DNA of 64,000 bases, taken from positions 32,001 through 96,000 of IMG/VR virus record IMGVR_UViG_3300047539_000078. One strand, written 5' to 3'. Both the position numbers and the translations under genes were made by a program. Below the pieces are notes generated by a model, which was given only the letters and a program-made list of their open reading frames with translations, did not search any database and had not been told where the DNA came from. Shown here in pieces: positions 1 to 64,000 of the stretch (its first letter is position 1; each line of letters opens with the position of its first letter). Source of the stretch: a virus. Taxonomy: Duplodnaviria; Caudoviricetes.

Positions 1-2888
1 ATCTTCCGGATGACATTCAGGTCGTTCCAGTTCGCCTCTAACTTGCGCTTGGTGGCGGCGCTCTTCGGGTCTTGGGGATCGAGGTTGTCTATAGCACCCT
101 GCAGGTCGGACATAGATTTGTCTAGGTCGCCCCCTTGCTTGAGCGCTTGATATTTACCAAGATCGTCGCCTGCTATGTCTTTCATTGAAGCTGGGATGAT
201 CGAGTCAACAAATGGTAGACTTTTTAGGATAGATTCAATCGTCTTGAGCGGATCAAGGAGCTTGTTGAATAAGTACTCGAATGCATTGGCGAAATAATCA
301 GCCGACGTGCGGGTCTGTTCCGCCACATCATGGAGCTGCGATTTATCAAGATCACTCGGCCCCAGGGTGTCGGACAATGCCGTGAGGAAAGCCCCACCCT
401 GGTTCGGGTCATCTTGCAGGCCTTTTATGATGTCTTCTTTAAAATCTACGTTTTCGTCCATATATTTCTGGATTTTATCGGTTTCACCTTCTTTGATGCC
501 ATGCGCCTCGAACGTCTTCTGGCCGATCTTGAAGAACTTGCTGTATTCCTCCTGCTTCATACCTTCCGGCAATTTTGCAGCACCTTCATTTACCATACCA
601 GCACTTGTCTCCCCTATAGCCTTGATGAGAGTCATCAAGTCTTCGGGCTTAATACTCAGAGATTTGGCCGCCATCACTGCTTCTAACTTCGTGTTGATTA
701 GGTTGGGATTCTTGCGGAGATCGTTGAAGGAAATACCGGATGCGTCCATGACTTTTTGCAGGTTGGATTGCTGTACGGTCGTCTTCGACAGCATGTCCTG
801 GCCGGTGGACTCCATACCTATAGCGACACCTACCGGGTTTTCTCCCGCCGTTTTGGCTTGATTCAAATGCTGGGATTGGGTAAACGCTCTGTCGATAAGG
901 TTTGAGATGTTTTGAATCTTGCTGGGGTCGACGTTATCCCCCTTCATACGGTCAAGACGACGCCGGGCGTCCAGAATCATACCTGAGTCGGCATTGTCGG
1001 GCAGAAGCTTGTTGGCCTCATCTTGGCTCACGCCCCCTTCTTGGACGAGTGCATCCCGGGCGTCCTTGATTCGCTTCAAGTTGCTATTCTGCTCCCCTTC
1101 GATCCATGCTTTACTGATCCCTGGTGCCATATCCTGGAGGGCGAACGCGACTTGGGGTGTGGTCTTCTGCTCACCGGCACCAGTGATTGCATCCGCCATG
1201 GTTTTGAGGTCATCGCCGGTAGATGCACCCGTCGCGCCAAGCACTTGGATGATACTCACCGCCTCATTGAAAGACTTGTTCATCTTGTCGAATTGATCGG
1301 TCAAGTCATCGACGACCTTGAGATATGCCGACGTGCTGATGCCAGCCAAACGGGCTTGCGTGTTGATGTTCGCCAGGAAGTCAAAGGTTGCATTGAATGA
1401 CTGACCCATCTCGTGGATCATCTTCGTCATACGTACTACGCTTTCCGAGGAGTCCAAACCTGCGGCCCGGCCCGCTACCAAGGCGTTGCGCTGGAATTCC
1501 CCGAACACGCCACCGACAAAGCCGTTGGCCGTGTCCGGTCTTCCACCACCGGCAAGACGCTTGTTCTTGAGAGCGCCCGGTTTGCCCGACGATATTTCTG
1601 TGATGTCCAGTCCGTTTTCCTGCATCGCCTGAGCTATAGCTAGGTTGCCGGTGAGATTCTGCCCGAACGCACCCGTAAGGTTGGCACCAAGGTTCTGACG
1701 AACGGTGTTGAGGGCATTGTAGCCGGTCTTGCCGGGGGTGAACAGAGCGGCACCCATGCCTTTTTCGATTTGTTTGTTCTGCTCCGCCATTTTGTCCCAG
1801 ACGCCTGTGATTGCCTTCGCCGCGACGACTCCAGCCATTATCGCTTCGCCGACTCCGGGAATCCCCATCGCCAGCTCGGCGGCCCCGCCGATCATGCCGC
1901 CTTCCTCCCCACCGGCGACCAAGGCCTTCGTGCCGAATTTCGCGAAGCGACGGTATCCACTGCCACCGGCCCCGCCACCGGCGACTTCCTCTGAGGCCAT
2001 CCGGCGCTGCAGCATGTTTCCGAGGCGTGCATTGAGGCCGCGTCCCTTGCGGGATGCCATGATTCTTCCAAGTTCTGCGGATGTGAGTTCGCTGCCCATT
2101 TCCGGCGCGTCGACACCGGCCTTCTGGGCGGCTCTAATGCGGCTGGCGTGAAATCCAGCCGCTTGGACATCCCGCACCGTCGCACGGTCGGACTTCACTC
2201 TCTGGAAAGCACGTTTGCTGTCGAAGAGGGATTCCATTCTTTCCATGATGCGGGACGACGATCCCATTGAGCGGAGGCTGGAGTTCAGGTTTCTCACGTG
2301 CGACTCGAACCCGGCGATGCTTCTCGTGTCGAATCTCGTGTTGAGGCGTCCCACTTCCTTGATGACGCCGGAGACGGTGCTCTTGAAATCCTTCATCTTG
2401 TCGGCGGCGACGGCGACGCTGCCGCCGAAGTGATCAGCTTCCTTCTTCGCGGTCTTGAACGTGTCTTCGAGGACTCTGATTTGGCGGTTGAGAGCGGCTG
2501 CGGCGGACGGGCTTTCCTTGGCGAGGCGCTGGGTAAGGGCGAGCAAATCCCCCACATCATCGACGACTTCCTTCCAGGTGACCTTCTGCGCACCCATACC
2601 GGAACCGATGCGCTTGTTGATTTCGGCTATTTTGCGCTGGACATCCTCGATCTTCTGGGAAGTGTTAAGAACATCCTTGAGACCGCCATTCATCTTCTGC
2701 GTGGACTCGAACGCCTTCTTGAAGTCATCCACCAGCGTGACCATTTGAAGGTGTATCTGCACGGTGGCATTCGCAAGGGCAGCGATGGACGACAGAAGCT
2801 GTGCGCTCTGGTCGCCAAGGGGGGCGGTCGCGTCGCTCTTTTTGGGCGTCCCGGGGTTATCCGGTCTAAAGAACTTTGGGTCGGCCAT
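1..2888 (-). CDS. Tape-measure-like long helical tail protein, partial (runs off left edge); apparent frameshifts in the first ~350 nt
   Basis: ATG at 2888 just after the upstream stop. After indels near 2850-2760 and ~2550 the frame reads as Ala/Gly/Lys-rich helical sequence with a hydrophobic AAELAMGIPGVGEAIMAGVVAA segment and no stop was noticed before the edge. Lies downstream of chaperone-like genes. Absent from the ORF track, presumably because its stop is outside the window. Confidence 0.6.
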   Translation of the reverse strand, partial: MADPKFFRPDNPGTPKKSDATAPLGDQSAQLLSSIAALANATVQIHLQMVTLVDDFKKAFESTQKMNGGLKDVLNTSQKIEDVQRKIAEINKRIGSGMGAQKVTWKEVVDDVGDLLALTQRLAKESPSAAAALNRQIRVLEDTFKTAKKEADHFGGSVAVAADKMKDFKSTVSGVIKEVGRLNTRFDTRSIAGFESHVRNLNSSLRSMGSSSRIMERMESLFDSKRAFQRVKSDRATVRDVQAAGFHASRIRAAQKAGVDAPEMGSELTSAELGRIMASRKGRGLNARLGNMLQRRMASEEVAGGGAGGSGYRRFAKFGTKALVAGGEEGGMIGGAAELAMGIPGVGEAIMAGVVAAKAITGVWDKMAEQNKQIEKGMGAALFTPGKTGYNALNTVRQNLGANLTGAFGQNLTGNLAIAQAMQENGLDITEISSGKPGALKNKRLAGGGRPDTANGFVGGVFGEFQRNALVAGRAAGLDSSESVVRMTKMIHEMGQSFNATFDFLANINTQARLAGISTSAYLKVVDDLTDQFDKMNKSFNEAVSIIQVLGATGASTGDDLKTMADAITGAGEQKTTPQVAFALQDMAPGISKAWIEGEQNSNLKRIKDARDALVQEGGVSQDEANKLLPDNADSGMILDARRRLDRMKGDNVDPSKIQNISNLIDRAFTQSQHLNQAKTAGENPVGVAIGMESTGQDMLSKTTVQQSNLQKVMDASGISFNDLRKNPNLINTKLEAVMAAKSLSIKPEDLMTLIKAIGETSAGMVNEGAAKLPEGMKQEEYSKFFKIGQKTFEAHGIKEGETDKIQKYMDENVDFKEDIIKGLQDDPNQGGAFLTALSDTLGPSDLDKSQLHDVAEQTRTSADYFANAFEYLFNKLLDPLKTIESILKSLPFVDSIIPASMKDIAGDDLGKYQALKQGGDLDKSMSDLQGAIDNLDPQDPKSAATKRKLEANWNDLNVIRK

Positions 2889-2896
2889 CTAGTTCC

Positions 2897-3493
2897 TTAT
2901 TCTTCCTTTGGCGTCTCTTCAACGGTCAGTGAATTGACCGTTTCAGCGATCACATTTTTGTTAGCGGCTTCGATTTCGCGGAGCGCCTGATCCATGAAGC
3001 GCTTCTCGACTTCCGTCATGACGGCGGAATCCGGGAACGACTTCGCGAGGCGATCCTCGATGCGCTGGCTGTGGACCATGACAGCCTTCCATAGAATGGT
3101 CGTCACTTCCTGTCCCCAGCCGAGGATGAGGTTGCGGAGCACGACTTGAACATCCTTTTTCGCCTTCGTCGCGTCGGTCGGGTCCGGCACGAAGCGGTCG
3201 GCTCCCTTCAGTTCCCGGATGTTCACACCATCGATCCACGATATCGCACGCGACAGCATCTCGCACTTGATGAGCTGCACCCATATATAGCCCTTCGATT
3301 GCTCCGTAGCAAGAAGTGCGGCGACCTCTTCCTCCGTGGGAATGTTGCTGATGCGGAGCTGCACCTTGCGGCCACCGGCGTCGAGGGTGAGGATTTCCTC
3401 GTAGTCCTCGATGCCAAAAAATCTAACTCCGGCAAGAACTTCTTCTAATGTTGGGGTGAGAATCGTTTCAACACCCGTTTGTCCATCACTCAT
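2897..3493 (-). CDS. Putative tail assembly chaperone / baseplate-hub-like protein
   Basis: ATG 3493 with GGGAGG RBS; position directly upstream of the tape-measure-like gene. Confidence 0.45.
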   Translation of the reverse strand: MSDGQTGVETILTPTLEEVLAGVRFFGIEDYEEILTLDAGGRKVQLRISNIPTEEEVAALLATEQSKGYIWVQLIKCEMLSRAISWIDGVNIRELKGADRFVPDPTDATKAKKDVQVVLRNLILGWGQEVTTILWKAVMVHSQRIEDRLAKSFPDSAVMTEVEKRFMDQALREIEAANKNVIAETVNSLTVEETPKEE

Positions 3494-3536
3494 AACTTCC
3501 TCCCTTAAATGGTGTCTCAAGTCCAAACATCAAAAC

Positions 3537-4586
3537 TTACTGGTAGCGCGTGATCTTGTCCTTAGGATTCTCGACAAGTTCGGTGTCCCGCATGATCGGA
3601 CGCCCCTTTTTCAGATTCTTCTCCCGCTCGCGAACCTGTTCTTGGGTAATGATGGTAAAGCCTTCCTTCTGAGAGACTCCGGCACCTCCACGCTTAGTCA
3701 CGATGCCTTCTAGGCGTTTGGCTTCCGCCTCGGCGGCGGCGACTTGCTGGCGGGCGAATGCATTCATGACCTTTTCATGCTTGTCGTCGGAAAGCATGCC
3801 TTTGAGTTCCCGCATGAGACCCTCAGTCGTGTCGGACGGATGACCCCAGCCGTCATCCAGGTTGACGGTCTGCTGCTTGACGACACTCTCCCACGCCTCC
3901 ATGGCGTCCGGCTGCAATATTCGCCCAGCGGTCTTGAGTTCCGCAGCGAAGCCGTCCATAGCATGACCGGTCCAAGGCCGCACAATCATAGTGGCATTCA
4001 TTATGTTGTCAAGGCGTGTCTTGTTCAACTCCCGATAAGTGCAAAGTGTGGCCCACAGACGTGCGTGGTGCGGCGGTGCAAGAATCTTGATCCGTGCACC
4101 ATCAGGCATAGCGATGACCTTATTCTCAAATGATGTGAGGGCGATCCCCTTCCCGTGCCATTGGAATTCACTTAGACTGGTGGTCGAGTAGGCCGTCATA
4201 TAGGGCGCGAGGCTGATGTCGTATTCCGTCATTTCCTTGACGACTCGTGCTAATGCGAAGACCTCAACGCCGGTCAACTCGTTTAGCTGATCCCGCGTGA
4301 ACGACGTGGCTAAAAGTAGCGTGTTCTCTACGAATTCCAAGTCTTTATACCAACGGGAAAGCAGTTTCCGCTCGGTCGTGTGGACTCCCCGGACCCACCC
4401 TACGCGCTTGGTGCCGACTAGGAGTGGACGAATTCTGGCACCCATGTCCAAAAGCTCCTCGCAGGCGTCGGACACCCGCGACCGGACATCAGCGATGAGT
4501 TTCGGTTCGGCGTGCTGGATGGAGCCGGAGAAGATTTCATTCATCAACTCCGTGCCTGACATGCCCTTGAGATTTTTATTTGGCAT
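3537..4586 (-). CDS. Hypothetical tail-module protein (349 aa)
   Basis: Start MPNKNLKG at 4586 overlaps the upstream stop; co-oriented with the tail module. Confidence 0.6.
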   Translation of the reverse strand: MPNKNLKGMSGTELMNEIFSGSIQHAEPKLIADVRSRVSDACEELLDMGARIRPLLVGTKRVGWVRGVHTTERKLLSRWYKDLEFVENTLLLATSFTRDQLNELTGVEVFALARVVKEMTEYDISLAPYMTAYSTTSLSEFQWHGKGIALTSFENKVIAMPDGARIKILAPPHHARLWATLCTYRELNKTRLDNIMNATMIVRPWTGHAMDGFAAELKTAGRILQPDAMEAWESVVKQQTVNLDDGWGHPSDTTEGLMRELKGMLSDDKHEKVMNAFARQQVAAAEAEAKRLEGIVTKRGGAGVSQKEGFTIITQEQVREREKNLKKGRPIMRDTELVENPKDKITRYQ

Positions 4587-5103
4587 TGCGTGCCTTCTTG
4601 AACTGGCCACCAAACCGATTCTGGTCCTCCTCATCATCGGCGTGCTTCGGTATAGCCCCACGATGACCGCTGCCTCTCACGATCTGCCGGTCAATTTCGG
4701 CGGCTTCCGCAAGCTCTTTCTTACCGAATGTTGATTCCATGCGCTTTACGAGCGCATCTGAAGTCGTCTCGGCATCGTCACGGATAGCTTCTCTCCGGCG
4801 GGTGAACTGGATTGGGTCTGGAGCCTTGTAGAGATTACCAGTCGTAAAGTGTTGATTCTCCGGCTGCATGCCCTTGTAGACAATCAAAACGCGGGACAAG
4901 ATTGGCGTCGGAAGCGATGTCATCAGGCGGTAGGCATCTTGGAAGTTCTTTATTTTCAACCCGCTAACCTCAACTAAGGCTGTGGCAAGATAGACACACT
5001 TCTCATCTAAACCCTTTGTTTTCATCTCAAACTCCTCCTTCCATACTAGGCGGCGGAATTTGAACTCAAAGTTGGCCAGTGGGACAGTGATGAGGTCGCT
5101 CAT
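4576..5103 (-). CDS. Hypothetical tail-chaperone-like protein
   Basis: 175 aa ORF, first gene of the minus-strand unit, with GGGTATTAT -10-like motif upstream (~5140). Confidence 0.55.
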   Translation of the reverse strand: MSDLITVPLANFEFKFRRLVWKEEFEMKTKGLDEKCVYLATALVEVSGLKIKNFQDAYRLMTSLPTPILSRVLIVYKGMQPENQHFTTGNLYKAPDPIQFTRRREAIRDDAETTSDALVKRMESTFGKKELAEAAEIDRQIVRGSGHRGAIPKHADDEEDQNRFGGQFKKARNAK

Positions 5104-5206
5104 ACATTTTGTTCCGGGAAGACCTTTAGTCTAAAGTAGATAATACCCCAAAAGTGTAGCCGTCTCAGCGACCGGCGTGGTATAATGGTGGTGAGGGAGA
5201 CAAACC

Positions 5207-5335
5207 ATGACGAAGAAAACGGCAATTTTGGAAGTCAAGAAGATGCTCAGCATCCCGACGATTCCGCTATGGAAGGTTCTCGACTTCGCGGTGAGGCACA
5301 ACATCGAGTGGAAAGACCTGAAGGCGTGGAGGTAG
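5207..5335 (+). CDS. Small hypothetical protein (42 aa)
   Basis: TGGTATAAT at 5178-5186, GAGGGAG RBS, MTKKTAILEVKK... Confidence 0.6.
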   Translation: MTKKTAILEVKKMLSIPTIPLWKVLDFAVRHNIEWKDLKAWR

Positions 5336-5338
5336 AGT

Positions 5339-6001
5339 ATGAAAGCTGTCAGCTATATCTTTGCATCCTTAGTGCTTATCATCGGCTTGACCGTTGCCTA
5401 CGTGGATGACTACATCAGCGGGGGACAACTCTTCCTCATAGTCGCGGCCATCGCGGCATTCCTCTGGGCATCGGTTCTCGTCCTTGATTCGTGGCGGGCG
5501 AAGAACCCCCTCCACTTCGCGCTGCGGGTCGTGTTCAATATGATCTGGCGCAACATCGAACTCTTTTCCAAATCCCTCTTCGCCGCGTTCTTGATTATAG
5601 GCGGAATCTGCGCCATGATAAACTGCGCGGCACCCGCTCCCGCGCTGCCAACGACGGGCGGCGGACCACAGGGGGAGAAGCTCGCGGGATTCGCTAACAG
5701 CGTCCTGTGGCTGCCGGAACAGGTGTGGTACGGGTTCGTCGGAATCCTGCAAATCCTTTCGTTCATCCTCCTGTTCTTCGTCGCGGGCGCGATGGGATGG
5801 GCCGTGCAGAACTTGGGGGCAATCGCAATATTGCTTGTAATCGCCTACGTCGTATGGTTCGTATACAATGTGAACGACTGCATCGACGTTGAAAACATGC
5901 GATTCAAGACATACGCCGTCGTTAACGGCGTATGCGAAAACGTTTACCTGATCACCCCGAACCCAGAGCCGGAAGACGTAGGCAGCCTCTCCACGCCGTA
6001 A
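5339..6001 (+). CDS. Multi-pass membrane protein
   Basis: GGAGG RBS; about five hydrophobic segments. Confidence 0.7.
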   Translation: MKAVSYIFASLVLIIGLTVAYVDDYISGGQLFLIVAAIAAFLWASVLVLDSWRAKNPLHFALRVVFNMIWRNIELFSKSLFAAFLIIGGICAMINCAAPAPALPTTGGGPQGEKLAGFANSVLWLPEQVWYGFVGILQILSFILLFFVAGAMGWAVQNLGAIAILLVIAYVVWFVYNVNDCIDVENMRFKTYAVVNGVCENVYLITPNPEPEDVGSLSTP

Positions 6002-6114
6002 ACCGCGAACAATCCCCTTCCCGAGTAGTATTATGGTGTGCGCCCCGTGTCTCTTATCCGGCACGGTTGGGGGCGGCACCTTTCCCGCCCCCTAATCTCC
6101 TGAAAGGCACCTGC

Positions 6115-7710
6115 ATGCTATCTGAAAATCTCTGCTGGCTTCTTCTCAACAAGAACGAACACGATCTGATAGTCCGATACCGCCGCGAACTGGAGTGGGC
6201 CGCACAAACGCTACACATCCTCGACGTATCCGGCGCGGGCGATGAGCCGTGCGGCCTGGTTCTCGCGTTGATCCTCTCCTACGACAAAGCCAACGGCTAC
6301 TGCCCCAACGAGCAGGAGCTATGCGATTATGTGACATTGCGCAAGAAGGACATTACGACCGCAGAAAAGCTGAAGCACTTCGGGGACGAGCTTGAGCGGA
6401 TGCGCACCTATATAGAAGAGAATCGGGAAATTGTTGACCCCGAAACTAAAAAAAGCGCCATATTCGAGGCCACAGGGCCACTCATTGAGAAGCTGGTTGA
6501 GGAAACACGGCTCACCATGCACGCCAAGAAAGCCGATGTCTACAAGGGATATGCGCTTGGCCAGACCAAAATCATCGGGAAAAAGGGTGTGCCCGACCGC
6601 AAATCCACACCGGATGACGCAGTGCAAATGATCCGGGAATTCTGGGCGAAGGGCGACCTCCCGAAGACGCGGTTGATGCAGGAAGGCGCTCTCCACGAGA
6701 ACACCGACACCGTCAAGCTTGAAGTTGAGCGGTGGATGAGCGGGGACGGAAGCGACCGCATCCTCACTGGCTTCCCACATATTGACAATCATCTTGTCAT
6801 CACGAAGAAATCAAACCAATTCATAGGCATCATGGGGTTTATGAATGACGGCAAGTCTACACTCCTATTGACGATGCTCTACAACATGGCGTGCTTAGGG
6901 AAGAACATCATCCTATGGGTAAAAGAAGCCGACCCGATGATGGTGTGGGTTCGTCTCGCTTTTCTTCACTCCTATCGATACCGGGACGAGTTCGAACTCC
7001 CATCTATACAATCATTCCAAGACAAATCAGCTAGTCAAGAGGACTTAGCAAATCTAAACCGAATCTTGGTCGATATTGAAAACCGTGTCGGCATTCCTGG
7101 GCTGTTCGATGTCAAGTGCCTCACGGATTGGGACACGCTGGTGGCGCATTTGAATGCGAACCAGAAGAATAACCAGTATGACGTATGCGGCATCGACTAC
7201 CTGACACGGCTGGAGATTCCTGGGGGAGACCCAGCTAATTTTGACAAAAATATCGTTGGGTATATTCACAAGGCGTTTGACTTGAGTCGCAACTTTGACG
7301 AAGGACGGGGATTGATCGTCGCCTCGCCAGTGCAGATCAACAGAACCGGATACAAGGACGCAAAGAAAAAGAAGGAAGGGGAGAAGAAGCATGATGTGAC
7401 ATCTATCAACCAGCATTCCGACTTCTTCCGCGACATGGACTTCATCATCAGCATCTTTTCGGATGAAATCATGAAGCGTGCTGGGGACCTTCTCATTGAA
7501 ACGCAGAAGGTCCGTGACGGCGTCTATCCGCCATCGGCACGGGTTCGCATCGATGAGAATTCCCGCTACGTGGGGGCCAGCGCGGCGCAGATTGATGCAC
7601 GGATACAGAATATGATCGAACGGAAGACCGCGTCACCGACTGCAACGTGGAAAGAGACGGTCATAGACTCGATCGACGATAGCCTTGGTCTTGACCCGGA
7701 GATGGGGTGA
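6115..7710 (+). CDS. dnaB: Replicative DnaB-like (SF4) helicase
   Basis: ILTGF, Walker A GFMNDGKST, GIDYL Walker B, PVQINR, DFII, KVRDG motifs; probable start MLSENL. Confidence 0.8.
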   Translation: MLSENLCWLLLNKNEHDLIVRYRRELEWAAQTLHILDVSGAGDEPCGLVLALILSYDKANGYCPNEQELCDYVTLRKKDITTAEKLKHFGDELERMRTYIEENREIVDPETKKSAIFEATGPLIEKLVEETRLTMHAKKADVYKGYALGQTKIIGKKGVPDRKSTPDDAVQMIREFWAKGDLPKTRLMQEGALHENTDTVKLEVERWMSGDGSDRILTGFPHIDNHLVITKKSNQFIGIMGFMNDGKSTLLLTMLYNMACLGKNIILWVKEADPMMVWVRLAFLHSYRYRDEFELPSIQSFQDKSASQEDLANLNRILVDIENRVGIPGLFDVKCLTDWDTLVAHLNANQKNNQYDVCGIDYLTRLEIPGGDPANFDKNIVGYIHKAFDLSRNFDEGRGLIVASPVQINRTGYKDAKKKKEGEKKHDVTSINQHSDFFRDMDFIISIFSDEIMKRAGDLLIETQKVRDGVYPPSARVRIDENSRYVGASAAQIDARIQNMIERKTASPTATWKETVIDSIDDSLGLDPEMG

Positions 7711-7782
7711 TGCTTGAAGCATTTTTAAGTATTGCTTGATTTATACCAAGAACATCGCTAAGATATATTTGGAGACTTTGGA

Positions 7783-8795
7783 ATGGATGACGACAGCAAG
7801 AAAGGGAAGCCACCGGCATACATGCGGTATGTCAAGGACTGGCTTGCAAGCCCGACCAGACGCCTATTTTCAAAGGCCGCCCGATCAGCCTACACGGATT
7901 TGCTTGACACGTGTTGGGACTCCATCAACATGGAAGCTGATTTAGGACCCAACATACCTTATGATATGGAGGAACTCCGTATACTCGCGGATTGCACTCT
8001 TGATGAGTGGAAGGAGTTCGGGGAAAAGGTAGTGTCAAATTTCAAACTCTATCCGGGCAAGGAGGAGGAGTTCCGCACCAATCAAAAGCTTATGGATCAA
8101 TGGATTAAGATGAAAGATAAGCGGGAAAACCAGAGCATCAGAGGCAAAAAAGGAGCAGCGGCTAGATGGCAAAAGACCTAAGCTGCAAGCGGTGCTCCCT
8201 GGACAAAACGGGGAAGGGCTGCCCAGAGTTCCCTCATTGTGAGGATTGTAAGCAGGCAACTGAATTAGCTTATGAGGCCCGCATTGAGGATGTTGGGGAG
8301 TGGAGAGCGAAGCGCGTACCAAAGTATTGCCCCGAGCACAGAGATATCCATGCTTCAAGCATGCATCAAGCATCCACTAAGCATAACCCAAGCATCAAAC
8401 AAGCAATGCCTAAAAATGGCCTTGCAGTTGCAGTTGCAATTGCAGTTCCAGAAGTTGCTGGTGGGCTGGCTGGCATTTCGGAAGCTGATCAGCTTTGCGA
8501 GCATCTTCGTGTCCTATTCAATCAACAGTTCGCGACTCCCTCATGGAAAGGCTCAGCGGAAGAATGCATCAAGCAGTCCGGTTTAGGCGAATGTAAGGCC
8601 ATCCTGTCATGGGCGATGAAGGTTCCTTTTTGGATCAAGCAGATTTCCGGTATGGAGTCGTTCCTGAAGCTTCTTATGTCATCCAGTGAAAGAGGTCTTG
8701 CAGGTCAGTACTTTGCTTGGAAACGTTCCCAGAAGAAAGACACCTCGGATAGTGTAGAGCGCCAGCCCAAATTCAAAGGGAAGAGAATCGCATAA
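7783..8795 (+). CDS. Replication initiator, DUF1376/YdaU-like N-terminus; probably one gene split by a frameshift at ~8170
   Basis: PAYMRYVKDWL...AYTDLLDTCW and GKKGAAARW motifs; low-complexity ASSMHQAS linker; followed by a DnaC-like gene. Confidence 0.65.
8350..8450. repeat. Iteron-like array (AAGCA x5, 11-bp period) plus a TTGCAG hexamer run; candidate replication origin
   Basis: AAGCA starts at 8357, 8368, 8379, 8390, 8401; TTGCAG-like x5 at ~8422-8450. Confidence 0.6.
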
Positions 8796-8804
8796 GAGGG
8801 AAAC

Positions 8805-9545
8805 ATGACTGATGACCCAAAAGACCCATTCGTAAAGACTCGTGTATGGACGAACCGTACGAAGGACCTTTTTCTCCAGTCCATAGCCGATTATATACCT
8901 TCCGGCTACCGCCATATGATTGGACAGCTTCAATACTGCGAAAAGAGTAAGGCATCGCCCACGTTCCAGCGAACGGTCTTTGACCAGCTCAAAGAGAAGC
9001 CCCTCGCGTCGTATGCGTTCTTCGGTCCCGCAGGTGTAGGCAAGACCGCGCTCTCCATGTGGCTGCTGATCGATTGGCTCAAGATGATCAGTAGTTGGGA
9101 TGCATATCCAGGGGGATATGTCAACACAAAAGACGGTGCCCGTCTGATAAGCAAGCCGTTCCGTTCGTCGGCATCCAAGCTCGTCCGCCAGCACCACGCC
9201 TATATTACGGCGGATGATAAGGATGAGGTAGACGAACCGGACATTACCATCGGTCGTCTCTCCAACGCTACACGACCGATGGTGTGGTTATCGGAGTTCG
9301 AGAAGATAGGCCCGATGACCGAATACAAGTTCGAGGTTCTATTTTCTATCGTCGACGAGCTTTACGAGAAGCGCCCATCGTGCCAGCTCGTCATGGATTC
9401 CAACCTGAAACTCGGCGAGTTCGAGGAATACTTCACGGACAAGATAGGACGCCGCATCGCGGAGCTGTGCTACGTGGTGAACTACTTCAACGAGACGATC
9501 GAGGCACCGACTGACGATCAGATGATTGGATCACTTGAAAACTAA
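8805..9545 (+). CDS. DnaC/IstB-like AAA+ helicase loader
   Basis: Walker A GPAGVGKT; IVDELYE, MDSNL and IGRRIAELC match the IstB/DnaC C-terminal pattern. Confidence 0.7.
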   Translation: MTDDPKDPFVKTRVWTNRTKDLFLQSIADYIPSGYRHMIGQLQYCEKSKASPTFQRTVFDQLKEKPLASYAFFGPAGVGKTALSMWLLIDWLKMISSWDAYPGGYVNTKDGARLISKPFRSSASKLVRQHHAYITADDKDEVDEPDITIGRLSNATRPMVWLSEFEKIGPMTEYKFEVLFSIVDELYEKRPSCQLVMDSNLKLGEFEEYFTDKIGRRIAELCYVVNYFNETIEAPTDDQMIGSLEN

Positions 9546-9574
9546 GTATTATTGTCTTAGGAGGTATAGAGCTT

Positions 9575-10067
9575 ATGAATCCAAAAAAACATGAAATACT
9601 GGATGTCGGGTTCAAGAAGATCGGCACCGCCGAGACCCACTACGCGACCGGTGCGCAGCGCGACGCCCGCACGGGCAAGGGCGCTTTCCACTGGATGCCA
9701 TGGGATGCCGTGTTCCTGGTCTCTTGCATCTACGAGAACGGCAACATCGGGCGCAGCAAGAACGCGAACAAGGACGGCAACGACCGCAACTGGGAAAACG
9801 GGATGCCGATCAACGTGTTCGTGCAGTCGGCGATCAACCACCTAACCGCATATCTCTCGGGTGACCGTTCCGAGCCGCATCTCCCGCAGGCCGCGTGGAA
9901 CGTCATCAACGCCATCCAGACTTCCATCTGGGTCTATATGGGGTGGCGTCCGGCTGCGAACTCAACACGCTCATCAACCAGCGCGGACCATACGACCTCA
10001 CGCCGGTGTGCCCGCTGTCCCGAAGGAAATCGAGTGGCTCAAGGTGAAGGGCATCGAGAAGAAATAA
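9575..10067 (+). CDS. dATP/dGTP diphosphohydrolase (DUF5664-like); frameshift near 9960
   Basis: TGAQRD..GKG, RNWENGMP, SAINHL, EPHLPQAAWN motifs; true C-terminus likely ...KGIEKK* at 10067. Confidence 0.75.
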
Positions 10068-10357
10068 TGCGTGCCGCCCTCAAGATCACCGTCGAATTAA
10101 ATGAACTCAACCCCTTGACCTCCGAGCGGGCGGTTTTGAACATCAGCATCCCCATCGGCGAGGACAAGCTCAAGGACCAAGCCGCCCTCCGCGTGGCTAT
10201 CCAATCCGTGCTCGTTCAACTCTACATTGGCGGAATCCCCGTGCAGGAAGGCTCCCGTGTCCGCCTGATCCCACCTACACGCATCCACGAGATTTTTTGC
10301 GACATCCCAAGCATCCTCCTCGCTGACATGAGTCAGATGCCTATTGTACTACCATAA
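10067..10357 (+). CDS. Hypothetical protein
   Basis: TAATG coupling with the previous gene. Confidence 0.55.
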   Translation: MRAALKITVELNELNPLTSERAVLNISIPIGEDKLKDQAALRVAIQSVLVQLYIGGIPVQEGSRVRLIPPTRIHEIFCDIPSILLADMSQMPIVLP

Positions 10358-10412
10358 TAACAAAGGACTTAAAGTCTAGCCATTTCATCCCCGCCCGTGG
10401 TATAATGCTTGT

Positions 10413-10622
10413 ATGGAAAACAAAATCATCGCTATCCGAGACTACAACAACTTCTTGGGATTGTTCTCCCTTCAGAAGATCACTCTCCCGGTAGGTGCCC
10501 AGCTCTCGTCCTTTGAGAGCCGCCGCTGGAATGTCCGCTCCGCCAACCAAGCGGGTCTTGATTTCCTCAAGACCCACAACATCCGCTACTCTATCTACGA
10601 CAAGGAGGCGATCTACCAATGA
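10413..10622 (+). CDS. Hypothetical protein (leaderless)
   Basis: TGGTATAAT ends 6 nt before ATG. Confidence 0.65.
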   Translation: MENKIIAIRDYNNFLGLFSLQKITLPVGAQLSSFESRRWNVRSANQAGLDFLKTHNIRYSIYDKEAIYQ

Positions 10623-10972
10623 GCGTAAAAATGCGACAGATCGTCGAAAGGGAAATCTGCACCGAGATCGTGAAATCCCTGCTCCGGGCCGGGTTTTCAA
10701 TCTCGGTTGACAACGGAGACAACAACGGCGAGGACTTCGAGATCGCCCGCAGCCACAGCAAGACGGCGGTTTTGAAGGCCATGTTCCAAACGGATGACGA
10801 ACATCTGTATGTCTACAATCGGAGCCCGCATGCAGCCGGAGCGTTCGGCTGGGTACGGTTCGTGTACGGCAATGACGGCTGGGACGTGCTCAGCGATTAC
10901 TCGGTGAACCTTGAAAAGTTCATCGGCGACGGGACGCCCGTTCAAAAGGTAGTAGATAAGTACGCGGACTGA
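10619..10972 (+). CDS. Hypothetical phage protein
   Basis: AGGAGG RBS, ATGA overlap; GWVRFVYGNDGWDVLSDY motif. Confidence 0.75.
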   Translation: MSVKMRQIVEREICTEIVKSLLRAGFSISVDNGDNNGEDFEIARSHSKTAVLKAMFQTDDEHLYVYNRSPHAAGAFGWVRFVYGNDGWDVLSDYSVNLEKFIGDGTPVQKVVDKYAD

Positions 10973-10974
10973 CT

Positions 10975-11163
10975 ATGCTGACTGTCCGCTTGGGGCGCTT
11001 CATTTACGGCCTTTTCAGGCCGCGCCCCCCAAAACCGGTTGAGCCCGAGCCGCTAATTTTACCCGAGAGCTATGGCTATGTCTGTCCCGTATGCGGGGAA
11101 CTTTTTAGCCTATTCTTTTGGGAGTGCAAGTGCATTCCGAGACGGAGAATAGATGATGATTAG
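10975..11163 (+). CDS. Small Cys-containing hypothetical protein
   Basis: CPVCG...CKC; operon position. Confidence 0.45.
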   Translation: MLTVRLGRFIYGLFRPRPPKPVEPEPLILPESYGYVCPVCGELFSLFFWECKCIPRRRIDDD

Positions 11164-11326
11164 TACAAACCCAAAAGACCCTAACCATCTGTACGAAGAC
11201 GGCAAAGGCGTGTGGCATTGGCAAGTGTTCCATTCCAGTGCGGGAATGGCGGGTGGGACGGCAAAAACTCGGAAAGACGCCATCGTAAAGGCCAAATGCG
11301 CTATCGCAGATTTGCTTTGTAACTAA
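11153..11326 (+). CDS. Small hypothetical protein (57 aa)
   Basis: GGAG RBS; fills the gap in the operon. Confidence 0.45.
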   Translation: MMISTNPKDPNHLYEDGKGVWHWQVFHSSAGMAGGTAKTRKDAIVKAKCAIADLLCN

Positions 11327-11339
11327 ACGGGAGACAGCC

Positions 11340-12032
11340 ATGATCGAAGACATGAAGGAGCAAGCGCCCTACATGGGAGTCGTGAAGGTCGGGAGGATTT
11401 CCGGCCAGATGGAACTATTCGACTCCGATGTCACGCACCAGCATTTCATCGGCTTGGAAATCTGCCACGCGGAGACCGAGCGGCACAATTCGCAGAATTG
11501 GGTCCATGGCGGCAAGGAAATCATCAGGGTGTACATGTCCGAGATTCAATGGGCGCAACTTCTGTCGAGCATGAACCAGGGCGGCGGCGTCCCCTGCACG
11601 CTCAACCACATCGAAGGGAAGCGCATCGCTCCCCCGCCCGAGCCGAAGTCCATCGCCAGCACATTCCACAAGGAAATCGTCGAGACGGCGAAGGACTCCC
11701 TGAACGCCATCAAGAGCGCCATTTCCACGGTAGAGAAGGCGTTCGAGCCGAAGGCGAAGGCTCTCAACAAGACCGAACTCGCCGCCGTGCTCGGCAACCT
11801 ACAGAAGGCCGTGCGGGAGTTCGAGAACAACCTGCCGTTCGTCGAGGATCAGTTCACGGAGGCCATGGAGACCAGGATGTCCGAGGCGAAGTCGTCCTTC
11901 GAGGGCTACATGAACAACCGGCTCCGCTCGCTCGGCCTTGAAACCGCCGCGTTGCAGGCCGCGACCGACGAGGCCCCGAAGCCGAACTTCCTGCTCCCCG
12001 AGGGAAGAGGGCACGGACTCACGGACATATGA
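11340..12032 (+). CDS. Hypothetical phage protein
   Basis: GGGAG RBS; 230 aa with typical codon bias. Confidence 0.75.
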   Translation: MIEDMKEQAPYMGVVKVGRISGQMELFDSDVTHQHFIGLEICHAETERHNSQNWVHGGKEIIRVYMSEIQWAQLLSSMNQGGGVPCTLNHIEGKRIAPPPEPKSIASTFHKEIVETAKDSLNAIKSAISTVEKAFEPKAKALNKTELAAVLGNLQKAVREFENNLPFVEDQFTEAMETRMSEAKSSFEGYMNNRLRSLGLETAALQAATDEAPKPNFLLPEGRGHGLTDI

Positions 12033-12071
12033 TCCTTGACGCGGACGCGGCCCCCATAGTATCATACCGTC

Positions 12072-12317
12072 GTGGGGTCGGTAAAACGCGGCCACCTACC
12101 GCCGGGGCATTACACCGACCCCTATAAAAAAATGAGCGACGCAACCAAGCTTTTGCAGGATGTCCTCGACTACCTCCGGCGCACGCGGTCCGGAACGGGC
12201 ATCTACGCATCCCGCAAGGCGGACGAGAACGGCGCTGCACAACTGGAAGGATGCGAGAAGGATCGGTTCCTCATGGCCGAGCGTGTCGAGAAGTTCCTTG
12301 CGCAATCCGCCGAGTAG
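12072..12317 (+). CDS. Hypothetical protein
   Basis: TAGTATCAT 6 nt before GTG. Confidence 0.5.
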   Translation: MGSVKRGHLPPGHYTDPYKKMSDATKLLQDVLDYLRRTRSGTGIYASRKADENGAAQLEGCEKDRFLMAERVEKFLAQSAE

Positions 12318-12334
12318 GGGTATTATAGAAGGCT

Positions 12335-12511
12335 ATGGGACCAAACCTGAACACCCCAGAGGGCCGGGACTTTTGGGCGCACATAGAAATGATCGCCGAG
12401 CAGGCGAGTCACTGGCCCAAGTGGATGGGCGGCGAGGGAGTAGAGCCGCTGATCTGCCCGACCTGCAGTCGCCCTTTGGACAAATCGTTACCCGATGCTC
12501 CGCAAATCTAG
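12335..12511 (+). CDS. Small hypothetical protein with CPTC
   Basis: GGGTATTAT promoter-like motif upstream; 58 aa. Confidence 0.5.
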   Translation: MGPNLNTPEGRDFWAHIEMIAEQASHWPKWMGGEGVEPLICPTCSRPLDKSLPDAPQI

Positions 12512-13286
12512 CCTCGTTCTGTGCCTCTTCGTGACGGGCTGTATGTCCGCCGCGATGAAGCGCCCGTATGCGAGTATCTCGGACGCATCCGTATCCGCCG
12601 CCCTCGACGCAAAGAATGCCTACTTCGTAGCCGAGGATGCCTACAACGGCGAGCAGGCCGACGAACTCGTGCAGCGTTACAAGGATCACGGCTACACGCC
12701 GGGGGAAATCACCACATTCCTATCGTTGAAGGACATGAGAGCCCGTATAGAAGCCGTTGATGTGCTCGGCAAATATGGTGAGCGAATCAACTTCATACTC
12801 AATCCGAAGTTCGCCGCAACGACGCAGTCGAAACAGGGGGGTTCAAAGACTTCGTCATCAAAGTCGAGCGGTCCGTTCCCGTTTCCGAAGCTCACGCAAT
12901 CCGAGGTCAACACCGCACAGCAGGCCATCGCTTACATCGGGGAGGCACTTGCCAGCATCAAGACCCGGCGACAGCTCCCGAAGGCGGTGGCCAAAGCCGA
13001 TCCGAGCATCCAAGTCTTATGCGACCTGTTCATCCGCGACATCGACACGCTGCGTGCTGAAGTCAAGGAATCCTTTGAGACGCGGCTCATCTTGGAGAAC
13101 GATTTCATCAGGGACAACTGGGACGACATGGACGCCTTGGAGCACCAGTCCGAGATAGCCAAGCTGCCAGCCATAGAGAAGCAGGCGCGGGATGCCGAAG
13201 ACACATTAGCGAAGGCGCAGGACGAACTCAAGCGCGTGGCGGAGCAGAGTCGCAAGATAGCGGAGGAATACCATGGCAAGAAGTGA
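12495..13286 (+). CDS. Putative lipoprotein, helical
   Basis: MLRKSSLVLCLFVTGC lipobox-like signal; coiled-coil C-terminus. Confidence 0.6.
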   Translation: MLRKSSLVLCLFVTGCMSAAMKRPYASISDASVSAALDAKNAYFVAEDAYNGEQADELVQRYKDHGYTPGEITTFLSLKDMRARIEAVDVLGKYGERINFILNPKFAATTQSKQGGSKTSSSKSSGPFPFPKLTQSEVNTAQQAIAYIGEALASIKTRRQLPKAVAKADPSIQVLCDLFIRDIDTLRAEVKESFETRLILENDFIRDNWDDMDALEHQSEIAKLPAIEKQARDAEDTLAKAQDELKRVAEQSRKIAEEYHGKK

Positions 13287-13608
13287 AGCGGTCGCGGCGA
13301 TGCAGGCGGCGGACAACGCCCTCGTGCAGTTGTACTGGAGCACGGCTTTTGGTGAAGGAACCATGGAAGCCAGACACACCGTCTCGGAAGCGCACATGAA
13401 GCTGTTCCTGGCCATCACGGCGCTGAACAAGGAGGACCTGGAATCCCGCACCGAGCAATTCAAAGCGGCTGTGGAAGGTGCCAAGTTCGCCCTCAAGGAC
13501 TTGACATCCTTGGCTCACGACCTTGAGGGGATCGTCAAGAACACCGACCGCCTTTCGGCGCTGGTCGGCACGATAGGGAAGGCGGCCATGGCACTGGAGG
13601 CACTGTGA
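13273..13608 (+). CDS. Helical hypothetical protein
   Basis: GGAGG RBS; coupled to the lipoprotein gene. Confidence 0.65.
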   Translation: MARSEAVAAMQAADNALVQLYWSTAFGEGTMEARHTVSEAHMKLFLAITALNKEDLESRTEQFKAAVEGAKFALKDLTSLAHDLEGIVKNTDRLSALVGTIGKAAMALEAL

Positions 13609-14103
13609 CGATCACGTTCGTCTACTTCTTTCTCGCGGTGATGCTCGGTCACTTCGTCGGGGACTATCTGCTCCAGAACCAATGGATGGCGATCAACAAG
13701 TCCCTAAGCCCGGGATGGCTGGGACACTCTCGCCTGTTCCGTCCACGTGTACCTGCTTTACACGCTCGCCATAGGGCTGTTTGTGACAATATCGCATCCG
13801 ATACACTACCGAAGCCCGAAGTGGTTCCTGTTCCTGCTCGCCGTGTACGGTTCCGCACTGGATCTCATCGATCGCTGGAGCTCTGGCGAACTACATCCTG
13901 CGGTTCAAGAACGGTTTTTGGAACAAGCGACATCAGCCTATGGGATTTAACAATCTGCTGAAGATGGAAAGCGACTTCCGTTCGAGAAGGCAATCACTAA
14001 TGGTTCGTGGAAGATTGCTTTCGCAGCTCCCGTCTATATCATGAACGACAACACTTTACACTTCGTCTGCCTGTGGTTCACGGTGCGGTACTTCTTCTCA
14101 TGA
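13605..14103 (+). CDS. DUF3307-like membrane protein (several frameshifts)
   Basis: GHFVGDYLLQNQWMAINK and a C-terminal DNTLH motif in another frame. Confidence 0.6.
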
Positions 14104-14267
14104 CCAGAAACGAAGGCACATTGTATACCCTTTGCATTCTACTGTTCCTCTGTGTTATCCTTCTTTGGGGAGTGTATGTCGACCGCGTGCAAAGTCGCGA
14201 GGCTGCCAAGGCCAGAGCGGAGCATTGCCCCGGCGCGGCGCTCTTCGTGCCTTGCAAAATGCCTTAA
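14100..14267 (+). CDS. Small membrane protein
   Basis: ATGA overlap; one TM segment. Confidence 0.5.
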   Translation: MTRNEGTLYTLCILLFLCVILLWGVYVDRVQSREAAKARAEHCPGAALFVPCKMP

Positions 14268-14276
14268 GGAGTGAAA

Positions 14277-14537
14277 ATGAAGGTCTATATCACGAAGCAT
14301 GCTCTGACTCAGGGCATTTACGAGGTAGACGTGGAGCAACCAAACAAGGATTACCCGGATTCCGTCTTCGCCAAAAAAGACGGTTCATTCGGCGTATACC
14401 GGGACAGCTTCCACGGACAGGGTAAAGAATGGCACCGCAGCTTGGCGTCCGCCGAGTGCAAGGCGGAACAGATGCGCGTGGCGAAGATCGTCAGCCTGAA
14501 GAAGCAAATCAAGAAGCTGGAAGAGATGGCATTCTGA
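14277..14537 (+). CDS. Hypothetical phage protein
   Basis: AAGGAG RBS; KVYITKHALTQGI...KIVSLKKQIKKLE is a common phage small-protein pattern. Confidence 0.7.
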   Translation: MKVYITKHALTQGIYEVDVEQPNKDYPDSVFAKKDGSFGVYRDSFHGQGKEWHRSLASAECKAEQMRVAKIVSLKKQIKKLEEMAF

Positions 14538-14707
14538 TGACCAAGATGTGGACACCCTTTGATTCTATGGGATTTTCGGATTTAGTAAACCGACCCCAGC
14601 GCGGCAAGGTCATCCAGATGCCTTCGCGGAAAAAACCGATCCTAGTTCCGTGTCGAGTCTGCGGGCATCCCGCCCACAGCGGCAAGTGTTCCATTTGCGG
14701 ATGTTAG
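14537..14707 (+). CDS. Small Zn-ribbon-like protein
   Basis: CRVCGH...CSICGC; TGATG coupling. Confidence 0.45.
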   Translation: MTKMWTPFDSMGFSDLVNRPQRGKVIQMPSRKKPILVPCRVCGHPAHSGKCSICGC

Positions 14708-14766
14708 ATTTGGGAATAACTCCCACAAAAAACGAACTGTTGGTGTGATGGTCTGCGTACTGAGCA

Positions 14767-15582
14767 TCAGAACTCCATCCGAGCCCCACGCTCGACCGTT
14801 TTTCTGAACTGTTCCCAGCCGAAGAAGTTCCCAGACCACATCCCTTGATTCGGGCACGCCTGGTGCTCGATCGGGCTCGCGTGCATGGGTTCGCCCCCTA
14901 CCAATCGGTCGTAGAGTTCCATGTCCTTCTCGACATTAGGACTCGTCCCATCGTGGTTGACATACGACACACGGGCGCAGCGGGCGACGCTGCACTTGAT
15001 CTGCGTGTTGAGGTCCAACTCCCGGCGTTCGTTCTGCTGCACGTACGGCAGGTGCCATTCTGTTAAGCATGGCGTGGGTGTGCTCTTCTCCATGGCTTCC
15101 CGGATGGCGTATGCCAGCGTCTGCATCTCGGGCATAGCGTCCTTGTGGCAGCGCAGTCCAAAGAAGTTGTCCCATTCGGTGGATGTCAGCACGACATGGG
15201 TCCACATCCACGGTTCCAGCAGGCGGTTCGTGATCTGCTTGTGGAGTCCCAATTCGCCCAGGAGCGTCGCCGACTTGACGGCATTGTCGCGGGCTTCCAG
15301 CCAAAGGCGCAACGCCTCCGCCTTCTGCTCGTCGGATAGTTCCTCGTTCGCCTGCATTCCCTTTTGGTTCTTGCCCCATGAAACCGGGATGGCCGGATCG
15401 TTGACTACCTGTGCGATCATCTTGGCCACGGGGATGGCCCGGCTGCTGCTCGCGTTGCGGGAGAACACGCGGTGCGTGTTGAATTCCGAGAGGATGAAGC
15501 GGTGGAACTGCAATTGGACGGTGGTGAGGCGGTGCCCCAACGATGTTACCGAATCCTCCACGATGGTCGCTTTGATCGCCAT
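14767..15582 (-). CDS. thyX: FAD-dependent thymidylate synthase (phage ThyX-like)
   Basis: EFNTHRVFSRNASSSRAIP, HKQITNRLLEPW, ARCARVSY, HASPIEHQA. Confidence 0.85.
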   Translation of the reverse strand: MAIKATIVEDSVTSLGHRLTTVQLQFHRFILSEFNTHRVFSRNASSSRAIPVAKMIAQVVNDPAIPVSWGKNQKGMQANEELSDEQKAEALRLWLEARDNAVKSATLLGELGLHKQITNRLLEPWMWTHVVLTSTEWDNFFGLRCHKDAMPEMQTLAYAIREAMEKSTPTPCLTEWHLPYVQQNERRELDLNTQIKCSVARCARVSYVNHDGTSPNVEKDMELYDRLVGGEPMHASPIEHQACPNQGMWSGNFFGWEQFRKTVERGARMEF

Positions 15583-15583
15583 G

Positions 15584-18382
15584 CTAAATCTCGCACGACC
15601 CGCCAGCGCACGCCATTTCCTTCTGTGAGGTCGTGCCGTCCTCGATTTCGAATTCAGGCAAGCGGTTCCAATCTACGACCGGGAACGCGGCGACCAGCTT
15701 GTCGTATTCGGCCTTGGTGATTTCCGTGTTCGGAGCCTGTTTGTAGCAGTGCTCCGAGTACGGCAGGAACGAGATGCCGCCGATTTCGTCGAAGTTCTTG
15801 TAGACCCATGCACCGGCCTCCAGCCACTCATGCTCGCGGATGTAGACCGTGCACGACGGGTTGTGCTCCGTCCAATGGCGCTTGTAGGTCAGGTAGAGTT
15901 CGAGCTGCTGGATGGCGTTGCGGTCCTTGCGGAACACGCTCGTGTCCGGGGACTTCATCGGGAAGTAGAAGACGCAGACATCGTTCGGCTTGTTGATCTC
16001 CGGCTCCCAGGGCACTCCCATGGCCTTGAGGAAGTTGCTCACCGGGTCCTTGGCGTCGTTGCGGGTGGCACGGAGGACGAAGGGGCTGTGGCGGTCGTGG
16101 ATGCCGGGGGCACAGTCCACAAGTTGCGAGACCGTCCCGCTTGGCTTGTTGCAAGTTACGGCAGCGGCGGGGTTTATACCGAGCTTTTCGCTCCATTCGA
16201 TGTTGACCTCGATGCAGAACTGCCGCAATGAATCAAGGTTCTTTTCAAGGTCAGGTCCGTTTACGGATGTAAGTCTATTGTCTTCAATGCCGGTCAGGGA
16301 AACACCCAATAGGCGCTCTTCCTCGGCATTTTTCTTCCACTGCTTACGTAGATAGCGGAAATCGGTGAGCGTCGCCTGTAGGGTGCCCAGGATCGTCGCT
16401 AAACGTGCTTTACGGCGGATGTCCGCCCAGGTGTCGGTCGGTCGTACGACCACTTCCGTGAGGTTGCAGAAGCTCATGGAGCGGAGGAGAATCTCGCCGC
16501 ACGGGTTGCAGCCGAATTCGATGCCCTCCCACTTGCGGCGACCGGTCGCCTTTGCGGCCAGTTGGGCGGCATACCGGTTGAAGATGCCGCGTTCCCCGGA
16601 CTTGGACTCGTGGAGGGACAGCCATTCCTTCATGAACATCCCGATTTCAGGCTTTTCGGTGTAGACGGCGGAGTTGTTCGCCAGGCGACGCCACGGGGTG
16701 TTCTCTTCCTTGTACCATTCCCCGGTCTTGGCGTGGCGCATGCGCTCGTCGGACAGGTTGGAGAGGGAAATCATGGCGGAACGCCGGACGCCCCCGGACA
16801 CGACGACATCGGCGACCTTGCACATGAGGTCGTGGCATTCTAGGGAGGTTAGCTTGCGACCCGCAGCGCCCTGGAACAGGTGGACGGAGAACTTCATCAG
16901 GTCGTTGAGGGGTTCGGGACCGGATGCTCGACCGCCGAATGTCTTGAGCTTGGCACCCTTCTCTCGGATGGCGGACAAATCCCAGGTGGGGATCATGCCG
17001 GTGTAAAGCAGTGCGATGAGTTCCTTGAACGCGGTGGCCCAGCCGATTTTGGAATCGCGGACCTTGAGGACGACGCTGCTGTTGTGGAAACTTTCCGCGA
17101 CTACTGGAAGCTGATTGATATACTGGCGCTCGACGGAGAAACCGACCCCGGTCCCGCACATCGAAAGGTACATCGCTTCGTCGAACGCACGCTGGTCGTC
17201 GACGGCTAGATACGCGCAGTTCCCGGTCAAAATGCCATCCGCCAGCGTGAATGCGTGTGTTGCAGGTTCCATGACGCAGAAGACTTCCTCCGGTTCATCC
17301 AAGGGGGTTATGGCTTCAACCTTGAACCATCCGCTCTTTTGTATGGTAAGTCGTTGCAGGGGGTGCTTGCGGACTCCGTAAGGAGTCTCCATTGTAGGGT
17401 CGGTGTTTTTCCCGGTGATGATGTAACCGGCGAGGGGAGAGATTTCCTCAACAAATCTAATAGCAGCATCACTTTGCGAACTCAGGCTGGGTTGTTCCGG
17501 GCGCATGCATCCATCCGCCGCCAGATAACCTTCTAACCAGTTCTTGAGATAGTCGGCATCGGCATCAGTAGGCAGTTTTTTCCAGGTTTCGAAAAATCCT
17601 TTGTGAAATAGTACAACCGCGTCCCCTCCATAGGATGGGGGAAAGCAAACCGAGCAATGACCATAGGATTCAAATATATGCAGCCATTGTTTGTCTTTTT
17701 CCCCGCACAAGCGGACTTTCGCACGGCCACGGGTATCAATCGTACCGTCTCCGAATCCGAAACCAGCTATCCAAGCTTCAGCATTGAACACGACGGAATC
17801 CACGGGAGCACCTACAAAGCGCACTATGTCCCCAACTTGGAGGTCCGTCACTTCTCCGCGATTTTCCGTAAGCCAACGATGGTTAGGGGTTACGGTTATT
17901 TTTCTGCGGATATTCGTCCGAGAACGCCCATGCGGTTCACGTGTCGGCTTGAACGATACCTCCTGGACCGGTTGGATGCCGAAGGATGCAACATCAGCGT
18001 CGGACCACAACCCGTTTTTGGTTAAGACCTTGTGGGTTTGGCCGAACGCCTCAATAAAAGTCTTCACCCCGTCCTTGGTCAGGAATTTTTGGTGCCCCGC
18101 GAAGCAGTTGTATCCGGCAGCGTTGTCTTTCTCTAAAGCCTTGCCAGCCGTCATCATGGCACGCATCGACGGCATGACTTCCATGGCGATGATGGCCTGC
18201 TGGATTTCCTTCACCACCTTTTGCCGATCTTTTTCTGGAATGCGTCCCGAGAAGAAGTCCATGTAGCGTTGGATTGTTTCTTCCCCGTGTTCTCTTCGGT
18301 TTAGATCATCTCTCCATCTTGCGTAGCGTGTTTTGTGGATGAATGACGAATAAAATGCACCGACGTGATTTGAATTTGGCAT
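15584..18382 (-). CDS. nrdJ: Class II (B12-dependent) ribonucleotide reductase with an intein
   Basis: PSMRAM, GTGVGFS, ASGPEPL, GGVRRSA, NPCGEI, FCNLTE, KPSGTVSQL, EHNPS, C-terminal CAGGSC. Confidence 0.92.
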   Translation of the reverse strand: MPNSNHVGAFYSSFIHKTRYARWRDDLNRREHGEETIQRYMDFFSGRIPEKDRQKVVKEIQQAIIAMEVMPSMRAMMTAGKALEKDNAAGYNCFAGHQKFLTKDGVKTFIEAFGQTHKVLTKNGLWSDADVASFGIQPVQEVSFKPTREPHGRSRTNIRRKITVTPNHRWLTENRGEVTDLQVGDIVRFVGAPVDSVVFNAEAWIAGFGFGDGTIDTRGRAKVRLCGEKDKQWLHIFESYGHCSVCFPPSYGGDAVVLFHKGFFETWKKLPTDADADYLKNWLEGYLAADGCMRPEQPSLSSQSDAAIRFVEEISPLAGYIITGKNTDPTMETPYGVRKHPLQRLTIQKSGWFKVEAITPLDEPEEVFCVMEPATHAFTLADGILTGNCAYLAVDDQRAFDEAMYLSMCGTGVGFSVERQYINQLPVVAESFHNSSVVLKVRDSKIGWATAFKELIALLYTGMIPTWDLSAIREKGAKLKTFGGRASGPEPLNDLMKFSVHLFQGAAGRKLTSLECHDLMCKVADVVVSGGVRRSAMISLSNLSDERMRHAKTGEWYKEENTPWRRLANNSAVYTEKPEIGMFMKEWLSLHESKSGERGIFNRYAAQLAAKATGRRKWEGIEFGCNPCGEILLRSMSFCNLTEVVVRPTDTWADIRRKARLATILGTLQATLTDFRYLRKQWKKNAEEERLLGVSLTGIEDNRLTSVNGPDLEKNLDSLRQFCIEVNIEWSEKLGINPAAAVTCNKPSGTVSQLVDCAPGIHDRHSPFVLRATRNDAKDPVSNFLKAMGVPWEPEINKPNDVCVFYFPMKSPDTSVFRKDRNAIQQLELYLTYKRHWTEHNPSCTVYIREHEWLEAGAWVYKNFDEIGGISFLPYSEHCYKQAPNTEITKAEYDKLVAAFPVVDWNRLPEFEIEDGTTSQKEMACAGGSCEI
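17219..18106 (-). mobile_element. Intein (296 aa) with LAGLIDADG homing endonuclease in nrdJ
   Basis: Begins CFAGHQKFLT, block B TPNHRW, LAGLIDADG-like WIAGFGFGDG and WLEGYLAADG, ends ILTGN followed by Cys; lower GC than flanks. Confidence 0.9.
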
Positions 18383-18540
18383 TGGCTGCGAACGACCTCA
18401 GGGTGAAAAATGCGCGTAGTTTGGAGAGAAATCAGGCGACGTATTAGGGTTGGAAAAAATTCTATTCTCTTCATTAGCGAACCGAATTTATAATACCCGA
18501 ACGAGGAGTAGTTGCGGCTAGTTTGTTTTCGCTTTTTTCA

Positions 18541-18873
18541 TCAGAACTTCGAGGAGCGATGCCCAGAATTTTTCCCAATCGTAGTCGGGATCGTTCTTGA
18601 ATTCATTGCCTTCCAGGTACACGCTCTTGTGCACCTGACGCGCCAAGCGCTTGCAAAGCAGCACCGTGTCGCTCGGGATGCCGTCCACGAGAACCATCGG
18701 AAAAACGAACGCGGACGGTTTTCAACGCGGTCATCCACGTGCGTGAAGTGCGTGATTATGACCTCGTCGCCTTCGTCGCTGCAATTCCATTCGTTCCAGT
18801 TGTCGGTCATCCCGAAAAGAATCTGCTCCAAGTGCTTGATGGGGACGACAAAATACTCTTTGTCCTGTTCCAT
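18541..18873 (-). CDS. Hypothetical protein (possible frameshift)
   Basis: ATG 6 nt after the minus-strand TATACT of a palindromic promoter. Confidence 0.5.
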   Translation of the reverse strand: MEQDKEYFVVPIKHLEQILFGMTDNWNEWNCSDEGDEVIITHFTHVDDRVENRPRSFFRWFSWTASRATRCCFASAWRVRCTRACTWKAMNSRTIPTTIGKNSGHRSSKF

Positions 18874-18877
18874 CCCC

Positions 18878-18889
18878 GTAGTATACTAC
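18878..18889. promoter_or_regulatory. Palindromic bidirectional -10 element GTAGTATACTAC
   Basis: Perfect 12-bp palindrome in the 22-bp gap between divergent ATGs at 18873 and 18896. Confidence 0.6.
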
Positions 18890-18895
18890 CCCTTG

Positions 18896-19036
18896 ATGAA
18901 CTGGGGCAAGGCATTCGCGTACACGCAGGCTCTCACGTGCTTCGCCGCGTCGATCTGCTACTTCGCGGTAGGCAACATCCGGTTCGGATTCTATTGGCTC
19001 CTGGCCGGATGCCTCACCGTCACGGTGACGGTTTAA
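18896..19036 (+). CDS. Small two-TM membrane protein
   Basis: MNWGKAFAY...; hydrophobic 46 aa. Confidence 0.55.
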   Translation: MNWGKAFAYTQALTCFAASICYFAVGNIRFGFYWLLAGCLTVTVTV

Positions 19037-19043
19037 AAAGACC

Positions 19044-19073
19044 TTGACATTGATTCAAGTTTCGCGGTATTAT
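19044..19073 (+). promoter_or_regulatory. Sigma70-type promoter P1
   Basis: TTGACA (19044) - 18 nt - TATTAT (19068). Confidence 0.7.
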
Positions 19074-19079
19074 AACCGT

Positions 19080-19176
19080 GACTGATGTACCCGAGTGAAA
19101 ACATTGGCCCCGCATGGTAGCGAGGTGAGCTACAGAGTAGCGTTCGTAACTGAGCAGGATTGCGGGGTTCAATTTA
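19080..19176 (+). ncRNA. Candidate small structured RNA
   Basis: Directly after P1; closing stem ATTGGCCCCGCA/TGCGGGGTTCAAT with an internal GTAGC/GCTAC hairpin; no ORF. Confidence 0.45.
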
Positions 19177-19181
19177 TCAGC

Positions 19182-19210
19182 TTGACAAATGAAGTGAGAA
19201 ATGCGACTAT
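19182..19210 (+). promoter_or_regulatory. Sigma70-type promoter P2 for the leader and tRNA operon
   Basis: TTGACA (19182) - 17 nt - TGn GACTAT (19205). Confidence 0.6.
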
Positions 19211-19227
19211 GAAACTCTAGGCTGAAC

Positions 19228-19362
19228 ATGAACACTCTTCTCAAGACCGGACGAATTACCCGAGATACCTTCGACAACGTCGTCAGCTTCCAGGACGGCG
19301 TGGTCGTGACATCCGTACGCATTGACACGGATGGTGAACGAGGTATCGAGGTTGGCATCTAA
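19228..19362 (+). CDS. Candidate leader peptide (44 aa) of the tRNA operon
   Basis: MNTLLKTGRITRDTFDNVVSFQDGVVVTSVRIDTDGERGIEVGI; between P2 and the first tRNA. Confidence 0.55.
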   Translation: MNTLLKTGRITRDTFDNVVSFQDGVVVTSVRIDTDGERGIEVGI

Positions 19363-19430
19363 GCGTCCCCGCACCAAAGGGCGCTTTCAAGCGCCAACCC
19401 ACCGGAAGTAGAAGCAAAATCTAAACATAC

Positions 19431-19506
19431 AGTCGGTTAGCTCAGAGGCAAGAGCACTACGTTTACACCGTAGGGGTCGAGATTTCAAAATTCTCACCGA
19501 CTACCA
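19431..19506 (+). tRNA. tRNA-Val(TAC)
   Basis: Cloverleaf, CTACG-TTTACAC-CGTAG, encoded CCA. Confidence 0.9.
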
Positions 19507-19515
19507 AGGACATTT

Positions 19516-20091
19516 ATGAGTGAGAGCCGGGTTTGGGTGATTTCAGACACGCACTGGAATCGCAACAAGATCAAGACGTATTGCGTGCGGCCACCGGGGT
19601 ACACCGAGCGGAGCATCCGCCTGTGGAATAACACGGTCAAGCCGGAGGATATGGTCATCCATTTGGGCGACGTGGCAATCGGCGGATACGACCAGGTGAA
19701 GGAAATCTTGGACAGCCTGCCGGGAACCAAGGTCCTCGTCACGGGTAACCATGATGAGAGCAAGTCGCTGACCTGGTGGATGCGGAACGGTTTTGTGTTC
19801 GCTTGTGAGGGGTTGGCTTTTCGGAATATCTGGTTGTCGCACAGACCAGCGTACCGGTTGCCGCCAGGGTGCCACCTGAATGTGCACGGTCATCTGCACA
19901 TCAAGCGGGAACACTGGAAGGTGATGAAGCCCTTCAACAAGCTGTTCGCGTTGGAGTATACGGATTATCGACCGGTGGTTTTCGACAAGTTCGTACAGTC
20001 ACCGTCGATTCGGGATTTGAAGTGGGAAGACCACCGTCCCGTGGAGCACGACCGCTTCATCGAGGCGCGAGTGCATCCGATTCCGTGGTAA
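19516..20091 (+). CDS. Calcineurin-like metallophosphoesterase inside the tRNA array
   Basis: SDTH, LGD, GNHD, SH, HGHLH. Confidence 0.85.
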   Translation: MSESRVWVISDTHWNRNKIKTYCVRPPGYTERSIRLWNNTVKPEDMVIHLGDVAIGGYDQVKEILDSLPGTKVLVTGNHDESKSLTWWMRNGFVFACEGLAFRNIWLSHRPAYRLPPGCHLNVHGHLHIKREHWKVMKPFNKLFALEYTDYRPVVFDKFVQSPSIRDLKWEDHRPVEHDRFIEARVHPIPW

Positions 20092-20176
20092 CCAAATTCG
20101 TAGGCAGGTTGAAATCCCTGTCTCGCAAAGCTGTGGGAGCCTGTTTGCCGGTTATCCAAACAGGTTCTCTACATTT

Positions 20177-20251
20177 GCCTGTGTCGTCCAAGGGCTAGGA
20201 CGCACCCTCGATAGGGGTGTCATGGTGGTTCGAATCCATCCGCAGGTACCA
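20177..20251 (+). tRNA. tRNA-Ile(GAT) with atypical C33/G38
   Basis: Cloverleaf, CACCC-TCGATAG-GGGTG, TTCGAAT T-loop, CCA. Confidence 0.7.
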
Positions 20252-20325
20252 TTAGGCAGAGATTCTGGCCAGACGCCAGATGGTCACAGTTGACCATCGT
20301 TTAACTAAGACGTTGCCTCCTTTTT

Positions 20326-20532
20326 ATGGAACAGCATGATTTTGTTGATTGGGCGGGAGTCGCCAGAATGCTCTTTGCTGGCTGGAACCCGTATCCCGAC
20401 AAGGCTTATTGTGAGAAGGTCGGCTGGTGTGTGAATACGGACGGCACCGTGGATACTCCGGGCGGAATCCGTATCCCGACGCGGGACCTTTTTGAAGTAA
20501 AGGAACTTGAGGCTCTATACAAGTTGGGGTGA
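20326..20532 (+). CDS. Hypothetical protein
   Basis: 68 aa ORF between tRNAs. Confidence 0.5.
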   Translation: MEQHDFVDWAGVARMLFAGWNPYPDKAYCEKVGWCVNTDGTVDTPGGIRIPTRDLFEVKELEALYKLG

Positions 20533-20555
20533 TGTGGACTTTTGAACGGTATTAT

Positions 20556-20630
20556 AGGCGGTTAGCTCAGTGGTTAGAGCGCGTCTCTCACACGGACGAG
20601 GCTCGGGTTCGATTCCCGACCTGCCTACCA
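20556..20630 (+). tRNA. tRNA-Val(CAC)
   Basis: CGTCT-CTCACAC-GGACG, canonical D and T arms, CCA. Confidence 0.88.
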
Positions 20631-20653
20631 AGAAGTTGTGGTATCATAGTAGT

Positions 20654-21046
20654 ATGAAAGACACAACTGGCATTGGTTCCGTAACTGAAGCTATGGTTTT
20701 GGCGGCCTTGATTCGCCAAGGGAAACAGGTTTACATCCCCTTTAGTGGGGACTCACGCAGCGATTTGATCGTGGATGGGGAAAGCGGTCTCATTCGCATT
20801 CAATGTAAGACGGGTCGGCTGCGTAATGGTTGCGTTGAGTTTCGCAACTATAGCCAAACAAGTGCGGGACTTCGACCGTATCAAAAGAAAGATGTTGATG
20901 TTTTCGGTGTTTATTGTCCGGCCAACGGGAAAGTGTATGTGGTTCCCATTGAAGAGTGTGGCGGACAACTTACGTTGCTTCGAATAGAACCAACGAAGAA
21001 TAACTACAAGAAGGGCGTTCGATTTGCAGTAAAGTACGAAGTTTAG
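20654..21046 (+). mobile_element. Free-standing PD-(D/E)XK homing endonuclease (I-Ssp6803I-like family)
   Basis: G...E...AL...G..VYIPF.....DLIVD.....RIQCKT...DVFGVYCP...VYVVP; AT-richer than flanks; own -10 6 nt before ATG. Confidence 0.8.
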
Positions 21047-21048
21047 TT

Positions 21049-21122
21049 GCGGGCATCGTATAGTGGTAATACACATGCTTGCCAAGCATGAGATGTGAGT
21101 TCGATTCTCATTGCCCGCTCCA
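21049..21122 (+). tRNA. tRNA-Gly(GCC)
   Basis: CATGC-TTGCCAA-GCATG, U73, CCA. Confidence 0.92.
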
Positions 21123-21197
21123 TCGTGGAATTAAGTAGTGGAGGCGACTTGCAACGCAAGTTGAACCTGAGAAGCTATGAAGTCCACGTAAACTTAT

Positions 21198-21272
21198 GCG
21201 GTACTTTGTCGGTCTTGGAGTCTAGACACGGGACCGGACGCAGGCCCGTTGAATGACGGGGGGACCGCTCCA
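21198..21272 (+). ncRNA. tRNA-sized element with a Gly-like acceptor stem, no D arm
   Basis: GCGGT...ACCGC-T-CCA; long central stem CGGTCTTG/CGGGACCG; CCCGT-TGAATG-ACGGG arm. Confidence 0.45.
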
Positions 21273-21274
21273 GT

Positions 21275-21566
21275 TTCTGTCACCCGAAAGGGTCGCTCGG
21301 TGCGGAAAGGGGCTGACACCGCAAGTTACAAAAGCCCGACAGATTGATTTTGTGTGCACCGTGCGGACCCTCACGCATATCGCGAGATGGGAAAAGCACC
21401 GGGATTAAGGCCCGAGATTCGACAGCCGAGAGGTTCGGCGGTGAACGGCCTAAAAGCCCGAACCGCTTGGTGGCGAAAGCCAACACCGACTGGCGCACGC
21501 AACTAAATTTATAAAAGGAAGGGAGTGGCAACACCAACCCTTCGGCGGGGCACTTAAAAATGCCCT
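21275..21566 (+). ncRNA. Candidate large structured ncRNA, GNRA-rich
   Basis: Many helices with GAAA/GCGA/GCAA loops, a pseudoknot-compatible pairing, no credible ORF. Confidence 0.65.
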
Positions 21567-21568
21567 AT

Positions 21569-21643
21569 GCCCTGCTAGCTCAGTGGTTAGAGCGCAGCCA
21601 TGACACGGCTGAAACAGAGGTTCAATTCCTCTGCGGGGCACCA
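21569..21643 (+). tRNA. tRNA-Val(GAC)
   Basis: CAGCC-ATGACAC-GGCTG, CCA. Confidence 0.9.
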
Positions 21644-21646
21644 GAT

Positions 21647-21720
21647 GCGGGCGTCGTACAATGGCAGTATAGAAGCTTCCCAAGCTTCGGATGTGGGTTC
21701 GATTCCCATCGCCCGCTCCA
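21647..21720 (+). tRNA. tRNA-Gly(CCC)
   Basis: GAAGC-TTCCCAA-GCTTC, CCA. Confidence 0.92.
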
Positions 21721-21784
21721 GAAGTCCCGCCAGTCTTCGGACTGGCAATGTCTCGGACCCGTGGAATGAGGATAACGGGCAAAC

Positions 21785-21858
21785 GCGGGGTTGGCATATA
21801 GGTTGTGCACCAGCCTTCCAAGCTGGACAAACGGGTTCGAGTCCCGTACCCCGCTCCA
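21785..21858 (+). tRNA. tRNA-Gly(TCC)
   Basis: CCAGC-CTTCCAA-GCTGG, CCA. Confidence 0.92.
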
Positions 21859-21934
21859 GTGTTCTTGTCGTTGACTAGGATGCCGCCCATAAGAGGGTGG
21901 AGCATCCTTGGTGGCGTCAAGGACACTTAAAATT

Positions 21935-22010
21935 GGTGCTGTAGAGGAACGGCTAACTCGTCTCCCTGTCACGGAGAAGATAGTGGGTTCGACACCCATC
22001 AGCACCGCCA
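21935..22010 (+). tRNA. tRNA-Asp(GTC)
   Basis: TCTCC-CTGTCAC-GGAGA, G73, CCA. Confidence 0.92.
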
Positions 22011-22012
22011 GT

Positions 22013-22083
22013 GTTCCTGTAGTCTAACCAGGACGCCGCTCCTTTGGGCGGAGATGTGGGCTTGACGCCCGCCGGGGACACCA
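22013..22083 (+). pseudogene. Degenerate tRNA, anticodon undetermined
   Basis: Acceptor GTTCCTG/CGGGGAC-A-CCA; 6-nt loop CCTTTG; non-canonical T loop CTTGACG. Confidence 0.6.
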
Positions 22084-22132
22084 GCCGTGACGTAGACTGG
22101 GGAACGGGTTTCTACGGCCAGGTTCCCCTTAT

Positions 22133-22207
22133 GGCCCACTAGTGCAACGGCCAGCACACTTGGTTCTCAACCAAGAGACGCGGGTTCAACTCCCACGTGG
22201 GCTACCA
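22133..22207 (+). tRNA. tRNA-Glu(CTC)
   Basis: CTTGG-TTCTCAA-CCAAG, CCA. Confidence 0.85.
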
Positions 22208-22405
22208 GCTTAGCGTGCCCCCATCAACGGGGGTGAGCAGGTGCGTTATCACCTGAGGCGAAGCCGACCTTAACGACGGCATTAGTCCCCTGCTGAAATG
22301 CAGGCGTAGCTAGGCACGATTTCTGAGATAGTAGGAAAGAGTATCTTGCGGGCTGGCTGATGGGTTCCGCATCTAAGTTCTACCTACTGAGTTGCATCAG
22401 CATTT

Positions 22406-22479
22406 GGCCCGTTAGTGTATAGGTAACACATGAGCCTTTCAAGCTCATTAAGCGAGTTCGAGTCTCGCACGGGCTACCA
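22406..22479 (+). tRNA. tRNA-Glu(TTC)
   Basis: TGAGC-CTTTCAA-GCTCA, CCA. Confidence 0.9.
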
Positions 22480-22487
22480 AATCCTCC

Positions 22488-22637
22488 ATGAGTCCCAAAC
22501 TTCACATCGTTTCCGAGGGCGGGAAGTTCGTCATCAAAGACGAGCAAAGTCACGCATACGGAACATACCCCACGAAAAAGCAAGCCGACGATACCGCGAA
22601 GCTGTGGCGGGATTACTACGAAGACCGGCACGCATAA
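22488..22637 (+). CDS. Small hypothetical protein (49 aa)
   Basis: MSPKLHIVSEGGKF...YGTYPTKKQAD. Confidence 0.5.
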   Translation: MSPKLHIVSEGGKFVIKDEQSHAYGTYPTKKQADDTAKLWRDYYEDRHA

Positions 22638-22676
22638 TTTCCTCCATGAATGTCCTATCCCGTGGTATCATAGGCT

Positions 22677-23225
22677 ATGCCTCGAATTTCAAACGCCTTT
22701 GACGCATACCGGTTTCTCCATGACCACCCCGCCTTCCGCCTATCCGAACGATCTGAAATCACGCTCAACGAAGCAGTCTTCCAACGGGAGATGGGATTTC
22801 TCATCACGAAGGATCGCGGCGGGCAGCATTATCGCGTGTGGCGTCACGTGCACCGCCGCGCCATTGCCGAGAATCTTGACATTTTCTATACGAAGACCGA
22901 CAAGCCAGGCGGGCACGGAACCGTCCAGGAAGACAAATCCAAAAACAGGCACGTCGAATGCTGGTTGGAGTTCGGTCCGCTCAGTTATGGCTATAGCGTT
23001 GATTGGGAAGATACGACCCGCCTGCAGCATGAACACGATTGGCGCTTGGACACGGGCGGGTCGACTTTCGATGAAGCAATCGTCAGCTTGGCGAGACTCG
23101 TCAAGAAATTCTACGGCGACTACAAGCTTGGAAAGCGCACTGACGATTGCGATACACCGATATGTGCCGATTGCTTGGAGACAGGGTTCATGGTAGAGCG
23201 CTTGGGCTTGGGGAAGAAGAAATGA
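22677..23225 (+). CDS. Hypothetical phage protein
   Basis: TGGTATCAT 5 nt before ATG; VECWLEFGP...HDWRLDTGGSTFDEAI. Confidence 0.7.
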   Translation: MPRISNAFDAYRFLHDHPAFRLSERSEITLNEAVFQREMGFLITKDRGGQHYRVWRHVHRRAIAENLDIFYTKTDKPGGHGTVQEDKSKNRHVECWLEFGPLSYGYSVDWEDTTRLQHEHDWRLDTGGSTFDEAIVSLARLVKKFYGDYKLGKRTDDCDTPICADCLETGFMVERLGLGKKK

Positions 23226-23375
23226 GCGGATATACCCACGATGAACTCGGCAACCTTATTCGCCGCGATTCCGAGGACAATCCCACATGCTCCAAATGCG
23301 GCGATTTTGTGTTCTGCGACGTGCCATGTTTTAGATGCTATCCGGAGTGGTATGCACGAAAAAGAGGGCAAATGA

Positions 23376-23642
23376 GTGAAGATTCTCACGACTTCAAAAA
23401 TTCGTCCGTCTTCCTGTCCGGCGTGCGGAAGCGATATCCAGCTTGTTCGAAAATGGCTATGGATTCAAGCACAAGTGGATGGAGCGTATGCCGCCACAAG
23501 TTGGCACACCTGGCGGGTGTTGGACGCCGCGAAGCCGAATGCAGAGTGGATGAAGGACATCGACATCCCGAAGCCCGGTTCCGACGACTTGGTCCTCACG
23601 GCCCAGGATGAGAAGATTCTTCGCCGTCTGATAAAGATATGA
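23376..23642 (+). CDS. Hypothetical protein with CPACG
   Basis: Operon position. Confidence 0.5.
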   Translation: MKILTTSKIRPSSCPACGSDIQLVRKWLWIQAQVDGAYAATSWHTWRVLDAAKPNAEWMKDIDIPKPGSDDLVLTAQDEKILRRLIKI

Positions 23643-23834
23643 AAAGTCCCGGCTGCCGACATGTTGGAGCATGAAGCCAGAGCTGCGTATGTCGGTGAAG
23701 GTAAAACCGTATTTTGGTCCGTGTTACGACCAATGGCATATCTTGAAATTCTGCAACATAGTTGACCCGGACAAGATGGACCTTTCGGTTCACAAGAAGC
23801 TCCTGAAGAGCCTCAAGATCAAGACGGATGATTC

Positions 23835-24576
23835 GTGAAAAAACTACAGCTCATCTCCGACCTTCACTCTGAATTCTATCGGGGGAAGGAAGAACAGCTC
23901 ATCGACGGCCTGCCTATCGCCGAGAAGCTGGACTTCCTCGTGGTCGCGGGCGATACCGTCGTCTTCGGGAGCCAGCCCGAGTACATCGTGGATGTCATTT
24001 TCTCCAAGATTTCCCGGATGGCCGAACGACATCCTGTTGGTCACCGGCAATCACGAATACTACAACTCCTCCAAAGTATTCGCGGAGGATGCACTGTCCA
24101 AAGCCCTTCGAAACTACCGCAACATCACATGGCTGGACAACGAGGGCCTCATACTCAACGGCGTGCGCTTCTACGGCGGCACGATGTGGTATTCCGCCGG
24201 GGACGGGCTGAACCAAATCTACGAACATCACATCAACGATTACAGCTTGATCCGCGATTTCAATTGGGCGGAGAAGGAAAACGCCGTGTTCACCGCCAAC
24301 GCGCTGCGTTTCGTCGATTCGAGCACGGTCGTCATCTCGCATCACATGCCTCATCCGGCATGCATATCTCCGAAGTATCGAAATTCCAATATCAATCGGT
24401 TTTTTACGTCGGATCAGACGGAAGTCATCACTTCCAAGCGTCCCCGCCTGTGGTTTGCCGGTCATACGCATGACAGAAGCGATACAACCGTTGAGGACAC
24501 CAGAATCATAATAAACCCGCTAGGGTACCCGGGTGAGAACCCGGGGCCATATCCGCAGGTCATCCTGGAGGTGTGA
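23835..24576 (+). CDS. Calcineurin-like metallophosphoesterase (frameshift near 24030)
   Basis: SDLH and AGD in one frame; GNHEYY, SHHMP, GHTH, NPLGY in the next. Confidence 0.85.
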
Positions 24577-24887
24577 TGAGACACCAACATGAGATACCGC
24601 CCTACAACGGGGAATCCGGGGAAACCATCGAGATGATGGTGCGGCTGCTCCTCGTCAACACCATAAACGAATGCGTGGGTCACCCCGTCATGGAAGTGAC
24701 GCGGTGGCAGATGGAGGTCATCGCAAAGAACCACTTAGAGCATTTGAAGTGTCTCGGATTCATTGACGACGGAAGTCAAAGCGAGGTCAGTGCCAGCCTC
24801 GACGGCATCCAATGCTCGGCTGCGATAATCGCGAAGTTCCTCATACCCGGCGAGATTGCATATCGGGAAGTGACCGTGCCGTGGTAG
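24573..24887 (+). CDS. Hypothetical protein
   Basis: GGAGG RBS, overlap with the previous stop. Confidence 0.55.
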   Translation: MMRHQHEIPPYNGESGETIEMMVRLLLVNTINECVGHPVMEVTRWQMEVIAKNHLEHLKCLGFIDDGSQSEVSASLDGIQCSAAIIAKFLIPGEIAYREVTVPW

Positions 24888-25118
24888 ACATCATCGCGGG
24901 ATGGGAGCGCAGAGACGGCATCTGGAACGGACCCTTCCCATTTGAAGGTTATGATAACTCAGTTCGGATGTGCGCTAATTGCGGAGCACATATACGCGAG
25001 TGCATGGGCTCGGTGAAGGTAGGCGACATCATGCCATCAATGGAAGGTAAACCGCTCACGAGATTTCCGCGAGAGTTGTGCTTCTGGTGCGCTACGCTGC
25101 GTTGTCACTGGGACGAAC

Positions 25119-25754
25119 ATGGAAACCTCATCCGAATCTAGCGCCGTCGATCCCGCAGCCATCCCTGAGAAGATGAGCCGTCCCCAGCTTGAGTGGTGGA
25201 TTCTCTTCACCATCGCCGTGGCCGGTAAGGGTGCCAAGCAGACCGAGAAGAAGATGCGGGCCTTCTTCGATTCGATCAAGATTTACGGATTCGACGATTT
25301 CCACGTCTGCGATACGAAGAGCCCGTTTGCTTTGGTCGAGTACCTCGTCCTCACGGACAAGCTCGACGACGCTTTGCGGCAGGTCAAGCTCGGAAAGTAT
25401 AAGCTCCTTGACAAAGGCTTCCGCGCTGCCATCAAGCTGGACCTCGACCTTCTCGAACGCTCCAAACCCTTGGACGCCCTCAAGACATTGTCCGCCATCC
25501 CCGGACTCGGACCCAAGGGCTCACGCATGATTTGCATGTACGCCTTTCCGGAACATGCCGACTACTGGGTCGTGTTGGACACGCACGTCCTGCGTTGGCT
25601 TCGCGAACAGGGCTTCGCCGCCCCCAAATCCACCCCGCCCGAGGGTCCGACCTACAAGCAGCTTGAACTGGACTTCAAGCTTCTCGCCAAGTCCCGTAAC
25701 CTCACGACTCGACAACTAGATACGGAAATATGGCTGAAGTACTCCCGCAAGTAG
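25119..25754 (+). CDS. HhH-family DNA glycosylase (OGG-like N-glycosylase/lyase)
   Basis: HhH motif IPGLGPKGSR with the catalytic Lys position, VLDTHVLRWL, Y..LE..F, LD..IW. Confidence 0.75.
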   Translation: METSSESSAVDPAAIPEKMSRPQLEWWILFTIAVAGKGAKQTEKKMRAFFDSIKIYGFDDFHVCDTKSPFALVEYLVLTDKLDDALRQVKLGKYKLLDKGFRAAIKLDLDLLERSKPLDALKTLSAIPGLGPKGSRMICMYAFPEHADYWVVLDTHVLRWLREQGFAAPKSTPPEGPTYKQLELDFKLLAKSRNLTTRQLDTEIWLKYSRK

Positions 25755-25783
25755 ACTTTCTTTCCCCTAGTTAGGGGAGAGAC

Positions 25784-26047
25784 ATGCCGATTCGGTTCAA
25801 ATTCCGCAGCGCACTTCTGAAGCAGGGGTATGGCATGGATACGAGCGGTGCCATCCAGGAGCAATCCGGCTCTGCGGCCAACCAGAAGAACATCCAGGAA
25901 TCGAACGGTTCGCAGCCGCAGGACGGGCACTCGTCCAACCCGGTCAACGGACCCAACTCGATGAGCGACTCCGAGGCATTTGAGGAATTTCCCGAAATCA
26001 ACCGTCCAAGCAAGATTCGGTTTCTCCCACCAAGAGGTCTGAAATAA
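25784..26047 (+). CDS. Small disordered hypothetical protein
   Basis: GGGGAG RBS; precedes the fibre-like gene. Confidence 0.5.
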   Translation: MPIRFKFRSALLKQGYGMDTSGAIQEQSGSAANQKNIQESNGSQPQDGHSSNPVNGPNSMSDSEAFEEFPEINRPSKIRFLPPRGLK

Positions 26048-27968
26048 ATGCTGAAAGCAGTCGTATTCGACACAACTACGAATCTGATGGACGTATCGGA
26101 CGCAACCAATCCCGGCGTTGGTTTGGCCCTCAATCGTAATCACCGCAGGCGCGACGCATCGGCGTCGGCCAGATGATCGGCGTCGTCGATGCGTCCGGCA
26201 CGGCCTCCGCCGTCCTGGCGAGCGCCGCGACCTACGTCGGCGGCACGGTGGTGACACCGATTCCCGCACTATAGGCTTTATTCTTGACAGCTACACGCCT
26301 ACGCAGGCGGCGACGATCTTCACGGCTGGCATTTTTTCGGCGGCGGTTTCCGGTGCCACGATTGCCAACGTCGGCGATCAGGTCTACTTGGCGCTTGCAT
26401 CCCCCGGAAACATCTCGGTGAATCCCCCGGCACCGTCCAACTCATGGTACGCCACGACCCTGTACACGCTCGGGGCGACCATCCTCGACACGAACGCCAA
26501 CTGGCAGGTCGTCACGGGCGGCGGTACTACGGGCGGCACCGAACCCACGGTCTGGTCTACCAGCGGCGGCACCACGTCGGACAGCGGCGTCACATGGACG
26601 AACATCCCCACTCCCCTTGAGCAGGTCGTCGGGACGATCCTCAACCTGGTGGGCGGGCTGTGCATCATCTCGTTCCATCCGTTCGCCAACGTCGGTGACG
26701 TGTCGAGCGTCGGTCTCGCGGCACCAGCGGATTTCTCCGTCACAGGCTCCCCCGTAATCAGCATCGGCTCGCTGACGTTCGCATGGGCGAATCAAGCGGT
26801 CAACACTTTCAAGGCTGGTCCGTCTTCGGGCGGCAGCGGAGCCACGGTCTGGCGCAACATAGACCGCCGATTTGTTCTCCGCCCCCGCCACGGGTTCCGC
26901 ACTTGGTGCCATCACGTTGGCGAAGGACTTGGGCGGCACGGCGGCATTGCCAACCGTGATCGGAATACAGAGCGTCACCGTCAGCAGCACGCCTCCATCA
27001 ACGGGGCAAGTGCTGACCGCCACCAGCGCTACGGCTGCGAATTGGCAGACTCCAACCGGCGGCGGGGGCGGCGGCTCCTACAATGTTTTGAGCGGTGGCA
27101 CTGGCATCACAGTGTCGACACCTCGGCACTGGTAGGAAGCCCACCGACGGATACATTCACGGTTAAAATCACCAATACCGCCGTCACGGCGGGATCGTAC
27201 ACGAACGCGGACATCACTATCAATGCCCAAGGTCAGATAACCGCCGCATCCAACGGATCGAGCAGCGGCGGCGGAAGCGGCTCTTACAACGTCGTCGGCG
27301 GCACGGGTATCACGGTCACGAGCGCCGAAATCGGAAGCCCTGCGGTTGACACCTTCACGGTGAAGATTGCTAACACGGCTGTCACGGCTGGAAGCTACAC
27401 CAACTCAAACATCACCGTCAACGCCCAAGGTCAGGTCACAGCTGCGGCGAACGGCTCCGGTGGCGGTTCTGCGGCCACGTCGCTGATGATCTCCAACAGC
27501 ACGGGCAGCGGCAACACCACGAACACGGTATACTTCGCGGGAAACACCGGCGTTCGTTTCGACTACTTTGTCCTTCCATGCGCCGTCACCTTCTCCAACA
27601 TCACCGCCTATATTTCCCAAGGTGGTTTCGGCGGCAGCACATATGACATCGGCATCTACAGTTTGACCGGAACTTTGCTGTGCTCGACCGGGGGAACCGC
27701 GATTGCGAACGGTGCGGCTTGGAATGTCTTCGTCATGTCGGGACCGACCACGCTTCCCGCTGGCGGTTACTTCCTTGCGACCACGGGGCAGGATGCAACC
27801 CAGGTCATCATGGGGTTTGGCAACAATTATATTTCGCCGTTTGTGAACGGAATTGTGGGAAATACAATTATCGGTCACGTTTTGCCCGCTACGGCGACGG
27901 TGCCCGGCAGCTCCCTTACCGGCACGAACAATGCGACTGCCTACTATCCTCAGTTTTACCTGAGCTAA
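26048..27968 (+). CDS. Tail-fibre / virion decoration-like protein (several frameshifts)
   Basis: Thr/Gly/Ser-rich; W.ATT.Y..G...SDSGVTW module; tandem NTAVTAGSYTN.ITINAQGQITAA repeats. Confidence 0.7.
27075..27470 (+). repeat. Two ~66-codon tandem repeats within the fibre gene
   Basis: SYNV.GGTGITV...GSP..DTFTVKI.NTAVTAGSYTN..IT.NAQGQ.TAA.NGS twice. Confidence 0.8.
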
Positions 27969-28180
27969 ATCCACCGTTTTGTGGTAATATAAATCATAGG
28001 AGACTAGTTTGTTTAGTTTACAGGAAGATCAAGACAACACCCGCATCAGCCGCCAAGCGGATGAAGATTGTTTGGCATATCATCTTGCCGACGATGAATA
28101 CAACCCAGCGGTGAAGTACCCGTGCATCCTTCAACTGGGCCATACGGGGCTTCACATAGACTACACCGGCTTCGAGTTCA

Positions 28181-28845
28181 AATGAAACTCACGATTGATT
28201 CCCTTGGAGAACCGATACGGGGCTTTGAAGTGCTCCGCGATGAACTCATCGAAGCGGGGAAGAAGTTCGATGCCGAGACCTTGGCGTCACATCCCCTACG
28301 AAAAACTGGTTTGGTGCTGCCTCGGCCTTGCCGGAAAAGCCGCATGCGGTTTGAACCTCGTCCAAGAAGAGAAGCTGCTCCGGCGCTCCCGCTTTCTTTC
28401 CATGGCTGAGCCGGAAATGCAGGAAGTAAAGACTCTGCTCCAAATCGAGCAAATGGATTCGGATGTGGCACGGGAGCGCACCCGGCTCAGCGCACCGAAG
28501 TGGGAAGACATCCGTCTGCGGCAAAAGGCGTGGTTCAAACTCAACTGCATCGCCAACCATCTCGACAATGTATTCCCTCGGATGGCTGAAGTGACTGCCC
28601 TTCTCGGCCTAGTCCGTGATACCCGCGATTTGCCTCCAGATTTCACAAGCGTTCAGATCAAGAAAATCGACAACCTGACCATCCCCTACCCCGGAGTGAT
28701 GTCGGATTCCATCTTCCGCATACACATCGCATCGATCGCACTGGAGATAAAGAAGCTCATGCCGGAAGATGAGCAAAAGGTGTGCGAAGCGGAAGTCCTG
28801 TTCAATTACTCGTGCACATCGGATTGCTACCAACCGTTTCTATGA
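28181..28845 (+). CDS. Hypothetical protein (frameshift near 28295)
   Basis: MKLTIDSLGE... joins ...HPYEKLVW frame at a C homopolymer. Confidence 0.55.
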
Positions 28846-28905
28846 TGTTGAAAACACTTAGGTTAAACGGTGACCTTTTTGTTCCCGCCGTGGTATAATG
28901 CTGGT

Positions 28906-30654
28906 ATGGAAGCCACATCAAACTTGTTCCCGATAATCGGACAGGAAGAGACCCCAGCGGTCACGGGAACCTTCTATCAGGCTACCCAGCCCATCAAGCC
29001 GAGTATCCAGACCAACACCGACCCTGATATTCGCAAGCACTTCCCGTTCCCGACGATGCGGGACGCACAGGGGCAGGCGCTTGATTTGGTCGTTCGCTCC
29101 GCCCAAGAGAAGAAAAAGTTCACCCTGATCGAAGCTCCAACGGGCGTCGGCAAGTCCGGTATCGCAATAGCGACCGGCTCATGGGCGAAAACACAGCCGA
29201 TCACGCGGCCCCGCGACTCCCAAGGTTCCATCATTCTCTCAACGCAAAAGACTCTGACCGCACAGTACATGAAGGACTTCTCACAGGACGGTCTTGTTGA
29301 ACTCAAGGGTCGTGCAAACTACCAGTGCGCCACGCACGAAACCGATTGCGCTTCGGCGGCGGCGTTCCAGGACGAGAACGACAATTGCGCCAAGAATGGC
29401 GTCTGCCCCTACGCCAACGCCAAAGAGGTGTTCATGGGTTCCCCCGCAGGCGTGACTAACTTCTCCTACTTCCTAACAGAGACCATGTACGCGGGACGCC
29501 TGAAGCCCCGCAACTACCTCGTGCTCGATGAATGCCACAACGTCGAGAACCAGATTCTCGGATTTACCGACACAGAATTCACGAAGGAAAAAGCCGCAGA
29601 ACTCGGCATCACGCTCCCCATTTTCAAAGCGGGAGCCATCGGGAACACCGCCGCAGCCCTCAAGTGGTTCGAGGAAGTGGCCACCCCCAAGATGAACGAG
29701 TACATCGGCGACCTGGAAATGCAAATCGAGCAAGCGAAAAACGACGGAGAGCGCGAGGAAGCCGTGGAACTGGCGAAGCGCTTCCAGCGGTGGACGACGT
29801 TCAAGAAGCGCACGGACATGTTCCGTGAAACCGACCGCCCCGGAGACTGGATTGTTTACTCCGACGTGAACGAAAAGGGCTTCGGCACCAAGAACCTCAT
29901 CATCAAGCCTTTGACCGCCACGCTTTTCGCCGAAAGCATCATGTTCAAGAAGGCTGCGAACATCGTCATGATGTCCGCTACGATCCTGGACTTCAAGACG
30001 TTCATGCGCAACTTGGGAATCGACTCCTCGCAGGCGAACACGATGTCGATCCCGTCCGAGTTCCCCCTTGAGAATCGTCCGATATTCTTCAAGCCCGTGG
30101 GCAACATGTCCTCTAAAACCAAGAAGGATTCGTTGCCCCTGCTTGCGGCGTATACGGAGAAATTGCTTTCGCACCCTAAGTACGTGGGTGTCAAGGGCAT
30201 CATCCACACGCACAGCTACGATATCACGAAATACATGATGGAGTACCTTACATCGCGGGGCTTCGGCGACCGCCTGATTTCACACACGAACCTTCCCGGT
30301 AGCCGCGATGCAGCCGTCGCAAAGCACCTTGCGTCACCGCATGCCACGATTCTGGTCAGCCCGTCCATGACTGAGGGCCTAGACCTCAAGGAAGAACTGA
30401 GTCGGTTCCAGATCATCCTGAAAGTTCCGTACGCATACTTGGACCCGTACGTTAATGCCCGCATGGCCCGCGATTCCGCCTGGTACGCATGGCAGACGGC
30501 TCTCACACTTGTTCAGGCGACGGGACGCTCAGTGCGCTCTACGACCGACAAGGCGCACACTTGGATTTTGGACTCTGAATTTCAGAATTTCCTCCTCAGA
30601 AACGAGAGGATTTTCCCGAATTGGTGGCTAGACAGCATCCAATTTAAGGGGTAG
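28906..30654 (+). CDS. DinG/Rad3-family Fe-S SF2 helicase
   Basis: Q motif, EAPTGVGKS, LKGRANYQC plus Cys cluster, DECH, MSAT, EGLD, QATGRSVR. Confidence 0.9.
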   Translation: MEATSNLFPIIGQEETPAVTGTFYQATQPIKPSIQTNTDPDIRKHFPFPTMRDAQGQALDLVVRSAQEKKKFTLIEAPTGVGKSGIAIATGSWAKTQPITRPRDSQGSIILSTQKTLTAQYMKDFSQDGLVELKGRANYQCATHETDCASAAAFQDENDNCAKNGVCPYANAKEVFMGSPAGVTNFSYFLTETMYAGRLKPRNYLVLDECHNVENQILGFTDTEFTKEKAAELGITLPIFKAGAIGNTAAALKWFEEVATPKMNEYIGDLEMQIEQAKNDGEREEAVELAKRFQRWTTFKKRTDMFRETDRPGDWIVYSDVNEKGFGTKNLIIKPLTATLFAESIMFKKAANIVMMSATILDFKTFMRNLGIDSSQANTMSIPSEFPLENRPIFFKPVGNMSSKTKKDSLPLLAAYTEKLLSHPKYVGVKGIIHTHSYDITKYMMEYLTSRGFGDRLISHTNLPGSRDAAVAKHLASPHATILVSPSMTEGLDLKEELSRFQIILKVPYAYLDPYVNARMARDSAWYAWQTALTLVQATGRSVRSTTDKAHTWILDSEFQNFLLRNERIFPNWWLDSIQFKG

Positions 30655-30985
30655 ACTTTATGAACGACAAAAAAGTAACCTGGAGATTTTAAATGACTGA
30701 AAACCAGATAGAACTCGCCCGTCACGCTCTCGGGCTTCCGAACAGGAAAAGAGAGTGTCGTATACCGGAACTATTTTTTCGCCGGACCCGGGCACACGGA
30801 TTACCCGGAGTGGGTGGCGATGGTTGCGCAGGGCGATGCCGTTCGCAGAAGCGGCAGCAGATCTATCGGCGGTGACGACGTGTTCTATGTTACGGGCAAA
30901 GGCGCAAGAGCCGCGTTGCTCCCGAGAGAAAAACTGGCCGTTGAAGATTTCCCGCTTGAGAAGTAATACACTAGGAGAATCGTAC

Positions 30986-31273
30986 ATGAAGACCACCGTT
31001 GCAGTTGTAGCATTTTTGATGTTGTCAACCGTAGCATCCGCGCAAAATTCGGGGGGCGTGGGGATTTCTAAGCCCATAATGCACAGCCTGCCCGCCATCC
31101 CGCCAACGATTTTCAATGCCACGAGCGCCCACGGCGATGACAGCTATAGCCCAAGTCTGTTCATTAGCTGGGACGACGCCATCAGATATGTACCAGAACA
31201 AAAACCCGAGACTCTCGGAGATGCTGCACGGGCAAACCGGGAGCAAAAGAAGAAGGTCCATGCCGTTAACTAA
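30986..31273 (+). CDS. Small secreted protein
   Basis: AGGAG RBS; signal peptide ending VASA-Q; C-terminal ETLGDAARANR. Confidence 0.65.
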   Translation: MKTTVAVVAFLMLSTVASAQNSGGVGISKPIMHSLPAIPPTIFNATSAHGDDSYSPSLFISWDDAIRYVPEQKPETLGDAARANREQKKKVHAVN

Positions 31274-31523
31274 GGTTGTATCCGATGCCATTTATCGAAG
31301 CCGCCTGAAGCGGATGAAGGAGGAGATCGAGGGGGATTACCCCGCATTCCTCATCTGGAGCGAGGCCCGCCTCATCGCGGCATGCCACAAGATGCCGTTG
31401 AGCTACCACGTATCCGGTTGGTGGGGGCGGTATCGCCCGTTCTTTTTGGATGCGGAGTGGTGGAAGTGGAAGATCACAGGGAAGTCCGACATCTACGAGC
31501 CACTTCCTCCTGACACAACCTGA
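31260..31523 (+). CDS. Trp-rich hypothetical protein
   Basis: AAGG RBS; overlap with the previous gene. Confidence 0.5.
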   Translation: MPLTKVVSDAIYRSRLKRMKEEIEGDYPAFLIWSEARLIAACHKMPLSYHVSGWWGRYRPFFLDAEWWKWKITGKSDIYEPLPPDTT

Positions 31524-31667
31524 CGGCTACACCCGCTTGTCAAATGCTATCTTAGGACCCAATCCTTGCCCTGACTGTCATTGTGACGCCAGAGTATTCG
31601 CCAAGGCGGGATGCGTCTGCTCCTGCCACGGCTGGGAAAGCATCGACTAAATCTAGTACTATAAGAC

Positions 31668-31973
31668 ATGAAGCTGAAGCGTTCTCGGTTCCCGAAGGCG
31701 AAAACCATCGCGCTCATGTCGGCATTGCTGGCTAAGATTCTGCCTGCGGACTATCCACCTACAACGGCTTGGCACGAATCGCAAGCGGGACACGCCGCGT
31801 TGCGGTTGCGCTCCGCCACGAGCGGCGTCGAGTGGACAATCGACATCTATAGTGAGAAGTATATGTGCATCCAGATTGGGAGCCATTTCTCGGAGGTCTG
31901 CAAAAGCGTCCCGTCCCTTGTCGGGTACTTTTGCCGGATGCTGGATACGGGGATTCGGATAAACCATGACTGA
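31668..31973 (+). CDS. Hypothetical protein
   Basis: TAGTACTAT 5 nt before ATG. Confidence 0.55.
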   Translation: MKLKRSRFPKAKTIALMSALLAKILPADYPPTTAWHESQAGHAALRLRSATSGVEWTIDIYSEKYMCIQIGSHFSEVCKSVPSLVGYFCRMLDTGIRINHD

Positions 31974-32745
31974 CACACCCGTAATTCGAATCGACACGCT
32001 GGAAGACCTCAAGAAGGCCCTCTTCCTCCAAAAGCAGATGACCCGTCGCGCCCATGACGAGCTGCAGACGGTCGCCGGGGACAGTGTCCTTGAAGGGAAC
32101 CCGAATCCCGATCCGGAGACCATCAAGAAGTTCATGAAGGATGAAGCTAATCTCCTCAAGACCTATGCATTCCGCCTCACGCTCACCGAGTGGGCGATGG
32201 GCGGGGTAACAGCCGGGAACACGGCGCAGTGGGGCGCAACCTTCGGGGTGGCGCTCATCGTCGGTGAACTTATCCTCGCCCAAGTCAACTCCATGCACCC
32301 GGGCTACGGTGCCGCCATCAAGGGGTTCTTCGTCAATCTCCTCGCGCTCGAAAACCGGCTCCGCCTGAACGGGGATGACACCTCTGAAATCGACGGCCTT
32401 GTCATGAATTTCAACGTGACCAAGAAGGACGGCACACCCGTCGATGACGAGGCAACGAAGACCAAGATTCGCAAGGGACTGCATGAAGTGCTCCACACTA
32501 TCTTAGCCGCCGGTATCGAATACGGACTATTCGAGGAAACCGAGACCGGCCACCAGATCACGAAGACCGGCCACCGGGTCATGCTTCACATGCACGATGT
32601 CCAGACATTCGTGGAGACCCTAGCGGCAGCCCATGCACGGTTCCAGAACGAAGTCCCGGCACTAATGAGCACTATGGCGGAAGTCGTTGAGAAGGCTAAG
32701 GTTCGCAGAAAGCGAGCCAAAAAGCAACTTCCACCCTCTAGTTAG
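31966..32745 (+). CDS. Hypothetical protein
   Basis: 259 aa with strong codon bias. Confidence 0.75.
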   Translation: MTDTPVIRIDTLEDLKKALFLQKQMTRRAHDELQTVAGDSVLEGNPNPDPETIKKFMKDEANLLKTYAFRLTLTEWAMGGVTAGNTAQWGATFGVALIVGELILAQVNSMHPGYGAAIKGFFVNLLALENRLRLNGDDTSEIDGLVMNFNVTKKDGTPVDDEATKTKIRKGLHEVLHTILAAGIEYGLFEETETGHQITKTGHRVMLHMHDVQTFVETLAAAHARFQNEVPALMSTMAEVVEKAKVRRKRAKKQLPPSS

Positions 32746-32758
32746 AGGTAATCACAAC

Positions 32759-32969
32759 ATGATATTCACACTAGCAGTAGTGATCGGGGCATTCATCGGG
32801 GGCGGGATCGTCGGCGCTGGCGGTTTTGCGGCGTTCGAAGCGTCCGCTAAGACTGACGTAAAGGCAGCCTGGGCCGCCGTAGAAGCTGAATTTGCCAAGG
32901 TTGTTCCCACACTCACCAGCCGCGACGAGTGCCGTCGCAGCCGTCAAGACCGCCGTCGCCAAGCTGTAA
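32759..32969 (+). CDS. Small Ala-rich membrane protein (frameshift near 32918)
   Basis: GAGG RBS; N-terminal TM; amphipathic tail AVAAVKTAVAKL*. Confidence 0.55.
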
Positions 32970-32990
32970 GATTTGCGGTATTATCCCCTT

Positions 32991-33788
32991 ATGGGGAAAA
33001 CATCCGGGGCAGCGGGCGGTGCGATCCACCATCCGGTGCCCTATCTTTTTTTGAAGCCACCCGTCCGCCAAAATGTCCTCATCGGCGACGATCCCCTGCA
33101 AATCCGCTTTGCCGAACAATTCCTTAAATGCGAATGCGTTACAGTCGACTCCCTTACGGACGATGATGTCCTGGGCGTCGAAGATGTCCTATTTCGCGTC
33201 CGATTCGAGAAGAGCCTGGAAATCACACCCGGCGTGCGCCCCAAGATCGGGATGTGGTCGCTTCAGCTCATCGCGCCGGACAGCGCATCCGCAAACGCCC
33301 TCGTCCGCGTGGCGGCCAAGATCATCGGAGAGACGTTGGATGAGGACCGGTTCAACGCCATCGTCAAGGAAATCGGTCGGCGGTTCAAGCGGCAGGAAAT
33401 CCGCGACCTCCGCGTCGGCCTGTGGGAGACGTGCGACCTCATATTGGAAGGCATCGCGCCGACCAACAAGTGGAAGGAGCCTTGGGACACCGCCGATCCC
33501 ATGGAATGGCTGCCGCCCGGGACGAACATCGACATGCGCCTCGGAACCCTCTTCAAGCATCTCCGCGCATACGTCTACCTGCTCTCCGGCGTGGACGAAG
33601 AAGCCATGGATTTGAAGGTTCCGCCGAGCAAGATCAAGTATCTGCAGGGTCTCCATCTGGACCCCGAGAAGGTCTACGAGACGCTCAAGGCGCTGTCCCG
33701 CCACCGCTACTTCGGTGCCGATCCAAGAAAGACCATTTTAGCACCTCGTCAAAGTCTGGGCGCTCTAGTATTATGGTATGAGGCGTAA
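32991..33788 (+). CDS. Hypothetical protein; faint resemblance to a clamp-loader delta N-terminus
   Basis: GGTATTAT 6 nt before ATG; VLIGDDPLQ; function weakly supported. Confidence 0.55.
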   Translation: MGKTSGAAGGAIHHPVPYLFLKPPVRQNVLIGDDPLQIRFAEQFLKCECVTVDSLTDDDVLGVEDVLFRVRFEKSLEITPGVRPKIGMWSLQLIAPDSASANALVRVAAKIIGETLDEDRFNAIVKEIGRRFKRQEIRDLRVGLWETCDLILEGIAPTNKWKEPWDTADPMEWLPPGTNIDMRLGTLFKHLRAYVYLLSGVDEEAMDLKVPPSKIKYLQGLHLDPEKVYETLKALSRHRYFGADPRKTILAPRQSLGALVLWYEA

Positions 33789-34509
33789 ACCAGTGACCCC
33801 AATGTTCAGTCAACTCGTCGTGTCCGGCACCATGCAGAAGACACACAAGCCATGGGCGGTGACCCTTTCCATCATCGTCCAGTCCCTCATTATCGCCGTG
33901 ATGGTCATCATTCCGTTGCTGTATACCGAGGTATTGCCGAAGGGAATGCTGAACACGTTCCTCGTGGCACCAGCACCCCCACCCCCTCCCCCGCCGCCGC
34001 AGCCGATAGCCAGAATCATCAGAGTAGTACAACCCAAAGTCATCAACATCCAAAAGATGCTGGCTCCGACAACGATCCCCAAGCGCATCGCCGTCTTCAA
34101 GGATGAGGCACCCGTGGTTTACACAAACAGCAATGAGGGTGTCTCCGGCGGCACTGGCAATGTTCTGGGCGGTCTGATCGGTGCATCCGGCCCGCCTCCA
34201 CCGCCTCCGCCTCCTCCGCCCGCACGCATCCGCGTCGGAGGAAACGTGGAAGCAGCATCTCTCGTCAATAAAGTTACGCCGTCATACCCCGCGATTGCGA
34301 AGACGGCGCATGTGTCCGGCACGGTGATTCTACACGCCATCATCGGCAAGGATGGCTCCATCAAGGAACTCCAGTACATTTCAGGGCCTCCGCTGCTGTT
34401 GAAGTCGGCAATGGATGCCGTGAAAGAGTGGCGGTACAAGCCGACTCAGCTCAACGGCGAGCCGGTCGAGGTGGATACTACCATCGATGTTGTCTTTACC
34501 CTTGGGTAA
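33778..34509 (+). CDS. tonB: Energy transducer TonB (Acidobacteria-like)
   Basis: N-terminal TM, poly-Pro linker, C-terminal RIRVGGNV...YPAIAK...SGTVIL.AIIGKDG...AVKEWRYKP..LNGEPVEV. Confidence 0.9.
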   Translation: MRRKPVTPMFSQLVVSGTMQKTHKPWAVTLSIIVQSLIIAVMVIIPLLYTEVLPKGMLNTFLVAPAPPPPPPPPQPIARIIRVVQPKVINIQKMLAPTTIPKRIAVFKDEAPVVYTNSNEGVSGGTGNVLGGLIGASGPPPPPPPPPPARIRVGGNVEAASLVNKVTPSYPAIAKTAHVSGTVILHAIIGKDGSIKELQYISGPPLLLKSAMDAVKEWRYKPTQLNGEPVEVDTTIDVVFTLG

Positions 34510-34542
34510 AGAGTTGTTCCCCGCATAAACCGCATACAGACG

Positions 34543-34571
34543 AGCCGCCCTTTGACCCGGGCGGCTTTTCT
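34543..34571 (+). terminator. Intrinsic terminator after tonB
   Basis: AGCCGCCC/GGGCGGCT stem followed by TTTCT. Confidence 0.6.
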
Positions 34572-34685
34572 GCTGATGCACCAAAATTCTTTGTGAAAAA
34601 AACCCGATATCCTGGTATTGTATGAGTGACAACCTAAGCGGTTGTTCAACTTGAATTAAACTTTAAACCTGAGAGGAAACGAAAA

Positions 34686-35576
34686 ATGGCAAATAATTTC
34701 ATTGAAGATTCAGAAGATTTGAGCGGCATCCTGAGTAACACCCAGGAAGCACCCGCAGCAGTTGCAGCGGCACCGACACAGACACTTGTCGAGCCGCATA
34801 GCCATCCCGCCGAGTTAATCCCAGCACCAGTCACGGCATCTTACGTTGATGAGGAGGATGAATCCTTACCTGCAACCACCAAGGCATCAGCCAAGCCCTC
34901 ATCCGACGAATTCAACGTTGAATTCGGCGATGAGAAGCTGATGGAGGATGAAGGCGGGTTGAAAGTGCCGCTCCGCCCCGATACAGGGAAGACCGTGCGC
35001 TTCGCGCTCTTGACCGATTACGTTCCGGCCAAGCGTGCATTCAACCACTACATCGAGAAGAAGGGCACGTTCCTTTGCCTCACTCCCGAGGACAAGTCCG
35101 AAATCTGCTGCACGGCGGATGGCCAGAAGGAGTCTCAGCCGCAGATCGTGGCGTTGGTCCTGCACTACACGAATGCCGATCCCAAGACCGGCCAGTACAA
35201 GAAGGACAAGGACGGAGTCGTCCCCCCGACCGAGTGGGAAATCCGATTCAGCCGCCTCAGCCGCTCCGCATTCAAGCGCATCTCCAAGATGACGGAGGAG
35301 GACGGCAAGCCGACCGACATCGACATCACGATGTGCCACAAGTCGGACGGCGGCATCGGGTACGAGTACAACCGCACCAACCTTGCACGCTGGAAGAAGA
35401 ATCCGGCGCTCGTCAAGGAAGTGGAAGCGGCCCTGCAGCCTTTCATCAAGGACGGCGGCAAGAAGCTCATTTCCCGTCTCGGCAGAAAGATCAGCAAGAC
35501 GGAATGGCGCATCCTGCTCGCCGGTAGCAAGCCAGCTTCCGATGCATCAAACCTGGAAGACATCTCTGACATCTAG
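34686..35576 (+). CDS. Putative single-stranded DNA-binding protein (gp32-like)
   Basis: GAGG RBS; RFALL..HY....FLC...CC motif; acidic C-terminal tail; replication context. Confidence 0.55.
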   Translation: MANNFIEDSEDLSGILSNTQEAPAAVAAAPTQTLVEPHSHPAELIPAPVTASYVDEEDESLPATTKASAKPSSDEFNVEFGDEKLMEDEGGLKVPLRPDTGKTVRFALLTDYVPAKRAFNHYIEKKGTFLCLTPEDKSEICCTADGQKESQPQIVALVLHYTNADPKTGQYKKDKDGVVPPTEWEIRFSRLSRSAFKRISKMTEEDGKPTDIDITMCHKSDGGIGYEYNRTNLARWKKNPALVKEVEAALQPFIKDGGKKLISRLGRKISKTEWRILLAGSKPASDASNLEDISDI

Positions 35577-35597
35577 TCAGTGACGAACCATCGAACC

Positions 35598-35634
35598 CCT
35601 CCAATGAGTTAACGCTCATTGGAGGTTTTTCTTT
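35598..35634 (+). terminator. Intrinsic terminator
   Basis: CCTCCAATGAG/CTCATTGGAGG followed by TTTTTCTTT. Confidence 0.8.
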
Positions 35635-35646
35635 CTAGGAGAAATC

Positions 35647-35949
35647 ATGACTGAAATACAGCAGACTTTTCAGGAACGGCTGGCAGAGGCTTTTTCGAGT
35701 GCTATAAAGTCGTCAGACAAGCCCGTGAACTGGATTGTGGCGCATCCCGATGACCATGGGAAGTTTATAAGCGCCATACCTGTGGGTGGGTATGAGGTGA
35801 ATGAGCCCCGTCATGATGGCGTTGTGGCATTCATCTGGGGTGCCAATGTCGTTCTGAACAAGGATGCCGTCCTGAATACCGTGTACATCAGTTGTGCGGA
35901 AAGCCGCGAAGACGCAATTGGTTCCGCCGTAACCTTTTTGCTAGATTGA
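35647..35949 (+). CDS. Hypothetical protein
   Basis: AGGAG RBS. Confidence 0.65.
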   Translation: MTEIQQTFQERLAEAFSSAIKSSDKPVNWIVAHPDDHGKFISAIPVGGYEVNEPRHDGVVAFIWGANVVLNKDAVLNTVYISCAESREDAIGSAVTFLLD

Positions 35950-35953
35950 AGAC

Positions 35954-36766
35954 ATGATAATTCTAGGGTTGGACATGGAGACAACGGGCCGCGAACCGAC
36001 GATCCACTCCGTCACGGAGGTCGGTGCCGTCATGTGGGAAACCACGCTTCGGACGCCCATCCGGGAGATCGGCCAGCTCGTGTACGACCCAGATGCCGTT
36101 TGGGAACCGGGTGTCACCAGCGTCAACGGCATAACCCCCGAAATATGTAAGCATTACGGCAAGGATTCCAAGAAGGTCCTCCAAACCCTCATCTCTTGGT
36201 ACCAGCAATCCGATGTCGTCTGCGCCCATAATGGGAATATCTTCGACCGTCCGGTTTTCTTCAATTGGTGCGACCGGTTCGGCTTCCACGATTACAAGGA
36301 TGAGAACAAGGTCTGGATCGACACCACGACGGACATTGACATCCCGCGTGGGTGGCCGCGCAAGCTCCAGTATCTCGCTACCCATCTCGGCATCCACAAC
36401 CCGTTCCCTCACCGTGCCGTGTTCGATGTCATGGCTATGCTCATGATCCTAGACCGCTTCGACCTCAACCGCACCATGGAACTCGCGAAATCCCCGACCG
36501 TGATCATCCAGGCACTCGTGAGTTATGACCAAAAGGATTGGGCCAAGGATTTGGGGTACTACTGGCGTCCCGAGCGAAAGGTATGGATCAAGTCCGTCAA
36601 GGCGGCTCGCGTCGGGGAAGAGGAAGCCTCCGCTGCCCGAGCGTTTACGGAGGTATCCAGAGACGGCGTGACGAACTGGGTTGTCTACCCCTTCGGCATT
36701 CCGATAGATGAGAATATGTGGCCCTTCACGCGCACCAGAGGCTTCAAAATTCGCTTGAACGGATAG
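35954..36766 (+). CDS. DEDDh 3'-5' exonuclease (DnaQ-like)
   Basis: LDMETTG, AHNGNIFD, IDT, HRAVFD; C-terminal KDWAKDLGYYW...W module. Confidence 0.88.
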   Translation: MIILGLDMETTGREPTIHSVTEVGAVMWETTLRTPIREIGQLVYDPDAVWEPGVTSVNGITPEICKHYGKDSKKVLQTLISWYQQSDVVCAHNGNIFDRPVFFNWCDRFGFHDYKDENKVWIDTTTDIDIPRGWPRKLQYLATHLGIHNPFPHRAVFDVMAMLMILDRFDLNRTMELAKSPTVIIQALVSYDQKDWAKDLGYYWRPERKVWIKSVKAARVGEEEASAARAFTEVSRDGVTNWVVYPFGIPIDENMWPFTRTRGFKIRLNG

Positions 36767-36800
36767 GCTGTTCGTGGTATGCTTTCTCCTGAGGTGATAC

Positions 36801-37532
36801 ATGAAACTGTTCTATAACGCATTGAACGCACTCATTTCCGTCTTCTCCGCGCATCCATACAAGTCCATAGCCGTCGTCGCAGGCGGCGTCATCGCCATCC
36901 TGGCCGTCATAGACGGCATCAACGCACTCCGTCGCTTCCGGTCGGATAAAAAGGAAGGGAGAAAAAGAGAAGAAGAGCGTGCCTATATCTCCAAGACATC
37001 CTACTCAGACCTGCTCAAGCAGATGCTTGAGCTTCACAAATCCGTGCTCGGTGCCGACAAGGTCTCTGCATTAGCTATTGAAACCACGAATGAACTTGCT
37101 GACAAGATCACTCGAACATTAGACCTGCTCACTAATTTGACCTTCCGTGTCCAAGCGCTGGAAAAATACATGGAGGCGGAAATAACGGCGAAGTCTCTCA
37201 TGGCGATTAAGATCAAGGAAGCCGAAGAAGACCTTGCCGAATTGGAAGAGGCTATGAAATCCGAGGAGGAACTGCCGCTTGATGACATCGTTTCCAAGCC
37301 GGATGATTCCCCGGAAGTGATCCAGTTGGACGAGACGGGCGACATTCCCGAGGATGATGTCGACGAGGAATTGGATGCCGCATTCAACGAGAGCCTCGAC
37401 ACGATTGAACAGGAACTCGATGCCGACATCCTGAAGGTCATCGGTGCCGAACCGGCTCCCCGGCGCAAGAAGTCCAAGAAGGCGAAGAAGTCCACCAAGA
37501 AGTTGAAGAAGGCACGCCGCCGCAAACGGTAG
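36801..37532 (+). CDS. Membrane-anchored coiled-coil protein with acidic then basic tail
   Basis: GAGG RBS; TM at residues ~22-40. Confidence 0.7.
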   Translation: MKLFYNALNALISVFSAHPYKSIAVVAGGVIAILAVIDGINALRRFRSDKKEGRKREEERAYISKTSYSDLLKQMLELHKSVLGADKVSALAIETTNELADKITRTLDLLTNLTFRVQALEKYMEAEITAKSLMAIKIKEAEEDLAELEEAMKSEEELPLDDIVSKPDDSPEVIQLDETGDIPEDDVDEELDAAFNESLDTIEQELDADILKVIGAEPAPRRKKSKKAKKSTKKLKKARRRKR

Positions 37533-37543
37533 TATTATAGGGG

Positions 37544-38365
37544 GTGAGAACCCCTAAGGTAAGACCGCCGCTCGTGCTTGACATTCCTCCGAAGATAGAG
37601 GACGCGGATGCATGGCTCGTCGTGGGACTTGACCCGAGCATGAGCCGCACCGGCTTCGCTATGATGTATGTGGATGCGAACTCCACGAACGAGTCAAACA
37701 ACTGGGTCTCCGTGGGTTCCGTCAAGCCGGACGATTCAAGCAAGCCGATCTGGGCACGCGCTAAGGCCATGGCCCTCTTCATCCAAGAGGCTATCCTTCG
37801 GGCGCACAAGGGAATCAACGTATTCAAGAGTGTAGGACTCCTGATTTCTACGGAGTACCCTACGCCTATGAACGACTTCCTCGTAGCGCTGAATCGCATC
37901 CTCCACGTCGTGCTTTTCGATGGAGCATTTCCGGCACAGTTCTCGGTCATCAAGATATTGACTACGAACGCTTCTACTCTTCGCTCCTTAATGATTCTCA
38001 AGGCACGCGGTGCCGCCAACAAGAAGGAAAACATCCTCCGGGCATATGAGTTCATCAGCCGGGAAATCTGGCCGGGACTTGACACGGACTCGTGCGACGC
38101 CGTCCTGCTCGCCATGATGGGGAAGTACGCCGCCCAGATCGTGTCGGGATTTCCCGGCGAAGTGCCAGAGCGCTTCAAGGTCTCCCTCTGCAACGCCGCA
38201 AAAGAAGCCAAGGGGAAAGGCACCCGGGCGCGTATTATTATCAAAGGTTTGTTGCATAGACACGAGTATTGGTACCCGTATGAGAAGGAAACTTATTCTT
38301 TGTTAGTTAAAGACGCCCGCCGTCCAACTGGAAAGTCACTAAATCGAGAACATTTCATAATCTAA
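37544..38365 (+). CDS. RuvC-like Holliday junction resolvase
   Basis: VVGLDPSMSRTGFA, STEYP, DSCDAVLLA; adjacent to recA. Confidence 0.7.
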   Translation: MRTPKVRPPLVLDIPPKIEDADAWLVVGLDPSMSRTGFAMMYVDANSTNESNNWVSVGSVKPDDSSKPIWARAKAMALFIQEAILRAHKGINVFKSVGLLISTEYPTPMNDFLVALNRILHVVLFDGAFPAQFSVIKILTTNASTLRSLMILKARGAANKKENILRAYEFISREIWPGLDTDSCDAVLLAMMGKYAAQIVSGFPGEVPERFKVSLCNAAKEAKGKGTRARIIIKGLLHRHEYWYPYEKETYSLLVKDARRPTGKSLNREHFII

Positions 38366-38385
38366 ATTAAACTGAGGATAGAAAA

Positions 38386-39717
38386 ATGCCGACGATGCAA
38401 AAGAAGGGCAAAGCGAAGAAGGAAGATGAGGAGAAGAAGCCGGAGGATGTGAATCCGCGTCTTTGGACTCCAGCACAGCGCCGCGAGCTTTGGCTCAAGG
38501 ACCAGGCGTCCAGCGCCAAGAAGAACGAAGCTGACTGGAAGGTTCTCCGCTCCGACCTGCAGGACATCACGGTTCCCTACGGATTCATCACGCTTGATTC
38601 CATTATGCGCCTGCGTCAGATTCCGCGTCGTGGCCGCGTCGTGCAAATCCACGGTGACGAAGGTGCCGGAAAGTCTACGCTCGGCTATGGCATCATCGCC
38701 AACCACATCCGGCAGACCGGCGAACCGGCAGCTATTCACGACTTCGAGAACACTTCCGAGTGGCCGTACCTTCGCGGCATTGGCGTTGACCAAAATTTGT
38801 GCGAAGTCTATACCCCCACCAGCATCGACGAGTCCTGCGCCCGCGTCATGAGCCAACTGAAGGCTGGCGTACGCACGTACATGTTCGACTCCGTCCGCCG
38901 CATGAAGACGCAGGTCGAGGAAAAGGACATCATCAGCGGGAAGTTCTACAAGGACTTGCAGCCCGGGCAACATGCCAAGATGATGAACAAGTTCTGGGAC
39001 TCCATGCTTCCGTACTTCGCCCAATACGACTGCTTCATCGTCATGATCAACCAGACGGCGGCACGCATCGACTCCTCGAACGAAGGCAAGAGCGCCCAGA
39101 AGTACCCGACGTTCACGAACCTCCCGTATGTGCTCCCCGGCGGCAAGCTCACCCGCTTCGTAATGAGCGTAATGATCGAACTCAAGCGCCAGAAGGCGTA
39201 CCGCTCCGGTGAAATGTACAAGAACGGCGACAAGGAAGACCCGTTCATCCTCGAACCGAATCCGCAGGGCGGCAAGGAAAAGGGTGATTACATCGCCACG
39301 CAGATTCGTGCCCGTGTCATCAAGAACAAGGTGAACGACGGCGGTTTCCGCGAAGGCCCGATCTTCACGCGCCCGGGCATCGGGATAGACGAGAACATGA
39401 CGATGCGGTACATCGCCCGCCAGTACGGCCTCATCTCCAACGCCGGGGCCAAGTTCTACGTCGGCGACTCTGAAAACCCGATCATCACCTACCCGTCCAA
39501 GGAGAAGGCCATCCAGGATTTGGTCATCGACCAAAACCCCGAGGTTTACAAGGCGCTTCGCCCGGTCATCGAGAAGGCCGTAGCCGAAGACCAAGCGAGC
39601 TTCATGACGCAGATCGACGACCAGGAACGCGCCTACCTCGAAGGCGAAATCGACATGGATGAAATCGAGACGAGCCCGACGGCCAAGGTAAAGGGGTTCG
39701 TTGTTGATGACATCTGA
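38386..39717 (+). CDS. recA: RecA/UvsX recombinase
   Basis: GRVVQIHGDEGAGKST, MFDSV, INQ, PGG..TRF, IKNKV. Confidence 0.9.
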   Translation: MPTMQKKGKAKKEDEEKKPEDVNPRLWTPAQRRELWLKDQASSAKKNEADWKVLRSDLQDITVPYGFITLDSIMRLRQIPRRGRVVQIHGDEGAGKSTLGYGIIANHIRQTGEPAAIHDFENTSEWPYLRGIGVDQNLCEVYTPTSIDESCARVMSQLKAGVRTYMFDSVRRMKTQVEEKDIISGKFYKDLQPGQHAKMMNKFWDSMLPYFAQYDCFIVMINQTAARIDSSNEGKSAQKYPTFTNLPYVLPGGKLTRFVMSVMIELKRQKAYRSGEMYKNGDKEDPFILEPNPQGGKEKGDYIATQIRARVIKNKVNDGGFREGPIFTRPGIGIDENMTMRYIARQYGLISNAGAKFYVGDSENPIITYPSKEKAIQDLVIDQNPEVYKALRPVIEKAVAEDQASFMTQIDDQERAYLEGEIDMDEIETSPTAKVKGFVVDDI

Positions 39718-39722
39718 TCGTC

Positions 39723-40001
39723 ATGGTCTTCTACGGAATGCGGCACCCGGCAACCAAGAAGTACTACCGGTTCGTCAATCGCGCCGCGATACCGGACGTG
39801 GAGCTTGGCGGACCGAACTTCTCCATGATTTCCCTGTTCGGAACGCTGAAGACGCTCACGGAATTCACGGAGACTCTCAACAGAGGGAAGTTCCCGCATG
39901 AAGTCGTGGAGATGGAACTCCGGGAAGTGCGTACTATATCTCCGATCATCGACGTGAAACCGAATGAGATTCCAGGGAACAAACTTTCAGTCGTGGGCTG
40001 A
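39723..40001 (+). CDS. Hypothetical protein
   Basis: 92 aa between recA and the Rad50-like gene. Confidence 0.55.
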   Translation: MVFYGMRHPATKKYYRFVNRAAIPDVELGGPNFSMISLFGTLKTLTEFTETLNRGKFPHEVVEMELREVRTISPIIDVKPNEIPGNKLSVVG

Positions 40002-41180
40002 CTTCGAATTAGAAATCGAGGGCTTGACGGTAATCGTCGGTCGATCGAGCAAGGGGAAGTCCGCGCTCTTCCGCGCCATCCGGGGACTCTTCCGCAACGA
40101 ACTCGCGGAGGAACTTCATCCGCCAGGGAACCGAGGAACTCCAGCTCACGGCGGTCGTGGATGGGAAGACCGTCACCGGCTCCCGCGACGCCAAGGGGAC
40201 CAAGTACCAGATCGGCGACAAGAAATTCGCGAAGCTCGGTGGGAACATCCCCGATGAGCTTTTAGCGTTCGGCATGAACCAGGTCAAGATCGGGGAATAC
40301 GCTTTCGATCCGATCTTCTCCGGCCAGTTCAACACGCCGTTCCTCATCGATTCCGAGACCACCGGACCCACGAAGCTCAACGCCATCTTGGGAGCATTCG
40401 CGTCCACCGAGAAGCTGGAAGCCGGGAAGAAAGCCGCCAACCTCTCCATCACCCACAAGAATTCCGAGGCCAAGGCGCTCGCCGTCGAGATCACCGAAGC
40501 GGAGCAGCGTAAGATCAACATTGCGGCATTCGTCGGTGGAAGCCGACCAAGTCCTCCCTGTCATACGCCAATTGGAAGCGGAGGTCACCGTCATTGACCT
40601 GCAAGTCCAATGGTTGCATGAGGCGGTACGGCGTGAGCGTGTAGCGCAACCGCTCCGGCAAATCCTTGATCGGCTCCATCTCCCCGAAATTCAGGCGATT
40701 ACCCGGGTGGCCGAACTCGTGGCCGAAGCGCAGATTTACGCCGTCCAAGCCACTAACAACTTTAGACTCATACGGTTGTACAATAAAACCCGGTTGGCCA
40801 TAGATGAGGCCGCCTATTCGGCGGAGCAGAGCTCGACCGTTAAGCTGTACCGAGCGATGCTCCAGGACGTGATTTGCTACGGCCCTGGTGTCCAAGTAGC
40901 CAAATCGACGGGTGAGTCGCTCAGCGTGTCCCTAATAGCTATAGACTGTGGTTTTAACGAGGCGAAGCGCCTGCGCGACAGTATTATACTGATAGACTCG
41001 GCTGCGGAAACCGTGTTGGGATTGGCCGGGTTGGGAATAGCGGCGAGCGAGGCAGACACGGTCATTGACGACCTCCAGGCCCAAATGCAAGAACTCCAAG
41101 CGGCGGTCGCAGCCGCCCAAGTGATATGTCCCAAATGCGGGGAAGGATTCATACCAAATGCCAGACCAGGGAACTATTGA
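39964..41180 (+). CDS. Rad50/SbcC-like ATPase, N-terminal half (two frameshifts)
   Basis: NFQSW, GRSSKGKSALFRAI, Q-loop FSGQF, coiled coil, terminal Zn hook CPKCG. Confidence 0.8.
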
Positions 41181-41454
41181 TCAACTCGCGGCGCTCCAAG
41201 CCCGCGTCGGGAAGATCACCAAGAGCCGGGAGAGCATCATCCGCGACACCGGCGTCGCGGAGCGGAAGTTCGAGGAGGCGATCGAGAAGCTGAAGGAGCT
41301 CGGTATCGATGCATCCGGGATGGACAGCAAGACGCTCCAGAAGACCGCCGAAGAACTTGAGGGACAGCTTGTCGCCAAAGTCGTGGAGTTGACCGGCAAG
41401 GTGCAGGACGGCGAAGCGCTCGTGGCGAAGTACCAGCAGCTTCGGGGCGAGTAG
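41158..41454 (+). CDS. Coiled-coil protein
   Basis: Heptad pattern; lies between the Rad50-like and Mre11-like genes. Confidence 0.7.
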   Translation: MPDQGTIDQLAALQARVGKITKSRESIIRDTGVAERKFEEAIEKLKELGIDASGMDSKTLQKTAEELEGQLVAKVVELTGKVQDGEALVAKYQQLRGE

Positions 41455-41460
41455 TGTCAA

Positions 41461-42471
41461 ATGAACATAAAACAGCTCGATACCGACGAAGTGAACATCG
41501 TGTACACGACGGATTGGCATTTCTCCGACAAGCCGATAGGTCGCCGCCAGGACAATTATCGGAAAGCCCTCTTCAACAAACTAGAGTTCGTGAGAAAACT
41601 GACTCAGGAAGTCAATGGTATAGCGTTGTGCGGAGGCGATGTCTTCCATGTCAAGAGTCCCCGGAACGAAGCAAACAGCTTTGATCTTCTTGTTACACTT
41701 ATCCATGCTCTACGTCGATTCCCTACAGCGGGTGTTTGGGGCACAGTCGGCAATCACGATATTTCATTTGACCGTATGGACTCTCTATCGAGTCAGCCTC
41801 TCGGTCTGCTGATCGCTACGCACGTATACCGCGACATCAGCATTGAGCCCGTCACATTCGTGAACAAGGATGGCTCCATAGCCGTCCAAGTGGAATCGTT
41901 CCCCTATGAGGATGGCGAGAAAACCCTGGAGCGCCTTCTCGCATCCGGTCCCCGCTCCGGCACCACGGGAGTCACGAACTACCGTGTCGGCATCGTGCAC
42001 GCCTACGGCACACCCGGCGGGAAGGCCCAGATGTTCGCGGCCCGCAAGATAGGCTACGACGAAATCAAACACCTGGACTACGATCTGCTGCTTTGGGGTC
42101 ACGACCATTCCCGCCACGAGACTGAGACCGTCGGGAACATCACGCACATCAACCTCGGAAGCCTCGCCCGCGCAGCGTACGCCTACGACGAGGTTTCCCG
42201 CCCTGTCGTCGCTACCCTCTTGTCTTTTAGCCGAGAAGGTGTAGACTATGAGGAGCGTGAGATTCCGGTGACACCTATCGCGGCGGCGTTCGTTACGGCG
42301 GATAAGGGTGTGCAGCAAGTCGTCAAGACCGAAGAGGTTGAGGACTTTTTCACCTCCATGGACGATGTTGTAGGCGGAATCGAGTCAGGCGATCCGCGAG
42401 AGGTCATGGCGCAGCTTTGCGAGGGAGAACCGGTGCTTTTGAGTCGCACCTTGGAATTGTGCGGTCTGTAG
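41461..42471 (+). CDS. Mre11/SbcD-like nuclease
   Basis: TDWH, GGDVFH, GNHD, GHDH, NLGSLAR. Confidence 0.85.
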   Translation: MNIKQLDTDEVNIVYTTDWHFSDKPIGRRQDNYRKALFNKLEFVRKLTQEVNGIALCGGDVFHVKSPRNEANSFDLLVTLIHALRRFPTAGVWGTVGNHDISFDRMDSLSSQPLGLLIATHVYRDISIEPVTFVNKDGSIAVQVESFPYEDGEKTLERLLASGPRSGTTGVTNYRVGIVHAYGTPGGKAQMFAARKIGYDEIKHLDYDLLLWGHDHSRHETETVGNITHINLGSLARAAYAYDEVSRPVVATLLSFSREGVDYEEREIPVTPIAAAFVTADKGVQQVVKTEEVEDFFTSMDDVVGGIESGDPREVMAQLCEGEPVLLSRTLELCGL

Positions 42472-42526
42472 ACAACCAGTTTAAGGATGCTCGGCATCCC
42501 AATTAGTAAAATCAAAGGAGAGCTAT

Positions 42527-43018
42527 ATGAAGAGACATATCGGTGTGTTTATCGCAGCAATCTTGTTCCTATTACTCGGTTCAGTACCGGCATTCGCCCA
42601 GCACGGCAAAGGCGGCCACGGCGGAGGCGGCGGACGTTCCGCAGGTCATGCGGCAGGTCATGCAGGCGGAGTTCGGGGAGGTGCCAGAGGCGGTGCTCGC
42701 GGCGGCGAAGTCGGGCGCGGCGGGGAAGCCCGAGGCGGGGAAAGAGGCGGTGAGGCCAGAGGCGGGGAAAGAGGCGGTTTCCGCGAAGGCTTCGCACGTG
42801 ACAACTTTGGTCGTGGCCATAGCTTCCGGTTCGGGGGCGGTGAACGCTTCGGCGACGGATGGCGCTTCAATTACGGCGGATACTGGTGGGGCTATGATGG
42901 ATGGCCTATCGGTTGGGGAATCAACGATCCCGTCTATATCGACGCGGATGGGGACGTTGAGTACCTCTACGATCCGCTCTTTCCGGGTTCCAGATTGCAA
43001 CTCAACGTAGTGTTCTAA
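42527..43018 (+). CDS. Secreted Gly/Arg-rich low-complexity protein
   Basis: GGAG RBS; signal peptide PAFA-Q; RGG(E) repeats; aromatic C-terminal domain. Confidence 0.75.
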   Translation: MKRHIGVFIAAILFLLLGSVPAFAQHGKGGHGGGGGRSAGHAAGHAGGVRGGARGGARGGEVGRGGEARGGERGGEARGGERGGFREGFARDNFGRGHSFRFGGGERFGDGWRFNYGGYWWGYDGWPIGWGINDPVYIDADGDVEYLYDPLFPGSRLQLNVVF

Positions 43019-43102
43019 AGGCTGATTGCGAGCAAGCCAGGAAACCGCAACTCGCAACTCTCGGGCATGGTCACGGTTCACTGGCAACCATGCCCACCAA
43101 TT

Positions 43103-43134
43103 AGGGGGCGGGCAATCCGCCCCTTTCTTTTTTC
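43103..43134 (+). terminator. Intrinsic terminator
   Basis: GGGGCGG-GCAAT-CCGCCCC followed by TTTCTTTTTT. Confidence 0.75.
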
Positions 43135-43158
43135 TCTCGCCCGTGGTATCATATCCCT

Positions 43159-43398
43159 GTGATGACGAACCAACGACTATTCGACCTTGTCCGATACATG
43201 CGTGCGGAATTGCTTGAGGCGGAACTGATATCGTACGATGAGTACTACGAGCTAGCCGTGGAGCACGCTGCGGTCGCACGGCTTGAGGACTACGACGGGA
43301 TTCGAAAGAAGTTGACGGAAGCAACCGCTGAAATTAAGCTTCTAAAGGGAGACTTGAGCATTGCCTGCCTACAGCGGGATGCGAAGCGTTGGACATAA
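43159..43398 (+). CDS. Hypothetical protein
   Basis: TGGTATCAT 6 nt before GTG. Confidence 0.6.
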   Translation: MMTNQRLFDLVRYMRAELLEAELISYDEYYELAVEHAAVARLEDYDGIRKKLTEATAEIKLLKGDLSIACLQRDAKRWT

Positions 43399-43402
43399 TC
43401 AC

Positions 43403-43957
43403 ATGAGCAACCATCTGGTTTCAGCGGACCACCATTTTTTCCACGAGCGGATCATCGAGCACTGCAAGCGTCCGTTCGCCAATGCGGAAGTGGCGGTGGG
43501 AGAGATGATCTACCGATGGAACGACGCCGTCAAGCCGAACGACCTCGTATATTACCTTGGGGATATGTTCTACGCGGCCAAGGCGGATCAGATCGAGGAA
43601 GTCCTCAAACAGCTAAACGGAAAGATTTTCTTCATCCCCGGCAACCATGACAAGCTTCTCAAGAAGAAGTTCAAGGACCGATTCCTGAGTTGGGGGGACT
43701 CCATCGAGAAGATAACCGAGGACGGTCAGCAGATCGTGCTGTGCCACTACGCCATGCGGACATGGCAGAATTCCTCCCACGGGTCATGGCAACTCTACGG
43801 GCACTCGCACTCACAACTGCCGGACGACCCCAATCTCCCGAGTTTCGACATCGGGGTTGATTGCTGGGACTACGCCCCCGTGACTATGGACCAGGTCTTC
43901 GCGAAGATGAAGACAAAAGCTGGAGGCCCGAAGTATGTTCAGCGGAGCCACAAGTGA
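43403..43957 (+). CDS. Calcineurin-like metallophosphoesterase
   Basis: ADHHFFH, LGD, GNHD, CHY, YGHSH, DIGVD. Confidence 0.88.
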   Translation: MSNHLVSADHHFFHERIIEHCKRPFANAEVAVGEMIYRWNDAVKPNDLVYYLGDMFYAAKADQIEEVLKQLNGKIFFIPGNHDKLLKKKFKDRFLSWGDSIEKITEDGQQIVLCHYAMRTWQNSSHGSWQLYGHSHSQLPDDPNLPSFDIGVDCWDYAPVTMDQVFAKMKTKAGGPKYVQRSHK

Positions 43958-44108
43958 GTGAGCTTGCCCTGAAGAGCCGCAAGCCTGACATCGCCTGGAA
44001 ATGGCGCAAATGGACCTTCGGCTTCTGGACGGACCCGAAGAACTGGACGGCGTTCGGAATCGACATCGGGCCGTTCGAGATGGTGTGGCGATACGAGGGA
44101 TACCGACA

Positions 44109-44470
44109 ATGAACGTGGATGAGATCAAGGCCATCGTAAGCAACATCGAGTACAAGGATGGGATATTCCGCATCATGCGGGACGAAGAGCGGGGGCGCTT
44201 TTCCATGGTCCTCTATTTCTACAAGTCAAGTTCGTTACAGTCAATGTTGTTACCGGATTGCCCTATACTGCCCTCGGGCGAAAATGGCTCCTGAGCGAGC
44301 ACATGGTCAAGAGCGAAATAGTGGCCACGGCATTGAAGGCCGTGCTCGCCGCCGAGGAGCACGAGGCCCGGGAACTCTTCAAGTACAACGCGAAGGCCAT
44401 CTTCAATCCGCACATCGATGTGGACGCGCTCCGCGCAGCGTGCGATACCATAGATGCCCGAGTTGACTGA
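44109..44470 (+). CDS. Hypothetical phage protein (frameshifted)
   Basis: GRKWLLSEHMVKSEIV.TA.KA....EEHEARE.F.Y....FNPH conserved-looking C-terminus. Confidence 0.6.
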
Positions 44471-45712
44471 TGAACAAACCTCTGGCGACGCTCGACTACC
44501 TCGTCGAGACCGACAACCCGAAGGCCCTGGATCAGACGGTGAACCAAATTTCCGCCGCCGTGGTGCAGGATACATCCACGGAGGACGGCTACAAGCGGGT
44601 GGACGGCCATTGCGTCCTGCGTGCGCTCGGCAATCCCGAATACGTGAAGTTCGCCTGCGAGCAACAAGGCTATTGCAAGATCGTCGGCGAGCTTGACCCG
44701 CACGGAAACGCCGTCATGTACGCCCCCCCGGATGTCCCGACCGAGATGGACGAGGTCTATGACATCATCGCCACCGAATTCGCCAAGGAGATCGACAAGA
44801 TTTTCGCCTCGGAAGAGACCCTCAAGGCCGCATTCGAACATTGCTTCAAGCACATGGAATTCACCCGCACCGAGCACTGGTCGGGCATCCTCTACAAGAT
44901 TTTGGATACCTGCTGGCGCGAACACGGGCCGAACGCGAATGCGTCCATCACGCCAGTCCGACCGCATGGAGATTCTGCGTGCGCTCCTCGACAAGCTGGA
45001 CTTCAACATCTATTCCCAAGTCGCCCTCAATCTCCAGGATTGGAGTGTCCTCCACTACGATGGCGGAAACGTCCAGGATCAGATCGACAAGATAGAGAAG
45101 AAATGGGAGAAGTACAGCGTCACACCACTCTCAAAGGGTGCTAAGCTCACCCCGAATGCGTGGAAACCTGTAGACATAGACTTCAACAAGGATTTAGGTA
45201 CCGTCAAGAGCCTCAAGACCATCAGCGGCATCGCACCCGGCATCAGTTTCCGTGTCTCCCCGAAGGGAAGCACACCGGCGTTCGCCGACTCGCAGAACTT
45301 CTCCATGATCGGCTCCGGCGGCGACAAATACGTCAAGGTCAAATACCCTGAGCTTCGCATCTGGTATGTCACGTGGAAGCCTGGAAGCACGCCGCCCGTC
45401 GCCAAGCCGCAGCCGGACGGCACGTTCTGGGTAGACGGCATCAACTATCCTTTCCATTCCAAGTCCGGGGGAAGCGTCCTCAACGAGGCCATTTTTGCCC
45501 GAGGCATAGCGTTCTCGTTTTGGAGCGGGCTGTACACCGGAAGCGAGGGCGGGGATGATTTCGTGCTGGTTCGTGATCCCAGCATCCTGGTGCTGCCGCG
45601 CATGAACTCCGTAATGGTCGTTGCAGCCAACCATCAGTTGGTGTACGATATCTTCAACACATTGAAGACCGAGTACCCCATGCTTGAACTCGTGGACGGT
45701 GAACGGAAATGA
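44470..45712 (+). CDS. Hypothetical protein(s), probable frameshift near 44950
   Basis: Two overlapping frames with coding-like bias. Confidence 0.5.
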
Positions 45713-45942
45713 TCGAACGGCACGGTAAACCGAAGCCGGGGCACGTGCATAACTTCCGGTACACGGACCACGGGAGCTTTAGCTCTTGGAGCAAGTGTGA
45801 ATGTGGGGCGCAGCACGTCAGAAACTACTCGCCGGACGGGTATATCGGAGACAAGCCGGACGAGGTAATCTATGAACTTGGTTGTTGTTTCTTCGTCGCT
45901 GGATGGAAATGCGACGATGCGGTGCTTGAAGGAGTGACATGA
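45709..45942 (+). CDS. Small hypothetical protein
   Basis: ATGA overlap. Confidence 0.5.
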   Translation: MIERHGKPKPGHVHNFRYTDHGSFSSWSKCECGAQHVRNYSPDGYIGDKPDEVIYELGCCFFVAGWKCDDAVLEGVT

Positions 45943-46034
45943 CATCCTATGTTATATTTCTCATCATTCTGCTCATCCTGTCCCGCATCCTGCGGTGGCC
46001 GGTCTAAGCACGACTTTCCGTTCCATAAGTGACC

Positions 46035-46606
46035 ATGTCACTTAACGGCTTTCAACCAGATGCAGCACTGCACACCGCCTTTTGGCGCAACCAAGAGAAA
46101 GACTTCCTCGGTCGCGTGACGAACGAAGTGTACGTCAACTTCGGCGATGTCAAGTGGTTCAAGACGAACCGTGCGGTGAATCCGTCCGTCGGAGGTGCGC
46201 AAAACCAAGTCCTCATCTGGTACAATCCGAAGGAACAGAACCCCGATCCTGACCAGAAGCTCATCGGTCCCCCAGCCACGGCGCTCCTCACCGGCCTCGA
46301 CTCTATCTGGAGCGGAATAGGCGGTACGCCGGGGTTCCAGCCGGATTCATCCATAGATTCAGGTTTCTGGCGCTGGCAGTACACGAATACGCATCGGGGC
46401 AGATCACCAACGAGACCTACTTGAACATGACGCTCGTGAAGTACATGAAGACCTCCCGCGTGTATTCCCCCGTGACCGGCGGGCAGACCGACATCGTGTC
46501 CCTGTGGTTCAACGTCCTGACCCAGGACCGCAACCCCGACCTCGTCCTCGACAACGGTCCAAGTGCTGCGCTTCTCGCCCTCCTTCGACGGCATCTGGCT
46601 ATTTAG
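46035..46606 (+). CDS. Probable virion structural protein (frameshift near 46395)
   Basis: Two frames join; first gene of the structural block. Confidence 0.5.
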
Positions 46607-46673
46607 TAGGAACCGACTTCCGCCCGCTTTAGAGAGGGATTTTCTTCCCCAATTATCATTCTAAAGGATTTCC

Positions 46674-47812
46674 ATGGCGGACTTGACACCATCCAACCCA
46701 CAACCGCCTCCAATCTCATTGACGCAGCTCCGCGTGCTCGCCCAACGCCGCCAGTACGGCGCTGGGTCCGTAATCTACACCCCCGCGCTCATCTACGTGG
46801 AGGACGCTGCGGGAAGCCCACCGGCCCCGTACACCATCGTGATGACCGGCCAGGACGGCCTCATCAGTCCGACGCTGCTGCCCCCGTACACGCCGGGTTC
46901 CACGGTCCTGCTGGAGACGAACAGCACACCGAACACGCTATCCAAGACTATCCTGAACCTCAAGCAAGGCCCGAACATCGCCCTGGTGGCCGATGCCTTC
47001 GGCGGCGTGACGATTCAGCGCTTCCGGTACGATTTCTCACCAGCTTCACCCACATCACACCGGCGACAACACCACCGCTGACTATGACCGTGGACACCGG
47101 GGCGACCCTGTCCTATGCCAACAACGGCGTCGTCAATGCTAATGAAATCGGCAGCATCAACGTAAACGGCAATCTACCTACTCACGCCGGTGAGATTCTA
47201 ATCTCCCAACCGGGCAACGAGACCGCCGTGTGGGCGGACCCATTGGTTCAGGGCATCCAAGCCGACGGCACTACAGCATCTACAATCAACCCCGTGCTCA
47301 TATCGGGGCGGGGACCGGACGGCAACCAGCACGACATCGCCACGGACGACAGCGGCAACATCATCTTTCCGGGTTTCATATCGGTCAACAATTTTCCGAC
47401 CGTCCTGTATGGGTCGCCTGCCCAAGAAGCGTTGAATTGCTACGTCGTGAACGAAATAGCCTTCGCGGGCAGCGTGGAAGTCACAAACTTCCCGTCGGTC
47501 CAGGTCGTTTCCGGCACCGTCGCCGTCGCGCCACTTTCCGCCGTAGGCGAACCACCCGCAAGCGCATCAGTAGGCATGTCGTCAGCGATGATACTGGCGT
47601 CCAATCCGTTGAGAAAGGGATGCTCTATCCAAAACACGGGCTCGGATGTGATTTCGCTCGCGTTTGGTGCCAGCGCAGCCGTGCTCTATTCGGGCACGGT
47701 TCTTTATCCGGGGTCCACTTTCTACATGGATTCCCAAGACTTTACGACGCAACAGATAAACGCTATAGCATCCGATAGTAGCGGCAGCGTGAGCATCCAG
47801 GAGTACGAGTAA
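46674..47812 (+). CDS. Fibre/decoration-like structural protein (frameshifts near 47020-47080)
   Basis: Beta-rich; PTHAGEILISQPGN module; C-terminal ASNPLRKGCSIQN.G..I.L.FG domain. Confidence 0.6.
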
Positions 47813-47814
47813 AA

Positions 47815-49990
47815 ATGCCAGTTCTCACACCAGCACAGATAAACATCTATTCGGTGACAAGCACGAACAGCCCGTGGGGCACCGCCCCGGTCGGCAACCC
47901 GTCCGTGCTGGATGTCAACGCCTGCCTGTTTGCGGGGAATATTCCGCTCTCGACGACCATCGTCGGATCACCAGCCGCAGAGGGCTTGAACGTCTACGTT
48001 CTGAATCCGCTCTCCGTAGCATTCCCATCAAACCTGCCCGTCACGCAGGACACTTCCCCGTGGGTGGTGAGCGGCACGGTCGCATTCAGCAACACAAGCA
48101 TCCAGGTATCCAACTTCCCCGCGACGCAGGCTGTGACCCAATCCGGTGTGTGGAACATCACAAGCATCGCCAATCCGGTAGCGGTCACGGGCACATTCTG
48201 GCAGGCCACCCAGCCGGTGAGCGGATCGGTTTCCGTCTCAAACTTCCCAGCCGCCGTACCCTTCACCTTCACGAATTACGGCTCCCCCGCCGTCGAGGCT
48301 GCGAACGTATACGTGGTGAATCCCCTCTCCGTGACCTTCACGGAATCGACCATAGGCGTGACGCAGAACACATCGCCTTGGGTAGTGAGCGGCACCGTCT
48401 CAGTTTCCAACTTCCCGGCATCCCAGGCAGTCACGGGAACCTTCTGGCAAGCCGTCCAGCCGGTGAGCTTCACGACGCCATTCAGCATTGACTTGAACGA
48501 CGGTTTCGGCAATGCCATCAATTCCTCATCCTACGGTTCCCCGGCAGTCAATGCCCTGGACGTATACGTGGTCAACTCCACGTCGAGCAGCGTGACGCAG
48601 GGGACTTCCCCGTGGATCACCGCCGACGAGCACATCACCAAGAATTTGAACCAGGATTCCGGCGGAAATGTGGGCGTGAACATCGAGAACACCGTCCCCG
48701 TCAGCAATGCTGCGTTGTCGGAGATGATGTTCACGTCTTACGGAAGCCCGCCATGCACCGCATTGAGCGTCTACGTCGTCAACCCGCTCACCGTCACATT
48801 CACGGAATCGACCATAGGCGTAACGCAATCAACAAGTCCTTGGGTGGTTAGCGGGTCCGTTTCCGTCTCGAACTTCCCGGCGACTCAGCCGGTGAGCAAC
48901 GCAACCCTTTCCGAGATGTCCTTCACCAACTATGGCGGCAGCAGCCCCGCCGTGGAAGGGCTCAACGTATACGTTTTGAACCCGGTTTCGACCACCGCCG
49001 CAACGACTTCGGCCACCGTCCGCCGCGTGGACGAGCGCGACATCGGTCAACACCGCGCTTCAAGTCAATACCGCCGGGTATTCGACCGTCGTCTTCACGT
49101 TAAATCAGGGCTCGACCATCACGGGCGGTATCGTCACGTTCGAGGCGTCCGACACGACCGCGTTCACGAATGCCTATCCGATAGTAGCGCAACCGGCGAA
49201 CACCACTGGGAGTGCGCCCGTTACCACCTACACCTTTATTGCGAGCACGAACGCATCCTACACCGTCAACTGCGCGGGTCGCGCCGCCGTCCGCGTCCGA
49301 TTGAGCACCGGCATACTCGGCACCGGTACGGTGAACGTGGGCGCGACAGCAAGCGCTGGTTCAACGTTCCCTCTCAATGTGGGCGTCACCACCACCGTGA
49401 ATTGCAACCTGGTGAACCTGCACACCACCAACGCCGCCGCCGCCGCAGCGACCAGCCTGCTCGGAGTCATGCCCGCCGTGGCGAACGCCGTCGCCCCGGC
49501 ATACACGGAAACATACAACGTCCTGCTGTCCACGGACCTGAGCGGCAACCTGCGGACGATAGACGGACGGGAGACGTTCACGAACTACGGAAGCCCTCCG
49601 GTCGAGGCGCTGAACACGTACGTGGTCAACCCGCTCACCGTGACTTTCACGGAATCGACCCTCGCCGTAACCAACGCGGGAACATTCCCCGTGCAGGCGC
49701 AGGATGTATCACCCGCCAACGCGAGTACGTCTCAGGTTTCCATTACTTCGACTGCTACCGCAATCGTCGTCGCGAGAGCCACGAGAAATTCCGTGAAGAT
49801 CACCAACATGGGCACGACGCCTATCTATCTCGGATTCACGAGCGGCGTCACGGTATCGACGGGAGACTTCCTCCCGGGCATCTTGGGGGCGTTCGTCGTC
49901 TACCCTACGCAGACGGGCGTGTGGGGCATCGTAGCCACGGGTTCATCCCCGCCTTCGGAAGTCGTCGCCGTAGCGGACGTTTGGAACTGA
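47815..49990 (+). CDS. Repetitive fibre-like protein (frameshift near 49015)
   Basis: Repeats VSNFPATQ, TQ.TSPWVVSG, YGSP..EALNVYVVNP; C-terminal RNSVKITN.G..IYLGF domain. Confidence 0.7.
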
Positions 49991-49991
49991 T

Positions 49992-51485
49992 ATGATAAAC
50001 GCAGGGTATCCCGCAGCGGCGGGCGGCGGATCATCGTTCTCCATCACGGGCGGGGCACCCGTAGCCAACGAATGGGTGGTTTCCATCACGGCGGCAGGCG
50101 TAGTGTCCCTGTCCCAGCCTGCGGCAGCCAACCTATCCGACGGAACCACTGGAACGGGCGCAATCGTCCTCGCAGACTCGCCGACCTTCACGTCGGGAAT
50201 CACCGCTAACGGATTCCTCACCTCCGTCATAAGTGGGCAGGGGATGATCACATTCTATCCGAACGGCGGCGGCAACTTCATTGAGTCCACGACCTCGGAC
50301 GGTAGCTCAAGCCAGTCCCTAACAATCTCTGGGCCGCTCGAAAGCAATATGACGGACTTGTTTTTGTATGCTACTACCATCTTTGTCCCCACAGGCTCAA
50401 TCTCCGTGGGTGGTATCGGCATTGCTTGCAACGCATTGTACGCACTCACGATAAACCCGAACGGCTCCTTGACAATTACGGGCAATCCCGCCTTCACGGG
50501 AACGCCGACATTCTCTAACCCAGTGGCGTTGGGAAGCTCCACGGCAACGACACAGAGCCCCGGAACGGACAATACCACAATTGCGACGACACAGTTCGTG
50601 ACGACGGCAGTTGCCGGAGGCGGAGGAGGCGGAGCCTTCTCGGCAATCACGACGGGAATCAATACCTCCGCCACGATGACGGTTGGACCCGGCTCTACAC
50701 TCACATTCAGCGGGGCTGGCTCGCCTCCGTACGAAGGGGAAATCAACGCCAACTTCCTGTACGGGGTCCAAATCGAACCGTATGCCCCTACCGTCGGGCA
50801 GGTGCTGACCGCCATCAGCACGACGGCGGCGCAATGGCAATCGCTGCCAGCAAGCTCGGTAATATCGGTATTCGGTCGCACGGGTGCGGTCATCGCGGTC
50901 AGCGGGGACTACACCGTGGCGCAGGTTACGGGAGCCGCAGCGCTCGCTGGTCCGACATTCACGGGAACGGTGACGATACCGACGCTTTCTGTGACGACCG
51001 TCACGGGCAACCCGTCCTTCACCGGGACGCCGACATTCAGCAACGCCTTAGCTTTGGGAAGCTCCACGGCTACGACCCAGAGCCCGGGAACGAGCAACAC
51101 CACAATCGCGACGACACAGTTCGTCAATGCAGCCGTGGCCGCCGGTGGAGGTGGCGGAGGTGGCGGCTCCTGCAACGTTATTAGCGGCACGGGGATAGTG
51201 GTGTCTTCGGCGCTGGCGGGAAGCCCCGCCGTGGAAACATTCACGGTGAGTTTGGCTGTGGCAGCCATCCACAAGTACGCCGCGTCGATCGGCAACGGTT
51301 CAGACACGTCGTTCTTGGTCACGCATTCTCTTTCGACTACTGATGTCGTAGTGATGGCGTACAGCCTCAACCCGCCGAACGCCGTGGTGGATGTTGAGAT
51401 TGAAATCACCGATTCAAACGACGTGACGCTGAACTTCGCCACGGCTCCAACGGCGAACAGCGTCCGGGTCATCGTCATAGGATAA
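49992..51485 (+). CDS. Tail-fibre-like protein
   Basis: Duplicated PAFTGTPTF...TQSPGT.NTTIATTQFV repeat, VISVFGRTGAV.A.SGDY, C-terminal IGNGSDTSF.VTHSL domain. Confidence 0.75.
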   Translation: MINAGYPAAAGGGSSFSITGGAPVANEWVVSITAAGVVSLSQPAAANLSDGTTGTGAIVLADSPTFTSGITANGFLTSVISGQGMITFYPNGGGNFIESTTSDGSSSQSLTISGPLESNMTDLFLYATTIFVPTGSISVGGIGIACNALYALTINPNGSLTITGNPAFTGTPTFSNPVALGSSTATTQSPGTDNTTIATTQFVTTAVAGGGGGGAFSAITTGINTSATMTVGPGSTLTFSGAGSPPYEGEINANFLYGVQIEPYAPTVGQVLTAISTTAAQWQSLPASSVISVFGRTGAVIAVSGDYTVAQVTGAAALAGPTFTGTVTIPTLSVTTVTGNPSFTGTPTFSNALALGSSTATTQSPGTSNTTIATTQFVNAAVAAGGGGGGGGSCNVISGTGIVVSSALAGSPAVETFTVSLAVAAIHKYAASIGNGSDTSFLVTHSLSTTDVVVMAYSLNPPNAVVDVEIEITDSNDVTLNFATAPTANSVRVIVIG

Positions 51486-51494
51486 GGAGATATT

Positions 51495-53447
51495 ATGGGT
51501 CAGTTAGCTTCAGACAACTTCACACGTGCAAACGAGAACCCGCTGAGCGACGGCGGCAACTGGACAACCTTGCCCGGTTCCAACGCCTTGGAAATCTCAT
51601 CGGATTTGTGCCAATCCGCGACGGCGGGAGGCATGGGCATCGGCTCTGCGGCGTATTGGAACGCCATCACTCCGCCGACGGACCAGTATTCATCCATCAC
51701 CGTGGCGACCATTTCCAACCTGAACGGCAACGGGACGGATGCGGCTGCAGTAGTCCGTGCGCAATCAGGAAGCAGTTCAATCTACTATGAAGGCGGCGTG
51801 GGTGCGCAGCAGTCCGGCACGACCGGTCTCGGCAACTCGTGCTACCTCTGGATCGGCAAAGTCGACGTATCAAGTGAAACGGAACTTGCACAGGCAGTCG
51901 CAGTGGCAAACATCGGCGATGTGTTCAACCTCACGGTGCACGGACCTACCCTCCTGCTTCGCCAGAACGGCGCGGTCGTTTTGATCGGGGCGGACTCTTC
52001 CCTCGTGAACGGATGGTTTGGCTTGCATTCCAAGTGCGATGCATCCATCACCACATCGCAGATGTCCGCGTGGAGCGCCGGAACACCGGTACTGAACCTC
52101 GCCCCGTTTGCGGATACGTTCGTCCGTGCCAACGGGGCATTGGGTGCCAACTGGCTGAACATCAACGTGGAAGGAACTCTGAGCATCTCAAGCGATGCGG
52201 TATACAACCCCGGAGGCGGCTACGGTGTGGAAGCATCCATCGGAGCCGACTATCTTCCCGACCAGTACGCCCAGACGACGTTGGTAGCCAACCAGGCTGG
52301 AAGCTACGCCGGTGTGGCGGTAAGAATTTCCGGTAATGGAACCGCCGCCCAGTACTCTATCCCGACCGCGAACGCCTCCTACTACACGTGGGTGATCGGC
52401 AACTCCAGCTCATACGTGCTCCAGAAGATCACCTCCGCCACGTCCGGCTCGCAAACATCCACGAACCTTTGGACCGGAAGCGGCACGGTGAGCAACGGCG
52501 ACACCGTCCGTCTTGAAATCCAGGGCAACACGCTGACATGCTATCGCAACGGTGTGGTCGTCACCACGTACACGGATGTATCCTCCCCGCTGGTGGGCGG
52601 ACATCCGGGAATCGTCGTCTACAACGGCGGAACCAGCCCCACCGTGAACGCATTCCTTTCCGGGTCGTTCCGATCAATACCCATCCTGTCTTCCGCGACG
52701 GTGCAGTCCGGGGCTACACTGTCCACCGCTGGCACGGGCGTCATCAACGCGAACCAGTTCGGCGGCATTTCCAGCATGGGCTCCGTGCCCACACACGAGG
52801 GGCAGCTTTTGATTTCCCAGCCGGGAAACTTGACGGCGGCATGGGCTGACCCGCAAGTACAGGGTTTGTATGCGGTGGGGTCGTTTCTCAATTCGCCGCC
52901 ATCATACGTAGCCCCCACCACGATCCAGCCCGTTCTCATTGGCGGTTCCGATTACGCCGGGTCTCCCGCCCTTTGGAATCTCAAGGTTGATTCGGGCGGT
53001 AAAATCTATGTCGGAAATTTTCCGTCATTCACATTCACCTACGGCGGAAGCCCACCCACAGAAGGTCTGAATGTCTACGTGCTGAACACCACCTCCACCG
53101 AGGTTCCCGCCGCATCAGGCGGTGCCACGCCGAAGGGCTATCACATCGTGAACAACACCGTGCAGGCTATCAAGTCCACGTTCGGGCAGATATACGGCTA
53201 CTACCTTGACAACACGGCCAACGCCGCCACGACTTATTTCCAGTTCTTCAACATTGTGGCTGGCTCGGTTTCGCTGGGATCATCGGCAGCCCTGTTCACC
53301 ATTCCCGTTCCTGCGGGCTCGGCTGCGAACTTGAGCATCAGCCCCGGCTGGGCATTCACCACGGCGATATCGTTCGCCGCCACGACCACCTACAACGGCA
53401 GCACCTTCGCCGCCAATGCCGTTGACTGCACGATAGCGTTCAACTAA
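51495..53447 (+). CDS. Fibre / receptor-binding-like protein with two lectin-like beta domains
   Basis: AAGGAG RBS; two D.F.RAN..L..NW domains; C-terminal IKSTFGQIYGYY..N domain. Confidence 0.7.
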   Translation: MGQLASDNFTRANENPLSDGGNWTTLPGSNALEISSDLCQSATAGGMGIGSAAYWNAITPPTDQYSSITVATISNLNGNGTDAAAVVRAQSGSSSIYYEGGVGAQQSGTTGLGNSCYLWIGKVDVSSETELAQAVAVANIGDVFNLTVHGPTLLLRQNGAVVLIGADSSLVNGWFGLHSKCDASITTSQMSAWSAGTPVLNLAPFADTFVRANGALGANWLNINVEGTLSISSDAVYNPGGGYGVEASIGADYLPDQYAQTTLVANQAGSYAGVAVRISGNGTAAQYSIPTANASYYTWVIGNSSSYVLQKITSATSGSQTSTNLWTGSGTVSNGDTVRLEIQGNTLTCYRNGVVVTTYTDVSSPLVGGHPGIVVYNGGTSPTVNAFLSGSFRSIPILSSATVQSGATLSTAGTGVINANQFGGISSMGSVPTHEGQLLISQPGNLTAAWADPQVQGLYAVGSFLNSPPSYVAPTTIQPVLIGGSDYAGSPALWNLKVDSGGKIYVGNFPSFTFTYGGSPPTEGLNVYVLNTTSTEVPAASGGATPKGYHIVNNTVQAIKSTFGQIYGYYLDNTANAATTYFQFFNIVAGSVSLGSSAALFTIPVPAGSAANLSISPGWAFTTAISFAATTTYNGSTFAANAVDCTIAFN

Positions 53448-53448
53448 C

Positions 53449-54878
53449 ATGCCGACCCTAACCTATGTAGGCGGTACATCCGTCCAGCTTTCTGGCAGCG
53501 GCGGACCTCCTTATATCACCAACATCACCTATAGCCCCACGCCAGGAAACCTCGTCGTCGTGGATGTCTACAACTTTGATTATGGCGACGGCGTCACGAT
53601 TGACATTGGGGATAATGGCAGTGGTCAGTGGGGGACGGCGTTCTGCATCATTGACGGCGTGATTTCCGGAGACACTGGATCATTCACGAATGCGGGCACG
53701 GTCTATACGTTCTACCAACTCGCCGCAGCCTCAGACATCACAACGATTACGCTAACGGTCAATGGAAACGTGACCGGAGCCGCGATCATCTCCGAATACA
53801 ACACTACCAGCGGCTACTGGAACTTTGATCTTGCTTCTCGTACTACGCTGGCCGGGGGCGGTCTCACAACCATCGCCAATGCCATCGCAACATTCGCTAC
53901 CAACCTGGTCGTATTCACGGTTTCGTCTGGCAGACTACCAGCGATGCCTACACCTTCACTGGTGGAGACGCGGCTCGACAATCACCACTAACCAGCCACT
54001 GACGGGCGGTGCGTGCGTTCCTGACCACCACGGTAGCAAGCGGTCACCATGATCGAAACATCCGCCGCCTCTTACTCCCCTGAGGCAATCGACAGTGTCG
54101 TCAAGCTGTACGACCTTGGGATCTATTCTCGTTTCACGTTCTCCGTGACATCCAATGCTCCTGTAAACCCCCTCACCCTGATACCGAACACGAACCTTGT
54201 AGGCTGGTACCGTGCTGACTTGGGGGCGAACAACGATGGTGAAAACGGGGTTCGTGTCTTAGTGGACTGGTCGGGGACAGGGGAACCTGGCAACCATACC
54301 GGGGGTAATGAAATCGGCCTCAGAGCAACGCTATCAACGGGCTTCCGGCTTTATACTTGAGTATGTCGACCTTTGGTTCAACAACCCGTTTCCGCTGACA
54401 TCGAATTGCAGCGTGTTCATCGTGTTCCAGTTGTCCAATACATCAAGTGCGCACTCGTTCTTCGCCGGTGAGGGCGGCAGCTTGAACTACTGGTTCTGCA
54501 AGGACAGCGGCCCCCGCTTCAGGGAGCCGACAGCACTATGAGGTGCGGATTTGGGTGCGGGCACCGCATTGGCAGACACACTCTGGCACCAGACGAACAT
54601 GACGTATGACGGAATAAATTTATTTCCGTAAAGACCAGGCTGCCGATGGAAACCACTCCCCAGGATACGGTCTTTCGAGTCCCGTACTACAGATGGGCGG
54701 CAACTACGGCGGCGGCGAAGAGACTGAGAACTTCGAGGGTTATGTTGCCGAAGTCATCGTCTACAACGCCGTGCTTTCGAGCACGAACATCGGTCTCGTC
54801 GAGACATACCTGCAACGGAAATACTTCCCTGCGCCGATCACGATCCGTCTCTTAGGTTTACTTGGGGTAGGAATGTAG
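53449..54878 (+). CDS. Structural protein with a LamG/concanavalin-like C-terminus (multiple frameshifts)
   Basis: GWYRADLG...VFIVFQ...FEGYVAEVIVYNAVLS...ETYLQRKY spread over several frames. Confidence 0.6.
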
Positions 54879-54889
54879 TATTATGGGGT

Positions 54890-55199
54890 ATGCCCGACAC
54901 CCCATTGATGGCCACGCTTCTGATCATCGCCCGCGCCGTCGATGCGGAGTCCAAGAAGCATCCCGCCGCGCGGTACCTGCTATTTCATGGCCTGCCAGAA
55001 CGCCATTCTGGACATTCATCCGCCAGCCGCCGTGTGGATGTGGCAGGTCGTGAAGTGGCAGTCCCGCATCGAGCAGCACATCCAGGATTGCACCGCCTGC
55101 TGCCTCGGTCTTAATCCGCTTGACTGTCCCACGGCGATTCTGCTACAATCAATGTTGGTAAAGCATGAGAAGCGTTTGCTGGAGTCCGAGACTTGTTAG
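54890..55199 (+). CDS. Cys/His-rich hypothetical protein (frameshift)
   Basis: TAGTATTAT 5 nt before ATG. Confidence 0.45.
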
Positions 55200-55474
55200 A
55201 ACAATACGTTTACCCAGTCACAATCGTCCTTGACCGGTATCAAGGCGTCTATTCTGGGGCACCGTGGACGGCTTGGAACGAGTACGCCGATGGCGTTCCA
55301 GACGCCATCGATGCGGATGATTGCTCTTGCGCGGAGTTTTGGGCGCGGGATGAGCACGGGCCGGTGGGACGCGGACTAACCCCGGACAGTGCGCTAGCAG
55401 ATTTGTATTGGCAACTGAATGAATTGAAGGACGATCAAGATGGAACCCCTTTACGAGATAATCCAAGCCGGTAG
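55193..55474 (+). CDS. Hypothetical phage protein
   Basis: YP.TIV.DRY.G.YSG..W.AWN...VGRG.TP..AL.DL pattern. Confidence 0.65.
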   Translation: MLEQYVYPVTIVLDRYQGVYSGAPWTAWNEYADGVPDAIDADDCSCAEFWARDEHGPVGRGLTPDSALADLYWQLNELKDDQDGTPLRDNPSR

Positions 55475-56711
55475 CGGACGCCATATCAAGGCGTGGAAGA
55501 AGGGCGTGAACTTTGAGCAGGAAGCCATCCAACAGCTCATTGCCGCCGCCCAGCTTTCAGTCGTTCACCCGTATGTCGCCGCAATGCCGGATTGCCACAA
55601 AGGCTACGGCAGTACAGTCGGTTCCGTCATCCCGACGAAGGACGCTATAATTCCAGCCGCGATAGGCGTTGACATCGGATGTGGGATGTGCTATGTCCAG
55701 ACTGATTTCGACCGCGACGACCTGCCGTCGGACCTCTCCGAAATGCGCCCCGCGCTGGAAAAGGCGATCCCCAACGGGGGACCAGGCGAGCTGGGTGCAT
55801 GGCCCGTCAACGTCCCTTCGCATATCCACACGGCATGGATGGATGACTTCGATTCGGAGTACGACGCCATCGGGAGCAAGTATCCCGACGTTATTTCCCC
55901 GTTCGCCCAGCGCCAGCTCGGCACCTTGGGGACTGGCAACCACTTCGTGGAACTCACGATTGAAAGCATCGGAAACAAGGTCGGGGTCTTGATCCACTCC
56001 GGCTCGCGGGGACTGGGCAACAAGATCGGCACCTACTTCACCGCGTTCGCTCGCCACTATTGCGAGGCGAACCACATAGGCTTGCCCGACCGCGACCTGG
56101 CGTACCTGCCACGGGGCGTAGAAGGTTTTGATGACTATCTGGCCGCCGTACGCTTTGCGCAGCGGTACGCAATGGCGAGCCGCACGATCATGGCGCGAGC
56201 GGCCTGCAATGTCCTCATGACTTTCACCGGGTACCGCAGTATCGTGTCTTCGATCCCCACGGTGCATTGCCACCACAACTACATGGTGGAAGAGGTCCAC
56301 AACGGGGAGAAGCTATTCATCACCCGCAAGGGTGCCGTCCGTGCGCAGGCGGGAGATTTGGGGATCATCCCGGGTTCCATGGGAGTCAAGACCTTCATCG
56401 TCGAGGGGTTGGGTTCCGAGGACAGCTTCACATCGTGCAGCCACGGCGCGGGCCGCACCATGTCCCGCACGGCTGCCAAGAAGGCTTTCACCGTCGAAGA
56501 CCATGTTTTGGCAACTGAAGGTGTGGAGTGCGACAAGACCGAGGACACCCTTGATGAAACGCCGGGAGCCTACAAGAACATCGACGACGTGATGGCGGCG
56601 CAGAGTGACCTCGTGCGCCCGCTTTACACCCTAAAGCAGTTCCTATGCGTCAAGGGGAAGAGCGAGGGGAAGCGCTGGGAGAAGAAAAAGAAGAAGGTGG
56701 CCGAGGCATGA
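55440..56711 (+). CDS. rtcB: RtcB RNA ligase
   Basis: MPDCH, GVDIGCG, LGTLGTGNHF, HSGSRG, HHN, RKGA, IPGSMG, SHGAGR, DETPGAYK. Confidence 0.95.
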   Translation: MEPLYEIIQAGSGRHIKAWKKGVNFEQEAIQQLIAAAQLSVVHPYVAAMPDCHKGYGSTVGSVIPTKDAIIPAAIGVDIGCGMCYVQTDFDRDDLPSDLSEMRPALEKAIPNGGPGELGAWPVNVPSHIHTAWMDDFDSEYDAIGSKYPDVISPFAQRQLGTLGTGNHFVELTIESIGNKVGVLIHSGSRGLGNKIGTYFTAFARHYCEANHIGLPDRDLAYLPRGVEGFDDYLAAVRFAQRYAMASRTIMARAACNVLMTFTGYRSIVSSIPTVHCHHNYMVEEVHNGEKLFITRKGAVRAQAGDLGIIPGSMGVKTFIVEGLGSEDSFTSCSHGAGRTMSRTAAKKAFTVEDHVLATEGVECDKTEDTLDETPGAYKNIDDVMAAQSDLVRPLYTLKQFLCVKGKSEGKRWEKKKKKVAEA

Positions 56712-56971
56712 CGCCCGAAGAACTCAACCAGATAGGTATAGCTATATTCGGAGCCATAAAATGCTCATTCCCGGAGCATATGGTGCCGCTGCAGCAGGTC
56801 TTCAACGTCCTGAATACGCACTGCGGCGATGCGAGAATAAGCATTAAGAAGTGCAACGAGATGGGTTATATACAATACGAGTTTTACCGGGCGCTTGACG
56901 AGTCGTTAGTTGATGAAAACCCGGCGCTAGATGAAAAACCCGCTTTAGAGGAGAAGACCGGATATGGATAA
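56708..56971 (+). CDS. Hypothetical protein
   Basis: ATGA coupling to rtcB. Confidence 0.55.
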   Translation: MTPEELNQIGIAIFGAIKCSFPEHMVPLQQVFNVLNTHCGDARISIKKCNEMGYIQYEFYRALDESLVDENPALDEKPALEEKTGYG

Positions 56972-57260
56972 GATGGACATACTTTTGCATTTCTACGCCG
57001 ATTTCTTCATCGAGAAGGGCATCATCCCCAAGAAGGGCGGCGTCGCCAACGAGCACATCGCCTGGATGATCAACGAGTGCATCAGCATGCTCTCCAACCC
57101 CGGCGACACCGAGTACAACTCCATGTACATGAAGATCAACCGCTGGGTCGGATTTGTGCAGGGGGTCCTTTGGAAAGAGGGACTCTTCACCATCGACCAG
57201 ATGCGCGAGCATGTCGCCCTTGCGCATGCCGTCGAAACGGGGATGCGACAGTCCGTATGA
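56964..57260 (+). CDS. Hypothetical phage protein
   Basis: K.NRW.GF.QG.L...G..TID..R motif. Confidence 0.7.
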   Translation: MDKMDILLHFYADFFIEKGIIPKKGGVANEHIAWMINECISMLSNPGDTEYNSMYMKINRWVGFVQGVLWKEGLFTIDQMREHVALAHAVETGMRQSV

Positions 57261-57661
57261 ACCCCCTGTTCGATTACGAATACGTCTGCTTCATGTTCTC
57301 CGGCCTGCGGGGTTGGGTGCCGCTCACGGCCCAGCATGAAATCACGCCGGAGAATCCGGTCACGTTCGTCCATGACGATTCCCGTCAAACCGCGATTTTC
57401 CGTGTGGATCATGTCGGCAACTTCTGGATGGACATCCATGATGAACAAGGCAACAGCTACAGCAAGATCGTGGAGTGCTCGCAGGAATACATGGAGAGCG
57501 AGTTCGGAAGCAAAATGCAAATCATCGAGATAACGCCGCCATTGCCTGAAGAGGCTGAAGTCTCCGACGCTACGGGGCCATTCACGCGGATCAGCAAGAC
57601 CAAATGGGCGAGGGGCAATCATGTCACAACAGGCGTTGGACGGCGTAATCCAAAAAATTGA
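57257..57661 (+). CDS. Hypothetical protein
   Basis: ATGA coupling. Confidence 0.55.
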   Translation: MNPLFDYEYVCFMFSGLRGWVPLTAQHEITPENPVTFVHDDSRQTAIFRVDHVGNFWMDIHDEQGNSYSKIVECSQEYMESEFGSKMQIIEITPPLPEEAEVSDATGPFTRISKTKWARGNHVTTGVGRRNPKN

Positions 57662-58266
57662 CATAATCTGGGAGAATGTCGCAAAAATAGTCGTAGACCG
57701 CGATGAAAAAGAGCGTAGATTGCGGCAAATAAAGGACTTGGCTCTATAATGTGGTGAATAATCCGCGGGATAGGGACGCCGTGGGCCTTGCAAAGCAAAT
57801 CCTGAGCCTCATACCCTAGCGTTTCATCCCCAAGCGCTTCTTGAGCCGTTTCTGCGCAATCATCGGGGGTTTTAATGTCACTGCTGGCATCCTTCCGATC
57901 TTGGCCACGCAGGGCAATCGCGTTCTGATCCGTCTGTGCGGTATCCGCCCGCAAGTGTATGGCTTGATTGCGCGAATCATGGCGATCCTCGCCGCGCATA
58001 GCAACTTCCTTTTGATCCTCATGCACCGTGCGCCATGTGGCAAATCCTTGGATGGCGATCATCGCCCCGGCGTATTCCTTGGTGAGTATTCCGTGTTTGG
58101 CGAGCCAGAATGCGGATGTTGCGAAGAACCCCGCAAGGACGAAGTTCCGCCCACCGGCCCATCCCCAAAATCGTACAGAGAGAATGATCGTCAGTTTGTT
58201 CCACATCGCTTTAAGCATATTAGTCAGATACTCCCTCGGATTCCAAGGACTCCGCATCGTCCTCAT
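57619..58266 (-). CDS. Membrane protein, possibly holin-like; 3' end uncertain
   Basis: Two hydrophobic segments after GGRNF; downstream of the polyvalent gene. Confidence 0.4.
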   Translation of the reverse strand: MRTMRSPWNPREYLTNMLKAMWNKLTIILSVRFWGWAGGRNFVLAGFFATSAFWLAKHGILTKEYAGAMIAIQGFATWRTVHEDQKEVAMRGEDRHDSRNQAIHLRADTAQTDQNAIALRGQDRKDASSDIKTPDDCAETAQEALGDETLGYEAQDLLCKAHGVPIPRIIHHIIEPSPLFAAIYALFHRGLRLFLRHSPRLCQFFGLRRPTPVVT

Positions 58267-61200
58267 ACTCGACCGGGGTATTGGCTGAGCGGCTTCGGCG
58301 GGGAACGGAATGAGTCGTTGATGTGGTCAATAGACGCACTCTTGTCGTAGCCACCGAAACCGTTGTAGGGGTCCTTCATCTTGACCGCGAAGTTCATCTC
58401 CCGCAGGGGTTCGTTGTCGTAGTAGTCGTTATTTCCGCCCTCGTCTTCTTCAACGTTGATGGCGATTTCGGCGGCGCGGCTGGTTTGGAGGACCACGTGC
58501 ACCTTGCCTTCCCACGCGAACTTGTTGCCCCCACTTGCGTCGAACCGGACGAAGGTGTTCTCGTCTTCATCCGTGGCGTTCTCGACGGCGGTCGTGAGGT
58601 ACTTGTTGACCTCGTTGCTGGTCCCGGACTCCAATCCGTACTGGTAGGCCGTGTCGAGGGTTCCGTATACATCGGTGTTGACCCCCGCGTCACCCTCAAG
58701 ATAGCCGAGGAAATCCTTCACGTCGCCGACCACGTTCGGTTCCCACGTGAACTCATCCGTCCCGCCTTCCTTCTCGATGAAATCCTTCAACTCGTCGGGG
58801 TATGTTTGTTCCAGCGTCAACCCGATGTTATGGACGGTTTCCGGCTTGACATCGTCGAGCAGGTCGATCATGTCGCTCTTGCTCACGCCTTCCGTGCTGC
58901 TGGAATCGCTGTAGTCGTTTCCCTCGTCCTGTTTTTTGGCCCACTTCGCGGTGTCGTCCCCCCAATCGTCCACCAGTTCGCCCCAATCTCTGTACGTGGC
59001 GAGTATCAGTCCGTCCGATACCCAGTTATCTTCCTTGGAGCCGAGAAGGGCGCAGATCTTTTTCTTGGCGATGGCGTCTAGCTTCGCGCCGAGGGTGACT
59101 CTATTCAAATGGAATACCCCCGTTCGCGTCAGATACATCTTGAGCGGCATCAGGGCTGGCTTGGTCTCGTAGATGTCGTTCTGTTCCGTCTCGGACAGAT
59201 CTGATACGCTGAAGTTGTGGGACGGCATGTACCCGCCGCCGGTGATGCCTTCGATTCTCGGGTCCTTCAGGAGCGAGATGATGTACGGGTGGTAGCGTGC
59301 TGCCGGTTTCTCGTTCCCGCGTCCCTTCATCTCGCCCAACTGCTTGCTCTTCTGGTCGTAGATGAACGTGAGGTTCGGTTCCCAGTACGCCTTGTCCCCC
59401 TTCTTACGGGGCTCGCGCAGGCTGATGATGCGGTCGCCTGTGACCTGTCCCTGGTTGCCGCAATGCCCCATCGCCTTCGCCTCGGCGGGGCAGTAGCCTC
59501 GTGGCAAGCAGCCACCACGCCCAGCCGTTGTCGAACTTGATGAAGATTTCGTCGCCTTCCTGCGGCTCAAGCATGCGTTTGCTTTCGTCGGCCTTCGCGA
59601 GCATGGCGTCTTCAAGCTCGCCGAACTCCCGGAGGAGTTCCTCCGGCGTCTGAAACTGGAATCTCTTGGACTGGATGTTCACGTCCTCCAACGCGAGGTA
59701 GTGCAGGAGCTTCCGCTTGAGCGGGGGCCAGATCGCCGTCAAATCGGAGGTGGGCTTGCCGGATTTCTGGGCGTATTCCTTTCTCGCATTGTCGAACGAC
59801 CCTGCGGGGACGACCTTGACATCCTCGGCTTGCTTGATCAGATCAAGGCGCACCCAGCGCAGGTACCACGTGATGCGGTCGGCCTTTTCGAGATGCTCCT
59901 TCGCCCATGCGACTTCCTTCTTGGCCATCGCTTCCCACGCGCCGGTCTGATTCGTGGCGGTGATGGACTTCAGGAACGACTTGAACATCTCCATGTAGTC
60001 GACGGCCAGGATGAGCAGCGGCGACGCGAGCTTCATGTCGGCCATCTTGCGGATGGCCGAACGGTCCCATATCTGGTACTGCTCCGGGCTCAGGTCGTCC
60101 TCCTCGGTCCAGAAAGCCCCCTTGTAGCCCTGCTTCTGCAGGATGTCCGCCGCCGTGCGCTGCAGCATTTCGAAGTAGAAATCCTCGCCCCCGAACCCCT
60201 GGTAGTCGGCTGCCTCGGCGATTGTTTGCGGATCGTCCGTCAACCCCTGTATATAGGTGTCCTCGGGGAACGCCTCCTTGATTTCCTTCACCACCCGCAA
60301 CACGTTTTGGCGTATGTCCTTGGGGATGGGATCGTCCCAGTGTCCGGTTTCGTGCAGGAGATCGTATGTGCTCGTGCCGTGGTATATGAAGTCGTCGTCT
60401 ATCTGCGCATTCGTCTTGACGGGGCCGTAATCGGCATAGCCCGTCCCTGCGGGACCGTAGAAGAAGCCCTCCGTATGCTCGGGTTCGGAGTGGCGCTCCA
60501 CGTCCACCCATTCCGCGACCTTGGAAGACTGGTGCCGTAGGCTGTCGGATTCCAGCCAATCCACGGTCTCCTCGACGCTCGTGAACTCCACGTTCCCCAC
60601 GCCCCCGTTGCGCGTCCACTCGATTATGACCCCATCGGTCGGATGCTCCATGATGTAGTCACGCATCTTCGCCTTGGAGCCGGAGTCCAGCGTCCCCACC
60701 TGGAAATTGGTGGAAGGCACTGTCTTGTTGGCGACGCGCCAAGACCCCCACACGTTGAAGCGGATCGCCCCCTTGTCGAGCGCCTGTCTGACCAGCTTGA
60801 CGGGGTCGTAGAAGACGGAACTGGATTCCGCGAGTCCCAGGCGCTGCGCCAGCAGGTTGTGCTCGTCGTGCACATTCTTGCAGTATTCCACGCTGCCATC
60901 CGGCATGATGAATCCGCCGTTGCGCCAGTTGCGACCGGCCTCCGTGAGAAGGTTCTCATTGACGGCTTCCTTTGCGCTGGCGGCCTTGGTTTGCTCGCCC
61001 ATTTCGACCGCGTAGCCGAATCTCTCGTTCCACTGGGTCCAGAAGTCCTCGGGCAGCTTGCCGTAATGAACGACCATGCGAACCACGGTCTTGCCCTCGG
61101 CGTTCTTGTATACGTACTGGCGTCCGTCGCGGATTTCCACGACCGCCACGATGTGGTTGGAACCGGAGTATCCGATGGGGGTCGTCACGCGGGCCGTTGC

Positions 61201-64000
61201 ACGGTAGCCCTTCTGCTCGTACGCCAGCGGGCGCATAGTGCGCGTGATCTGTTCTGCATGCTTGCGGAAGTCCGCTTCGCCTTGGGCCACGGACGGGAAC
61301 AGCGTGTCCTTGGGCGGCGTCTCATCCCACTTGCCGTTGAACACTTCCGTGTACGACTTTCTTACATCGTAATCCTTCATGCCCTTGGCGAAGTGTGCGG
61401 CCAAGCGCCCGAGTGCAGGGAGCCATGTGTCGGTGACGAGCTGCTCCAAGCGGGCACGCAGGTCGGCGTGCATCTCCTTCTCCTGTTCCTTGAACTTGTA
61501 GTCGAACATTTCCATGGCGTGCTTGATGTAGTTCTTCTTGTATTCGGCCGCATTGGACTGCCAGCTCGCACTCACGCCAGGCTGGGTTGCGGCGATATAG
61601 ACTATCGTGACGTGGTACTGGCTGTCGCTGATGTGCTGGATCGGGGCTCCCAATGAACTCACGATGCTGTCCTCGTCGAGGAAGAACGTCTGCGGTTGGA
61701 GTTCCGCCACGACGACGAGCTTGCGGCCAGTCCCGTTCTGCCCGTTGTCGTCGCGGACGCTGCCGGTCGCGGTCATGAGGTTCTGCGTGACGTAGATGCC
61801 GCCGTAGGCTTCACGGCTAGGCGTGTGGATACCGGCATTCGGGTCGCTGTCCCAGTTCTTCTTCTTCCCCTCGGGAACGAGCCCCTCCGCTATGATGGAA
61901 CGCAGGTTCTTGATGCTGGTCCCGTGATACCAGATGCCGCGCTTGGCGCTGAACTTCTCGATGTCGGCTTCGGGAGTGAGCTGTTCGGGTGTGGGGTTCC
62001 CGTTTATGCCCTTCCACATGTAAATGTCGGACTCTTCGTCCTCATCCCCGTTTTCATTGGCTTCATAGGTGTAGTCGAAGCCCATCTTCTCCCAGAAGCC
62101 TGCGGAGTTACCGTCACCGGTGTCGCCCGCGACCAGGCGCAGGAGCTTGATGGTTTCGGGGATGGACGCCTCAAATTCCGTCCATGCCGTGCGACCGCCG
62201 CCCTTGCCGCGATCCTCGGGCTTGAGTTCGAACATGTCGATCCAAAGCGAACTGCCTTCCTGGTGGAATTCAAGTTTGCCTTTAAGACCCGCTGTCTTGG
62301 ACGATTCCCGCCACTTGCGAACATCCGTCTTGACGGGCTCTTCCCCGGTTACCATCCAGCGGATGGCTTCGTCGGGCGTGAGCTTGTCAATGTAGTTCTG
62401 CGGATTGAAAAATTCAATGCTGCAATGAATTATAGTCGCTTTGTACTTTCTTATGGTATTTGCTATGAGTTTGCGGGTTTCCGGCGTATCGTTCATCACG
62501 GTGAAGTCGGGATTCGTGGAACCCTGGACGCGGATATTGCCCGCACGTGCAGCTTCCGATACGACATCCGTTCCTTCAAACTCGCCGTCTTCGTCCACAT
62601 CATCGTAATCTACGTCTACCAGGCCATACCGCACGGCTACTTGCCAGTGCTGTTCACCGTTGCATGGGATGAATTTTCCGTTTGACGCCGCGATCCACCC
62701 CGCCGAAAGAAGTCCGGCGGCGTCCTTGAATAGCGAGGATTGGAGATTCAGGCCGGACGCGCTCGGCGGTTGGTCAGTCGTCTTAGCCTTATCACGCTCC
62801 CGCCACTTCGCAACAAGGTCAGCCTCCTCCTGCCGTTCCGCAATGAACTTAGGATCGGCTGGAGGCAGCTCCGTCGGGGCAGAATTCCAAAGCTCCTGCA
62901 GCTTGGCTTTTTTGTCATCGTCCTGGGGGATGGTCCACTTGTCCCCGATCATGGACCCGTTCAGGAATACGGGGTCGGTCGTCTGGGTCATGCGAACGTT
63001 GGGATCGGGTGACTTTGACTTATTCCACAGCCACCGGCTTACGCCCTTCCCTCCGATGCGGGTGGCCACGGCGAAGTATAGCTTGCCGCTCGGGAACTTA
63101 CACAATGCGATCCAGTACGGCTTCACTGGGGATTTATCTTGGACATACGATTCATCGGAATGCTCGGTGACAAAGTCCCCCCCGTACTTGGCGTTGTACT
63201 TGTCGGCATACAGTTTCCAACTGGGGCCATGCCCCGTTCCCTTCTGATTGCGGACGAACATCTTGTAGCCGACCGTCCCCATCCCTTCATAGCGCTGGAG
63301 TTCTTTAATGCCGTTGACGAGCGAATCGGCATGGTGGCAAAGTTCATGGGCCAGGACGCGGCGCAGCGTGTTTTCATCGCCCACTATGGATTTTTGAACG
63401 TCTATGCGGGTGTTCGCACCCCAGGACAACTGGTTGTTTTTGATTGCTATGCGCCAAGTGTCCTGTCCCCACCAGTTCGAACGCTGTTGGTTGACGATCT
63501 TGAGTTCCGGCTCCGGAAGTTCTTCCCCCAGAATCGGGAAAAGCTCCCGCATCACACGCTGCACTTGCGCCAGTTCTGATTGTGTTGCTGCAAGATGGGC
63601 CGTGTTCGTCTTCACCACTTGGATTTGGCCGGAATCGAAGACGGCGTAGGATATGCCGCCGAATTCCCCCTCGCCTTCGTCGCAAACCACGCCGTCGTAT
63701 CCCAGATGGCGGATTGCATCCACGAACTTCTTGTCGTCCAGCAGCTTCCACTCCTGCCCTTGCTCGTCCACCCGCAGTTTATTGGCGTCTATGCCGTAGT
63801 TCTGCCACGGGAAATCAGGCAGAAGATTGTCGCGCAGTTCTTCCAGCAGCGTGTAGCGTGTCTTGCCCCCGTCGAACGGAAGGTCAGGTTGGCTCACATC
63901 GGCGTCGATCCACGATGCATCACGGAAATCCAACGGGTTGTCGATGGTGATGTAGCACTGCTTGACGTAGCGCTTGTCCCCGTGCTGCTTGGTGCGGTTC
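58263..64000 (-). CDS. Large polyvalent protein (>1900 aa, partial, one frameshift at ~59505): ART-like, SprT-like metallopeptidase, GNAT, further ART-like and PcfJ-like domains
   Basis: YITIDNPL...LGYDGV...YAVFDS.QI; LAHELCHH...GHGPSW; PEDRGKGGG...FWEKMGF; WYHGTS...GGIYVT; IYHGTS; EAKAMGHCG..IISLR..EMKGRGN; frame open to the window edge. Confidence 0.8.

Follow-up and report, generated by a model that had tools for sequence, protein, structure and literature searches.

The locus described here raises the question of whether an array of phage tRNA genes can be controlled by a short open reading frame (ORF) lying just ahead of it, an ORF written largely in the codons that the tRNAs of the array themselves read. 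The stretch analysed – 64,000 nucleotides, hereafter the window – comprises bases 32001-96000 of a 142-kb IMG/VR virus record (IMGVR_UViG_3300047539_000078), whose estimated completeness of 42% implies a jumbo phage as its source, and every DNA and RNA run containing the stretch comes from peat metagenomes. ARAGORN and Rfam place ten tRNA genes on the plus strand at 19431..22479 (three for Val, one for Ile, three for Gly, one for Asp and two for Glu), in the order Val-UAC, Ile-GAU, Val-CAC, Gly-GCC, Val-GAC, Gly-CCC, Gly-UCC, Asp-GUC, Glu-CUC and Glu-UUC; these ten are all the tRNAs of the 142-kb record.

Protein genes are interspersed in the array, namely a metallophosphatase (19516-20091) and a PD-(D/E)XK_5 nuclease (20654-21046), both recognised by Pfam, together with a 68-codon ORF (20326-20532). 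Between tRNA-Gly(GCC) and tRNA-Val(GAC) lie 446 nt (21123-21568) with neither a tRNA nor a convincing ORF nor an Rfam match, spanned by long RNA-library contigs in four runs. An Rfam search of 18000-23500 at E up to 1 returned the ten tRNAs and five sub-gathering matches – three to Tymo_tRNA-like, one each to Plastid-ycf2 and COG3943 RNA, four of the five falling on tRNA genes – and nothing on 19182-19430, while blastn against GenBank phages gave matches at the tRNA level only, to Vibrio and Rhodococcus phages. Further upstream, on the minus strand (15584-18382), the window carries a 932-residue ORF resembling class II ribonucleotide reductases, with a weak match to an intein-splicing domain inside it.

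The initial annotation of 19182-19430, made from the sequence alone, proposed that a 44-codon ORF is the leader of a switch controlling the tRNA operon. This ORF, here called ORF44, runs on the plus strand from an ATG to a TAA stop (19228..19362, 44 codons plus stop) and is preceded, 6 nt before the ATG, by a Shine-Dalgarno-like AGG (19219..19221). The latter was rightly described as weak, being AGG only, and it is kept in L095 and L096, two metagenome contigs whose copies of the ORF are 95% and 91% identical to ORF44. Its codon counts were also given correctly: Val, Asp, Gly, Glu and Ile, the five specificities of the ten tRNAs, account for 23 of the 44 codons, and the array tRNAs read 17 of the 22 codons in the distal half (codons 23-44, 19294..19359). 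Leaving the ATG aside, the array can decode 23 of 43. All of GTC, GTG, GTA and GTT are used, as are GAA and GAG, GAC and GAT, and ATT and ATC, and there is no Ala codon. The match is incomplete in ways that the initial annotation had in part pointed out, since six Thr and four Arg codons lack a counterpart among the array tRNAs and GGG does not occur despite tRNA-Gly(CCC); codons for Phe, Asn, Leu, Lys and Ser are likewise without an array tRNA. The longest run is Val-Val-Val, and there are no long runs.

Measured against the genome background, this enrichment is significant but modest (p about 0.003-0.005). In 118 long-ORF gene proxies from the same 142-kb record the five amino acids together make up 31.3% of residues, which gives a binomial p=0.003 for 23 of 44; the same count is reached by 1.3% of 44-residue windows within genes and by 0.8% of 627 small ORFs. 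The distal count of 17 in 22 is reached by 0.014% of 22-residue windows, for a split that was picked after the fact. Against a position-matched null, which admits any ATG ORF whose end lies 30-170 nt upstream of a randomly placed anchor, ORF44 has p=0.005; here the statistics are the maximum over all candidate ORFs, for real and null anchors alike, because a 'longest ORF' rule took the wrong frame in two of 15 cassettes. Coverage of nine of the ten anticodons within 43 codons lies within chance (p=0.28). Taken alone, the window's own statistics are suggestive and no more.

A broader view is provided by the relatives of this phage. The second metallophosphatase, encoded downstream of the array, served as bait and led to seven related loci on records of up to 456 kb, each with an array of readers of GNN codons that starts at or just after tRNA-Val(UAC) and each with an ATG-initiated ORF, 36-47 codons long, whose end lies 42-73 nt upstream of that tRNA. 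ORF44 fits this layout: its stop lies 68 nt before tRNA-Val, and it sits behind a promoter, P1, of the GGTATTAT-type, as do the cassettes of the family as a whole (ORF end 40-130 nt upstream). The first metallophosphatase, used as bait in turn, retrieved many loci, with a tRNA array at one of them alone, that of the complete relative G002, and the window's own piece of the second metallophosphatase had no matches. That gene is intact in G002 and five other relatives; in the window (23835-24576) it is broken up over two overlapping frames, the shift from one to the other falling between 24023 and 24031, and may be either a pseudogene or an assembly error.

What the leaders of these GNN arrays encode follows what the arrays contain. 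In the five arrays with Ala and Cys tRNAs, the leader ORFs hold eight to ten Ala codons and one Cys codon, whereas the window and G002 have neither Ala or Cys tRNAs downstream nor Ala or Cys codons in the leader; both have Ile tRNAs and Ile codons instead, and G002 has Phe too. The window and G002 also have derived features in common – a metallophosphatase and a tRNA-Ile, both within the array – so that the contrast in Ala and Cys may represent one evolutionary event. At the sequence level, ORF44 and the G002 ORF align with 15 invariant columns; their pairwise similarity is weak (E=0.06 for a single comparison), the synteny is exact, and a profile search built on the two sequences finds, at E<1e-15, family members only. 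Position and sequence thus argue that ORF44 is a relative of a family of codon-matched leaders. The ORF being conserved and its enrichment significant, the initial annotation holds on both counts. Among the other tRNAs of this clade are suppressor-type ones – UUA inside the GNN array of G002 (L002 5497-5567), CUA pairs in G001 and G003, and UCA in G002 and L098 (loci including L142, L147 and L140) – which hint at stop-codon read-through or recoding in the clade.

The same correspondence recurs at other arrays. The complete relatives G001 and G002 carry 64 and 43 tRNAs, respectively, distributed over further thematic arrays (L135-L150), which group GNN readers; Tyr, Leu and Ser; Trp, His, Lys, Arg, Asn and Gln; Pro; and Thr and Gln. 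The initial annotation had asked whether other tRNA clusters have leaders matching their own tRNA sets, and in these relatives several do. A Leu/Ser/Tyr-rich leader precedes an array of the composition Tyr-Leu5-Ser4-Ile(UAU), includes ATA for the Ile and covers ten of 11 anticodons in 26 codons (p=0.0016); a leader with Lys, Arg, Asn, Gln, Trp, His and Ala codons precedes exactly those tRNAs; Thr/Gln/Cys and Thr/Gln/Ile leaders precede other arrays; and Pro leaders use three types of Pro codon. In G002, where Cys and Ala tRNAs are found in other arrays, it is the leaders of those arrays that have Cys and Ala codons. For 12 of 14 leaders the position-matched empirical p lies at 0.0003-0.03, and for the Pro leaders at about 0.1. 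Every leader scores highest against its own array, and among all permutations of leaders over arrays (120 in G002, 24 in G001) the true pairing comes out best in both genomes. These leaders, at 16-31 codons, are unrelated in sequence yet share one design. No leader was seen before the Ser array of G001, its Ile/Thr/Gln array or single Met tRNAs.

How such a leader could act is suggested by the RNA that follows it. In nine of the 15 cassettes there is a terminator with a U tract (-15 to -21.5 kcal/mol), separated from the leader stop by 12-26 nt and from the first tRNA by 8-24 nt. When the RNA of these nine is folded without the 3' arm of the terminator, each forms a long hairpin with the stop codon close to its tip, in which the final eight to ten codons of the leader are base-paired to the 5' arm of the terminator; compensatory changes in the terminator helix are seen among five GNN cassettes. 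As modelled, the layout of the nine cassettes is that of a textbook attenuator, reading from promoter to short ORF in the array's codons, antiterminator, U-tract terminator and first tRNA, and relatives G001-G005 display it in full. If the test codons are read slowly, the antiterminator would be able to form and RNA polymerase would enter the tRNA genes; with fast decoding, a ribosome at the stop codon would cover the 5' arm of the antiterminator, and the terminator would form. Depletion or cleavage of host tRNAs, put forward in the initial annotation, is a plausible candidate for the trigger.

In the window, part of this arrangement is recognisable. A 50-nt imperfect hairpin surrounds the stop codon (19350..19399, plus strand; -22.0 kcal/mol, z -4.1), its outer stem (19350-56/19393-99) extending an inner one (19361-68/19379-86); it takes in the last five codons of ORF44 and the stop, with its 5' arm in the last codons and the stop codon within an internal loop. 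In the folding models, this hairpin is the positional counterpart of the relatives' antiterminator. It is kept in L095, in L096 (-26.9 kcal/mol, z -4.05) and in G002 (-19.2 kcal/mol, z -4.4). A competing 6-bp hairpin (19380..19395, -10.6 kcal/mol) shares 19380-85 with it and has a weaker counterpart in L096 (-8.6 kcal/mol) and none in G002. The initial annotation had spoken of two mutually exclusive hairpins after the stop, and these are indeed present, as 19361-68/19379-86 (-10.1 kcal/mol) and 19380-85/19390-95. Its three-way junction within the ORF fares less well: although the junction is the predicted minimum-free-energy fold, its z score is only -2.15 and comparison lends it no support, natural variants at 19280 and 19311 breaking pairs with no compensation, and we have discarded it as a feature.

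What the window does not share with the nine cassettes is the terminator. No intrinsic terminator was found in 19363-19430, nor at the corresponding place in L095, L096 or the GNN cassette of G002, and the short U tract credited to the locus is not there, no U tract following either hairpin. The window lineage and G002 are the only GNN cassettes found to be terminator-less. The spacer from the leader stop to tRNA-Val (19363..19430, plus strand) is C-rich, as first described, and G-poor, with 23 C and 14 G in 68 nt (C/G 1.64); the highest C/G ratios among the 15 cassettes are those of the spacers in the window and in the G002 GNN cassette. By these predictions, the window would keep the sensor half and a two-state RNA without the usual output device. 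The proposed leader-peptide switch can therefore be upheld for the family in related jumbo phages but not, in its full form, for the window itself, where, with no intrinsic terminator between ORF and tRNA-Val, the sequence does not show a 'switching on' by antitermination.

Upstream of ORF44, the features relevant to transcription also differ from those first proposed. P1 is a sigma-70-type promoter (19044..19073, plus strand; TTGACA, 18 nt, TATTAT) with 11 of 12 consensus matches in a promoter scan and an A-rich stretch upstream. It is kept in L096, there 45 nt from the leader ATG, and the same -10 precedes the leaders of other arrays in relatives; by sequence, P1 appears to be the conserved promoter of the array. 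The element originally named as the promoter, P2 (19182..19210, plus strand), combines a perfect -35 (TTGACA) with a weak -10 (GACTAT, three of six matches) at a spacing of 17 nt. It is doubtful as a promoter, given its -10, its absence from the calls of the promoter scan and the lack of the -35 in L096; RNA-library contigs begin upstream of it, and it is probably not the main promoter. In an alignment of the window, L095 and L096, its -35 falls within an insertion of some 115 nt that separates P1 from the leader (19076..19190, plus strand). This insertion, present in the window and L095 and not in L096, lengthens the distance from P1 to the ATG and holds, besides the perfect TTGACA, a long-range 7-bp stem (19108-14/19161-67) followed by a T-rich run. 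The insertion folds no better than shuffled sequences (z -0.49), and as a candidate for a decayed tRNA-Ala it shows no convincing likeness to the tRNA-Ala of relatives. Directly upstream of P1, on the same strand, is a 46-codon hydrophobic ORF (18896-19036) with 88% DNA identity in L096, which one RNA-library contig joins to the leader.

The leader itself is covered by contigs from four peat metatranscriptome libraries, belonging to four studies. Two of these contigs bridge 19111 or 19118 to 19424, and adapter-marked fragment ends fall at 19111 and 19129, upstream of P2 – with the proviso that RNA contigs give neither levels nor true ends and may include DNA carry-over. Two apparent signals were set aside, one being a drop in contig depth after the leader in four runs (depth cannot rank the parts of a stretch) and the other a set of 118-nt contigs (19260-19377) that resembled RNA ends and are taken to be assembly bubbles because the distance from their ends to SNPs at 19290 and 19347 is exactly 30 nt. 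Within the array, 20253 is followed directly by 20521 in RNA-library contigs from two runs, which thus lack 267 nt (20254-20520) with most of the 68-codon ORF between tRNA-Ile and tRNA-Val(CAC); the gap reflects a deletion haplotype or else the excision of an element.

Taking these observations together, we regard it as reasonably probable that ORF44 is the leader of the GNN array, a member of the cassette family, which belongs to a clade of jumbo phages from peat and soil, and a still-working sensor of ribosome position with a non-canonical read-out. Since the U-tract terminator is missing, transcription from P1 probably reads largely through; the leader would probably still report the position of the ribosome, and the choice between hairpins would be read otherwise than by intrinsic termination. 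Two candidates for this read-out are Rho loading at the C-rich spacer and changes in how the leader-tRNA-Val precursor is processed or how stable it is. The more specific proposal – that in the window lineage and G002 the position of the ribosome picks the hairpin and thereby sets Rho loading, or the cutting or stability of the precursor, so tuning tRNA supply – is a tentative one, which we put forward at considerably lower confidence. Rho-dependent control through a leader ORF is known from tnaC-tnaA of Escherichia coli and from mgtL-type leaders. The window resembles the tnaC type in having a leader ORF followed by a C-rich, G-poor spacer with no intrinsic terminator, a likeness of composition only, and in that the position of a ribosome near the stop could set access to the spacer RNA; it differs in that the spacer is just 68 nt long and half of it lies inside a stable hairpin, in that ORF44 has no known arrest-peptide motif, and in that the relatives use intrinsic terminators.

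The strongest competitor to a working sensor is a vestigial attenuator that has lost its terminator, is read through constitutively and retains an ORF and a hairpin with no regulatory role. The missing U-tract terminator in the window, L095, L096 and the G002 GNN cassette, set against the strong terminators of sister cassettes, is what such a relic would display, and so is the toleration of the 115-nt insertion between promoter and leader. The stop codon drifts as well: a 1-nt indel just before it extends the ORF to 53 codons in L096 and 60 in L095, as against 44 in the window, so that near-identical relatives terminate at codon 45, 54 or 61, with C-terminal extensions of 9 and 16 residues. 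A stop position this variable is not easily tolerated by classical attenuation. A relic should nevertheless evolve neutrally, and ORF44 does not appear to. Over the segment from at least 18874 to 19506, the window and L096 diverge by 22% in the 5' UTR, 9.6% in the ORF, 22% in the spacer and 38% in tRNA-Val(UAC); the ORF, two to four times less divergent than its flanks and the adjacent tRNA, is therefore the best-kept part of a mosaic segment. From 19507 on, the two differ at eight positions only, seven of them in non-coding spacers and two at the alignment edge.

The kind of change within the ORF also argues against a relic. When the window, L095, L096 and a variant from RNA-library contigs are pooled, ORF44 shows ten synonymous and three replacement changes (pN/pS 0.10, P=1.4e-4); the RNA-library variant contributes C>T changes at 19290, 19320 and 19347, all at third positions, and the two internal replacements, Val to Gly and Gly to Val, both stay within the tRNA set. 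The antisense ORF, which shares these third positions, takes five synonymous and eight replacement changes, including one stop, and the plus frame is therefore the selected one. On this comparison, ORF44 is under purifying selection as a translated frame. Moreover, the long hairpin persists although the window and L096 are about 15 changes apart within 40 nt, and leader composition has tracked the changed tRNA set (no Ala, no Cys) in the two terminator-less lineages. We accordingly consider a vestigial attenuator unlikely, though of the competing explanations it is the one to be taken most seriously.

The mosaic segment ends in a feature of separate interest. Two alleles of tRNA-Val(UAC), 38% apart (window 19431-19506; L096 444-518), occur in genomes that are otherwise identical downstream, and the break between them is sharp at the 3' end of the tRNA gene. 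One of the two bridging RNA-library contigs runs from a window-type leader into an L096-type tRNA-Val and would add a third combination. The alleles could stem from module exchange or from diversifying pressure acting on the tRNA.

Purifying selection on an amino-acid sequence would equally be expected if ORF44, as the first gene of a mixed tRNA/protein operon, encoded a small protein whose function had nothing to do with sensing; its richness in Val, Gly and Asp would then be that of a beta-rich or acidic peptide. That other protein genes are interspersed in the array is in keeping with such a role, and relatives of ORF44 are annotated as 'hypothetical protein'. Yet searches of Pfam and PHROGs with ORF44 and its relatives assign no family, and protein searches of 5.8 and 1.8 billion sequences return three relatives only, of 60, 53 and 36 residues, besides two long repetitive proteins that we rejected as low-complexity matches. 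The physico-chemical character of the peptide is not maintained either, with a hydrophobic core of Ala, Val and Gly in five relatives as against a charged, Asp/Glu/Arg-rich sequence in the window, and C-terminal extensions of 9 and 16 residues are tolerated. The leaders of 16-31 codons that match other arrays follow the same design with unrelated sequences. A separate protein function is thus improbable to our minds, somewhat more so than a relic. As for a chance ORF in the structured, GC-rich 5' leader of a tRNA precursor, with a coincidental codon match, the modest enrichment (reached by 0.8% of the record's small ORFs) and the non-significant anticodon coverage would allow it, but a frame preserved with an excess of synonymous changes, homologous ORFs at the same place in seven loci and the recurrence of the design at other arrays make it very improbable indeed.

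If ORF44 is, as we favour, a leader that still senses the ribosome, the nearest precedents are the classical leader-peptide attenuators: trpL, hisL, leuL, thrL and pheL, and the multivalent leaders of ilvGMEDA and ilvBN. Shared with these enterobacterial systems are a short leader ORF enriched in the codons of several amino acids, the placement of its last codons in a competing hairpin and, in the nine related cassettes, a full terminator/antiterminator pair of the usual geometry. Unlike them, the phage cassettes control tRNAs rather than biosynthetic enzymes, their leaders span five or more amino acids and nearly every isoacceptor in place of single-residue runs, and the window has no U-tract terminator. 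T-box riboswitches, too, couple tRNA supply to translation-related genes through a choice between terminator and antiterminator; they bind uncharged tRNA directly and need no ORF, and the Rfam search of 18000-23500 (E up to 1) contained no T-box match. A search of the full-text literature turned up no description of tRNA genes or tRNA arrays under leader-peptide control; the paper on the Anabaena trn operon makes no mention of attenuation, a leader peptide, a terminator or a small ORF, and the word 'stalling' occurs in it once only, in a cited title (PMC8421152). The control logic is known, then, and what is new is its target, a tRNA array, the design by which many codons are sampled, and the terminator-less form.

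Phage tRNA genes are usually seen as constitutive cargo, carried to correct codon usage or to replace host tRNAs that have been destroyed. If the reading offered here is true, a phage of this clade would instead gauge the speed of decoding for each codon family and make each block of tRNAs on demand, applying the logic of the trp operon to the translation machinery itself. This would also explain the thematic sorting of tRNAs into arrays in these giant phages. As the cassettes span only 150-250 nt, they are directly testable with reporters, and the window – a natural variant in which the sensor would be kept and the terminator lost – helps to separate the role of the leader from that of the terminator.

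Follow-up and report, generated by a model that had tools for sequence, protein, structure and literature searches.

The window analysed here, a stretch of 64,000 nucleotides of phage DNA within a contig of 142,018 bp, carries a run of tRNA genes that almost exclusively read codons starting with G, which raises the question of why tRNA genes of a phage should be sorted in this way. The presence of tRNA genes in phages is commonly attributed to codon usage, and of late also to the evasion of defences that cleave tRNAs; to our knowledge, their regulation and placement are largely unexplored. The evidence presented below indicates that the array is probably one inherited block of GNN readers acting as a leader-gated tRNA regulon.

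Exactly ten tRNA genes were found by ARAGORN between positions 19431 and 22479, all on the + strand (Table 1). The Rfam tRNA model (RF00005) returned the same genes, with scores of 55-68 bits for nine of them (highest score 68.5 bits) and of 45.7 bits, obtained with relaxed filters, for tRNA-Ile (GAT); all ten exceeded the gathering score of 29 bits. The CCA end was encoded in each of them, and position 36 was a C in nine (three Val, three Gly, one Asp, and two Glu tRNAs), the exception being tRNA-Ile (GAT). The anticodons and the nine C36 tRNAs listed in the initial annotation of this DNA were thus confirmed. Its assertion that the sorting goes beyond random capture was borne out as well: when ten distinct anticodons were drawn from those of a relative with a complete genome, the chance of at least nine with C36 amounted to 1.3e-4; at the level of amino acid families, four out of five being GNN families, P was 0.005. 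The absence of tRNA-Ala, also pointed out before, extended to the entire contig, on which no tRNAs other than these ten were found. Neither Rfam (E <= 5) nor a sensitive blastn search with the arrays of the two nearest relatives (G001 and L025) retrieved remnants of Ala or Phe genes from the array spacers. The completeness of the contig was estimated by CheckV at 42%, so that the GNN tRNAs cannot be claimed to be the only tRNAs of this phage.

Table 1. Coordinates of the tRNA block, its leader region, and other features of the window.
Feature	Position	Strand	Remark
Class II ribonucleotide reductase (RNR)	15584..18382		Upstream flank of the block
Candidate sigma-70-like promoter (TTGACA, 18 nt, TATTAT)	19044..19073	+	Upstream of leader; 11/12 consensus match only
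Leader ORF, 44 codons	19228..19362	+	Stop codon 68 nt 5' of first tRNA
Composite hairpin	19350..19399	+	Last four leader codons and stop codon pair with downstream RNA; inner stem 19361-19386
tRNA-Val (TAC)	19431..19506	+	First after leader, as in 11/11 relatives
Calcineurin-like metallophosphoesterase ORF	19516..20091	+	Within array; array-embedded in G001 and L025 too
tRNA-Ile (GAT)	20177..20251	+	Atypical (C33, G1-U72 pair); only member without C36
68-codon ORF, no known family	20326..20532	+	266-nt insertion/deletion between near-identical strains
tRNA-Val (CAC)	20556..20630	+	ARAGORN, Rfam
PD-(D/E)XK endonuclease ORF (PF11645)	20654..21046	+	Within array
tRNA-Gly (GCC)	21049..21122	+	80% identity with tRNA-Gly (CCC) of the window
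Non-coding spacer, 446 nt	21123..21568	+	Predicted stable fold, z = -3.7
tRNA-Val (GAC)	21569..21643	+	3-nt spacer to Gly; junction shared with G001
tRNA-Gly (CCC)	21647..21720	+	95% and 91% identity with counterparts in L053 and G011
tRNA-Gly (TCC)	21785..21858	+	ARAGORN
tRNA-Asp (GTC)	21935..22010	+	ARAGORN
tRNA-Glu (CTC)	22133..22207	+	Clear orthologue of G001 Glu-CTC, 73-74%
tRNA-Glu (TTC)	22406..22479	+	Last gene of block; Glu also at the end in the 11 relatives
Helicase	28870..30654		Downstream flank of the block
RtcB tRNA ligase	55440..56711		

The contig is part of a jumbo soil phage related to Tunturi_5, a phage of Tunturiibacter (Acidobacteriota). A DNA search of deposited phages yielded no close relative, the only matches being the tRNA genes themselves. 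A homologous block was retrieved from 11 uncultured relatives, beginning with tRNA-Val (TAC) after the leader and ending with a tRNA-Glu (TTC or CTC), and was flanked by RNR and helicase genes wherever the flanks were examined. The complete relative G001 (300 kb) had 54 of 161 ORFs in common with the contig, in the same order, and carried the block between RNR and helicase. In both G001 and G011, the order of class II RNR, block, and replication-module helicase was that of the window; in G007 it was kept, but no match to RNR was found. The best matches of the tRNAs of the window were mostly tRNAs with the same anticodon or amino acid from the blocks of the relatives (62-95% identity). Seven relatives had all of their detected C36 tRNAs in this block (hypergeometric P from 1e-6 to 3e-11). 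Other blocks, elsewhere in the genomes of the relatives, were sorted by amino acid too (Leu/Tyr, Pro/Met/Phe, Thr/Ile/Gln, and Arg/Lys), and the blocks jointly covered most or all amino acids. Hence, the suggestion of tRNA operons sorted by codon box, one of the readings offered in the initial annotation, is supported. The GNN block of the relatives may also hold Cys-GCA, Ile-GAT, or Phe-GAA. When the window and the 11 relatives were taken together, Ala tRNAs occurred in nine of the 12 GNN blocks and Cys tRNAs in seven; G001 and L025 had no Ala gene near the block other than one situated upstream of the leader.

Several other elements are interspersed with the tRNA genes. The PD-(D/E)XK endonuclease ORF is probably a selfish insert. 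The metallophosphoesterase ORF was considered as a marker of tRNA arrays. A distant homologue (28% identical) occurs in the tRNA array of L002, but six other homologue contexts (L018, L019, and L026-L030) contained no tRNA genes, indicating that this protein is not generally linked to tRNAs. The 446-nt spacer occurred in none of the relatives, and no homologues of it were found. RNase P RNA (RF00010) was present inside the block of eight relatives (162-267 bits) and absent from the contig of the window and from the blocks of G001, G004, G007, and L025. A degenerate RNase P RNA in the 446-nt spacer was rejected, since no such RNA was found on the contig, either by Rfam or by a hidden Markov model for which the RNase P RNAs of eight phages had been used.

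A short ORF precedes the block, and its codons correspond to the tRNAs that follow. Indeed, 23 of the 43 codons after the start codon were cognate to the array (Val, Gly, Asp, Glu, and Ile), as were 17 of the final 22 (P = 1.1e-5). Codons for Ala and Cys were lacking, matching the content of the array; two Phe codons were kept, though the block has no Phe tRNA. The leader peptide was invariant between strains, all three substitutions being synonymous, and its Shine-Dalgarno-like AGG was weak. Similarly, an ORF ended 42-69 nt before tRNA-Val (TAC) in all 12 genomes, with cognate residues representing 53-80% of its last 30 codons. Ala was present in the leaders of all nine blocks with Ala tRNAs versus none of the three blocks without, and Cys in all seven blocks with Cys tRNAs versus none of the five without, counts that treat kin genomes as independent, the absence of Ala corresponding to one clade and that of Cys to two. 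In addition, leaders of other blocks fitted their own block (Leu/Ser/Tyr, Arg/Lys/Asn/His/Gln/Trp/Met, Pro/Met/Phe, and Thr/Ile/Gln). In 25 of 34 blocks, including all 12 GNN blocks, the own amino acid set scored above all mismatched sets when an unbiased window score was used (Mann-Whitney p = 6e-15 for own versus mismatched sets, related genomes being counted as independent); in the nine others, mostly Pro and some Thr blocks, a matching leader did not stand out by this score. The occurrence of leader-matched blocks makes a single leader-gated regulon the most likely reading of the array; the sorting most likely reflects regulatory units and not the specificity of a nuclease. The link between the sorting and a leader ORF was missing from the initial annotation and currently represents the best explanation.

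Leaders of nine GNN blocks were followed by alternative hairpins and a terminator with a U-run, and the same arrangement was found after leaders of Leu, Arg, and Thr blocks, two blocks of Tunturi_5 among them. A + strand scan of the window revealed no intrinsic terminator between the leader and the first tRNA. The inner stem of the composite hairpin at the leader end was followed by three U only, i.e. no U-run; the fold as a whole did not differ significantly from that of shuffled sequence (z = -0.6), and no clear alternative pairing was found. A stop-codon hairpin without U-run occurred in G001 and L025 too. The missing U-run terminator in these three phages speaks against leader gating, as do the weak AGG and the two Phe codons of the window leader.

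Taken together, the composition and position of these leaders suggest that they would be translated and would gate transcription of the block. In most relatives, the leader end could pair with the 5' arm of the intrinsic terminator directly before the first tRNA. Fast transit of the ribosome through the leader codons would cover the leader end, allowing the terminator to form and switching the block off; when a cognate tRNA is scarce, slow reading would stall the ribosome upstream, and an antiterminator would form, resulting in transcription of the tRNA block. The tRNAs would then be sorted because one block corresponds to one feedback unit. The window phage probably inherited its block at the ancestral site between RNR and helicase; the block lacks an Ala or Cys gene, carries tRNA-Ile (GAT), and has a Gly isoacceptor that probably stems from duplication, the leader composition matching this content. 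The chances appear about even that the clade of soil jumbo phages that includes Tunturi_5 possesses codon-class tRNA regulons, in which a leader peptide gauges the decoding speed of its own codons, and that the GNN regulon operates without an intrinsic terminator in the branch of the window. The latter would mean that this sensor can be read out in another way too, candidates being Rho-dependent termination or a stalled ribosome masking a site beside the stop codon. Leader gating does not account for the choice of G as the first codon base; the GNN readers of Tunturi_5 do not share one unit.

Of the other explanations, descent alone fares best, although it is improbable. It would imply that one or a few founder genes were duplicated in tandem and acquired point mutations in positions 34 and 35 of the anticodon, the block having simply stayed together and the leader match being secondary or coincidental. 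The similarity of tRNA-Gly (GCC) and tRNA-Gly (CCC) is consistent with this, as are the isoacceptor runs that are frequent in the relatives (three Ala, three to four Pro, and five Leu tRNAs) and the fact that the members that are not GNN readers differ from GNN members in one base only, at position 36 (Cys-GCA from Gly-GCC, and Ile-GAT and Phe-GAA from Val-GAC). Moreover, the Phe-GAA tRNAs of G001 and L025 are no less similar to the adjoining Val-GAC (65-68%) than to other Phe tRNAs. However, within the block, tRNA bodies for different amino acids do not resemble each other beyond the background identity of about 60%. For candidate anticodon shifts of Cys from Gly, and of Ile or Phe from Val, the identity of 60-70% was at background level. 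Hence, the duplication with anticodon shifts that had been proposed initially is supported within an amino acid, namely for the Gly pair, whereas between amino acids no shift could be demonstrated against this background. Further, G001 and Tunturi_5 carry orthologues of the block Cys tRNAs in blocks other than this one, suggesting movement instead of an anticodon shift. Finally, descent leaves unexplained why Ala and Cys are tracked in the leaders and why other blocks have matched leaders. It can nevertheless be reconciled with leader gating, as the origin of the block.

Compensation for codon usage is still less probable. In that case, the array would supply tRNAs for the most-used codons, and unsorted tRNA genes would reside in the 58% of the genome that the contig lacks. 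Codons of the GNN type make up 34% of the contig codons, the 14 codons decoded by the ten tRNAs represent about 30% of usage, the Ile codons ATC and ATT are among the most used, and the C34 isoacceptors (CAC, CCC, and CTC) fit the G+C content of the contig (56%). Yet Ala, the most-used amino acid (8.35%), has no tRNA, and neither have the top codons AAG, TTC, and AAC. Block membership is unchanged in relatives with G+C contents of 43-58%, and the contig neighbourhoods where Leu and Pro blocks are located ancestrally are present and free of tRNA genes. Codon usage of the phage itself explains part of the tRNA set only.

Least probable, to the point of being very doubtful, is counter-defence, by which the phage would replace host tRNAs hit by an anticodon nuclease or toxin with C36 specificity: full isoacceptor sets suggest replacement over topping up, and RtcB in the window, the metallophosphoesterase inside the array, and a tRNA nucleotidyltransferase and RtcB among the Tunturi_5 tRNAs are circumstantially in favour, but the GNN block is one of several that cover most or all amino acids in the relatives, it takes in Cys-GCA, Ile-GAT, or Phe-GAA, GNN readers are mixed with others in Tunturi_5, and other phosphoesterase homologues do not lie near tRNAs. 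The host nuclease or toxin specificity put forward in the initial annotation has no support as the cause of C36. The GNN readers are tRNAs without a bulky modification of purine 37, which could define a nuclease target; we know of no C36-specific nuclease, and a literature search did not retrieve one.

Among the known systems with which the proposed leader-gated regulon can be compared is the tRNA gene set of Tunturi_5 (PP885688); no other cultured relative was found, and the identity of its helicase is 44%. This phage of 309 kb has been described as a jumbo phage (Microbiome 2025, PMC11924767), and the tRNA passages of that paper list its tRNAs and mention neither sorting nor leaders. Like the clade of the window, it has blocks with isoacceptor runs, about 40 tRNAs in all, and, like the relatives, it has a leader and terminator before at least two blocks; the leader of its Leu/Cys/Tyr/Ser block contains Cys. 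Unlike in the window, its GNN readers are distributed over two blocks, mixed with Lys, Arg, Met, Thr, Pro, and other tRNAs, and no tRNA adjoins its helicase gene. Thus, mixed specificities, which according to the initial annotation would speak against the sorting, were not seen at the locus in the close clade but do occur in the blocks of Tunturi_5, indicating that C36 itself is not the rule. Classical clusters, as in T5 and T4-like Vibrio phages, likewise combine many tRNA genes in one region. According to the annotation of T5, small ORFs, genes for homing-type endonucleases, and RNAs that are stable or tRNA-like and have no known function lie between them, much as in the window; in T5 and Vibrio phage D482, unlike in the window, C36 tRNAs are scattered in one mixed cluster without GNN grouping.

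Multivalent leader attenuators of enterobacteria include thrL (Thr/Ile), ilvL (Ile/Leu/Val), hisL, trpL, and pheL, as well as the pheST leader. As in the phage blocks, a short ORF is rich in the sensed codons, with several amino acids per leader, and, as in most relatives, the 3' end of the leader competes with the 5' arm of a terminator before the regulated genes. The enterobacterial attenuators control biosynthetic or synthetase genes, whereas the phage blocks consist of tRNA genes, so that the sensed product is the decoder itself. Furthermore, the leader of a phage block samples five or six amino acids, and the leader of the window lacks a U-run terminator. T-box riboswitches resemble the proposed leader in that genes of the decoding apparatus are gated by transcription attenuation, with the state of one particular tRNA as the signal; they differ in binding uncharged tRNA directly, without translation, and in controlling synthetase or amino acid genes. 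No T-box was found in the window by Rfam. A literature search retrieved neither phage tRNA clusters sorted by GNN codons nor tRNA operons gated by a leader.

The oddity that all anticodons but one end in C therefore points to an organising principle, namely tRNA units with a leader that apparently tests their own codons. If this is correct, these phages would monitor, for each codon class, the capacity of the infected cell to decode it, and would produce tRNAs when needed. Such feedback on decoding would be new for tRNA genes and would extend leader-peptide attenuation from amino acid supply to the tRNA pool. A practical guide would also follow, both for the annotation of tRNA regions in phages and for predicting the tRNA content of a block. 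Since Tunturi_5 is cultured, with Tunturiibacter psychrotolerans as host, and carries leaders and terminators, the idea is directly testable.

Ten tRNA genes were retrieved in the window by ARAGORN, all encoding the CCA end, and their anticodons matched exactly those listed in the initial annotation. The Rfam tRNA model recovered nine of them at default filters and the tenth, Ile-GAT, at 45.7 bits once the filters were laxer. Nine of the ten anticodons end in C (C36) and hence read GNN codons. The window represents bases 32001-96000 of a virus contig of 142,018 bp (42% complete by CheckV, without terminal repeats), elsewhere on which no further tRNA genes were found, and the reported lack of an Ala tRNA holds for this contig. 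The proposed grouping was significant, with P = 1.3e-4 for at least nine C36 among ten distinct anticodons drawn from the repertoire of a complete relative, and P = 0.005 for four GNN families out of five when amino-acid families instead of genes were counted. The observation of a C36-dominated array stands for the assembled 42% of the genome. The tRNA-Ile(GAT) gene possesses C33, a position where U33 is near-universal and where the Ile-GAT of G001 has U33, as well as a G1-U72 pair.

The contig further encoded a class II ribonucleotide reductase, helicases, a UvsX-like recombinase, RtcB, and virion proteins. No close relative by DNA was found among deposited phages; by protein, the nearest one was the 309-kb jumbo phage Tunturi_5 (helicase 44% identical), whose host is an acidobacterium (Tunturiibacter) from tundra soil. 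The complete uncultured phage G001 (299,875 bp) was reached through the metallophosphoesterase ORF embedded in the array. The contig and G001 have 54 of 161 ORFs in common, in conserved order, and in both the array is located between the reductase and a helicase. Strains nearly identical to the source phage, which occur in five JGI metagenomes and in one sequencing run, all have this set of ten tRNAs, the sole variable part being a 266-nt segment. This segment, holding a 68-codon ORF, is present in the source contig and L012 and absent from L013 and L015-L017. Just 3' of the array, a second metallophosphoesterase is split into two overlapping frames, which could reflect a frameshift, a sequencing error or decay; G001 has one 314-codon ORF at this site. 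The gene for the tRNA-splicing ligase RtcB (PF01139, E = 4e-107) lies 33 kb 3' of the array; in Tunturi_5, it occurs inside a tRNA block.

Relatives were gathered through alignment of two helicases (contig, G001), yielding 68 viral loci, the closest of which, at 43-50% identity, have a block of tRNA genes upstream of the helicase, at a distance of 5-19 kb. In the phages G003 to G011 and the locus L053, its members are the full isoacceptor sets for Val, Ala, Asp, Glu and Gly, joined in most of them by a single kind of outsider, Cys-GCA; the outsiders of G001 and of the 7.8-kb contig L025 are Ile-GAT and Phe-GAA, and a single Ala-TGC stands at the 5' edge of the block. In seven relatives, every C36 tRNA found sits in the GNN block (hypergeometric P 1e-6 to 3e-11). 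The remaining tRNAs of the relatives are also sorted, namely Tyr with Leu (and Ser); Pro, Met and Phe; Thr, Ile and Gln; and Arg, Lys, Asn, His, Gln, Trp and Met, and the suggestion of operons sorted by codon box was right for this clade. GNN grouping was not seen in the controls T5, a Vibrio jumbo phage and Tunturi_5, although the last has isoacceptor runs. The top matches of the window tRNAs were mostly same-anticodon or same-amino-acid tRNAs of the relatives' blocks (Gly-CCC 95% to L053, Gly-TCC 88% to G003, Glu-CTC 73-74% to G001), and the window and G001 have in common the Val-GAC/Gly junction, where the spacer is 3 nt long. Because relatives keep the same block, with matching tRNAs and a shared junction, the array is an inherited block and not the random capture that the initial annotation had doubted. 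Specific to this phage are the lack of Ala and Cys and the presence of Ile-GAT; the array spacers contained no detectable trace of an Ala or Phe gene (Rfam with laxer filters; blastn against the G001 and L025 arrays). The Leu and Pro blocks of the relatives lie 25-45 kb downstream of the GNN block, and genes flanking them in G007 and G011 have homologues on the contig near 76.7-77.7 kb and 127-128.5 kb. As no tRNA genes occur on the contig near these homologues, the assembled part lost or never had at least two blocks (Leu, Pro).

A leader ORF, rich in the amino acids of the tRNAs that follow it, ends 42-69 nt before Val-TAC in all 12 genomes, with 53-80% of its last 30 codons specifying amino acids of the following block; in G001, L025 and G008, it is flanked by the edge Ala gene on one side and Val-TAC on the other. 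Leader composition follows block content. Indeed, Ala occurs in the leader of all nine genomes with Ala tRNAs downstream of it versus none of the three without (Fisher p = 0.0045), and Cys in all seven with Cys in the block versus none of the five without (Fisher p = 0.0013), these figures being uncorrected for relatedness; the Ala absence represents one clade and the Cys absence two. Similarly, Leu/Ser/Tyr-rich leaders precede the Leu blocks of G001, G004, G005, G009 and G010, a Leu/Cys/Ser/Tyr leader precedes the Tunturi_5 block of Leu, Cys, Tyr and Ser tRNAs, and a G004 block leader is composed of Met, Arg, Gln, His, Lys, Trp and Asn, exactly the tRNAs of that block. Pro/Met/Phe and Thr/Ile/Gln leaders were found before some, not all, matching blocks. 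For 34 blocks, all stop-bounded frames within 300 nt of upstream sequence were scored, so that no ORF was picked by eye, by comparing the best 15-residue window with each block's amino-acid set. The own set outscored all clearly different sets in 25 of the 34 blocks, including all 12 GNN blocks (mean window score 4.1 for own versus 1.3 for mismatched sets).

In nine GNN blocks, the last leader codons are complementary to a segment overlapping the 5' arm of a G+C-rich hairpin; after the hairpin comes a U-run, and from there to the first tRNA the distance is between a few and about 25 nt. Leaders of Leu, Arg and Thr blocks, two Tunturi_5 blocks among them, have a hairpin with U-run behind them as well. 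This arrangement of leader, alternative hairpins and U-run is the layout of classical leader-peptide attenuators, the trp, his, thr and ilv types being established cases. From this anatomy and these established attenuators, we infer a switch in which a ribosome reaching the leader stop codon would cover the antiterminator arm, allowing the terminator to form, and a ribosome stalled on the test codons would leave the antiterminator free. In Tunturi_5 (L128; PP885688), block-matching leader ORFs upstream of positions 231315 and 251837 precede the hairpin and U-run terminators; tRNA features are unannotated in this region of the deposited record, as listed.

In the window, 17 of the 22 final leader codons are read by the ten array tRNAs (P = 1.1e-5; about 0.003 allowing for 240 windows), and the leader contains four Ile codons, no Cys codons and no Ala codons (P = 0.02 for Ala). 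Five other strains encode an identical peptide; L013 alone differs in its leader DNA, by three synonymous substitutions. The last four leader codons and the stop codon are predicted to form a composite hairpin with RNA downstream of them, a fold no better than that of shuffled sequence, and the expected terminator is missing after this leader, just three U following the hairpin. The two nearest relatives, G001 and L025, possess the same stop-codon hairpin, with a C-rich tail and without a U-run; the Leu block of G001 has a canonical terminator, unlike its GNN block. That the leader kept pace with block content in this branch argues that it is still in use. Rho-dependent termination, or a stalled ribosome masking a site beside the stop codon, are guesses only as to its read-out.

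Coordinates of features in the window and in related phages
Feature	Sequence	Coordinates	Strand	Remark
Strong promoter-like site	window	19044-19073		
Leader ORF	window	19228-19362	+	44 codons
Composite hairpin	window	19350-19399		predicted; inner stem 19361-19386
tRNA array	window	19431-22479	+	ten genes
Embedded metallophosphoesterase ORF	window	19516-20091		
tRNA-Ile(GAT)	window	20177-20251		
Variable segment	window	20255-20520		ORF 20326-20532
Non-coding spacer	window	21123-21568		repeat 21535-21553
Element after Gly-TCC	window	21859-21934		
Cloverleaf-like element	window	22011-22083		predicted
Second metallophosphoesterase	window	23835-24576		frames 23835-24473, 23992-24576
RtcB gene	window	55440-56711		
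RNase P RNA in block	L114	2617-2979		
RNase P RNA in block	L139	1310-1660		
RNase P RNA in block	L137	908-1230		
RNase P RNA in block	L134, L053, L122, L130, L124			
RNase P RNA	G001	41522-41892		near Pro/Met block
Suppressor-like tRNAs of G001	L003; L009	1572-1642; 574-647		anticodons TTA and TCA

RNase P RNA of bacterial class A (162-267 bits) is present inside the GNN block of eight relatives, G001 carrying it outside this block instead; none was found on the source contig. The 446-nt non-coding spacer that separates Gly-GCC from Val-GAC is predicted to fold far more stably than shuffled sequence (z = -3.7), and has neither an Rfam match nor a homologue in any relative; its identification as RNase P RNA was rejected, as it is unlike the RNase P RNAs of the phages. 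The final 19 nt of the spacer repeat the Val-GAC 3' end at 79%. Directly 3' of Asp-GTC, a 73-nt element is predicted to fold as a cloverleaf with a CCA end, a 9-bp acceptor stem, a T-like arm and a 4-nt loop in the place of the anticodon loop; it was accepted by no tRNA finder. Its first ten bases are also those of the element after Gly-TCC, which is, however, predicted to fold as one long hairpin. The annotated tRNA-like stable RNAs in the tRNA region of T5 are a possible parallel. Besides the suppressor-like tRNAs of G001, one with the amber anticodon CTA occurs in the Thr/Ile/Gln blocks of G009 and G010 (L135, L136).

Codon supply is plausible as the ultimate benefit of the array, GNN representing 34% of the contig codons and the ten tRNAs reading about 30% of all codons, but it fails for Ala, the most used amino acid yet without a tRNA. 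Descent by duplication, put forward initially together with anticodon shifts, accounts for isoacceptor pairs: Gly-GCC and Gly-CCC, 80% identical, are a duplicated pair in which position 34 has changed. Duplication may also have seeded the block, although the bodies of tRNAs for different amino acids resemble each other only at background level, and block Cys tRNAs are orthologous to Cys tRNAs of other blocks elsewhere. A nuclease or toxin preferring C36, suspected earlier, is not needed and does not fit, as the GNN block admits Cys, Ile or Phe, is accompanied by other blocks that cover most, if not all, amino acids, and is broken up in Tunturi_5. Both RtcB and the phosphoesterase show that the phage invests in maintaining tRNAs, but neither bears on C36.

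The C36 pattern is real and conserved in the clade, and the best reading of the array is that of a single regulatory unit within a system of sorted, leader-preceded tRNA genes, the shared C36 being a consequence of which amino acids share the unit and not a rule in itself. Full-text literature searches returned nothing relevant on GNN-sorted phage tRNA clusters or on leader peptides or attenuation of tRNA operons. The Tunturi_5 paper (PMC11924767) lists 43 tRNA genes, sorting and leaders being unmentioned in its text on tRNAs. Relative to published knowledge, this would be leader-peptide attenuation of a new form, and leader-preceded tRNA blocks are testable in a cultured phage-host pair.
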